This document shows positions 1 to 64,000 of a stretch of DNA of 64,000 nucleotides, one piece after another; position 1 is the stretch's first letter, and each line of letters begins with the position of its first letter. The translations under genes were made by a program, and so were the position numbers. Where the stretch lies: contig CAJFCJ010000003.1 in NCBI GenBank assembly GCA_904063045.1, forward strand, positions 1,364,001-1,428,000, read 5' to 3'. The DNA comes from Dimorphilus gyrociliatus (lineage: Eukaryota; Animalia; Annelida). The notes under the pieces are model-generated. The model worked only from the letters and a program-made list of their open reading frames with translations. It was not told where the DNA came from and did not search any database.

Positions 1-1240
1 GTGGTGGAAAAACCTATTGCGTTCAAGAAAAAAGATATCTTAGAAGTCGTATCAGGAGCCTGTAAAATTCTCAATAAAAAAAGAATGTCATCGGTAAAAC
101 TCATGGAATAGACTAGCCAACATTAATTTATACAAAATTTAACAAAATCGTAGACCCTTTGTCTATCCAAGAGTTTTATCAGGGAAAAGAAAAAAGTCTT
201 TATACAGATAAAATATTTTTAGAAGGTATTGTCAAGAATGAACCTTCTATTGGTGCCGTTTATGAACTATATTTTAGAAATCTTGAGTTTCCTACTGACA
301 GGAATAAGTTTGTGCGAGTAACTTTATCCAGACCTTTTGCACCAGTTTATGGCTTGGGATACGCTCCAATTAATATTAATAATAAACTGCTTTTGGTAAT
401 TTTACCACTATCCTATGAACGATTGGATAAATTTAAATCTTTTTTGGATCGTTTCCAAATGCTTGCTCTTGAAGATACAAAATTAGCGTTCACACTAGTC
501 TATTTCGGAGAGAAAGGTAGCTTGGAGGCAAAATCTATGCTAAATAAGCTAAGGCAAAATCAGATCACAGCTAAATTTATCCACTTGAAAGAAACATTTT
601 CTAGAGGGAGAGGATTACAAGCTGGTGTAGACGATTGGCAAAATGAAGATGTTATATTATTCTTTTGTGATGTTGATGTAATTTTTAATGCTGAGTTCTT
701 ACAACGCTGCAGACTTAATGTTGAAAAGGGAAAACGTGTTTATTATCCCATGGTATTCTCGCTCTATAATCCTAAAGTAGTATACACTATGCACGGTTAT
801 CATATCCCTAAGGAAGATAAACAGTTGGTTATTTCTAAAGATACTGGTTTTTGGAGGGATTTTGGATATGGAATGACGTGTCAGTATAAATCAGATTTCG
901 AGAGTATTAGGGGTTTGTATTTCAGCTATATAGTAAACTATTTAATAACCAGTATAAATTTACAGGATTTGACCAAAAAGTATCCGGTTGGGGAAAAGAA
1001 GACGTATTGTTATTTAAAAAGTACGTTAAGTCTTCCTATGTTGTTTTGAGATCTCCTGATCAGGGAATTTTTCACCTTTGGCATCCAAAAGAATGCGACG
1101 GAAATCTTCCAATTGACCAATATAGATCATGCCTAAGTTCACGAGCTTTGAACGAAGCTTCGCACAGGCAACTAGGCATGTTAGCCTTCAAGGACGAGAT
1201 CAAAGTTCGTGAAAAATTGAAAGAGAATTCGAAGAGCTAA
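1..1240 (+). CDS. CSGALNACT: Chondroitin sulfate N-acetylgalactosaminyltransferase, 3' part (runs off the window at the 5' end); introns 94-182 and 913-965
   Basis: Motifs FSRGRGL, LFFCDVDV, TGFWRDFGYGMTCQYKSDF, GWGKEDV, FHLWHPKEC and NEASHRQLGML match the CSGALNACT1/2 C-terminal half. GT-AG introns join the two ORF-track pieces in frame. Confidence 0.9.
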
Positions 1241-1617
1241 TACGCAAATCTGCAGGGTTTAATTTTTTATGATTATCTATTTTTCACATCCAAGTATTTC
1301 AAACTGATCACAGACTTTTCTAGCCATTTTATAAAACTTTTTCAATAAAAATTTTTGGTATCAAAGAGGAAAATTGCTGCAAACTCTATTTCCGATATTT
1401 AGTTTTCATCAAAACTTCCTTTGCAATCTTTTCGGACAAATGCTTCTCATTAAATAATTAAATAATTTACTTTAATTACATCAATCAAGTATATTTCGAG
1501 AGTGGTATTAAATTATTTTACTGTCTAACTTGCGAAATATCTACCAACGAAACAAAAATGTTAAAATTCCACTTAAGGATTACTTTCATCCGGTCCATAA
1601 TAAATAATTAATATAAT

Positions 1618-4351
1618 TTAGGCTAAGAGCGTTGCGAGAGTATCTAAAAATTTAGACCGATCTTCGGAACGAATGAGCACCACTGAAATATAAACCGGTG
1701 TAATATGTAATTTAAATTTTAATTTAAAAAACACTTACTATTCCTGTCAAACAACTTATTCAGAGGTTCAAATCCAATTACTTTTGATGCTTGATCGAAA
1801 GCAGAATGGATAACACTAGATTTTTTTAGTGGAATTGGTTTCTATATTGATAAGGAATGAAATTTAAGACTTACTTTTTACAAGATGTGTCATCATATGG
1901 TGGAATTCCGCAATAGTAATCTCCACTATTTAAGCAAGGAACACGCAGTATAAGGGGTAATTGACGAAATCTCTTATTCCGTGACTGAAAACTGTCTTGT
2001 TTACTAAATACTATTTTAAATTATTACATTATTGCTCACGGGTAATCCTCTAACATAGATTTCCAGAGTGTATCTCGCTAAACAAGATATAGTCACAGGA
2101 AGTTGAAAGAGAACGATATGTTTGTCATCTTGCGGTAGAGATACATAAAGGAAAGACGACGTGCCGCAAACTAAAGCTTTGCTAATGAAGGATCTCACAG
2201 TTTCCATTATAATTGAGTGCAATTCTATTCCCTGAGGTACTGCCTCTTTTATTAAGTTTGTTGATTTCCTGCAAAGTCATAGATCCAATTAATTAGCTGT
2301 ATTGTAAAATTGACAAATTCATTTTCTAAAACTGACAGTGTCAGGAAATCAAGTAAATTTCTGGCGTTGTTTGCTGCGTAGAACGAATGAGCTAAAGTTT
2401 CATCTGTTTCCTCACTATTGACTTTCTGGAAAAGTGGTGCAGAAATAAACATGTAGTATCAATATATTTTCACTGTTTAAATAAAATATTACCAAATCTC
2501 TATATAAAGAGCCATTTATAAGATAATAAAAATCTAGAACAGAGAATTTTCCATGCATTTTGAAACTAGCCAAAAAGGATGGCAAAAATAAATCCGATTC
2601 TTCAAGTCTACAGTTATTGCATGATTAAGTATTCGTTGATTCAATAAAACTAAAAGATTATATCCTTACTGATATCTATTCAGTTGAACTCTAAATTCAT
2701 TTTCAAAATTTTCCTTGGCATTTAGATCCATGGCAACAAAAGACTTTTGGCATTGAGAAACGGGTAAACTATAAATAAGAATGGTGGATAAAGTAATATA
2801 CTTGAACACTACATTCCATCAAAACTTACCCTAAATCTGCTAGAAACCCATTTAACTTATTTCTGCCATCATGATTATAAAGACAAAAGGCTGCAGCCAC
2901 TGTTGAAGAATTATACATAGAATCATAAACATTCCAATGTCTTAATAAAGGAAGAATTAATTCATTAGAGAATGATATGCTCAGATTTGGTTCAGTTTCT
3001 TCGCATTCTCTGTAAAAAAAAAACAAGTTTATTCACTTCAAACAAGAAAATACTAATAAAAATTTGAAGCGAACCTATTTAAACGACCAACATGACCTTT
3101 AAGATAAGCGATGCCCTCCATATAGGAATCACGATCAATTTTACTCTCAAGATACTGCGAGTTTAGTCCAATAAGAGCCAGCCTAAGTTATTTTTAAGAT
3201 GTATAAATGATATAAGAGATTGGAAAAATTATCTTACCAAAGAATCTCGTTGCTTTCTTTTGACAGTTTAATTGCCAATTCGCATATTAACAAGGCAACC
3301 TTGAAGATATATCTTGTATTAACTTATTAAGATATTATTTAAAAGAGATTACCGAAGTTCCAAAAAAAGAAAATTCATCGTAATCCATTAAAATTTGATC
3401 TCGCTTCGCTCTCCACTCTTTTTTTCTTATATTCTTTTCCAAATGACTCTCCATTCGACTTCGCTTAGATGCTTTTTCACCCATATTGGATCCCTAATAT
3501 TGTTATTTTTGTCTTTCATGACTTTGAATGTTTTTTTTCATACAAATAAATAAAACGTACCTTTCTCTTCTCTCCAGCTTTTGCTGAATTATCATAATCA
3601 TTTTCGTCGTCGTTATCTTCTTCGAGACCTTCGTCCAATTCGTCGTTACTATCCTTTTCCTCATCGCTTTCAGTCTCAAAGACTTCTTGATAAGTTGGGA
3701 TTTCACCAACGTCTTTATGTTTGCAGACGATTTTAACTTGTTTTGCATTATATGCATTGTTAATATTTATAGGCCTATGGCTGATGACAATTAAAACTTG
3801 TCGTTAAAGTGTTATATACAATATACAAATATCCTAAAAACCTATCAATAATCCAAAATTCAACGGTATCATTCATAACAGTGGAGAGTACATCAAAATC
3901 GGCACTATGGTTTATGCATAAAATTATTGCAGATTCCTGAATATCATAAAAATAATAATAAATATTAATAAACATTTCTTTAAAAGGTATATTAATTTGC
4001 TGACTTCATTTTCAAATTTCTCATTATAGTACACTTCAAACTCATGTCTATTCGCTACTGGGTATACAGAGAAAGGTATTTGATCAATAGTCAAAAGAGT
4101 CTGTTTAAATACAATAATACAATATAAAATTCTTGTTTATTAGCTCTTCAATAGTTATTTTAAACTTACTTTTAAAATAGTAGTTGCACATAGAGCATCA
4201 ACGTCGATTGCAGTAACTATTATTAACCCGCGCTCTCTTGCCTATAATAGACTTATTATCACTCAGCAAAAAATGAAAGTATCAATGTTAAAGTTATACC
4301 TTTTTTAGAATATCGCTGTAGAACTGATTTACGATTTCATGGACCAACATA
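1618..4351 (-). CDS. CDC45: DNA replication initiation factor CDC45, about 13 exons
   Basis: Spliced translation gives MLVHEIVNQFY..DVDALCA, DSHRP, an acidic insert, LRHWNVYDSM..FLADLGLP, GIPP and C-terminal SEDRSKFLDTLATLLA*. All introns are GT-AG and phase-consistent. Confidence 0.95.
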
Positions 4352-4422
4352 ATTGTGTAGGTTAATGCTGATAATTGAATTTCATTTATTTTCGGAGAAT
4401 TCTCTTTCTTTGCTGAATTCTA

Positions 4423-4430
4423 GCGCGAAA
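4423..4430 (-). promoter_or_regulatory. E2F-type site (TTTCGCGC) about 70 nt upstream of the CDC45 ATG, in the CDC45/INPP5F divergent promoter
   Basis: GCGCGAAA at 4423-4430. CDC45 is a canonical E2F target. A YY1-like GCCATTTT (4531-4538) and a GGGATTTGCAG resembling the ZNF143/SBS-associated GGGAnnTGTAGT motif (4586-4596) lie in the same 310-nt gap. Confidence 0.5.
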
Positions 4431-4661
4431 TTCAATTTTGAGAGAAAGTTCACCAGTTAAAACGTACGATTATATTACACGTAACAAACGACGATTTGAA
4501 AATGGCTGAAGCAATTGAATAGTCGTGTGCGCCATTTTGGAAAAACTAACTTGTCGTTTCGTTGTTTAACAAAGAAAGGCAGTGTGGGATTTGCAGAAAA
4601 TGGAGTAGGCTAGTCGAAATTGAGCAAAGAGAATAGTATTTTTTAAGATATTCCTGATATC

Positions 4662-7600
4662 ATGGAATTGTTGTGTAGTGACAAGTACTACATTCTTCGT
4701 CAAAATGATAGATCTTTATGGTGTAGTCGTAGCACTGGTAGACTAGAAGCTGTTTTAGGTGATTAGTATATTAAAAATTTCTTCAGCTGTTCGTTTTGGT
4801 ATACATTAGTTTAAAAAAGTTCGATTTTATTACTTCAGGAACTGATTTACCTGCTAATACAAATCCAGATGATGTAACGTGTCTAGGAAAAGTGCAAGGC
4901 GTTATCGGTAAAATTAAACTTCTTCCAGAGTGTGATTGGAAACTTATTTTAATACTCAAGTTGAAAAATATTGGCATTATTCACTCCGATATTGACGTAT
5001 CTAGAATAGAGAAAGTCCACTTATTGTCGTTAGGTGATGAGCCACCGGGTGAATTCGAAAGAGAGGTTCAAAAATTACTTAATTAATTATAATCAGAAAC
5101 TATAATCATTAAATTATTATACAGGCTTGCGAAAAGCATCCAGCAGGTCATTTAAACAAGCAGAAATCTAACAATTTTAAATCATTAAATAAGATAAAAA
5201 CATTTGCTGATAATCTCACAGCATCGTCAAGAAAGGTTTGTTACGAATATAAATTTATATTTTTCTTATTTATAATCACCGCAATGTACCTATTGCCAAC
5301 TGTTAAATGAATAAAATTTACAGTTCCAGGAACAATTAACACAGCTGAGTACTAAAGTAACGGTTGAAACGTTACAGGTTATTATAAATGTTGTAGATTA
5401 TAAAAAATATGAACAAATATTATGTTCACATTTCTTTTATATTTGTATAGGTAATTGTATAGATAAATCCTTTAGATTTAGGAAGGCTTTGGATTCTATT
5501 GTTTTTTAAACTCATCTCATGAGAATTAACATTAATAGTTTTAATAAATATATATATATATATATATATTTATATAAAAGAATAAACCTAGTTAACAGCA
5601 TTGCATCTATTTCCTCTATTATCGGTGTCAATTTTTTACGGTGATATCGTTATTGGGGCCTCCTCCCCCTACTCTACATTTATTGCTTCTAAATGCCTGT
5701 ACAAATAATATTGTTATTTACAGTGTGCTTCTACTAAAATATCCATAGTATTTAGTTCTAATTTAACATCTCATAGATTATGAAACAAAACTCAGTGCAT
5801 AATCAGAAGATGTAACCTAAATTCTAAGTTGATAAAATTCTATACACTGTAAATAATTTATATTGAAATACTGTGACAAAACTAATAATCGTGCAAAAAA
5901 AAGGCGACTAATCTCCCTCTCCCCCCTTCAATTGATAATTGTTTCGTTTATTCATTTATACGAAGTAATTTAAAATTTTCCCCTTCTTAAATTTATAGAG
6001 AGAAAGAGTTAAAGAAAAAGATAAATTGGAGAAAAGACATAAAGACGTATGTATTAATTATTAAATATCCAAGAAAAGTTGAGAGCCTATTTTTTGATCA
6101 TTCCTCAGGAACTGCTAAAATTATTTAATGAATCACAATCGTTTTACATTAGTAATGGGGATTTAACAAATACTCTGCAAAGACAACAGACGAACAAAGA
6201 AGGAAGTTATCTATGGAATATATCCGATCAAAGATTCATTTGGAATGCTCATATGATGAACGATTTAGTTGAAAAAAGCCTTGTAAACTTTGCAACATTT
6301 TAAAATAACTTAACCTAATATTTATGATTTTGTGGCTTATAGATTGATTATGATATTGTTATGCCATGGCTAATTCCTGTAATACAGGGATTCGTTCAAA
6401 TAGAGAGAATCTCGGTGCAACAGGAAGATCCGAGCGACAAATCCAAAGAGATAGAAGTGGTAATAATCTCTAGGCGTAGTAGATATCGAGCAGGTATGTG
6501 TTTTTTTTATTATCAAATTTGCTGAATTCTTTTAGTTAGTATACCGTATAGTAGATTTCATTAAATGAGATATTTAATATTATTAAAAAGGAACAAGATA
6601 CAGGAGACGAGGGGTAGACGGAGAGGGAAATTGCGCTAATTATGTTGAAACTGAGCAGGTAGAATATGAAATTATATATTTTATTCATTTATTTGATCAA
6701 TAAGTCTATGTGAAATATATTTTTTGTATTGACTTAGATCGTGAAACACGGCGATCATATTCTATCTTTTGCCATTATACGAGGATCAGTACCTGTCTTC
6801 TGGACTCAAAATGGAGTGAAATATCGTCCACCACCAAAAATTCTAGAGAGTACGATAATTTAATTGTGGACTTATTAAATTCTTTTAACAATCGACTTTC
6901 AATAAATTCATAGAGGATGAAGAAAACGAATCAGCATTTAAAGCCCATATAGAATCCCAAAAGAAGATATATGACAAACTAATAGCCATAAGTCTTATAG
7001 AACAAAGCGGAAGAGAGAAAGTACTACATGACGAATTTTTAAAGCAAATTACAAAGTTTAATGACGAAAGTTTAGACTTTATAGCATTTGATTTTCATGA
7101 ATACTGGTAAAAATTTTAACTAGATTATTAATATTACTTGTAAATTTTTATCTAAAGACCATATTTCTTTTTTATTGATCTTTCGCAGTAGAGGAATGCA
7201 TTTTGAAAACGTATCGATTTTAACAGAAAATATTAAGCAACTAACTAAAGATTTACAATTCTTTTGGTAAATATTTAACTACTTATTTCAATGCATTAAA
7301 AAATATGATTATCAAATAGGAAAAACAATAAAAAATCGCTCAGTAAGCAGAAAGGAATATTTAGAGTTAATTGCGTTGACTGTCTCGATAGGACAAATGT
7401 AGTTCAGAGTTGTTTGGCCAAAATTATACTGGAAGTTCAAGTAAACTTTATAAATTATTTATTAATTATAACCAAGTTTCCCGCATTTAATCGACTTTAT
7501 CTACTACTCAGTGTAGAAAAATTTTAGTTCTACAACCAGAAGAGCAATTAACAGCCAACTTTAAATCGAAGTTTCAACAAATGTGGGCTAACAATGGTGA

Positions 7601-9456
7601 CGCAATTAGTAGGCAATATGCTGGTACTGCCGCTTTAAAGGTTGAATATTGTAATTTTACTATTACTATTTTCTTACTCTATTAAATATTGTTTAAATTT
7701 TAGGGAGATTATACAAGAACAGGCGAAAGGAGATTTGCAGGAGCATTTAAAGACGGCGTAAATAGCGCAAATAGGTTAGTATTTTCATTGAATTTTTCTC
7801 TTATTAGTTATATAATATATTTATATAATTAAATGTCTTCTTAGATATTATCTCAGTCAATTTAAAGATCTCAGTAGACAAGTTATGATGGACTTAATGT
7901 TAGGAAATATTAAAGCTGATGCTATGTGGTATGTATACTATATACTGTATTTATCATTCTGTCTGACTTTTGGGCTTTAGTATAATTAAATTAATATAGA
8001 ATAAATAAATTTATAATGCTATTTGTTGTTCTATATTCCATTATTAATGATAGTATTATTTTCGTAATTTATTTAGAAAAGATCATTTCTGTTATAAGTA
8101 TTATTTTCTAACAGCTTATAATTATGCTTGTTTCTTTTTAAGCAATTCTACTGCTGATTTATTGGATAAACAGGAAGATGCTGAAAGAGAGGCTGAAAAT
8201 TTACGAAGTTTTATAGGTCATTGCACCAAAATGTTCATTTGCGAACCAGAAAGCATTGAAGGAGGCTGGGGATTTATAGATGTTGATCCTGGGTAATTTA
8301 CTTATTCCATAATTTCAGCATTAATGAATTAAATATTATATATATATGCTTTATTCATTACTTAGAACGGGTGATCCTCAACAAGATGACATGGACGTGG
8401 TCATTCTGCTCTCTCAGCGTTCAATTTTCGTTGTTCGATACGATGATAGAACCGATAACATTTCAAAGTCTCAAGAAATTTTTATAGAGGATTTGCTCAA
8501 GGTTGAAGTTGGTTAGTGAAGTCTGAATAATATTTGTAAAGATGATATACTATCATATTTATTCTTTATAAACAATAGGAACTCTGAAAATTCGTTCAAG
8601 TCCGATCGTTATGAGATTATTTTATACGAGCGGAGATGTTGAATATTTTTATACCCTCCGTCCTGCAAAAGTACGATTATTTAACAATATCCATTTAGTA
8701 ATTGACACAGACGAAAAAGCACTAGAGGCCCTAAAAGTTGTTACTGAATGCTTACAAGCCGCTAGATCTAGATTTAAACATGACATTCCAATCTTGGAAA
8801 ATAGGAGAATTGAAAGAAAACGCAGTCCTCCACATTATCTAAAATGTAGAGATCATACAAGTGAAAAAAATTTGTCCCTTGTTGAATGTCCAATGTCGAG
8901 AGATCCTTCATACAATGACTTAAATAAGAGAATGAATGCCATTGAAGAGCAATCTGTAAGTTATCAAATGAATGAATCTGAAGATTGCTCTGTCCAAATA
9001 TCTTTGGGTCCAATTTCAAGCTCAACTGATAGATATACTTCCAATCCTGAATTGTCAAGAAATGCAGGTTTATTAACTGCTCAATCTTGTCATCCAAATT
9101 TAGATAAAAAAAAGTCTGTGTCTACAGATAATTTAAAAAATGAAAATACTGAAGATGATAATAAAACAACTGAGAGTGAAACTCAAGAAAGCTCAGCTAA
9201 CAGCTGTGAGAATAACAAGAGAAAAAATTTGAATTCCCCGCTAATTAAGGTGTCTCATAGCGAGAGTTCATTAAAAAGCCATACAATACAGACAAACGAA
9301 GCAACTAAATCTATATTACCATTCAAAAAATTAGGATTATCTTTTACCAATAACAAAGAGAATAGACAACAAATTTTAAGAGATATGGCAAAAAGTAAAG
9401 TTGAAAAGTCTCAAGAGAATTACAAAGAGCTAAATTGCAAAGTATTATTGCTGTAA
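4662..9456 (+). CDS. INPP5F: Phosphatidylinositide phosphatase SAC2 (Sac domain plus hSac2 domain), about 17 exons
   Basis: N-terminus [23 protein letters not shown] resembles INPP5F. Conserved motifs [27 protein letters not shown], catalytic [15 protein letters not shown] and [21 protein letters not shown] are present. The last exon is ORF 8611-9456. Confidence 0.93.
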
Positions 9457-10981
9457 ATTTGACACCTATTGCTTATTTTGTAATTGATAAGAGCCTGTTA
9501 TATATACGAGCTATATAATAATATTGTTAATTATGAATTATGCCATTTCAAATATTATATATTCATATCTTTATATTACATATCTATTTCTTTCATAAAA
9601 ATTTATTTTTATTTTAAGCTACATATTTCAATTTTCATAGTAGCTTGTTAACTGAAACAATGAATCTTAATGATAAAATAATCTACTTTTTCAATTCGTT
9701 ATAATGAGAGAAATTGACTATGTACCACATATTTTTTGTTGCAAATAAACAATTGAAAATGTGCTTATTCTAAGATTCTTAATTCTTTTTTGTATACTTT
9801 AACAATAGATATGTAAACCTAGTAGATATGTAAAAAAAATAGAATTAGAGCAAGAGAGAGAGAGAAGGGGGCGTTGTTTCTGTTTTATCTATCTATTATT
9901 ATCCAGCTATTCCAATCAGCATTTGAAAAAAACATCTATTAACGTACTTAGTATTGGATAGATAGAAAGGAAGTTTTATTACTTGAATACATTTTAGAAA
10001 AATTAAGAAAAAGATGCTTTTTTTAAAATGTATTTTAGTAATGAAACATTCTACATTATGCTTCTTTTCTTTTTTGTTAAAGAAACAATTAATTCGAATT
10101 AATTATTAATACTTTGTATACATAGATAATTGCCGATATTAATGAGACAAAGAATAGTACTTGGAATGATAAAAATAGGCAATTTAACACGAACAAATAA
10201 ACCTTCAATTTAGAGATTTATTACAGGGAATTGTTTACAATGTACAGATTATAATAAATATTTGCTGTTATACAATTTAGCAATAAGCTAAAAGAGAAAT
10301 TTCACTTCAAATACTGCTGAAGGTAGCTTTTAGCAATTATTTCGTACATTTTGCTTCTTTATGGAACATAAAACAGTCCGGTTAATGAATCAGCTAAATT
10401 CAACTTTTTCAAACCGCCCAGAACTAGTATTACTCTATTCTTTCATAAAACTAATAATTGAGTCATCATTCCAGTCAGAACTTCTATGAGAAATGATTAA
10501 TTTGGCAAATTCATCAGTTTTTCCGTTGAATAATCACAATTTCTCAACAATAAAGGACACATTAGACTGAAATTGCATACTTGGCTAGCTATGTATTATT
10601 TCTTTTTTTCCTAGTATATTTGAGGGCCTACACTGTTAAATTGAAATAAGTTGTATTGACCTATTTGAGAAGAGATCTAACAAAAACCTTTTAATCCTCT
10701 TTAAATATTCCGTTTTCTAAATTTAAAAATCAATCTGATAGCATCTATAATATTTTAATTATTTATATAAATGACTTTATTTGGAGTCGTATTAATTAGC
10801 TTTTGAAAATAAAAATAGGTTTAATCTCTTTTTTATTCTTTTATCATCCTCCTTTAATGTCCTTTCTCTCGTCCAAGTTTGAAACAGCTATCTTTACCTA
10901 ATATGATCAGCTGAACCTTTTTTCTTTTATTTCTTTAGTATAACTTTGATTTTATGTTACGTTTACCACATTCTTCTTGTT

Positions 10982-11538
10982 CTAAGACATGTAATGCAAC
11001 TTTTTTACAACTTCCTAAAAAACAGATAAAAGATCATTGTGAATAGATTATTGTCTTTTGTTAAACTTTTATTTAATACCTGTACTATTTGTTCTGGAAA
11101 TTCATCGGTATTCTCATCAACGCATGTAAGGCAGAATGTTTTTGTATAGAAGATACCACAATCCTGTAGATTACGCAATATGGAAGAATTCATAATGAAA
11201 CTTTTAAATAATATAGTTTACCGATGATTTGCAAACATTTTTATCACATCCAACACATTTAGCACCGATTACGACCATTTTTCTGCCTTCGGTAAACGGA
11301 TCTCTCATAATAAAAGAATCTTCTTTAAGACTACGAAATTAAAATATTGTACGAATATGGGGTTTCGGTTTGGAAAAACTTACTTTAGAGACTTACAAAA
11401 AGGTGGTTTCATTCCATAATAATCGTAAGGTGCTTGAAATGAGCACTTGTCACATTTAAATACCTCACGGATGAACTTTTCTTCATCTTTTTTCTTTTCT
11501 TCGACAGTCGGTTCATTTTTGAAAGTGGACTCTGCCAT
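10982..11538 (-). CDS. CDPF1: Cysteine-rich DPF motif domain-containing protein 1, 4 exons
   Basis: Spliced translation FKCDKC..YDYYG..PPF / EDSFIMRDPF..GAKCVGCDKNVC / CGIFYTKTFCLTC matches the C8orf82-unrelated CDPF1 family signature (DPF motif with Cys pairs). GT-AG introns. Confidence 0.85.
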
Positions 11539-11753
11539 GATTTTAGTAACACATTCGAACATAGAAGGCAATTATAGGTATTGACCAATTTTCATTGTAG
11601 AGCAACCCACTGCTCCCCCTATGGATTTCAAGAAAACAAGACTAAACAAGCCCCGGATGAAATTGCAACTCAATTCAGCAGTTTTCTCAAAATTCTTTAA
11701 AAGGTCGTCAGAGCAGTAGAATTTTCTCAGTTACGAGTTAGCAATTGCCAATA

Positions 11754-14371
<2,618 letters not shown>

Positions 14372-14546
14372 GTTTATTCTATATCCAAGAATACTTAATA
14401 GCTTGTTATATATGTATATTCTCATTGTATTTTGAAAATCTTGAGACTAGAACTGTGAGCTAAAAACTGTATAAAATTTATACTTTTTCCTTTTTTGAAA
14501 ATTTATCTAATATTTAAAAAAGAACTAGAAAAAACAAGAAGGGGAC

Positions 14547-14550
<4 letters not shown>

Positions 14551-14609
<59 letters not shown>
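14551..14609. repeat. (GA)n microsatellite in the NAMPT 3' region
   Basis: About 29 AG units read directly. Confidence 0.95.
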
Positions 14610-15186
14610 AAAGGTGTGAATGTTTACGCTTTTAATGAACTTAATATATCGAACTATTTAACTAAAATATTCTGTAATAATCAATATGTTAACGATTTTT
14701 GCCTCTATGATTGGAACCGATCTGACAGCCAATAAGAAAATTAAAAATTAAAAAATCCTTATCGTTACTTTTTAGAAAAGTAGCTAAATAATACTCAATT
14801 CATTTTCTCTTATAGGATATTATTAGAAACTCTCTTTAATCAAGCGTCAATTTAAATATTTCAACTAAACAGAATTTATAACTATAATTAGTTGATTTAT
14901 TAATATAGAAGGAGAAACAATCAAAAATCTTTCCATCTTGTTATCAATTATTACAAAAAAATGAAAAAACTTTTGTATTTATTTAGTAAAGGGTGGTAAA
15001 CTTTGAAATGTTTACTGAACTTAATAATAGTTTGTTAAACTGAACTGTGATTATGCAAGGAATAAATCGTTTCCTTTTATTCTTGTCGATATTTGTTATT
15101 TATCGTACAAGCTATTATCGTTTTTTTTCTTTTCTATATTTTCTATAATCTCATAAACGTGGACCATTCATTTTTCTCTTGTTTAT

Positions 15187-15191
<5 letters not shown>

Positions 15192-15233
<42 letters not shown>
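15192..15233. repeat. (AT)n microsatellite; similar tracts near 5550, 12210, 35211, 42610 and 52375
   Basis: About 20 TA units read directly. Confidence 0.95.
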
Positions 15234-15236
<3 letters not shown>

Positions 15237-15725
15237 AAAGAAAAGAATAAATATATTATTCATGTTTCCTTAATAATTATTTCAAATAATAACGATTTGT
15301 TCATAAACTTTACTGTAAATAATACAGTTTATTCTTTATAGACTGTATTATTATCGGAGTTAGAGGGCGTTACTTTACAACAGTGTAACTTTCTCTCTTT
15401 TCTTTTCGTGTATGCATTGAGAAATAATACGAATTGAAAATTGGTCTATGATGCTTTTTATATCGTTTAAAGATGAATATTTGTATAGTTTGTGTAAAAG
15501 AGTACTAATATCTATTCACGATGAATTGATTTATAACAAGTATCTATACTTAAATATTGATTTGGCTAACAATGTGCAAATGAAGACATGCACATTGAGC
15601 CTAGAATGTTTAATGTAGTGTACATTATGCACCAATAACTTCTTATTTTTATTGACATTTTAACCTAATTTGTTAATATATTTATACAAAATTAGACTAT
15701 AAATTTTCATATAGATATTTTTAAT

Positions 15726-16463
15726 TCAAAGTTCATCCCTTTCTTTAAGGGCCTTGGCTGCGTCGGGTGCGTATGTTGGCATTAATTCTTTAATTCTTGA
15801 TACGAAATCGGATTTTTCTGTACAGCCTTTGCATTGTTCTTCCCAATCCGATAAGATCTTCTTCAAATCCTTTACCTTTAGTTTCTTAAAGTTCACTTTA
15901 GTCAAATCAATTTGCTTTTCTAAAATGATAAAAATAAAATATGCAGTCTTTATTAAGGATAGTACTGAGAAGAAGATTACAAACCATATTTCAATTCACA
16001 AATTTGAGAGTCTTTTCTTGTGAGTTGCTGACAAATTTTTTCAGAGGGAACTCCCCATGTAACCCTTTTAGTAATTTCTCCAAGAATGCTTGTAGCTGAT
16101 TCTTCCAAGCCTCCTACGTAGTAGCACTATTGAATTTGATTATTGTAGTCAATAAATAGCATATTTCTTTAATACGTACAAAACGGTTTTCAGTTTTCTT
16201 TAAATTCTTACAAAATTTCATAAGTTCACTATGTACTTTCTTCTGATCCGCTTTATCTTCGCTTTTAAGAGAGGCTACAAACTTGTCGAGAACAGTTACA
16301 CACACTGAAAAGAAGAAACGACTACGTCAATTTCTATAGTTCATAATAAACGAGGGACACGTGTACTAAACTTACCTTCGCAATTCTCCTTTGTAACTTC
16401 TTTAACTGACATGACAGTCGGAACTAAATAAACTAGGAATAGAATATAATAAAATGAGTTCAT
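15726..16463 (-). CDS. MANF: Mesencephalic astrocyte-derived neurotrophic factor (MANF/ARMET), 4 exons; not in the ORF track as a whole
   Basis: Signal peptide [19 protein letters not shown], then [62 protein letters not shown], ending in the ER-retention signal RDEL*. Confidence 0.95.
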
Positions 16464-16748
16464 GTTTAACGTTGATGATGGCGTCAATTGAAAACTTGAA
16501 TCAAAAAATAATAATTTTCTCAGAGTTAACGAGCTGAGCAGACGAATATCACGCCGAAATATAAATGAACTGGTTTAGTGTTCGTGCTCTTTATATATAG
16601 AACACTCTGAGTAAGGAATAAGGTATTTTGTAAAACAGAATTATACCTCTTTCCGGTTCCCGTTTCTCTTTTGCTACATACATTCTCATCGTACTTTCTC
16701 AAATATTCCTTGTAAAATAGATCATTCTGAAAGTTTATCGTATCAAAA

Positions 16749-17602
16749 ATGAAAATTTATGGCGTCTATATAATTAATAGGGCGGGTGGTTTAATATTTT
16801 CCCGTGATGCCAGTCCAAAAATTGAAGTTGAAAAGACATTTAGCTATCCGATTGATATTAAATTCAAGTCTTATGACGAAAAAATTGTTGTTGCTTTTGG
16901 TCAAAGAGACGGAATCAAAGGTTCATATTTGTTCTTTATTTAAAACAAATTATTGCAATGTATTTTATCCACAGTGGGTCACGTAGTATTATCCATAAAC
17001 GGCGTTGACACCGGATTTCAGGATGAGGGGAGGTCATATAATATGACCAAGCTTAAAGATGGTAGAGAAATATTAAAGATACTCGACGATGAATCCTCCT
17101 ATCCCTTGAGTATTAAATTTGGACGATTACGCATGACTGCCAACGAAAAGATAATGCTACTTAGTATGTTCCACTCGTTCGTATTTTTCTTTGATATAAT
17201 AAATATGAAAGCTTTAAGGGAATTTTACAATTTTTTCATGTAACTCAACAGAATTTTTGCAATGTCAGTTCAATTATCTCCAGTTCCAAGGAGTTCTGGT
17301 ATTGAAGTATTAGAGGCTGATACGTTTAAATTACACTGCTTCCAAACCCTTACTGGTATAAAATTAATTGTGATAACCGATCCCCGGTGTTCAGATATGA
17401 ACATATTCCTCAAGAAATTATATGAACTATACGCGGACTATGCACTTAAAAATCCATTCTATCAGAATGATATGCCAATTAAGTAAGAGTTTATTATATA
17501 TTAACATTTCGATATAATATAAGTTTATTTTTTTAAAGGTGTCCGCTTTTTGAAGAGAAACTTACTCAAGCAATCGATACAAGTGAAAGAATTTCAAACT
17601 AA
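16749..17602 (+). CDS. TRAPPC4: Trafficking protein particle complex subunit 4, 4 exons
   Basis: [66 protein letters not shown] and [16 protein letters not shown]. Confidence 0.96.
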
Positions 17603-18362
17603 AAGACATTGCTAGCTATACTTAATCATTGAATAGTTTCAATTTCCTACTTTGTCAGACTATATTTTCCTGAATCTAATAGAATTTATTTAAAATTGAT
17701 TTACTAAACATCTGAAACAGTTTCATCTTCAAACATATATGAATATAAACGTATTGTAAAATCATTACGCAATCAAAAATGCTAATTTTCCTCTGTCCTA
17801 CAACAGAACATGGTTTCTATCCATATGTAAAGTTTATTTTATTTTGAATGGTGATCCAATTTCGTTTGATAAACAAACTATCACAGTAGCTTAATCTTGA
17901 TAAGATTCTTTACAAAAATTTCCAGTCTTTTAGTATAGACCAGTCCATCAACAAAATCTAATCAATTCTCTATTGTTGCCAAATCTATCAAAAACTCCTT
18001 CAAGAGGTCTCAACGTTGGATGAAATATACTCTTTAGACTATCACTATCATCTTATTGATAATAAGATTTACTATAAATCTCAAAGAGAATATTATCAAT
18101 GATTATTTTATACCTGTCTAAGAAGTTTCAGCTTACTTGATTGTTTTTTTTCTTTTAATATTTGAGTTAATCCTAGGGATAAAGTTTATGACCTATATCC
18201 AATTTAAAGGGTTGGATTTTTTTGTCTATAAACAATAATGGATTCGATTTAGAGAAGTTTTCAAGCAATAAATAATAAAGCTTATGATTTAATGTTAAAT
18301 AACTTTTATTAAAACTATATTGCTGTTGAAAACATTCAAGTTATATATACAAGTTTTCTGTT

Positions 18363-18959
18363 TTATGATGCCATGGAAATTTCAATTTTTGTCTTTAATT
18401 GCTTAATTAGCGCGTGATTCATGAATAATAACAATCCGTTGGGTAAGAAAACATCTAAAATTGATTTAATTCTATCGGGCTTCAACAGAGCATTTGATGG
18501 CTGACTAAAAATATTGCAATAATCTTGCATATACTTTATCATTATTTTCATATTGTTTTCCGCTAATATTCTATTCTCATCTGGATGTAGTACGAATAAA
18601 AGTGTAGTATTTATAGCTGAATTCCAAAGGATAATTGGTTTCGAACGACGAGTTCTTATACTAAAATAACCCATTTGGGTTGTAGGGACAATTCCATCAG
18701 ATGTAAGATTATTTAAGTCTTTTTCGTAAGTCTTAACATCGCAATTTCCCACTTCTTTCTTGGCTTTTTCAGCAATCTTTTCAAAGAATTTGTCTCTTAT
18801 ACTTCTTGTTTCGGCATCACTTAAGCTTTCAAGTTTTTGAGTATAAATGTTTTTATCTTCCTCTAATTGAAACATAGATTGATCTGCTGTGAAAGATTCC
18901 CTATACAGAATTCGACATTCTTTTCCAATAACTGTCGTTATCAAAAATGCGAGCACCAT
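18363..18959 (-). CDS. AP5S1: AP-5 complex subunit sigma-1, intronless CDS (start taken at MVLAF; the ORF-track start at 19013 is a TTG)
   Basis: N-terminus MVLAFLI..CRILY and C-terminus LLKPDRIKSILDVFLPNGLLLFMN match AP5S1 (human MVHAFLI..CRVLY, LLRADRIEGILTRFLPHGQLLFLN). Confidence 0.85.
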   Translation of the reverse strand: MVLAFLITTVIGKECRILYRESFTADQSMFQLEEDKNIYTQKLESLSDAETRSIRDKFFEKIAEKAKKEVGNCDVKTYEKDLNNLTSDGIVPTTQMGYFSIRTRRSKPIILWNSAINTTLLFVLHPDENRILAENNMKIMIKYMQDYCNIFSQPSNALLKPDRIKSILDVFLPNGLLLFMNHALIKQLKTKIEISMAS

Positions 18960-19078
18960 CATAAAGAGCGATATAAAAGAATAACATAACGAAGGAGTAT
19001 ACGGACTTTGCAATTTTGGCTTACAACTGGGCCTATATTCGCGCAGATATATTATCGTTACCTCTGCAAGTGTTTGCT

Positions 19079-19671
19079 ATGAATAAGCTCATTCAAGCTT
19101 TTCGCTCTGCACCAATCCGTATTAACTTATCAAAAGTTTCTAGTAAGTTATTAATTCACTTACCTAACAAGTCAATCTAGATTACCTAACAAAATAGTAG
19201 ATTTGATAGACGATTAATATCAAAATAAAAATTTCAAATGTCACCCAAAAAGTGTAAAATATCTGTTACCTGAGCGCTATTGTCCTTCGAGAAAGGAACG
19301 GAAATTACAGTCGGGTTCCAAAATAGAATACTATTATTATTTTTGTTGTAACAAATCAATCTTAATACGGAACGTAAAGATTTCTAATTTTGAATTTTTT
19401 CCCAGCCCCGTTAACCTACTATTCTACAAAGGAGTCTTCCGGTAAAGGTGGCCTTAAAAAACCTACTACACCTGTTGGAAGGTTTGATGACCCAGTAGAA
19501 ACTAAAGAGGGAAAACTAGAGCCTCAAACTCCTCAACCTACAGAAGACGATCCCTACGCACCCTTTCCAGGAGGAAAAAATCCCGTAACAGGTGAAATTG
19601 GTGGACCTAGGGGACCCGAACCAACAAGATACGGAGACTGGGAAAGGAAAGGTCGAGTGATTGATTTTTAA
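19079..19671 (+). CDS. SDHAF4: Succinate dehydrogenase assembly factor 4 (DUF1674), 2 exons (19079-19142 and 19406-19671)
   Basis: Hallmark C-terminus [30 protein letters not shown]. Upstream exon [21 protein letters not shown] looks like a mitochondrial presequence and joins in phase 1 via A|GTAAGT...CCCAG. Confidence 0.92.
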
Positions 19672-19788
19672 AACTTGTAAGTTCAAAGCGATCAATACTG
19701 TAGTTGCTAAGGTAAACAAATCAATTATATATGGAGTTTTAGACGTGCCTTAATTTCAGAAAAAAGGATATCCACCAAAGTCGCCATT

Positions 19789-21249
19789 ATGAAATTCCTT
19801 ATTTACTTTATAGCAATGATTGTTTTCCACCAAGCGTACTCTAAAATTTGTTTAAAGTCTCATAATGTAATCCTGCGTGTAGATACACGCTTGTCATGGC
19901 TTGAATATCTGAAAAATTTAAAAACAGCATTACTACCAGTTGAATTGGATCAGACTATTTCTTTTTCAAAGGAATGCGAAGGGTCGCCTTTGAATGCCAT
20001 CAATGATTTCATCTTTAATTTTCCTTCATCAGTTAACGTCACCGGAATTCGAAATCAGCTAGAATTGATATCATCTGAGGGATCTGCCGAGTTAAGTAAG
20101 ACGAGTTCCCAAAATGCTTTAAGAATATCTTTAAAGATTAATCATCGTCAGTCCACACCAAGTGTTGTAAAATTAACATTGAAATGGAGAAATGAAATTA
20201 GACTACGAAATCAAAGGGGAGACAAACATTCATTCGACGCTTTAATTGAGCAACTATATCCAAATATTGAGGTAATAGGAAATTCTTTTAGCATTAAACC
20301 TTCTACACGATTTACTGCAAGCGTTGTTCTACCAAGGCACATGTCAAATATCCGTGCAACTGCCGTACCTATTTCTAATGGGAATGAATGGAAAAAATAT
20401 CCTGTAGCATCTAGGAAAAAGAATGCCACAATATTTATAGTTAACTACGAAATGTCGGATGCAACAAAATTAGCAGATATTCAACTGAAAGAATTTTATA
20501 TTAAAATGTCTGTTATATTCGACATGAGCGGAGTTCTTAATTATCGAAAAGTAACGGGCTATTGTAAGGATTTGATTGATACTCCTTATTATAATTTTAT
20601 CTGGATAATTATATTGTTTATTGGCATCTACGTATTTTTGAATTTCTTCTTTAGTCTTGATGCAGTTTTTATAACAAAAGAAATGTATTTTTTCCACTGG
20701 GTAATGTGGGGCTTTAAAGCAATTATACTAATCGTCAATTTATTACTACTTATAGCAAACTATAATAATGCTAAGATAGGAGCTTGTCATGCTCTGTTCG
20801 GCGGAATAACTTATCCCTTTTTAGCTTATTCGTTTTGGGCTCATGTAACGCCTGTCTTCTTTTTAGTTGTATTTGGTTCGACGCTTTTTAGTATTGTGGG
20901 TAATCAAAAATTGGATTTAGTTGAACAGGCTGTATTTAATTTGGAAGCTGGAAAAGCCAGAACACCTAAAGCACAGCAAGCTACTAATTACATAAAAATT
21001 CTTATTTCTCGAATTTTTTGCACTTGTTTATTTATAGGTTTAGCTATTTTGAACTTTAAAGTTTTCATTGTTGATGCTGATATTGTTAATTTTGCACGTG
21101 CTTGTTCCGTAACGTTTTTATCTATGTTTCTATCGTATTTCCTTAGGCCTTTATATATATTCGATTATAAAGTTTTTACCCATGCAAGATCTATTCTGGG
21201 TATTTTTGGTGGATTTTTTGTTGGATGTATCTATAGATTTATGTATTGA
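19789..21249 (+). CDS. Uncharacterised 486-aa membrane protein: signal peptide, about 250-aa ectodomain, about 6-7 hydrophobic helices; intronless
   Basis: Long ATG-initiated ORF in AT-rich DNA with a hydrophobic N-terminus and several hydrophobic segments from aa ~268 onward. AATAAA follows near 21300 and 21330. No family recognised. Confidence 0.8.
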   Translation: MKFLIYFIAMIVFHQAYSKICLKSHNVILRVDTRLSWLEYLKNLKTALLPVELDQTISFSKECEGSPLNAINDFIFNFPSSVNVTGIRNQLELISSEGSAELSKTSSQNALRISLKINHRQSTPSVVKLTLKWRNEIRLRNQRGDKHSFDALIEQLYPNIEVIGNSFSIKPSTRFTASVVLPRHMSNIRATAVPISNGNEWKKYPVASRKKNATIFIVNYEMSDATKLADIQLKEFYIKMSVIFDMSGVLNYRKVTGYCKDLIDTPYYNFIWIIILFIGIYVFLNFFFSLDAVFITKEMYFFHWVMWGFKAIILIVNLLLLIANYNNAKIGACHALFGGITYPFLAYSFWAHVTPVFFLVVFGSTLFSIVGNQKLDLVEQAVFNLEAGKARTPKAQQATNYIKILISRIFCTCLFIGLAILNFKVFIVDADIVNFARACSVTFLSMFLSYFLRPLYIFDYKVFTHARSILGIFGGFFVGCIYRFMY

Positions 21250-22390
21250 GGTGAATTAAAAAAAAAATACAGATGGCGTAAGTGGTAGAGAGAAAATTTA
21301 ATAAAAATAGAGAAAAAGAACGCTTTGTCAATAAAAAATGACTAAGACATCCCGTCAACGCGATAGAAATCGAATTAGTCGAACGAGGATCGAATTATCC
21401 CAATTTTTCCCGCCCACCACCTCTTCATTCTTTCCTTTTCTCCTATTGGCTCTTCTCTAAAACATTGTATAGAAAAAAGAAAAGTCTCTCTTTCTGAAGG
21501 GTCGGAAAATAAATCCTTCCAGCCCCAACTTAATCCCACTAGACGTTTGGACGTTGTGCCGAACAAAAGCAAACTTTTTATCTACCTAATCATCCGAGCC
21601 TAGACATCAAAGGGTATCGGCGGGAGAGCTGATCACGTGACCCGGCCCAGACTAAAAGCCGATTGGTTAATGTTTGTATACTCTAGTCAAGCTAACTAGC
21701 CTCACTCCCCCCTGCCTTCAATCGTCCGCTTGCAGTTTTCTAGTTAACATCTGCTGTTATTTTGCTCCGTTAGAAGAGGGTGAAGAAAGAAAGAAGAGAA
21801 CGAAGGATAATATTCTCATATAAAGAACATATTTTTAAAGGTTGGTATGTAGTTTCTTTTATTTTCCAGAAAGAGATAGCTGAACAAAAAGGGGAAAGAA
21901 AAGAAAACGAATAGGAGGATGGACAGGCAGAAGATATGAAGAGATACAGATAGAAAAAAGGTGTGGAGGAAGGGAAAATAGACAAAAAAAGGATCAGAAA
22001 GAATAGACAAGAATGATATAAAAAGTTAAATTAAAGTTCCAAATTAACCAAACGCGCGCTTTAACATAGTTTATGCAAGCTTTAAGCTGTTAAGGAGCCA
22101 GCGAGAGTTTTTCAGCAGCTAATTAACGCTTGTGTAAAAAAGGTGCTAATTGGAAAGGATGTTAAAAATAGATCATGCGTTTCTTGAAAGAGAAAATATT
22201 TTCTTTCTCTTAAAACGGTAAAGTGTTAAAAAGAGAGATTTCTTCACTACTGTATCGTTCTTCTTTAAAGACTCCTACTCCGCACCGTTTATCATTCTTC
22301 CGTTATCGCAAAAAATTCAGTGTTGTATTTATGATTAGATAGTATAATTCGTATAAGGCTTTACTGTTATTTTTCGACAGTGGTGTGATA

Positions 22391-25300
22391 ATGTACTATA
22401 ATGGCGTCTATCTATTCCTAACCGTTCTAATCATCAATACCATCCTCATCTGGTCCAAGAAGCATGGAGGTAAGCGTGATATCTTTATATAAAATGCATG
22501 CATTATTGTATTGGGAAATATCGAATCAAGTGTCTAACAATAAAATTAACAAGGTCGTAAAAATATTAATCGCACCGATTGTATAACCGTATGATTCCTT
22601 GTTTTCGACACATTCTTTGAATAATAGATAAAGTTATAATAGGCGTCATTTTTGCGAGAGTATCTCTCAATTCACGAGAATGATTCCCAGTAAAACAACA
22701 TTCAAAAGAGCGGAAAGAGGCAATTTTCCCATAGCATAAAGAAAGAACAATAATGACGTCACACTGCATAACAGAAGGTGGAAAAAAAGGAGTTATAATC
22801 GGTAAAGGTAGGAAAGAGAACTATACTAAAAGTTCCAAAAAGAAAGCTAATCCTTGCTGACGGCGCTAAATAGGCCTATGAATATAAATGGACAAAGGGC
22901 TTCGGATAACCTGACTTTACTTAGTCCTATACGACCCTTATCACGCCTTTAACAGTAATCGTAGATTCCCGTAATCGAACATTAGTTAAATACTACATAA
23001 AAAAGTGAAAAAAAAATGATTTAATCGAGAAAAAGAGCAATAAAAAATGGATTATATAGTGACGAAAAAGGGGTAAAATTGATTATTAATAGGGCCGAGT
23101 CGATAAAAAGGCAGGCTGCTAAAACTCCAAAGTAAACAAGGTCGTTGAAAGCGCCTTGTCTAGCGAAAAATTCTATTCTATACCCTCGCAATGAATATTT
23201 TATATAGGCTATAGGACTAGCACGAAAAAATGGAACAATAAGCGCCTTGTTGAACTTGTTGAATAAACTACGCCGATAATCCATTAGCGAGCTCAATTAT
23301 CAAAAGTCGTTATCATATGCGATATTCTCATTTATTTTGACTTAGACATCTATTTTTTTATATATATATATACATAAAATTCTTTGTATATATAGTCTTA
23401 TCTTGTTTTATGAAGAAAAACAGATTTATACAATACCCTCTCTATTCTTGACAGAACCACCAAAATTAAAGGTAAATTCTCAGCCCATAGTGCATTCAAG
23501 AGTTGGTGGCTCGCTCAAATTAAATTGCCCAATATTAAATTTTAAACCAAGAGGAGATTTCGAATGGTTCATTAAAGAAGAAGGAACTTGGGTAAGTTAA
23601 TTGCTATTTATTCTGTTTGTTTTGAAACTCGTTAGTTTTATAACAAGAAATGTTAAAGAATAGATGAAAAAATTTGTCAGCAGTTCGAGAAGAGTATTAT
23701 AAATGAGACCATTGTAAAGTATTAAGTGGAGAGGGGCTAGGCGGAAGTTTGGATTTACTTTTAAACGATAACATACAGATACGCTGACAGTTGTTTATCA
23801 GAGTATTCAATCGCATGAAATTCAATTCTTGGCCAAATTTTTTTTCAAACAAAAAATCAAATATCAACATAGTTTTACTATTATTTTATACAAGAGAAAA
23901 AAATCGATATCTAAAACTTATTATCTTACCCATTACATGAAATAATTCGTTGTAGAAGGAATTATGTAACATTATACATGTTAAGTATAAAGAAAGGAAT
24001 TTTTCAACTACCTCTTTCGAACCGACTCTGATAAAAAAACATATTGCTTTTTGGATTAGCGTATCTTACAAAGCATTAAAGAATAAAGGAATTGCTGTAA
24101 TCTTCTTATTCTTGTTTAAAGTTGCATTTATAATTTTCAACCGTAAATATTCACCATATTTTGATTCACTTTTTTATTTAAAAAGTTCTGTTTACACTAT
24201 TAATAACAACATAGGAAGAGAGAGAGAGAGAGAGAACAAGTGCATAAACGTAAAATTTATACCAGCATCCTTTCATTGTAATGTAATACTGGAGTTTATC
24301 AACAAGTCCGTACAGTTTTCACTATTATTCGATATTCAGTTGGAAAAGTAAAAAAAAAACTAACGACTGCAAAATAAAAAAAAGAAAGAAAATAATAAAA
24401 ACAGAATATAAAAAATAAAATACCAAAATGATTTCTACTGCAAATAAATGAAAATATAAAACATTTACCAACAGCATTCTAAATTGTATAAAAAGAGAAA
24501 AGTATTGGATTTTATAGCTTATTAATAATGTAATTATGAATCAAAGTATATAAGTTTGGTAAAGAAATAGGCCATTTATGCATTGGGGGGCATTATCACG
24601 GTTTTACACGTTAATAGGAAGCTTACCTTGACTAAAACCGATTGATATATTGCCGGTCTCTTTTTTTTTTCGAACGCTTGCGCTCTTCTTTATTTTTATA
24701 ATGCGATTATAATTTGTTGTTTTTTTGAATAAACAATTAATAGTGAATATATCCTGTGGTGAAAACAAAACCTGTTAAAACACTTAAAATCCTTTTAACT
24801 CTTTAAACAGCTGTTGTATGACGAGAGGATTAAAGTTAAAAAATCTCAAATACTTATAAAGAACCTAACAAGAGAAGATGAGGGAGAATACAGATGTAAA
24901 GCCACGAATGGTTATGGTGCTCTTAGCTTTACTTACTACGTCTACGTTCGAGGTTTGTATATTATGCTTTACTTAAAAAGAAACGCCCAAAAGCCCCAAA
25001 TGCTTTAGTTCTTTCGGGTAGGGACAGCTGCTCTCGAGCGATAGCTATTGCTAGTAGTTTTTACTAGACTGATGAAATTATTATCGCATATACCTAAGTA
25101 AATATTATCCATCAAAGATAGAGACATTCGTATCCATCAAACACTTTTTGATAATTTAATAGTATATATTTCATAACAAAATAATTCTTAGATGTTATGA
25201 TGTATATCTGAATTGTATATTATTATACAAAAATAAATATACATTGTATATTTATCTGTAATATACATCTAATATGTACAAATAACTTAATGTATTTGTA

Positions 25301-28300
25301 CAACTCAATATAGATGTTTTTTCTTTCATATTCTCTGCTTTTCACCTAATTATCCACATTTTATATGCTAACTTCTAGTCAATATGCTCGTATATAAGTG
25401 TGATCTATACTCTCTATATATACTAATATATATTAGTATATATATATATATATCAGGAAGGAAGACAGTGTCCCTCTTCGGGAATTGATGCATATAGATA
25501 TGGCGTGACCGGCGACGCTGACCGACGAGTAATTTACTATAGGCCTACGTACTACTTCCGTTTCCATAGTGACGTTTCGCGGAGAAGATTTCGCAATTAA
25601 GCCTACCGCCCTTTACGCTTGCGAGTTATGGCGATTGATCCCGCCGCCAGCCCCCTAGGCCTACGCACGTCGGCGTTGCTACGGCAACGTTCTTATTCAT
25701 ATATAATTCTTTAACCCGCACTTCCATCTTCATACCACCTTTTCGCTCAATTGCCGAATAATTGACCGTTACGTGCTGAAATAAATTGCGCAATTAATAC
25801 CCGATATCGGACAACAGAGAAGCCGACTCATTATTAAGTGATCATAGCTGAAGAAAATTACGAGATGATAAATACTTTAGAAGCAGCTAGAACGCGAGTT
25901 AGCTGTCATGAGAAGATTTATGGTGTACGACCGTTTTATGGGCGTAAATGATCTGTTCGGGGAGGAGTGTTGCAATATTGTACCGTTTTGTTACGGGTTA
26001 AGAGGGTTGAGGAATGCCTTAGGCGGTAATAAGTTTGGTCAGGTGACCCGAATGTAAATAATGGGAGTATGGTGAATTATTTACCAGAGGGATTTTCGTA
26101 AAAACAGTCTTTAGTCCTTCATTCCCTCTTCTCTCTTTCTTAACCCCTCGCCCCATCGTTTCCTTTTTACACTCTTGACAGGTGTATTTTCTCGATTTTA
26201 AGATAATAAGCAGTAGATTAAAAAAAACCTTAGACGGGAATTGAAATGAAATAGGAGGACCAATCGACAAAAAAGTAACCATCCTATCGTATTTCTCTCG
26301 GCGTTGGAGAAAATAGATTGAAAGCACAGATAAATACCCTTTAGATATTCAACTATGTTTTTTTTAACTGCCATCTGTCTAAAACGAGAAATAGGAGGTA
26401 GCACTAGGAGAGAGGATGAGGGCGTCGTCACGTGATGCTGTTACATCATATCGTCAATCGAGTTTTTTTTATTCGTTTTGTATATTCAAAAAACACATTC
26501 CAGTCATGTTGAATAAGAGAAACTTTGATAAGGGAATAAGATAAACACGTTCCATAAATTTGCAACTTTTCCCCTCGCCATCTGCCTATATGATTTTGTC
26601 GTTTTAATACGACGAGAAGGCCTATTTCAGATACGTCACGCAACGTTTTACGCTTTTAGAAATAAAGTTAATAAAATGATCTATTCGTTCTTTCCAAATA
26701 TCTTTATCTTATAAAAACATAAACATTGAAATAGATAATGAATACCTACGGTAAATATGTGCAGCAGATATATACGCTTATATTCATTTATATATGTTTA
26801 ATATAAATTCGTTCGGACGTGTGCACGGCACATATCACGTGATACGTTTCCCTCAGCGCTAATTAAATCATCACCCTATTCATCGTACGTTACATACGCG
26901 AGGACAGATGTCTCATACCCTTTCCAAATATTTTTTTTAACTATTGAAATTGAGGGCATGAAGGGAAGAGGAAAGGGAATAGAATGAAAAAAATCACGAA
27001 TTGCAGAAAAAACCCTAACTACCTGTCGACAATAAAGCCCTGAAGCAAAGCCCTCAAGGGAAATTGTTTCGTACAAAAGTATAGGGCGAAGCCTTTACAG
27101 AAAGAGGAGAGCAATAAACGTAAGGCTGGTGAAAGCTGATCTTTTACAAACATTTCATTGCGATCTTTAAGTGAAAGAAAAAGAAATAACAGAGGGAACG
27201 AAGGCCTTTCGGTTAAAGAATCCAATTAGAAAAATCCCTTATTACGCAATAGTTGCCGAAAGACGGCGTTAATCAGACGGATATCCAGCCGTTTCCAACT
27301 TGTTTATTCGGTAAACAATCTACGGGAAAGGGAATGGGTAGGGGGGTAAAAACTCCTGCAGTGTGTCAAAGGGTCACGTGACTTATTATCCGCAGATGAG
27401 TCCTTACGATACGCTTCATACCGTCTAATCTTTCATCGTCTGGGCTCTTTCACATAAAATGTTCTTATTTTTTTAAATCGTTTTTTTCATTGCTCCCCTT
27501 TTATGTTTACAGATGGGACGAGCGCCTATATGAAGAGAATCTGTAAGTGTCTCTTTTTTCTGACCAACAGATGGCGTTAATACAATTTCAATTAATTTTC
27601 ATCCTTATTGTATCCTCTAGCCTCGCCCAAGTTCATTAACAAACAAAATAACAAGACAAGAAAAGTAAGGGAAAATCAATATGTTATGCTTGACTGCAGC
27701 ACAAGAGCTGAACCAAAGGCGAAAATTGAATGGTATCGCGAAGATACATTATTGGAAGAGGAAAAGGACGAGGATTATCTTAAACTAGAGAACGTTAAAC
27801 GGGAAGACTCCGGAAAGTATAAATGCAAAGTTTCGAATGTTTTGGGTAAAACTGTAAGAAGTTGGTCTCTTCAAGTTGGACGTAAGTAACAACAAAGTTA
27901 ATTTTAAAAAAGAATCTTATAAACATTCTCAGTAGTAACATTCTGTTGCAATTCATAAATAGACGATATTATTTACAAGTCGTGTTTTTCTTCTTTCCAG
28001 CTAATTATTTTCGAAACGAAGAGCTCGGAGACATTAAATTCTTGGCTAGTGAACGTCAATTGTTCGTTAATCGTTGGGAGGACGCCGAATTTAAATGTCA
28101 AATACGATTAACAAATCCCAGAGCATCGAAGCCGAAAATGGAAGTAAGTAGTACTTTCCGGTTAAATAGAATACTTAAAAAATAGTTTATTTATCTTTCT
28201 ATCGCTTCCTTCCGTTGTAGACCTATATACAGTTATATATATATATTGGTATATATGTATTGAAATCATTAAATTCCTGCAATTTTTTCAGTGGGCAAAA

Positions 28301-28894
28301 GTATCTTCAAGGACGATAAATATAAATAGCCCTCGAGATGCCATACTCTCTTCTCCTATAAAATTATGCAATACGACTTTGTTAACAAGAAAGAATAACG
28401 TTTTTATGAATAGTTTACATTTAAGATCTGTCGACTACGAGAATGCTGGATTTTATGCTTGTATTATTAAATTGGGTTCAGCTGATATTGAACTTCAATT
28501 ATTCGAGTTGAAAATTGAGCAGGTAAATGAAGATAATTCAACGAGAATTATTCTAATAGCAACTATCTCGGGAGCCGTACTCTTCCTTCTCATATTCACT
28601 TTCGCTTGCATTTATAATAAACATCGCAACAAGACGGGTCATCCTTCGAATAGAAGTACAAAGAGTTCATCTAGCGGTTCAACTTGCGTTTACAAAAAGT
28701 GCACGCCAACTCCACCACCACACCAGAATATTATGTTAAACTATTACAAGCAACAGCAACAACCTGATTTTGGACTTATATCTTATCATACAATCAGTAG
28801 TAACGATGGATCTTATAATTCAAGGGATAGAGGTATCGGATTTAGTGCCCAGCATATACCTCCAGCTCCTCCCCCTTCCGCCCAATTTGTTTAA
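22391..28894 (+). CDS. FGFRL1: FGFRL1/nou-darake-like receptor: signal peptide, 3 Ig domains, one TM helix, short kinase-less tail; about 7 exons
   Basis: Exon 22391 MYYNGVYLFLTVLIINTILIWS; Ig1 LNCP..EW / EDEGEYRCKATNGYGALS (compare FGFRL1 EDAGVYVCKATNGFGSLS); Ig2 LDCS..IEWY..EDSGKYKCKVSN; Ig3 FKC..ENAGFYAC; TM IILIATISGAVLFLLIFTFACIY; stop at 28894 with no kinase domain. Confidence 0.8.
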
Positions 28895-29351
28895 AGAAAA
28901 AACAAAGACAGCTTCATTTTTCATATATGTTTTATACAGGGTAAAATGTGTGTACAGTATATCAATGCATTAAATAATTGTTAAGTATATATTCTCAACT
29001 ATTTTTTCTTTTTTTTGACATTTTTTTTGTTAAGAGCCTTATTCTGGGATATTATTTTGTAATACTTTTATCGCTTCAAATTTTTATATTTAAATACAAA
29101 ACTCGTTTATTTAACAATCTCTTTCCCGCTTTTTCATTATTAATAGTATTGTATGATTACTTAATTAATAACCCTTTTCCCCATGCCCGAAAGGGATTGA
29201 CTTCGTCGAATACCAATAACGCCATCTAGTTGTTCATTAAAGATACGTTTTATTTTGAAAAATACGAAAATGCGCAATAAATATGGAGGCGAATTAGAAC
29301 CGCATTCGATGTAAATTTTAATTTTTCATCGTATATTTATAACTGTAAATT

Positions 29352-32300
29352 ATGGCAAATTCCGATAATCATATAGAAAAAATAATTCTTCAACTTTGCC
29401 TTCAAGTTTCCGGCCTAAATAAAGGTTAAGAGAACTTATTATTTTTTGCATGTTTGAACAGAGATATTCGGCTCTTTTACCCTTCTTAATGAATCAATCG
29501 TGAATGATCGCTAACAAATAATTTCTTAATTCTTCAGATAGTATCGGAAAATTATATTCTAACATTTTGGAACAAATACAGAAAAGGTTTGATAAATTTA
29601 TTAACAGATATGTGTGACCTCAATTTTTTCTTCTTTTTTACTCATTGACTTCAGTCAACAATTGGCATCGGATACAAATGAAATTCAGGTTGTTGAAAGA
29701 ATAAAAAAGAAATGTAAGTTGATGTTTTAATATAAAAAAACAATAACCTAGATATGAATAATACGTTTAGAATAATTACTTTATCACTTTCTTAAACAGT
29801 TGTCAGAAAATCAAAGACAAGAGAAGCGAGCAATTTTCAGGATTTTTATAGAAAACTTCGAAATGAGGTATAAAATAATTAAAACCATTATATTATAGTT
29901 TAATTCTACCAATAAAACGACAATAGACAACGATTAAAAATCGTGGATCTCTACTCTGCTTTCTAGAATGTTTATCAAGACTATCTGAGACTACACATTC
30001 TCAAAAATTTCACTTCTCTACTGGAGTCCTTTCAAGACCGACGTCAACGCCAAATCAAAATCCAAATCTGTTTAAAACACCAGCTTCTGTGAATCAACAT
30101 CAAATTCATTCAACCCTTAGTAGTGGGATTTCCAGCATTGGAGGAAGAACTAATGAAACTACCCCGACGCCCAGGTCACATCCCCCGAGGTATATTAAAG
30201 ATTAAAATAGAATAAAGGGATACCTTTTTTTTTAAATGACATATTTGATAGAATTACGAGTTCAGGGAAAACCTTAAATTAACCTTTCCTTTCATTATCT
30301 AAAGTTATTGGAGAACGCCCGCGGCTCAACAATTTCATGGTCAAAATCCCACCTTTCAATATCGCTCTAGTAGCGATCATTATACAACTCAACAATTAAC
30401 CTTCGGATCAACTCCTGGAAATGCATCTACCAAGGCAGCTGGTAAGCATGAGATCTATAACTCTACTGCAAGTGTATTTTATCTTCTATTTTTTAAAATA
30501 GGCGATCCCTACTATGGATCAAAGACGGAGGAAACGACTACTAAGGCTCACATCGAAAGACCTAATAAAAAGAGCGGAGATTGTAATTATTTACCTGAAT
30601 GTTCTTTTACCAATACTTAATTAATAATTCTACAACTGTATCAATAGCAAGCATCATATCGGAAGCTGCTCTCATTAAAGATCTCATTTATAATCTGCAA
30701 GGTATAGATGGGAAATATATTAAATTTGATGTAAATGCCGCAGCCTTCAGACCTTCTAAAATTGTGAGTTATTTTTCTTTAGCCCCAAAGGTCTATAACT
30801 TGGCTGAAATATTATGTTGTTTTACTAACTGTCTTAAATTTCCGTAATTTGTTTATATATAAGGCGGACATTTCTACTTCGAGAAAAGATATCGTATCAA
30901 AAATATCTGAATGCGGTTGGCTATACTTGAAAGTTAGAAAGTACACTGACTTAAGAAGTTTAGAAAAGAGCTTTGGCCTAGTTGGACAGGTTCCTATTTA
31001 TATATCTGCGACTATGTACGGAATTAATGATAATTAATATTTCATTAGTGTTTTTGTGCTGCCTTAAATAACGAATTGACAGAATTCTATCACTTGGTTG
31101 CTGTTCTCGATTCTCAAGCTTTACAAGATGAAGATCAGGGTGTAACTGTTGGAGAAGGTGTTCTCACTCTCAGGAGATTACTATTATGGTCATATGAACC
31201 GTTAGTCCGGTTACGTTCCTTAGCGGCTTTAGTTGATGTGTGCCAAGGAAAGAAGGGGGGAAGTTTAGCCAGCATCATTTACTCTTATTCACAACACGGG
31301 GATGTGACAATAAAGTGTCTTATGGAATATTTATTGATGAAAGTAGTACAACCAATTTTTGTAACAATTATTCGTTGGATTTACGAAGGAGAGTTGCAAG
31401 ATTCATATAATGAAGTACTATATATTCTTTTTTCCGTTGATTTAGTTCAATTGGTGTGTCTTTTCTTTTTTACTACAGTTTTTTGTATCTTCTGATCCGA
31501 CGGTGAAAGAGGATAAACTTTGGCACGAAAAATATTCTTTAAGAAAATCTATGATTCCATCATTTATTCCCATGGAACAGGCGCGAAAGGTAAGAGGATT
31601 TATTTTCTTGGGTTATTAGCTAGAAGAATATGGAATTTCTTTGGAGACTAAACATTATGATGAAATTACGAACGGCCATTCTTAACTAATTTGATGATTG
31701 TTCACCCACCTTCTGATAAACCTTCTAAGAAATCACTTAGCCTATATACTAAAAGAAAAGAAATTGATTCATACAGTTTCTCACGAATATTTCTTTGTGC
31801 TAGATTCTTTTAACCGGAAAATCCATTAACTTTCTACATCACGTTTGTCACGATGAAACAAATGTTAGAGAACTCGAAGCTGTAAAATTAGCAGAAACTC
31901 ACCAGGGTAAATTTTATCCTATTAGCTGTACATCTAACCTAACATTGAGTAATCAATTTTTTCCTTTACTATTCAGTTGAAACTATATTTAGACAAGACT
32001 CTAATCAAATATTCGATAGAATGGTTGAGACGGTTTATGAAGAGACAAGCACAGCTTTGTTGGAAGTTTTACAAAAACGTTATAAATTCCTTGATCATCT
32101 TCAGGTTTAGTTCAATTTGGCTTAAAAAATCTTATAAAATAATCCATCTTTTCAAACAGGCTCTTCGGCGATATTTACTCTTAGGTCAAGGTGATTTTAT
32201 TCGGCACCTAATGGATTTACTCCAGTAAATAGTATTCCAAAATCGACGACTTTTATTTAATATCAACTTATTTTGCAGTGACGATTTATCAAAGTCTGCA

Positions 32301-33498
32301 ACTTCCCTTTATTTACACAATTTATCTGGGGTGTTGGAGACGGCAATTAGGGGTACTAACGCTCAATTCGACGACAGTGACATACTTAAACGATTGGACG
32401 TTCGTTTGCTAGAGGTTTGTAGCTTTAGATGATATATTACTTAGTTCTAATTGATAATTTTTTTAAAATTAAAAAGGTATCCGGCAATGAAGTTGGCTGG
32501 GATGTCTTTTCGCTAGACTATAGGGTCGATGGACCTATATCGACTGTATTTACACCAGAATGCATGATTATTTATTTAAGAATTTTTAACTTTCTTTGGA
32601 GAGCGAAACGTATGGAGTATGCCCTGTCAGCTATTTGGAGAGAACAAGTAGCAAATGCAAGACTTTTACGGAATATGCCAGGTATTTATAAATTATAAAA
32701 CTTTCCTTTACATTTATCATATACAAAGAGAAGGAAGTTTATTGAGTGTTTCTTTTTTCCAGAGTTAACTGAAATATTGCACAACAGTCATATGCTTTGC
32801 TCACAAATGATACATTTTGTTCAACAAATGCAATATTACATAAACTTTGAGGTAAGTTTACTGAATTAATCGTATTACTGCTTATCTTTTATTGTTTGTC
32901 TTTGTACTTAGGTGCTGGAATGTTCGTGGGAACAGTTGCTTCTTAAAGTAAACGAAGCAAAGGATTTAGATCACGTAATAGCTGCACATCAAGAGTTTTT
33001 AGATACGATAACTTGTCGATGTTTATTGGATGTAGAATCATCTAAGATACTTGCCGAACTTAGAGCAATTTTCGATCAGATTATTATTTTCCAACTATCT
33101 CAGCGTAAATTTTACGAGAAAACTAAACACGAATTGCATCTTCGAGACTTGTTTGAAGAAAATATGAAAAAACGAACTGCTCTTAATGAATGGGGAATAA
33201 CAGAAGCTGAGGAAGAAGTGGAAATGAATAGACGCAAAGAATTTATTGAAAAAGAGGTTAAGGTCTCTAGTTCGGCAGTTATCGTCTTAGCCAATTCATA
33301 TAGAGTAAGTTGAGGAAATTATATTTCAATATTTTCATAAAAAATTACTATTGTAAACAGTTGATGGTTGGAGGTTTTCTCTCAGAATTAGCATCTCATA
33401 GTGATCAAGGCTTAACATATTTGAGTTTTCGATTGAATTTCAACGAGCATTACAATTTGAAAGAAGTGGAAAACCTAATTAGTAAAACGGAGAGATAA
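29352..33498 (+). CDS. TUBGCP3: Gamma-tubulin complex component 3, about 16 exons
   Basis: [16 protein letters not shown] start; [86 protein letters not shown] and [11 protein letters not shown]. The junction near 29585-29655 is the least certain. Confidence 0.95.
31655..31719 (+). ncRNA. Candidate intronic box C/D snoRNA
   Basis: C box ATGATGA 31657-31663, degenerate D' CTTA 31681-31684, C' TGATGA 31692-31697 and D box CTGA 31713-31716, inside an unusually long (213-nt) TUBGCP3 intron with the D box 87 nt before the 3' splice site. GAACGGCCAT (31670-31679) is complementary to conserved 18S AUGGCCGUUC. Confidence 0.4.
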
Positions 33499-33647
33499 TC
33501 TTAGCTTACTTTAAAAATTTTGACCGTTTCTATAATACTTTTTGGTCATGTAATTACTGCAGTATCCTGTTTTAATCATGTAGTATAGCTATGTATTTGA
33601 AAGAAAAATATAGAATTAAATTGTGAAAAATCCAAACATTTTCATTT

Positions 33648-35208
33648 CTATCGTTTCTTAAATTTCTTAAACAAGGGATGAACATTTTTTCTTCTTGATT
33701 CCAAATAAACAGAATCATCGGCACCTGACATAGAAGCCATATTACCAGGTCTTCGAAACACTTTTTTCGAATTAATAAATGCATCCAGAGGCATTTTTTC
33801 TTCCTCCGCGTCGGCTTCATTTGCTCTTTGTACTTCCTCCAATAATTTCAATTGTTCATCTCTCGTTCCATATGATAATTGTTCTTCCTCCATACCACTT
33901 AATTTAGTAATGACTTTATAACTATATCCCTGATTAATTAGAAAACGCTGTCTCTTTGACTGATACAGCATTTCAATAGTGTCTTGTGAAACCAAAGAGT
34001 AAAAGAAAGCATTGTACTCGTCTATTGGAGATCCTTTTTTTGCTCTTAAAATTCTACCCAGACGTTGGGCTTCTTGACGTCTTGAACCACCATGAGAAGA
34101 GATTTGTATCAGAACATTTGCCTCAGGCAAATCAAAAGAGTTATCTGCTACTTTTGATACAAAGATTACATTAACTTTCGGATTCATTTTGAAATTATCC
34201 AGGATATTTAATCGCTCTCTTTGGGCAGTAGGTCCATACAGAAAGGGCCTAATATGAAAGGAAAAAAATCATAAATCAAAAAAGAAATGAACTTAAGGTT
34301 AATCAATGGAATCGATTAATGCATACTTGCTCATCTTCACAGCATATTTCTTTAATGCAAATACATTATCGGAGAAAACGATTATTTTATCATTTCTTCT
34401 TTCGTGGTACTTAATAAGATATTCGCAAGCGCGAAATTTATTTGGATTTGTAACGTATAAAAGCAGTTGTTTTCTCGTTCTTGTTCCTAGGTATTCTTTA
34501 AAGAATTCAGGTGTCATAGGACACCATACCTCTGCACACTGAACCCTTGCAATATAACCGCCTTGCTGTAATTCCAACCAGTTTGCTTCATACAGTTTTG
34601 GACCAATTAAAAAGTTTAAATCAGTAATTTTGTCGTCCTCTCTCACGAGGGTCGCTGTTAAACCCAATTTTGTGTGGCATTGTACAACAGATAAAACTCT
34701 TCTGAACATTTTGGCGGGTATAAACTGAACTTCATCCAGCAACATTAAACCCCATTCTTGATTTTGAAGCCATTCCATAACCCTTTCGGCTTCCCAAGAT
34801 CTTTTATTGGAATGAGAAATCATGGAATATGTACTAATGCAAATAGAGCATCCCGTGGGCTTGTCTTTAGCATCAGAGGTAAATCGACAAATAAGTTTAT
34901 CATCTACTGTCGACCACATTAAGAACTAAGAAATTTGAAAGACATTACAATTAGTCAGTTTCAAAGGTAAATAATATGTTTCCTGACCTGTGATCTCCAT
35001 TGTTCGACAGCAACTCCGGATGTGCACAAGACTAAACAACGCTTCTTAACGGTACAAGCTGCCGTAACGCCTACTAAAGTTTTACCTGCACCGCAAGGTA
35101 GAACAATAATTCCTGAGCGCGCACGTCCATTTCCAAACATTTTTCTTAAACTCTTTTCCTGATAAGGCCTCAAAGTTGTACTTGGCTTCAAATTGATACT
35201 AAATAAAG

Positions 35209-35239
<31 letters not shown>

Positions 35240-36791
35240 CTGTATATAAATGACATATTTCATGGATTCTAATAAGCATATTTACTTTATATCAGGGTTG
35301 ATAGTGTCATTCCGAAAATCGTACTCGGCCAGCAAAGGATATTCCAGCTCAATACATCTCATTTAAGAAAGGTAATGAAAAAAAAACTATTTACTTTCTT
35401 CGTGAAATATTCAACAAATAAGTTGTTTACCTTCTTTGAACATTTTCTAATGATTCTTGTTTAATCTCAAATGAAACAGTTTTTAAATCTTTATCATCTT
35501 CGTCTTCATCCTTATCCATTTTTTCAAAGAAATTACTTATATCATCTGGGACTTTAGAGGCTTCATTCCCATTTTCAACCCCTTCTTTCTCGCCCTATTA
35601 GCAGATAAAAAAAAATAACTATTTTGTGTGATAGGTATATGATGTTCCAGTTTATAAATTACTCCTCAATTTACGCCAAGGTCACTTTGCGAAAAGTTTA
35701 CGGAAGAGCAGAATATTGCAAAAAAAGTCTAATAATAAACTAACTGGTAAATAAACTTTAGAATTTGATTTTTTTTCTGAATTTTCTTCCTCTTTCAAGT
35801 GACTTTCTTCTTTGACGAGACGACAGGCAGCAATTTCTGGATCTCTTAGTAGTTTTTGTAAAATTTCCTAAAGTTAGAATTTTTTTTATAAATAAATATT
35901 TTCCAAATTTGACAATAAAAATTACGTACCGGATGTCGACTCTCAATAAAATATTTATTATGTTTTAATACCATTTTAACCTTTCCATAGCTCACCGTAC
36001 ACAACTGCAAAAATTCGATACTTTCGTTCGTACAAAATATATTAAGTAATCAAACAAACCTTTATAAATTCTACTATTCCTTCAGGTAAAGTAGTTTTAC
36101 ACAGTCGTTTCAAATATTCGATTATATCGTTCGTTTGTAAGCCAACAGAAACGGCAGCATATAAGGAATAAGCTGTCAATTTATATTCGTGAATGTGTTC
36201 CGGTCGACTTACTGGCTGTTAAAATGTTTTTTTTAAAGAGAATTTCTTAAATTATGAAGCAAAAAGTAAATTTACTTCGGATATGGCAATGAGAAAGTCG
36301 TGGGCATGTTTGTAAACTGGGGAGAAGGATTCCAGGAAAATGTGACCATTGGGTGCCTTAGAGAAATATTGAAGTTATCAATAGTGAACTAAAAGATGAT
36401 TATCGATTTGCGTTACTCACAACATATAACGGTCTGGCATTATGATCTAGCTTTAACTCTAAAATACTTCTATAATCCTTAGCGCCAAACTCGTCTTCAG
36501 CAGCAGTTGAAATTTCTTTATCCATATCATTTTTTGAAGCGATTTTTGGAACTGAAGATAATTACATCAGACTCATTATTCATCAAAAGCTATTTTCACC
36601 CACCACTTTGAGGATCCTCTGGTTCATCATCAATCTCATCGTATTGGCTATCTTCTTGGTCTTCTACAAACTTCCCTTTTTTCGCCTTCCGCTTTTCTAA
36701 ATAATGAAATTAATATCTAAATACTGGCCTAAATTGGTAAAGAGTTGCGGAACAAACCTTTGTCTTTTCTATCTCTCTTATGGTTACCCAT
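33648..36791 (-). CDS. ERCC3: TFIIH DNA helicase XPB, about 11 exons
   Basis: [93 protein letters not shown] and [23 protein letters not shown]. Confidence 0.98.
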
Positions 36792-37065
36792 GTTGCTTCT
36801 TTAATGTAACGATTAAATAATTAAATTAACTTTTGCTATGAAGCTATAATTGTAATAAGCTGAATCGGTAATTGAGAAACACTCCGTTGTTACCAGTTTC
36901 TACCGGAACTACTAGTTTACCAATCAAGAATGGGCTATTCCCCAAAAGGGATTCCCTTGTTTTGGACGTTTTAAAAGCATTTTCGCTGTTTAACCATATC
37001 TTATTATTAGGACAGTAAATATCAACTTTAACATAGACAAGAAGGTAGGGGGAAATATCGTAAGG

Positions 37066-38915
37066 ATGCCTTCAATGAAGTTGCTCTCTAGCGATGCGAT
37101 CACTCGTTTGATGAGTATTCTGCTCAAAGTACCAGCGTTGTTTATCGCTGAAGCTTGGTACAGAACTAATCCAGATGATCTTACCACGGAGTATTCTAAA
37201 AGAATTCAAGAAATGAACATTCGACATTCTCATGAAGAGTTATTTGTCATGATTATGTACTATGGGTGTAAGTACTATTCATAATACGTTAAGTAAACAA
37301 TTTATGATTACATAATGATCAATGTACATAATGATATCTTCGATTTATAGCCCTTTTATTGGCTGCTGCTGTTCTTATTCTACCATTGAAACGACTAGTC
37401 ACACTGTACAAGCATATTGCCAGCGCTTTATTGCTCATTGCCGCACATTTTTTATCCCAAATTTATGTGCAGGAGGAGCAGACATCCTCAATTAAGAATG
37501 TACTTGATGATATTAAAAGTTTGCAAAGAATTGGTGTACACCTGATGGGGCAATGCTGTTTAGCCGCAACAATTTCTTACCTAATTCAGTTGAATTCTGC
37601 GTTTCGTATCAGTTTGCTGGTCTACGCTCTTCCTATTGTTGGTCGAATTTTGGGATTCGAGACGAATCAATTGCAGCGTTTACATAATTCAGCGTTCATT
37701 ATAGCAATATTCTTGGTTGTGTCTTTTCTATTCAATAACGTTCCGAAAGTGCTTGATAAAGTTCGGCTTGAATTAGCTAGAGCTTTTTTAGCTGTTCAAG
37801 TAATTGGAACGGTTCCATTTGTTATTGCCATGTTGATGCAGTTGCTAATTCCAGTTCAGTTTCTCACTTTTTGGCTCTTATTATTTGCCGTACAAGCCTA
37901 TAAGTATGTAGGAGGAGCTTGGCTGATTTCCAAACGATGGCTAGTCCTTCTTTTAGCTAGTGTTGTAGATTCTTGTCAAACGCCTATCAGTCTTGTTGGT
38001 CTATGTATAACCATATCGTATGTTTCATATCTTGTTATAACCGTTTCGAGAATGTTTTTGCAAGGAAATAGAAGACCAATAGCTGACAATACTTCTTCTA
38101 ATGGATGGACAGAAGGACTTACGATGTTTCTCTTAGCCGTTCAGACTGGAATGATTGAGTTGAAACAACAAGAGAGAGCATTCCTTATGGTAATTATTTT
38201 GTTTATAGTCTTATCTTCGTTAATACAATCAGTCTACGAAATGACCGACCCTCTACTTTTGACTCTGGGAGCGTCTCAAAATAAGTCAGTGTTCAAACAC
38301 GTGAGAGCAGTTGCACTTTGTACAATTTTATGGTTAGCACCTTTATATATGACCAGAGCAATTTGCAAACAATTTGACCTGGATTTTTGGTTATTAGTGG
38401 TTGTGTCGAGTTGCGTGTTGACTTCCGTTCAAGTGTTTGGATCCCTCTTTGTCTATGTGTTATTTATTTACGATGCTATACGAGCAAGACCAATGGCAAG
38501 TTTAGACGATGTCGTCTATTACGCGAAGGCAGCTACCAGAACTCTGGAATTTTTGGTCGCAGTCTTTGTTGTTGCCTACGGAATCAGAGAAACTTTGTTC
38601 GGAGACTGGAGTCTTGTTAATACGTTCATACTAATTATACATTGTTATTGCAATGTATGGTTGAGATTGCAATCAGGTTGGAAAAGCTACCTACAAAGAA
38701 GAGAAGCTGTAAAAAGAGTCAGCTCCTTGCCAGTAGCTACAGACGAGGAATTGGAGGAGTTCAATGATGTTTGTCCAATTTGTTATAACAAATTAACCTC
38801 TTCGGCTTGCTCAACTCCATGCAAACATTACTTCCACGCACTATGTCTTAGAAAATGGTTTTACGTGCAAGATTCCTGTCCACTGTGCCATTCCAAGATT
38901 GACATAAAGCAATGA
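37066..38915 (+). CDS. RNF145: ER membrane RING E3 ligase RNF145 (TRC8-type N-terminal domain plus RING-H2), 2 exons (intron 37271-37350)
   Basis: GWTEGLTMFLLAVQTGMIEL, DPLLLTLGASQNKSVFKH, DFWLLVVVSSCVLTSVQV, NVWLRLQSGWKSYL and RING CPICY..CKHYFHALCLRKWFYVQDSCPLCH. Confidence 0.95.
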
Positions 38916-41900
38916 GAATTAACAAAAACTACCAGCCAATATGTCAGTGTTTTTATCCATACTGCTCGTAAAAAAAAGCGCATTTGTTTCTTTCTTTAAT
39001 CATTTTTTTTTTAATAATTTATTGCATAAAAACGAAAAATTTATGTTTGAAAACTATTATTAATTTCTCTCTAAGAACAGATTGACAAACTTTAATAATA
39101 ATCAGAATAAAAAAAACCACTAATTATATGATTTATGTATAAAAAGTTGAATAATTTGTTTTTTCTTATCTTATACTATAAAATAGAATCAGTGAAAAAA
39201 ACGTTGATAATTAATAACATCTCATATTTTCATTTTAAGTCGGTCGATATACAAATTGATAAAAAGTAAAAACATTGATTAAATAGATAATATATCAAAT
39301 CAATTTTGAAATTTAATGCGAATAACATCTAGTTATAAATAAATAAGGAATGCTAACGATATCTGTATATACAGAATATATACTAATATATACATATATG
39401 GTATATATATATCCTGTGTATATCTAAAACACTTAAATATATTTTATACGATATACATACTTTCTTTTTAATACAACTGAGAGGTTATTACCCTTTTACT
39501 GACATTATCTATAACGATTTATTTTAGGTTTATTGGTAAGATTTTCAAATTTTCGACATTTTACTAAACTGGTACTTTCCTTGGCAATTATTTCGACTTA
39601 TGTTGAATATAATTGGAAAAAAAACACTGATCTAAGAAGGATGACCTTGTATAACAATTTTATATACCAATAATAATGAACCTATCTTATGAATGATGAA
39701 ACCTTTTCTTCGAACTTTCTAGTCTTGTTTATTTTTGACATCTGCGACATAACAAATCCGATTGATTTGACTGAATTGTAAAAAAGACAGAAGTGAAAGG
39801 TAATGAGTGGAAAATTATAGGAAAGAAATTGATTTTCTATTTCGATATTAGAACAAAGAGAGAACGAATAGAGTTGACTTTTGTTAACTAAAGAGACTAA
39901 AAAATAGTCTTATTTGTATCTGATAAGGTGATTCTATCTGCCAAGCACCAAGTCACGCTCTATAAGCACATGTCTAGCGTTCTATTACTAATTTCTGCAC
40001 ATTTCCTCTTACAAGTTCTTGAGAAGGAAGAGTAAAAATCTTCAATTAAGACTGTCCTCGACCGCTGTAAAAAGTTGACAAATGATAGTAGCATGTATTT
40101 ATATTAAAGTATAATTGGATTGTCTTTATAATTCTAATATTTTTCTTTCTATGTCAAATACTGTAATAAGTATGTTTAAAGAGAACAGTTTATTATAGGA
40201 TATAATAGAAAACTGCAAACTATTACGTATTAACCAATTTAATATGAGAAATAAAAATCTGCTTACAGCATGCAGCACATACAACGTATATACAAACTAT
40301 CCATTTACAATCTTAGCAATTCTGTCTTTTCAGATAACTTTCAAATTCAGGTCAATTCATTTTTTTTCTCTTTTATATTATTCGTCCAACTTTGTTGGTA
40401 CTTTGTGCATCTTCAAAAGACGTTTGGATCTTGTTTTTAGCCAGGTTCTTGTAGGATACCTATCAATCTAATTGGATCTCTTGTAAGTAAATTGTAAGTA
40501 ATCAGTTCGGTAACAATGCCCTTGAAAAATGATTATATGAGAGAATAATATAAGATGATTTGAGAAAGTAAGTCACAAATCTATAAATAGAAGGACGAGT
40601 GAACCCCTTTGTTTTAATATTATTGTTTAACTGTAGATAAATTAAGAATAATAATTAAAAACTAAGATCTGTCAGCTAAACTCATCATTAAATCATCTAG
40701 TAATTATATAAAAGACTACTATTGTACATATTGTATATAGTACAAAAGGAAAACTAGACTTTTTTTGAAGATCGACATATTTGCAGTTAATTTTTCATTA
40801 GAATTTTGAGATAAACATTAATTAGGAGAGTAGTAATGTTGTATTCTCCTCTGTTTTTGTTTAGCTAGAGTAAGCAAGAAAATATAAAATGACCATTGTA
40901 GGAGATATTCTTATGCTTGAAAAGAGGAAGATAAACTATTCGGAAAGGAGTAATAATGCGGTAATACTATGCAACTAGTTTCGATTCCGAACAGGCGATT
41001 TTGGATGAAAAGACCTGTATAAATGTAAATAATTAAAATAGCCGCCTGACATTTCTACTAATTCGGCTAACAACTACTAATCCCTTCTTAAACGAATGTC
41101 AGTCCGGCCTTCTTCTTAAATGGCGCAACTAATAGAAATTGCGTACGGTTTAGACGCTCGTTTGATGTTCTCTCTAATCTTATTCTGAGGCAAAGAGCGA
41201 ACTATAAACAAGATTTTCTTTTTCATCCCAAACAAGGAACATGACGACAGTAGCTGCCTTTCTACAGTAGTTTTCCGCCGTGACTAAGTGACTTTTATAA
41301 AAACGCATTCCTCTATCCTTCAACGAGTAATACTTGTATAAAAAGAATAAAATTGGTCTTACTTACCTTTTCTGTCGACGAAAGGTAATTTTGTAGTTCG
41401 TTTATCCGTCTCAATATCCTATTATGTGGTCAGCTGGACCCTTGTCCATTAGCTATAAATAAGAATCTGTATTTTATCACCAGATTCCAACAATCCGAGC
41501 GTATGAAAAAGAAATAGTAAATATCCCTACTATATAGTATAGAGTAACGCCTAAATTAAGGTACAGAATATAGTTACTATATATATCTATACATTAAAAA
41601 TACATTGTAACTTGTAATGAACTATATAAATAATAATAATTGCAATAAAATACAATCAAAAGGAAAAAAAATACTTTGTCTAACTCTTTTAATTGATGGT
41701 AATTCTAACATGTAAGTCTATTTTTTGAAAGCGTAAATTGCCTATTATTTCTCATGGTAGCGTCATAATAGTTGAATAACAGAGTAAGAATATTCACCCA
41801 ATTTACTCTGTGTTATTATTTAAAGAGCAAGTAACATTTTTTTATTCCACTTAAAAAAAATTTTTTCGTGTTGTTTTTTGTCTGTGTTTTCTTGTATTAT

Positions 41901-41960
41901 CTGGAAAGTGTTTCCTACTCTCCTTAAATGTATATATATAGTACAAATATACTATATATT

Positions 41961-41991
<31 letters not shown>

Positions 41992-42626
41992 ATATATATA
42001 GACGCAGATATATTGCTTACGTAAAGAAGATGAGTAAAAGGTAAATTAATTAATGAACTTAAAAAAAGATTATAAACTATACAATAAAAAAAATATTTTA
42101 TTGAATGAAAAAAAGAAAACAAAGAGAGAAAAAAAAGAAACAAGAGGAAAAAATAATAATAGAATAAACGAAGAGATCTTTTCTCATTCTCCCTTTTTCT
42201 ATTAATAACGTATAATTTATTATTGAAAATAGGAATAATGACAATAATTTTTTGCCTTTAAAGGTATATTAAAACATTTAAAATGTTAAATTGTAACGAT
42301 ACGCTTGATAGCTAAAATTTCTGCTACATCTATTTATGTGAGTGTGTGTGAACCGACAGTTATTTCCAGACTATATAAGAGTTATATTACAAAGCAGCAG
42401 GAAGTGCGTGAAAGCACACGAAAAGAGCGATAAACCTCAGACTTTTTACATAACGTTACCTTTTTACTTCTTTCGTTTAGTGTGAATTAGAAAAGGATTA
42501 AATTAATATTGGATATACAACGAATATATTTTTTACATAGATAAGTTATTCCTATTCATTGATGACTAAAAATATACCGACACGACTATATTGTGTATAA
42601 TAACGGAAAGTACAGTTTTTATTTAG

Positions 42627-42659
<33 letters not shown>

Positions 42660-43161
42660 TGAAGATATTTACATTATAAATACATTGCATATTGCACAGA
42701 ATAAAATGATGACACTCCCTGAAGAGAATTAGAAATTGAAAATCCTTAGTTTTCTCGTAGGAAATGAATATACCTTATGTTAAGATTTATTGATTAGCAT
42801 TATTATAGATTAATGGTAAACATTTATTATGTTCTTGTTTTCATTTCGCCTATTTTTCAAAATGAATGAAATAATAACTACAAAGGATATGCTAAATACC
42901 TGTTTTATTGATAAAAAAAGCGTATTGCTATTCGTATTATAGCTTTTTCATTATGTATATAGTTTTTAAAAAATAATCTAGGCGTTTTGCAAAGATTTCT
43001 GAATATAACTTTCTCTTTTTCATCGACATAAAAGATAGTTAGGAAAGTATATAGGCCTACCTCTATTTATCTGTCGCGTTAGGGGGAAAAATTAATATTT
43101 CTCAACACCCTACTCTCTACCACCAGACGTCGCTTGGAAGACGAGCGTCTCTTACGGAGTT

Positions 43162-44432
43162 ATGGAGCCAACTTACAGCGTACTATTCTATTCGAATTCC
43201 ACTCAAAACTCTACTGAATGGCAAGAAACGCCTGTCTCCGTTTTCTCCGTTGTTGCAGGAATCTTACTAGCTTTTATCATAATTGGAACACTACTGGGCA
43301 ATTGTTTAGTTGTCGTGGCCGTCTGTTCGTTTCCAAAACTGCGAACGACTACAAATTATTTCGTCGTCTCCCTCGCTGTAGCTGATATTACTGTTGCTAT
43401 ACTGGTAATGCCGTATAGTTTGGTACTAGTTGTTCTACAAAGGTGGTTACTCGGATGGTTGTTTTGTTATTTTTGGATATCGTGCGACGTAACCTGCTGC
43501 ACTGCATCTATCCTGCATTTATGTGTCATTTCAGTTGACAGATATTTGGCTATTACAGAGCCGGGACGTGATTTAGGAATATTTAAATTACATAAATAAT
43601 TTTATAATAGGGTTCTTGACTAACATGTAATAGTAGATTAGTGTTGCGTTAAACTAATCGTTATTAAACTAACGATTCCATAAATTAGGTATCTAACTTA
43701 GACTTTATAGAGAATTTATTCCTCAATCTCGTCCATTAGCTCACGTATAAACAGAAAATGTCCAAAAGAAGAGCACTAGCAGGAATAGGAATTGTTTGGA
43801 CGGCCTCTTCAGCAATATCATTTGTGCCAATATATTTAGGTTGGTTTGCTTCAGAAGATTTTGAGCTTTACGTTGATAATCCTGAATGTGGATTAGATGT
43901 CAACCGTCCTTATGCTGTCATATCTTCCTTTACAAGTTTTTATGCGCCTCTGCTCGTTATGGTGGTTGTTTATTCAAAGATCTTCCGTATAGCCAGAGAA
44001 CAGGCTAGAGAAATAGCAAAACTAGAAAGGTTTGGTAATGGAGACAGATTAAGAAAAAAATCAAAAAAAATTAGCAGAGATGCTAAAGCTATAAAAACTT
44101 TGGGTACGTTAATGGGCTTATTTTGTATTTCTTGGCTTCCATTCTTCATAATGTACGTTGTCATGCCGTTTTGCAAGAACTGTCCTATGCCAGATGAAGT
44201 GGAGATGTTTATTACATGGCTGGGATACGCTAATTCTCTGATAAACCCTTGCGTTTATGCTTTCTTAAACAGAGACTTTAGATACGCTTTCGCTACAATA
44301 TTAAGGTGCAAACGATTTTGCGATCGTCGTTCCGACGTAGGACTGGTATTAGAACATCGTCATGTTCGTTTACCAACCTCCGATTGTGCTGCAGAACTTA
44401 TGGAGGAGAATCGAAGAGAAATGTCCTCCTAA
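43162..44432 (+). CDS. Class A biogenic-amine GPCR (D1-like dopamine or beta-adrenergic-like octopamine type); 2 exons, intron 43564-43739 with a GG donor
   Basis: GNCLV, SLAVAD, TM3 Asp (CDVTCCTASILHL), DRY, TM5 SSFTS serines, WLPFF and WLGYANSLINP..Y. The junction AITEP|LTYKQKM aligns without a gap to the amine-receptor ICL2 pattern. Confidence 0.9.
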
Positions 44433-45536
44433 CGCTTATCGCCAAAACCTCCAAAAGGATTATGTGGGAGCCTACGGCGAATTTGGAACTCTTTCTTCTT
44501 TCTGTGTTTTGTACCTCAAAAAAATGGACAATTAGTTTAAGTCTGACAAGTCCTCTTTACCTCGATCTAGAAAAGGTCAGAGACGTTTTGCATTTTAGGA
44601 AAGGTCTATATGACTGACTGCTAAAAGAAGTTTATAAGGAAGAGGAGAAGGATAAGGAACCTACTATCGTTATTAGAGTCAGTACAATCCAAAATCCATA
44701 AATTTATAGTGCGACTTAATTGTTAAGGGAGACGGCTCTTATATTTAACCTTAATAACTACTCGTTTTCTTCTCTCTTTTATTCCTACTTCGTTATACAG
44801 ACTACAGAAAGCATGCATATGTATACATACATCAATTTTTATGTTATATAAAGTTCCATCGTTTATACTAATTGAATAAGCAACTCAAACGAGAGGAAGA
44901 AACTTCTGCAGATTCTCAGGAAACTTTTGCAACGATTATCGTAAAAGTTCATCCTAACTTTTCTTTCAGTTTCCAAATAAAAGAGAGTAAATTTTTTCTT
45001 TTTTTTGGTGTTTTCTAATATGAAAATTTATAAGAAGAAAGAAACGAAATGATCAAAAGTTCTAACAGTCTTTCCTCTTACTTTTGTAACAAGTTACGTC
45101 AATATAACGAAAATCAGGCGTAACAAAGTTATCGGTATCTTTTGAGAGGACGTCATGATGCTCTCGACGAAACACGTCTTCTCACTTGGCTCATCTTGAC
45201 CTAATTAGACCCGTCACTCGATATCTAGGCTCTCGTATGCACGTACGTAATTAGCCTTGTCGAAATTAAATGAAAATACCGCAATACGCCATAACCACAT
45301 TTATAACCGAAATGATTCGATTACAGCCATTGAAATTGTCTAGAAAAAACAAACATTCATTGGAATTAATTATTTATGCATATATGTTTATGTATATAGT
45401 GTATATATTCTATATATATACATAAATAATTTATAGGATAATCAAGCTAGGATCTGTAAAAATTAAGCGCCTTTTTCAAATATCATGTTGCCTCCTCTAC
45501 TTAACAGTTGAGTTTTCATCCGTCAATTAATTGCTT

Positions 45537-45540
<4 letters not shown>

Positions 45541-45567
<27 letters not shown>
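45541..45567. repeat. (GA)n microsatellite
   Basis: About 13 AG units read directly. Confidence 0.9.
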
Positions 45568-45568
<1 letters not shown>

Positions 45569-46880
45569 ATAAATTAAAGTCTCTTACTTTTCTTATCTTC
45601 GTTTGTAATTGTTCGACTGTATAAGTGAATAAAGTTAAGTAGCCTACACTACCAGAAAAATGAAGAAAAATTGAGTCACGTAAACGTTAGTTAATCACGC
45701 GTCGTTAGGAAGCCCGCTTTCGACGCTGTGGATTGTTAGGCCTATCCTAAATAACGTTCGATACAATTTACACAAATAATGACGAATGTTTCTCCTTTCT
45801 CTAATCACTCGGACGGAAGACTATTTGCTCTTTGATCTTCGTTCTCTAGGTTTCTTTTTCGGAATACAACTTTTCTGGAAAAAAGTTCTCATCCGCTAGG
45901 CCTACCTTTTCGGGAATATCCGCTAAAAGCCAGTAGTCGAATGGGAAAACCGATATATGCCCCAGGGATATATATTGGCTTTTTATGAGTGGCGGAAGAG
46001 ATTGGGGAAGGAAAAATTAGATTGAACAGTTTTTTTTCTTAATTTTGCCTCCTTCAACCAACTTGACTAAAGAATTGTTTCATTATTTCTACAAAGGATG
46101 AAATCTGTTCGTATTTCTCTTTTACTGGCTTGTTTACTATAGAAAATATATTGAAAAGCTTCTGGAGGGCAAACTTTGATGAGCAAAATCATTGGACAAA
46201 AAAAAACTGATTATGATGGAGTACAATTTGCTAAACGTTTGCCAATCGAATAAGTAATAGAACGCATGCGTCAATGCCTAAATGAACCATAACTGAACAA
46301 TGAGAAAAGTCATATTCCAATTCTTTTCAGCTTTTTAGTCGTTAATCTAAAAAAAGAAACTCCTCATTATTGCGATTTCAAAATACCATTTAATTAAACA
46401 AAAGTTATCTAGAAAAATGATAGAAAAAGAGAAACAAATATACAAAAAACAAACACCCTGCTGATTAGCACTTACCGATACAAACCATGTCGGAAGCTTA
46501 TTACAATTGCTATTCCACTTAAATAAACGAATTATATACATGCTTATATATAGATAGAAACGGTTAAAAGTTGGTTGCAAGCCGTAAACGAATCTAAAAT
46601 AGTCGATTTATTTATCAAACTGCATTTAATTAAAAGTTAACACTTTTAATCAAAGATTAATAATGACGAAGAACATACCAGGGAGCTTTACTATATATAA
46701 ATATTGCTTAGAATCTGTGGATGCTTACAGGAAGAGTGTACAAAATTGTTAATCTGTAATAATTAAACCTCATTTAATACAAATAATTCATGTTTATTTA
46801 GCTAATGCTTATAATTTGTGTAATTCAGTTTTAATTAAATTTGGAAGATCGAGAAATTAAACCAAGTGCGAACAACTTTA

Positions 46881-48639
46881 CTAATTCACATTAGTCATAG
46901 ATGAATCCGTCAGACTAGGAGTTTTCAAAAGACTCCTTTGTAAGATATTATTATGGGTATTATCGATTGCGTAATCAATCGTGTGCAGCTTGGGTATGAC
47001 GAATGCAGATTGACCGATATTGTAAGGTCTACTATTTTCAACGAAAGAATGAAAGGATGTGTAGACATTCTTTAACTCCTTTTCAACCCTCTTTTTGCTG
47101 TCTTTTACTCTCTCTATCTCTATCTTGGTTTCCTCGGATAGCTGCCTCTCTTTATCCAGGATTTCCTTGAGCCCTACCAACTTTCTATCCATTTCTTCCT
47201 TCAGGCATTTCAGCCTGATTTCCGCAACCGCCTCCTCCTGTACTCTAACTGAAGTGTCTGTCGCCTGCAATTGGTAAAGGTACTCTTCCTCAAGATTTTT
47301 CAATTCTATTAATTTATTTTTTTCAGCCTCTTCTAGTAGCTTCTTTGTATTTTCTTCTGCTGCTCTATACAGGTTAACATAAAGAAGATGCTTGTTAGAT
47401 GGGCCAAAAAAAAGCTTGTTTAATCTTATAAAAAGGCCTATACTTTCTAACTTAATCGTATTTACTTAGCTGCAATTTCGGCTTTCTGGACAGCCGCTTG
47501 CCTTTCTTCTTCTCTTGCTTTTAAAACTGCCTTTTTCAAATCAGCAAGCCATCTGTCATGAAAAAGAGAAAGTTAACGAAAAGTTTTAATTGCTTTCTAT
47601 TTCTTCATTCTAAAGGATTACTTTCTTTTAAAAAAAAAAAGAGAGAAAATTGAAAAAATTGTCTGCAACGCATGCGCAGTAAAAAACTTAATTAAAGTTG
47701 TTGGCTTAAGTGAGAAAATTGAAAACCGTAGGATTTGAACAGAAGTTACAGGAAAATAAGTGGATCAATTCGATCCACTGCATTCGCTATTGGGTTACAA
47801 ATCGAAGCTAACGTTCGATATTAAGTTGCTGTATAAAAATTTCATTGTTCTTTAAACGAATGCACGAATTATAGAATAAAGAGAGTTAAAGAAATCTTTC
47901 CTTCTTAAATGTAAATAAATTTTTATTTTGGAGGAGTTAAATTAACCTTTTATCAGCTTCGGCAACGGCCTCTTTTAACCTTCTTTCCCCATTGACTTTC
48001 TCTTCTTGAACTGCGTCAGAGATGGCTTCTTCTATCCTAGCTTCAGCTCTAGCTACCGCTTCTCTTACCTTGCTGGACTGTAGCTTTTCAACTTTCTTTA
48101 AGAGTTTTTCGTATTCAGCTTTCGTCGACTCAATGGCTTTTTCAACCGCCCTTATACGAATCGTTTCCGCTTCAGCCCAAACGGCTTCTTCTGCAGCTCT
48201 AACGGCATTTTCTCTGGATTCCTCTTCCTCTGCAGTCATTTTCTCTGTTAAACTCTTTCCCAAATCAACAATATCCTTATGTGTAGCGTCTTTAATTCCG
48301 AAAGGGATCCGACTGTGTTCGTAACGTAGTGGAACGCCATCATACACAGTTCTGGGACCAATCGTAGATAACCCAGTTGGTGGGGGTGGGGGAGGTAATT
48401 CAGGTAATTTACCTCCAATTTCTAAAGCAATCTTAGTATTCTCTCTTCTAGGCGTTTTTTTTGACCTCTTTGTATTTTCTCTACCTATACATATCAAAAA
48501 ATTGACAAAGGGTTGATCAGGTCATAATAAAGCAAATATTGGCCTAATTATGTAATTGACAAAGTATAAGATAATTAGATAAGATATTATACTTACTGTA
48601 AACAGGTAAAGTTGACGATCTTCCGACTTTGAGAGGCAT
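46881..48639 (-). CDS. C6orf163: Coiled-coil protein similar to C6orf163, 4 or more exons; true start uncertain
   Basis: THKDIVDLG..AEEAVWAEA..AVEKA resembles human C6orf163 THKDILDIG..AEAEVWAQA..AVEKA, and C-terminal FHSFVEN..GQSAFVIP resembles FQKYIN..GHADFILP. Exons 48597-48639, 47946-48485, 47467-47553 and 46881-47365 (approximate) join by GT-AG. Confidence 0.7.
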
Positions 48640-50697
48640 TTTCTTTTTGGGAGTTTGTTTTCGAAACCGATCCTACCGACTTGTTCGACTATTGATTTTA
48701 GATAATCCAAGAGAGAAAAGCAATAACATTACAATACTTGGCTATTGAGAAAACGATCTACAATCGTTTAAAATGCTACAGTATTTACAATTATATAATA
48801 ATTTACTAAACGGAGGGAGTAGGGAGGTGGCGAATCAACGTGAACAAACCCCAATGTTAGTCTTTCCGGAGAGGAAGGAGCTTAAGCGCAAAAAATATAT
48901 AATAAAATAGGAAAAGAAAAGAAAGTCCTTCAACCTTCAACTCGGTAAAAGAAAAAAAGCCATATAAAAGTATCCAAGTCTGACTTATCTAGACTCCGTA
49001 GCCGGCTGATTGCTTTGATGTTGGCGATATGAAAAAAAAGGCCAGATACGAAAAAATGTATTGGTTTTTTTTAATATTTCTGTGGATTGTTCATATAGGA
49101 TGAACGACCGATTCGTTTATTGACTTTTTATAATGATTTTTTTCTCTATCTAATTCCCTTTATTCTTAATATTCTACCTCTTTCTCTATCCACTCTCCAT
49201 TTTCATCCCATAGTATGCCATCCCAAGGGTTAATCAACCTAATCGTATACCACCAATAGACAGAAATTACAACAGAATTTCTTGGTTTATTCGATAGTTT
49301 CGAAAGAAAATATGAATTGAAAGATGAGGATAAAAAGAGAAATTACTCGAATTAATAGACAAAATATTTCAGACTAAGAGTTTTACTTAATATTTACTTC
49401 ATTTGGTTAATTGAAAGATATCCATATATAAATATCAAGAGACTTTTATAGCATATATACTTTGTGTATCTTAAATAAAGAAATCTATACGAATATATAT
49501 ATATGGTATAAATAAGGTAAATAATTGCATATAATTGTATTTTAATAAATAGAGAATAACTAAAAATTACGTAAAAAGAATCTCTTTGACGAGAATGACT
49601 CCATCTGCTTTGTAATCGGATCTTTGGTTAAACTGCTTAATTATTAGAGCTTTTTTTTTCTAGATTTTATGCATTAATATACTTATTAACTTATCTTCTA
49701 ATAGAATTTCCTCTTATAATTTTAACTATTCCAATAGATTCTGAAAGGCATTGTCCGTTTAATTGGATTATTTATTCGAATTGTCTTTTGAACTAATGGA
49801 ATAAAAACATAAACATATATAAATTTTCTATATATATACTGTATACTGTATATATATATATATAAATATATCTTCTTACGTAAATATCACACAAAAACAA
49901 ACTACTACGGAGAAAATAACAATATGTTATATAAGAATGATAATGCATCAAGTATAGAATGTATTTCTAATTTTTTCAAACTAGATTTCCATTCATACAA
50001 GTTCTTTAAAAATATTTTGTAACCTTCGGGCTTGTCATATCAAGTATTTTTTTTCCAATAGTTATACAGACGGAGAGAATGAAGAAGAAAAGAAAGAATC
50101 CATTATTTCTTCGTCCTTATTTTTCCAGTCGATGTAGGTTGTTTTTCTCTCTTTCGATAATAAATGTGATTCACAATAGTTATGCTTGGAGCGTAAATAA
50201 TAATGCTGGGTTCAGATATGATTTTGAAGGCTCAATATGTACTTCTACTATACTTGTAATAGTAACAAACTGCCATTTCTCCTCTCTTTCTTCTTTCGTC
50301 AATCCTCCTTAGCTGAAAGCGTAATTATATTTCTTCAATGGATGCTTTTTGGAAATGGTGTTGAGTAAGCCGACATTGGAATGCGGAAAGAACGTAACCT
50401 TTGAATCAGGTTTTTTTTCACCATTATTTACTATTTTGAAAACCTACCCATCTGTCTCTTTTCGATAAGAGATTAAAGAATTTCTCTTCTATACTTTAGT
50501 TCCCCTCTTTTAGAAACTGTTTGCCAATTGCAAAACTCCCAACATCTAACCTCTTCAAGTCTTAAGTGTATTAATGGGTGTTGCGTCCCAAAACTAGATC
50601 GAAAGAGAATGTATTGAAAAAAAAAACAATTATCATATTTAAAAGCAGTTATCAACTTGGTAAAGATCATTCCCATAAACTTTTCCAACCTTTTCAT
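48593..50697 (-). other. Chain of short, phase-compatible candidate exons (unannotated gene or 5' extension of C6orf163-like)
   Basis: GT-AG-flanked blocks 50551-50593, 50271-50312, 50068-50184, 49571-49632 and 49178-49238 splice into one stop-free frame. Blocks were hand-picked; no homolog recognised. Confidence 0.35.
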
Positions 50698-51429
50698 GCC
50701 ATAGAATTTAGTTTGTTTTGAAATTAAAGCCCTTTAGTACTATAATAAAAAGAGGCCTTGTCATGGAAGACAATAACTCTTTGCCTGATGAATAGTGAAG
50801 AATTTACAAGTTATGCACTGTTAGTCGAATGAAAGCTGTAACGATCGATTATCATTTAATACCTAAATAATTCGTGTATTCTTCCATCACTAATAGAATA
50901 TAACTAGGTACAATAGATCAAGGAAAAGTTGGGTACCATTTAGGGTATAAAAATAATGTTTCTATCATAAACAACGGTGGAAGATAGCTTTTAATTCTTT
51001 ATATTACGGGTAACGTTGGGAAATAATTGCTTCTAAGAGCGTGCAAATGAAAATTTGTAATGATTTTCTTGATAATTTCAACTAAAAAATATTGTATTCC
51101 TTTTTCAGAAAGGGTTTTGTGTCCCCTCAGACTATAAAAGGAGCAAAACGGTTTTTCTTTTTCAAAGGATTTTTTTGGTAATATAAAGGATGAAGGAATT
51201 TTGTTAAAGGAAGAATATGAGGTAGGGTCATAAGCTACTATAGATCTAAAATAAATTAATAAACTTAGGAAATAGATGATCAGAGAACTGATCCTATGTA
51301 ATAATTAAGCAAATTAGTCAAATTATCTATGTAGGAAAAAGATGTATTTCTATATCTTGTACAGCTTAAAGAAAGAAGGAAAAAGAAACAACTATCTGAT
51401 TAACAATAAAATCACAGGATTCTTTTTCT

Positions 51430-54400
51430 CTAGTACTTTTCGATGTTAGAGGGTGCCTTGGTAGCTATCGGATCCGCTAGAGAAGTTACGGATATCGAAA
51501 GTTGGGGAATCATCCTCGGTTCCATATCCGCTTCCATTTCCGTCTTCCGCGAGATTGATAAACTCTCTGTTCCGCGATCGTCCAACAGCTGTTCCTTTCC
51601 TCCTGTTGGCGTGGAAATTTGTATGAAGCTGACAGCCTTTCGAGAACTAGACAGTGACGTTCGTTGTTCGCTACTTAACGATACCGACGACGTCCTTCTC
51701 AACCGATGCCGTCTGCTGTTATGTGAAATATGATGTTGTTTTTAAAGAGATTTGTTTTTTGTTGAACATCAGTCTTTTCTCCGATATTATCAATATTATT
51801 ATTTGTTAAAATATAACTAATTATACTACAAATTATATAATTTTAATAATCAAAAATTCTAAGCTAAACAGCATGCTAAAAGCTCTTTATTTAATATACG
51901 ATATAGTTTTTTATCCCAATGCACAAAAATGCACTAAACTGACCAATATAATAAAAAATAGCCCAATCTTGACTATCCCTTTTTTTAAACCAATCATTAT
52001 TCAGTTCAAAGCAATTTTTATAAAGATATTTATGATAAAACGAGAATGAAAAGCAATAAAAAGCTGTTGACGTAGTAGGTTTAATTTATGTCAAGTTTAA
52101 AGACAAATCTAAATAAAATGGTCGTCTATGTGTTTTACTTTGAGGGCTTCAGGTAAGGCCAGCACCCAAGTGCCAGTCTTTATAGAGAAAAAAGTGATAA
52201 AATGAGCAAATCGATGACAGATTTTAGATATTAAATGACACCTTAATCAAACGCGTCAACTTGTTAACAATACACTGCTGCTCTCCTTAACATAAAAACA
52301 ATACACAAAGAAAAAAAGAACTAAATAGAAAAATTAAATTAGATAGTAAATTATATTTAGATATATCCAGTACATATATATATATATATATATATATACA
52401 AATATATAAAAATACCCCAATATCTTTACTATAAATCGCTATATACGGTATTTGTTATATATAGATATTGCCGTTAAATTCTATATATAAATCTATGCGT
52501 ATCACATCGCATACAGAATATATAACTATATAATATTGAATATATTTAAAAGCTATATTTGATAAATATTTTAATTCAGTACGCAGTATCAATTACTTGA
52601 AATTTTAGTCATCAATTTCACACTAGCTTAAATTTAATAACTTGAACTTTGGCAACTATCACGCTATATTTAACTTTTATTTCAAAAAATTCCTAGTCGC
52701 GTTGTAACCGAATATCAATTTTTTTATAGTTGGTATAAAGGTTAATAAATAATAGAAAATGTTTCGTTACCTAAGAAAAAATTGCTTTTAAACGCATAAA
52801 ACGAGAAAAGAAAGATTTTGCAAATAGTATGTATATTACATTGACTGGACTAATAATAGGGGCTTTTTATAATGCAAATAATCCATCTAATATTACCAGT
52901 AGTCTCTTTTTCATCTTTTAACGATATAACAGAATTCTCTATGTGAAAGAAACAGCTCTATATTAGCAAGCAGCCCTAAATTACAACTATTTAGTAGTGG
53001 TTAACAAAACTAAATAGATTAAAAAAACAATGAAAGGAATAATAAAAAGGGGGAACGAAAGGTTTTGAACGGAATAGTCAAGCATAAGTACCAAAACTAA
53101 TTAATATATAGGATTCAAGGCAAACAAAATCGATCCATGTAAAATAAAAAAAGATATATATATAAAAAAGGAACCAAAACCAACGATAAATCAACGAAAA
53201 AAAAAGCATTGCCATTGCACTCTTACTTAAAAATCATGCACCGAGGAAAGACTGATTGTTTCCAATTTTATCAAATTACTCGAATTTCACTTGATTTTGA
53301 CAAGGCGAGCTGTTTCAATGAAGTAAAGATTTTCACAACGATCATTCCACAGAACCACAGACGTTATTTTATATATATATATATATTGTTTGATATTCTT
53401 GGGAAAATATGAATGAAAAAAGTATATACATAGATATTCTATATATATTCATATACACTATATGCTGTTCTGAAGAATATAGGCATGTTATTTTTATATC
53501 TTTCGGTCTGAGTGTTTCCAATTAGGTATATACAATACCTTGTATAAAAATATAAATTATAAAACATTTCATAAGAAAATTAGTTATAATCGATAAATAG
53601 AAGTTTTCCTTTGTTTTGTTGTGACCGGTAAGTTACAAAGGACGAAGAAATAGCCGAAAATGTGGGTGGGATAAAAAAGTATATAAAAAATTTGTATAAT
53701 ACGGTTAGTTACTTACGCGCTGCAAACAATAACCAAAGTTGCGAATGAGGCTGATAATACAGTGAAGATGGCTATAAGTATTCTCCAAACTAACTTTGAC
53801 ATTCTCCAATCAGGAGATGCCAGCTTCGACAAGTTTTGAATTTCATTTGTAGTTACACTCTCAATTCCTGCGCACCAACAAACAGAAAACAACCAACTTG
53901 CGTCAACCACGTAGACGTTTGTTGAAATATTATTATATTTATAAGCTTTAAGATCTTCTCCATATCTGGATACAATATGCTGATAATTAACCAAATCTAT
54001 TTTCTTTTCTTTCAATTCTTCAACAGTTTGATATCCACTTTTTCCCTCTCCAACTAATGTAAATTCAATTGGTTTTGAAGTTTTAGCAGATTCTAACCAC
54101 CAAACATTTCTTTTGGGAAGTTTTGAATTTTCAATAATTTCTCTAGCTTGATCATTGAAGTGTATGTCACGCATTTTCGTTTCTTCACTTGTAGCGTTCT
54201 TCCCATCACAAGCAGTTGATCTATTCAAATCAAACAATATACTCACATTTGCCTTTGTCGCTAAATCGACTAAATCGCTTAAGCGAGGTATCTTTTGTTT
54301 CCTAATTTCCGCTTTTTCAACATCTGTTAAAGAGCTCTTAGTGCGAAAAGGATCTTGTTCCAAAAACCAGGAACCTGCATCCAAGGTTTCAATAAATGAG

Positions 54401-56251
54401 TAGTTTAATGCGCAAGGTTCAGTATTTTTAAATTTTCCTCCTTCAATATCTTTTATATTGGTAGTTCTACGGAAAGTTTTATCGTGCAATAAAATAAGTT
54501 CGCCATCCGCTGTTTGAACGACGTCAGATTCTAAAACGAAAGCTCCGTGTTCTAAGGCCTTATTAAAAGAGTATATGGTATTTTCAGGGCCTATTGCTGA
54601 TGCCCCTCGATGAGCGACGAATCTAGGTTTGGCTGATATCTGGGACGTAAAACAAGGCGATTCGATTCCAATAGCAAAAAGATAACAAAATAGCATGATA
54701 ATTGCATATATAGTCACTAAGGCTGCTTTATGGACTTTTTCTTGTAGCGTAACGTATTTGTTACCTACAAGCCAAGAACAACCAGTAAGAAAGACAACCA
54801 CCAACATCCATACGAAGGGTGCCATTGCCATCATGGATTGATTAAGAAGGGGGTAACCCTCCTTATAGATCTTTGATAAGAGAATCACAAATATTACACA
54901 CATTATAATTATCAAGGTGAAAACACCTCTATGCAGTATATGAATATATAATTGATATCCAAGAATTAAGTGACTAATAAGGAGTATTGCTATTAGTAAT
55001 AAATATGCAAAAGTTGTTCCCGTAAGGGCTAAAACAAGTCTGTAAACGTCCAACCATTTGTGAAGTTTCTCAAAGACATACCTATAAAAGATGAGATTTT
55101 ATTAATAATTTGGAATTATATTATACAGATTAACAACATGCATCGTAGATAATTTGGTATTTAGTGTTGACGCCCTAAAGTTGTATACCTACATAGTTCT
55201 AACAAATCTATAGTTCTAGGTATACATATTTCATCAAAGAGCAAATATCTTTTTATACGATATAAGAGTTTTTGCATAAATTATTCTCGAATTATTCTCC
55301 TACCACCCCCTCTTTCATAGAAAATAAACTATTCTTTCAATTTCAATGATATATAAATATATCGTTTTCAAGAATGCACCTAAGGGAGACACATTAAATA
55401 AGAGGATATATTTTTAAACAAAAGAAAATACAATTATCTTGCTTTGTGATATTTACATTGACCTAATAAAGATAATTATAGTACATTATTTATAAAACTT
55501 TGTTTTGTATAACTAGTTTACAGTAGCATAAACATAACTAAGGGTAATATAGGACATTTGGGTTACCAAAGTGAAAATAATATAACCTTTTAGAAAAAGA
55601 ACCAAGTCAGTTTACACAAATAAAAATATAGGAATAGTACAAACTAGAATTGTCTTTGTTAAATAAACTACTAGATCTGATTAGATAAGAGAATCGAAAA
55701 CTGATTGTTTTCATTGTTTCGTTTAAGAATCAGTAAACCAATTAATGTTCTTGGTTCACTAATTTCAAATAAGTACCGTAAACATTAAAGAAATATAGCA
55801 AACATTAATCAAGCCAGTTTAAGTGTAAATTGCTATAGCTATTAATAAACTGCCATATTTATAACAATTTTTATGTTATAACTATAATACCATTAGTTTC
55901 TAGGACAATCGGTTGAAGGTTATTGATCGGCTATGGAATGTATTCAATAACTTTGGCCTCTACATATTATTCAAGTTTACGTCCTATATTAACTTACCAA
56001 TTAATGTTATTCGAATCATTTTTGATAGCAATCCAATAGAGGAACCAAAAAACAATAAATGCTAGCGTTACCAAAAAGTATATAATCCATAAAATGTGTT
56101 CCCATCTTGTGGCATGTCTAGATTGCCTATACCTTTTCCACCTACATCCCAAGCAACCAGTTATACATTGACTAACGTAATGATGCCTGTAGCCACTTTG
56201 AATTTTCCTTTTTATGGATCCTCTCATTTTTCGTAACAGATGACTAATCAT
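51430..56251 (-). CDS. GDPD5: Multi-pass glycerophosphodiester phosphodiesterase (GDE2/GDPD5 family), 3 exons (55997-56251, 53717-55081, 51430-51715; approximate)
   Basis: CITGCLGCRWKRY..WEH..NDSNNINW matches the GDPD5 N-terminus. Catalytic AHRGASAIGPENT, LESDV and LLHDKTFRRTTN are present. The last exon joins in phase 2 (GC|C RRHRL). Confidence 0.9.
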
Positions 56252-56770
56252 GAAAGGAATGTATTACTATTGTAAATTCATTTCTTCTCGAAGCGACACA
56301 TTTTCTCTTTAACAAATCTGATTCCAGCAAATGCACAGCTTGTTGATTAAAATAAAAGTGTGCTTTCGATAAGAATCGGAAAAGTGAGGTAGGAGGATAT
56401 GTTTCGTCGTATGATTCGGTGTTAGTTTAGTTGTCGTCTGCTAAAACGGACTATTTTTTATTGATTAACCAAATTTTTTTAAATAATTTTTATTCTCTAA
56501 TTATATATTATGATATATTTTTTCAAACTGAAATAAATATATTACATGTATTAATTTTCATTTGTAGGTGGCGCCCCAAATTAGGGTAACGTATTAGGCC
56601 TATTCGGCAAAGGTAACGCTTGGCGCAAGAATACACGTTATACGGTTAAGCAGCCATCAGTTACGTGGTGGAAGAGAGTTAAATTAGCGTTTTAAAGTTG
56701 TTTAACGATATTAATAAGTTACGTAATAATGAAAAATTCTCGATAAAGTGTTCAAAGATAATTATTAAAC

Positions 56771-57981
56771 ATGGAAACTATGCAAGCCTTATCGGATCGT
56801 GGAGAACAGGGCCTCCAAAAGAATCAGGTACAAAATTTTAATTGACTGAGTACTATTTTTGGTTACGTCTTACTAATTGTACTACTAAGAGTTGTTTTAT
56901 GGCAAGTGTAAAGTTTTATCTAAATGATGCAATGTTCTATAGGTCCTACTATTTCAACAAGATACAAATGAAGAGTTGATGAAACTTTTTGATGTCGTGA
57001 AGGACATACATTCTAATCAAGAAAATGCGTCTTGGAGAAATAAAGTGCTACCAAAGTCTTTTTTTGATCCCACGGCACATAGACGCGATGCCGAATGTCA
57101 AGGCCACCACAGGCAAAATTCTGCACCTGCCCTTCTTGACAGGTCCAGTTTATCAATAGCGCCACCTGTTCGCCACCAAAAACAGACTTCTTCGGTTAAC
57201 GAAGAAACTTGGAACTTGAAGAACACGGCCGAATCGAATCAATGGCAACCAACCCATCAAAAAGCCAACAGCAGCCCTTCTCAACTTACCCCTCCAGCCG
57301 GATACATAGCTGCATTACCTTTGGGTTGGGAGCAAGCTGTTACCCCGCAAGGTGAGGTCTACTTCATAAATCACATGAAAAAGGAGACATCTTGGTATGA
57401 TCCAAGACTGCCGTCGACACTTCAAAAAAGTGGTATGACGGAAGCGTTTCTTAAAGACCTGCATAAGAAAGCAATCGAATCTCAGAGACAACAGTCTATT
57501 GGAAAAGAGTTTATCCGAAAGGAAATCGAAAGAATAAGTGTTCTTCGGCAACAGGTGTGTACTTAATTTCAAAAAGCTGTGTTGTATTTTCTGTTCAAAT
57601 TTTTAACTAAATCTCTCAAATTATAAAGATTCGTAAAAGAGACGAAGAGCTTGCCAAGGAACATGAACAACTATTACAGCAGTTGAAGATAAGCGAACAT
57701 AGCAATGAAACTCTGGTGCATACCCGTCAAAACTCTGCTGATTCTGGTCTTGGAGGGGTATACAGTTTACCGAAACAATCTCTCACCGAACAAACTGAGA
57801 TGGATAGCAAAGACATGACAGAAATTGCGTCTAATGATGTGCTTGCAATGGAACATGATGATATGATACCGGTATATATAAAACAAGTATAATTTATGCT
57901 TTTTGACAAAATGTATTTTTTTAGGCTGAACTATTGAATTTATCAAATGTGGATGATGTCGACAAATCAACATGGCTTTAA
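56771..57981 (+). CDS. YAP1: YAP/Yorkie transcriptional co-activator with a single WW domain, 4 exons
   Basis: TEAD-binding helix and omega loop (DTNEELMKLFDVV..WRNKVLPKSFFDP), HxRxxS sites, WW LPLGWEQAVTPQGEVYFINHMKKETSWYDPR, coiled coil, HTRQNSADSGLG degron region and PDZ-binding end KSTWL*. Confidence 0.93.
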
Positions 57982-58199
57982 CGAAATTTTGTAGATTCAT
58001 ATTGGATCACGTGTTCAAAAAAAACAAGATTTAGTGAAGATTTAGCGTTTCATCACCATAATTTCTACCTCCGTCAGATGAACGTTTGTCTCGTTTTTAT
58101 TTTTTTTTTCATTCAATGCTCCCAGTTTGTTTTTTTTTTGTTTTGTTTTATTTTTTGAGATTTATATATAGAAATTATTAAATATATATAAATATATAT

Positions 58200-59606
58200 T
58201 CATACCAAATACGGATTAACTTTTTTCTCGCCCAAAGATGAGTATTGCCCAATGTGCAGAAAAACATTTGGGCTAACTAGTTTTGCTTTCCAATTTTCTC
58301 TCTCCAGAAAGTCGGCTATAGCCTTATCTTTTGGATAAGAGAGGCCACATTTGACATTTTGGAGGAATTGAACAAGGGCCTTTCCACCTGCTCGACTGAA
58401 TAGTAAAGCAGGTGTACAACAGCTTGGTGATTTAACAAACCTGTTCATAATATTCAAGTTAAATAGAAAATCTGTCAATTTCTATTACTTATTAAAAAGA
58501 ATAGATTAATACCTATAAAACTGAGGATGTATCCTTAGAAGTTCCAGTAAATTAGCTCTCCCAATGCACAGTAGCACCAGCATTGAATAAAAAGTCCAAA
58601 ATATGTAAATTGTTTTGATATTTGATTGCTTAAAATATCGCTTAGTTATTAGCGTTATAATCGCAGAAATAAATAAGCCTGCTGCTAGCAGTTCAGGCAA
58701 TCTGTCTGGTTCATAAGCATTCAAATAATTTAATATTCTGTCTGGATGATACAATTTAATAAATGCTAATCTATCATCAGATTTAACAAGTTCTCCCAGC
58801 GAAAAACTAAAGTTATAACGGTATTTAATAGTGTAATCCAGAACAGGTAAGAAGTGATCTAGGGGATAAGCATCATCTTCTGCAAGAAGGACATACTTTG
58901 CAGAAGTTTTTAAAGCTGAATTTAAACAAAACGCATAATCTTCTTTCTCTTTCTCTAAGATGTGTTTCAGAGAAAGGTTAAGGTGTGAAAACCTCGATAT
59001 CACATTCACATAGTTAGATAACATCTGAACATCCTTATAATTTTCCGGGTCCATATCCACGTTACATATAGTTATATTGATATTCAAATTAAAGTCTTTC
59101 TGCTGCAGAGACAGAAAAGTGATTGAAGAAAAATGATATATTTGAATGATATAATATTAAGTTAATACATGAAAAACTAATGACTTTCAATCACTTTCCT
59201 GTTTAGCATCTTGTAGCAATTGCAGATATTTAGCTACCACTTGTGTTAAGTACTTTGGTTCATATTTTCCGATTTGATGATGACTATTTCTTGCAACGGT
59301 TATGATTGTTATACCTACGTCTGTGGACAACCCATGCCTCCCTGTTGCATCTAATAAGCCGTGAAGCTGAAACGAGTTAATATTTTCAAGGAACTTGTAT
59401 GAATCTTTAAGCCTCTTTGTATTCTCATTTTCGAGATCCCTTGACTTTTGGTCAGAAAATATTTGCAGGTGGTAAAAAGAATATTGTAAATTGAACAACA
59501 AAATTGGTAAAATTATTCCAAAGGTTAAGCCGTAAAGCAAAAGACAAAAACGTCTTAAACGCAGATTCCAGATGTACAGCAAAAATAACTCAAGTCTTGT
59601 TAGCAT
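58200..59606 (-). CDS. PGAP4: GPI-GalNAc transferase PGAP4 (TMEM246), 3 exons
   Basis: ITIITVAR..KYLTQVV, CNVD, EKEKEDYAFCL, YVLLAEDDAYP, FIKLYHPDR, CCTPALLF, CGLSYPKD and PNVFLHIGQYSSL match PGAP4. Confidence 0.93.
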
Positions 59607-59946
59607 ATTGAATTTATAATGAAAGAAATTGTTAGTAAAGAGACAGAAAGAGAGACAATTCTTGTTTTACAAGTCTTCTGCATTTGTATTTGAAGGATAG
59701 GGGAACCCCTCTAAACTGCTATAGACAAATCTCCCAAAGTAACGTGTTTTAACAAAATGTCTCGTATAGGCTAAAATGGCAGTTCTCGCCGATAATATGC
59801 GCTATTCTTATTAATGTAAATAATAGAAAGTACACTGTTATAGAAAGATACCTCAAAGGAATTATCAAGTAAGTAATGTTTCCACTTATTTACCTTTTCA
59901 AGAAATGATCACTTCTTGTATTTAATGGGAAATCATGAAGTTATTG

Positions 59947-59974
59947 GTCACGTGCCCCGGGTTGAACCACGTGG
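59947..59974. promoter_or_regulatory. Pair of CACGTG E-boxes in the PGAP4/PGC-1 divergent region
   Basis: GTCACGTGCC (CLEAR-like; core 59949-59954) and CCACGTGG (core 59968-59973) in a GC-rich patch. PGC-1 family genes are bHLH-ZIP targets in vertebrates. Confidence 0.4.
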
Positions 59975-60081
59975 CCGTTGATTAATCAGTTTTTTGTCAA
60001 ATTTGGATGAAAAGCGTGACGAGTACTTTATTGTTTCAGATAATTTAGGAAATTTCTATCGTATTAGTAGCAATTACACCA

Positions 60082-63000
60082 ATGAATAACGCTGAAATAA
60101 GTATAGAAGAGGTGCTTTCATCCGATAAGCAAGTGAGTCTATAAGGTTCAATGACCGTAACCAAAAAATAATATAATTAATTTTTTTTCAGCCTACTAGT
60201 ATTATTATGGATTGTGACATATTTGAAGATCATCACTTAAAGAGGTATGCATATCTTACAGGAATTTCTAATAGTGTCAAGAAGGAAAAACATGTAAAAT
60301 AATCACAAACATAATAAATAGCATATTTTCGACTGATAAATAGACTAATTCCGACAATTTGATTTGTTAATTGCGTATTGTTAAAAGAAACAGTAATTTT
60401 ATATCATTTTTTAAAATTAAACAATGAAGCTTTATACCTTATTCAAAACAGAATGCTGTTATTTAGAAACTGCCATTTTATAAAATCAATTTACTTACTA
60501 CAGTACTATTAATTTAAACTAAAGCTTGCCTATATATCACCTACAGCATGGATTCTTATGGAATAGATGATTTATCCGCTAATAATCTTGATAATATTTC
60601 AACCAATGGTAAGTATACCGGTATATAAACGAACTCAATAGGTGTTAATTTGACAACATAAATTGAGTTAGTTGAATTAAAGTGTATAGCACATCAAAGT
60701 TGAGCATTACAAAGGTGTCTTTTATTTCAGGTGAAATACAAGCGTTCGACTCGGAGGGTTTATTAAATCAATTTGAATCTTACTGCAATACGAATACATT
60801 ACAATGGTAAAATCGTGGTTTAGTAGAATACAACCTGATTTTCCATTTGCTATATTACAGCATAGATAACAACAAATTGACTGTAACCAAGCCCGACATT
60901 AATGCTGTTGTAATGTTTGAACAACCCCGAGCCGTGTCACTTCTGCAAAAAAGAGAAAATTGCAAAACAAAATGCATCATACCAAAAAGGGCGAAACGAG
61001 AGGTTATCGTAAAAAAGGCCAACTATAAAATATTGAAAGATGCTCTTTCAAAAAATTCATTACCTTACCAAGATACTGTTTGTGAAACAGATAGTTATTT
61101 CGGTGATCATAATTACTCTCTCCCACCTTGGAAGGATTCTAACCTTTTATTTCTGTGGGGTAATAATCAGGATGACAATGTAAACTACATAGACAGCTAT
61201 AAAGATAATAAGGAAGCCATAACTATGGAAGATGATAATATAGAGAATATGCATAATATGGATACATCAATACTTTTTGACCAGAGGCTAAGCTACATTG
61301 AAAATAATGATTTTGAAGAATCATCGGATATTGTAGATAATTCATTGGTTGATAGTAAAGAGAGACTTAGAGAACTAATATCTCAATGCAATAGCACGAA
61401 TATTAACGAATCTATGCAACATTACGATAAAGATAACAATTCTGTCTCAGATAAAAAACATAATAAAATTATTAAGGAAGAGAATATTAAATCAGATAAA
61501 ACTGCAGAAGACTTTATAAAAGAGCTTTCGAAAGAAAATTTAGTGCGTAAAATTCCTAAGAAAATCAAGAGAGCAACATCTGCCGATACTATTATAGAAA
61601 CTAACGAACAAGTAGAAAGAAATAACAACTCTGATAGTTCTAATAATGCCAGCAACAAAGATGCTATCAGAAATATCAAATTAAAGCTAAATAAGAAACG
61701 TAAAAGTTCGACCGATTTAAATATTCCTAAACGGAAACCAATTAAGAAACGAAGAGAATCTATTCATAGATTTAAATCGTTTGAAGAAAAGAAACATGAA
61801 ACAACTCGTGTTCGTAGAATTTCCAAGTCAGAAGAAAAGACTCTAGATTCTAAAACATTTTACAATCATAATAAAAAACTTATATCAAAACGAGAGAGTA
61901 AGAACGTGAGTAAGGACGAATTTCTTGCTAAAATCATGGCTCGTTGGAAAAAGGAATCAGTCAAAAGCAATACTCCTGTTGACATGGAAATATGCAGTGA
62001 TAAAGAAGAAGAGGAAAAAGACGAGAAAGAATGTGAAGAAGTTAGTACTGATGAGCCAATCGGTGAGATAACAACGCATGTTGACGGTACGCCTATTGTT
62101 GACGGTCTAAGCGGATGTTTGAAAACCGCAAAGCCGAAGCTAGTAGTATTTAAAGATATAGAACCTTCAAAAAAGAATACGAAGAAAAAGGCTCTAACTT
62201 GGGAACAATATAGGGCAAAAAAACAAAAGTCAGGCAGTCAGGTTGAAAATAACAATGGTGAAGACGATAAGAAGTCAGGTGGCAGTCGTCTTGAGACTGA
62301 AGTGAAAGAAGAACAGGCAGCCAGTTTAGATTCAGACTTGGAGCCAGGTGAAATTATATGTGATATAACTAGTTCAATGAACGAAGACGTAAATATGGAT
62401 AAAGTTGAAAAAGTTATTGATAATGACAAAACAGAATCAAATATTTCGAACGATGATAAAACTCGAATTTCCTTAGGAGAGAATGAGGACGAAGCAACTG
62501 ATGAAGTTGAGTCTCTTGTTAGGTGCTATGATCGTTTACAGGAATCTGAGACCTCGACTACAAACGAAGATGCAAGCAATAAACAAGCACATAATAATTC
62601 AGGAAGTGTTTTCAACAAAGTTGAAATTTCGTTTATTGACAAAAAATCATCAGAAAAGAAACATTCTTCTCTAATATTTTCTAAAAGGGATTCTAGCCCA
62701 ATATCAACAGACTTGCATAATAAACTGCCCGCCTATCATTCCGATTTCAGCAATAGCACTAAATTTGATGAAGATGACTTAAATGATTCTTATTCTTTCT
62801 CGAGATCTTGTTCATCAGAGAGTGAATCTTCCTATAGCTCTTCCTCCGATTCGTCTTCGGAAGACGAAAGAGATCGCGAAAGGCGATATAGAAGACGAAG
62901 GAAAAGCAGCTACAGCTTTTCATCCGGATCTTCCGGTTCTTGGTCTAGAAGTAGATCTCAGTCTCCAGATATTGACAAATGGCAAAGCTCTGTTCAGGAA

Positions 63001-63672
63001 GAAAGACGCCGTAAAAAGCAGGATCAAATTGTTCGTCTAAGCTTTTAAAGCTTATATTTAAAATTTTATTAATATTTCATTTTTACTTTAAGGAACAAAG
63101 ACGGATAGTCTACGTTGGACGATTGCCAGACAGCATAACGAAGAGAATCTTACGTGAAAATTTTGAGCAATTCGGAAAGATCGAATGCTGTAGTCTACAT
63201 ATGAGAGAGTGCGGGTAATGCTTTTTATATTTTCCTTGTACCATAATTAATTATTAATTCTATATCATTTCAAATAGGGATAACTACGGCTTTGTAACTT
63301 TCGTTTCAAAGGAAGATGCTTTTACAGCAATAGAACGTTAGTCAATTAAAGATAAATTAAGAATCATATAATTAATTATACTATAAAATTGTGACAGGAG
63401 GAAATCAATGTAAAGGAATGGAAAAATATGATTTATGTTTTGGTGGTAGACGACAGTTTTGTGGTTCTCAATATGCTGATTTAGGTAATTTTTCACACAA
63501 ACTCCCTTACTCTCCCCTAAAGTAAATTATTCTTTATTTATTATTAGACGGTGATAAAGAGGAAGAAGAAGAATTGGCAACTGGTGTTCCTGAATACAGA
63601 GGCCCTGTAAGTGCAGAGTCAGAATTCGATGCCTTACTACAACAAGCTCTGGCTAGAACTCGGAGGAAATAG
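60082..63672 (+). CDS. PPRC1: PGC-1 family coactivator (PPARGC1/PPRC1/Spargel), about 9 exons
   Basis: Ser/Arg-rich tract, RRM (EQRRIVYVGRLP..FGKIECCSLH..GDNYGFVTF), YDLCFGGRRQFC..YADL and C-terminal FDALLQQAL. Two extra 5' exons (60082-60132, 60191-60243) join in phase to the exon at about 60547. Confidence 0.9.
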
Positions 63673-64000
63673 TCAAGTTACATTTATTTACCCATAGTAC
63701 ACAAAAATGTACTAAACATAAATGGGAATTCAGGTTCTTTAACAAATAAACTATTCATTTTTTTGCTATCTGAATAAAAGGATATTTTGGATCGATAATA
63801 AAAAGAATCAATGTTTGTTACTATAAATTGTTTTGATATTGTGTTATCTTGTCTAGCCTTGACTTATAAAAAGCGTAAAAAAACATTATTTATTCTTGAA
63901 ACTAGGTTAATTAATTTAGGGATCAAGTTAACATTTTATTTATTTTTCTAAATAGCAACATCACTAGGGAAATAAGTTCTTAATTTATTGTTTATAGTCG

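Follow-up and report, generated by a model that had tools for sequence, protein, structure and literature searches.

A putative GG-AG intron with a conserved end-to-end helix in a biogenic-amine receptor gene of Dimorphilus gyrociliatus

GG donors are extremely rare in animals; among human introns 32 of 222,263 carry one (quoted in PMC5714493). A two-exon gene for a biogenic-amine GPCR in Dimorphilus gyrociliatus raises the question whether an intron with such a donor can be part of a functional animal gene and, if so, how it might be removed. The gene lies on the + strand of the window, by which we mean the whole 64-kb stretch of contig CAJFCJ010000003.1 (assembly GCA_904063045.1) that was analysed. 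The locus comprises the following features.

43162..43563, + strand: coding part of GPCR exon 1, 134 aa, from the N-terminus to TM3, ending DRYLAITEP; absent from the public annotation
43564..43739, + strand: candidate GG-AG intron, 176 nt, phase 0, GGACGT...CCATTAG, with in-frame stops inside
43740..44432, + strand: coding part of GPCR exon 2, 230 aa plus stop, from ICL2 to the C-terminus, beginning LTYKQKM
43758..44432, + strand: public gene model P0001, 224 aa, TM4-TM7 only, with an internal ATG start; the sole gene called here in GCA_904063045.1

Exon 1 starts with an ATG at 43162 and its 3' end reads GAC AGA TAT TTG GCT ATT ACA GAG CCG, up to 43563, followed by GGACGTGATT. Exon 2 opens with CTC ACG TAT AAA CAG AAA ATG directly after CCATTAG (which ends at 43739) and closes with a stop codon at 44430-44432. 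The two exons were searched and aligned separately. Exon 1 was found to correspond to positions 1-90 of the Pfam 7tm_1 profile (E 9e-28) and exon 2 to positions 92-260 (E 3e-34), the latter match beginning at exon 2 residue 2. Amine receptors in the PDB match exon 1 at E 1e-29 and exon 2 at E 8e-43, and the best PDB matches of both exons are 5-HT7, beta-adrenergic, 5-HT1A and octopamine receptors. SCDV, DRY, SWLPFF and NPCVY motifs are present in the translations. By these matches the gene is identified as a class A (rhodopsin-family) biogenic-amine GPCR, with a predicted 7tm_1 domain across all seven helices.

The initial annotation of this DNA had claimed that a gap-free receptor is obtained only with a GG 5' donor, and the protein comparisons bear this out. 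On the 7tm_1 profile exon 1 extends to position 90, residue 1 of exon 2 takes position 91 and residue 2 takes position 92. On chain 9lw5_R of the beta-2 adrenergic receptor, exon 1 extends to residue 147 and the third residue of exon 2 is found at residue 150. The junction is uninterrupted in orthologs, reading DRYLAITQPLTYKSRM in Capitella and DRYLAITEPLTYKV in P0007, and the string DRYLAIT(E/Q)PL(T/S)YK runs across it in orthologs from Capitella teleta, a nemertean and other assemblies. Since the protein is gap-free only when 43564-43739 is removed, the intron boundaries are set by protein homology. The ambiguity of the boundary amounts to a 1-nt slide only (43563/43738), which yields an identical mRNA and still leaves GG at the 5' end. 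A G at +1 and a 3'-terminal AG at the sole frame-restoring position, as in a U2-type GG-AG border, were found here and are kept in a diverged relative, which is introduced below.

All frame-keeping GT-AG, GC-AG and AT-AC pairs around the junction were enumerated in both lineages, and no canonical splice alternative common to the two was found among them. The nearby GT at 43568, already considered unusable in the initial annotation, was indeed rejected: its use either meets an in-frame TAG or removes at least 10 residues, and this GT is missing in the relative (GGACGG). The mildest alternative of canonical type is a GC donor at 43549, which was rejected because AITEP would be deleted. A U12-type intron (donor /RTATCCTT, branch site like TCCTTAAC) was likewise dismissed, as the donor reads GGACGT and every AT-AC option alters the protein. 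Two explanations without any intron, or without a GG donor in the RNA, were also considered. Translational bypass as in T4 gene 60 was rejected for want of matching take-off and landing codons, and ADAR editing of the +2 base was rejected since A to I reads as G, not U.

The relative was recognized through the public product P0001, which clusters with P0067; the latter occurs on Logan contigs from the three runs SRR23372229, SRR23372216 and SRR31984834. That these contigs are genomic is evident from the intergenic DNA and the adjacent genes that they include; they show synteny with positions 39995-49806 of the window. GG and AG are present at the homologous site in all three independent assemblies, and 3/3 contigs read GAA CCG/GGACGGGATTTAGGAT...CTCGTCCAACAG/CTC ACT, the slashes marking the intron borders. 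The intron of the relative is located at the same site and measures 184 nt (GGACGG...CCAACAG). Comparison of the coding parts between the two lineages gave the following values.

Exon 1 (402 nt): 40 nucleotide and 2 amino-acid differences, dS 0.50, dN/dS 0.027
Exon 2 (693 nt): 95 nucleotide and 7 amino-acid differences, dS 1.08, dN/dS 0.015

Judged from this sequence comparison, both exons are under strong purifying selection. It had been proposed that the GG might be a sequencing or assembly error at 43565, where the true base would be T, or that the locus might be a null allele or pseudogene. In its favour, the locus is carried by a single D. gyrociliatus assembly. However, the three independent assemblies of the diverged lineage show GG at the homologous site and dN/dS is ~0.02 in both exons, by which assembly error and null allele are ruled out for practical purposes; a T at +2 would moreover disrupt a G-C pair of the conserved stem described below. 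The probability left to this proposal is negligible. A very improbable alternative is that the two halves are never joined, and that only the 224-aa public product is made or the halves are separate polypeptides. It agrees with the public annotation, which covers 43758-44432 only, with the conservation of the ATG at 43758, and with the protein collection, in which word searches with exon 1 and with exon 2 revealed no spliced or exon-1 product of D. gyrociliatus. Against it stands the low dN/dS of exon 1 itself (0.027), the last five codons of which show synonymous differences only. Similarly, the six exon 2 codons before the ATG at 43758 show two differences from the relative, both of them synonymous. 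The read-through tails after exon 1, on the other hand, differ in both length and sequence between the lineages, and read-through is impossible because of the 8-nt difference in intron length and the in-frame stops in both introns. From this pattern of exon conservation it follows that exon 1 is translated, that translation of exon 2 covers at least the part from 43743 onwards, and that the two can be joined only by intron removal. A GG donor that has been kept in a strongly constrained gene, across lineages near silent-site saturation, appears to be a donor that works and not noise.

Gene predictors reject GG donors, which sufficiently explains the truncated public model. The pipeline of the D. 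gyrociliatus genome paper gave the truncated 224-aa model at this locus, and the term 'non-canonical' does not occur in that paper (PMC7854359). Predictors restricted to GT and GC donors truncate such genes, leaving the public receptor model without TM1-TM3, and consequently receptor counts, as well as other gene counts, of this genome are affected.

How, then, could an intron with this donor be recognized? Its two ends were found to be complementary to each other, and the resulting terminal helix consists of the following parts.

43564..43581, + strand: 5' arm of the terminal helix, GGACGTGATTTAGGAATA; begins at intron base 1 and includes the GG donor; 16/18 identical in the relative
43717..43734, + strand: 3' arm of the same helix, TATTCCTCAATCTCGTCC; identical to the relative at 17/18 positions
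43735..43739, + strand: unpaired tail of 5 nt with the AG acceptor, ATTAG (AACAG in the relative); the AG is kept, the three preceding bases are not

The arms form an 18-nt inverted repeat (43564-43581 / 43717-43734) of which 16/18 positions are complementary and which spans the intron from +1 to 5 nt before the AG. The stem appears in both the minimum-free-energy and the centroid folds of both lineages, with z-scores of -2.7 here and -4.3 in the relative. End pairing of the GPCR intron was calculated at -21.6 kcal/mol for the window and at -22.1 kcal/mol for the relative, the donor being GG in both cases. By comparison, 6000 positions drawn at random from the window with identical geometry give a background of -7.1 +/- 3.2 kcal/mol, and 0.08% of them reach -21.6 kcal/mol; three GT-AG introns of canonical type in the neighbouring gene give values of -4.9 to -7.0 kcal/mol. 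Between the lineages the arms are identical at 33/36 positions, a conservation that may have ordinary causes; in a neighbouring intron of canonical type the first 13 nt are kept as well. The interior is only 45% identical and contains indels, and this 45% equals the prediction from silent-site divergence for unconstrained sequence. The sole change in the outer stem is T to G at +6, which turns a U.U mismatch in the window into a G.U pair in the relative. Pairing is not maintained at the innermost positions, A-U here being U/C in the relative, and no two-sided, pair-keeping (compensatory) change was found in the stem against the one relative compared.

A second copy of the arm sequence, apart from the partner arm, was not found in the 64-kb window at up to 3 mismatches, and a search of the whole 64-kb window against Rfam gave no match. 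The layout resembles that of 3'-tailed mirtrons, with a 5' arm that starts at the donor, a short tail ahead of the acceptor and conserved arms around a drifting loop. A mirtron was nevertheless rejected for the GPCR intron: mirtrons use GT-AG, and a stem of 18 bp enclosing an interior of 135 nt is not a Dicer-sized hairpin.

The initial annotation had pointed to one more non-GT donor in the window, a GA in a gene that it called PGAP4, for which Pfam showed no family.

59103..59198, - strand: GA-AG intron of the so-called PGAP4 gene, CAG/GAAAGT...CTGCAG, 96 nt (99 nt with the next CAG)

The acceptor of this intron is a tandem CAG/CAG, giving a length of either 96 or 99 nt. The GA donor is supported, the relative having CAG/GTAAGT at the same position. 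In D. gyrociliatus the intron is clamped by a stem of 17 bp (59202-59186 / 59127-59111), the 5' side of which takes in four bases at the exon end and 13 at the intron start. Its energy is -23.2 kcal/mol, a value reached by 0/1000 shuffles. In the relative no clamp is found; end pairing amounts to -7.2 kcal/mol and is reached by 521/1000 shuffles (L008:2909-3042). One and the same intron position thus has a GT donor without a helix in the relative and a GA donor with a helix here. The unusual base at +2 takes part in the pairing in both of the clamped introns.

According to the initial annotation the window holds ~2 non-GT donors per ~95 introns, and it was suggested there that the spliceosome of this animal generally tolerates substitutions at +2, possibly as a means by which a weak donor throttles the output of the receptor. 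The energies do not favour such a general tolerance. Both non-GT introns are clamped (-21.6 and -23.2 kcal/mol), whereas the canonical introns and the relative's GT version of the so-called PGAP4 intron remain at background (-5 to -7 kcal/mol), so that tolerance at +2 looks tied to the clamp. The same two introns were recovered in an annotation-free scan of the whole 64 kb for inverted repeats (at least 14/16 complementary, within 450 nt). The scan returned 13 inverted repeats only, and 2/13 are the two non-GT introns that had first been inferred from coding homology.

Three of the other 11 strong inverted repeats lie inside coding sequence, namely 420/587 and 61707/61785, both in continuous ORFs, and 1138/1213. 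The last of these (16 nt, 14/16, span 76 nt) is situated at the 3' end of a glycosyltransferase-like coding region, just upstream of the end of the frame. Further strong inverted repeats are found near short ORFs at 11676-11990 (20-nt arms, span 315 nt) and at 2576-2872 (18-nt arms, span 297 nt).

The reading that we prefer, with a probability of about 0.68, is that this is a functional amine receptor gene with a lineage-specific 176-nt GG-AG intron, the precise removal of which would be carried out by the U2-type spliceosome, with the helix compensating for the missing U at +2. The first 18 nt of the intron would pair with the 3' arm of equal length, ahead of the 5-nt tail, and the splice sites would thereby come to lie side by side at the base of the helix, from where an ordinary U2-type spliceosome could excise the intron precisely. 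The helix might make up for the absent U at +2 either by holding the two sites close to each other or by determining where cleavage occurs. G at -1, +1 and +5, A at +3 and the terminal AG are kept in both lineages, and these bases could serve as the ordinary contacts for U1/U6 and U2AF. On this reading the terminal helix probably helps in intron excision. A helix that buries a 5' splice site normally hinders U1 binding. A helix of -21 kcal/mol should out-compete U1, and the mechanism may therefore differ from the one proposed here.

This competition with U1 leaves room for a U1-independent or non-spliceosomal route, in which removal would be guided by structure and the helix itself would define the cut sites, comparable to the nonconventional introns of euglenids. 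In those introns, pairing near both ends joins the borders, and a short fixed spacer separates the 3' pairing element from the exon (PMC12501133, PMC11282704). In the GPCR intron the helix starts at +1 and hides the donor, its 5-nt 3' spacer is like the N5-6 spacer in the Euglena code (PMC12501133), and the pairing of the +2 base in both clamped introns points in the same direction. The euglenid introns differ, however, in that a pairing of 3 nt (CAG/CTG) at +4..+6 and -8..-6 is combined with arbitrary borders, that their machinery is unknown and that their products are circular (PMC12501133, PMC11282704). The GPCR intron in contrast has an 18-bp stem from +1 and spliceosome-like G...AG ends, and the CAG/CTG motif is absent from it. 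Moreover, the 3' spacer is not fixed, being 5 nt in the GPCR intron vs 8 nt in the so-called PGAP4 intron, and spliceosomal recognition predicts just what both lineages have kept, a G at +1 and +5, an A at +3 and an AG at the end. A structure-guided route is therefore considered unlikely. Rather unlikely, too, is the reading in which the inverted repeat is merely the scar of a mobile element (MITE or introner-like), splicing is independent of the repeat and the spliceosome tolerates any base at +2. The intron has indeed been gained: neither the Capitella gene (L006, 906 nt for 302 aa) nor the P0003 gene (L005, 1212 nt for 403 aa plus stop) is interrupted across the DRY..PLTY junction. The GPCR intron thus looks like a lineage-specific gain that the dinophilid side acquired before the divergence of the two lineages. 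Terminal inverted repeats that are 16/18 complementary from +1, together with a possible direct repeat, would fit an inserted element. The possible direct repeat of 5 nt is seen in the relative, where AACCG before the intron (L002:2794-2798) and AACAG in the intron tail (2978-2982) agree at 4/5 positions and could be the remnant of a target-site duplication; in the window the repeat is weak (AGCCG vs ATTAG, 2/5). Introners with inverted repeats have been described from Amoebophrya (PMC7789003) and from other organisms (PMC9860276). A mere scar is nevertheless not expected to keep its arms at dS 0.5-1.1 beside an interior that has drifted, and no further copy exists within the 64 kb. The so-called PGAP4 intron also argues against it: in the relative the same site has a GT donor and lacks the clamp, and the 3' arm of the clamp pairs with the last four bases of the exon, which would not have come with any inserted element.

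Amoebophrya introners resemble the GPCR intron in their inverted repeats of 8-20 nt at the intron ends, with a predicted hairpin joining the exon boundaries (PMC7789003; for introners in general PMC9860276, PMC11282704), and in their non-GT borders and lineage-specific positions (PMC7789003). They differ in forming repeated families, in being flanked by direct repeats of 3-5 nt and in their highly variable border dinucleotides (PMC7789003). In the GPCR intron, by contrast, the G at +1 and the AG are kept, the presence of a direct repeat is doubtful, and the 64 kb contain no second copy. The so-called PGAP4 case departs further from introners in that it looks evolved in place. Since its clamp includes exon bases and the intron is canonical in the relative, formation in place is indicated, for example by inverted duplication of the junction. 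Gain and in-place formation may both feed the set of clamped introns.

GA and GG donors are known from the copepod Eurytemora affinis, in which they make up 10-12% of the introns (Robertson 2017, PMC5714493). The introns of that copepod share with the present ones a G followed by a non-T at the donor, an A at +3 and a normal AG acceptor, and they too are a recent, lineage-specific gain at which automated gene models break (PMC5714493). The likeness to this type, drawn in the initial annotation, was not sustained in full. The A at +3 is present, but the AG that is obligate at the upstream exon end in E. affinis is replaced by CG here (the exon ends CCG in both lineages), and an end-to-end helix is not reported for the copepod (PMC5714493).

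For the Dimorphilus lineage as a whole, it may tentatively be speculated that a distinct and selectively maintained mode of intron definition exists, in which an end-to-end helix partly replaces the GU and leaves the +2 position free (GA, GG, GC), such introns arising by gain, as for the GPCR, or by conversion of a GT intron in place, as for the so-called PGAP4. We regard this wider proposal as possible, with doubt prevailing. If true, introns defined by structure, as in euglenids and Amoebophrya, would have a parallel in an animal, possibly one that is independent of U1. The link between donor and helix is seen twice in the window and once as a natural contrast, GT without a clamp vs GA with a clamp. 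A non-GT donor with an end-to-end helix offers a concrete model, amenable to mutation, for the replacement of a core splice signal by RNA structure in an animal.

Comparison with the relative also revealed conserved sequence elsewhere around the receptor gene. Upstream of it, three blocks of non-coding appearance (42722-42834, 40921-41493 and 40397-40575) are 91-94% identical to the relative, vs a silent-site identity of ~45-60%. From their sequence, these blocks may be regulatory elements or unannotated exons. In the neighbouring gene on the minus strand, a 394-nt intron contains long conserved blocks at about 47640-47830, a stretch without a match in Rfam. The intron adjoining it, a canonical GT-AG intron of 101 nt (47365-47465), is ~90% identical to the relative, which is above the identity of its flanking exons.
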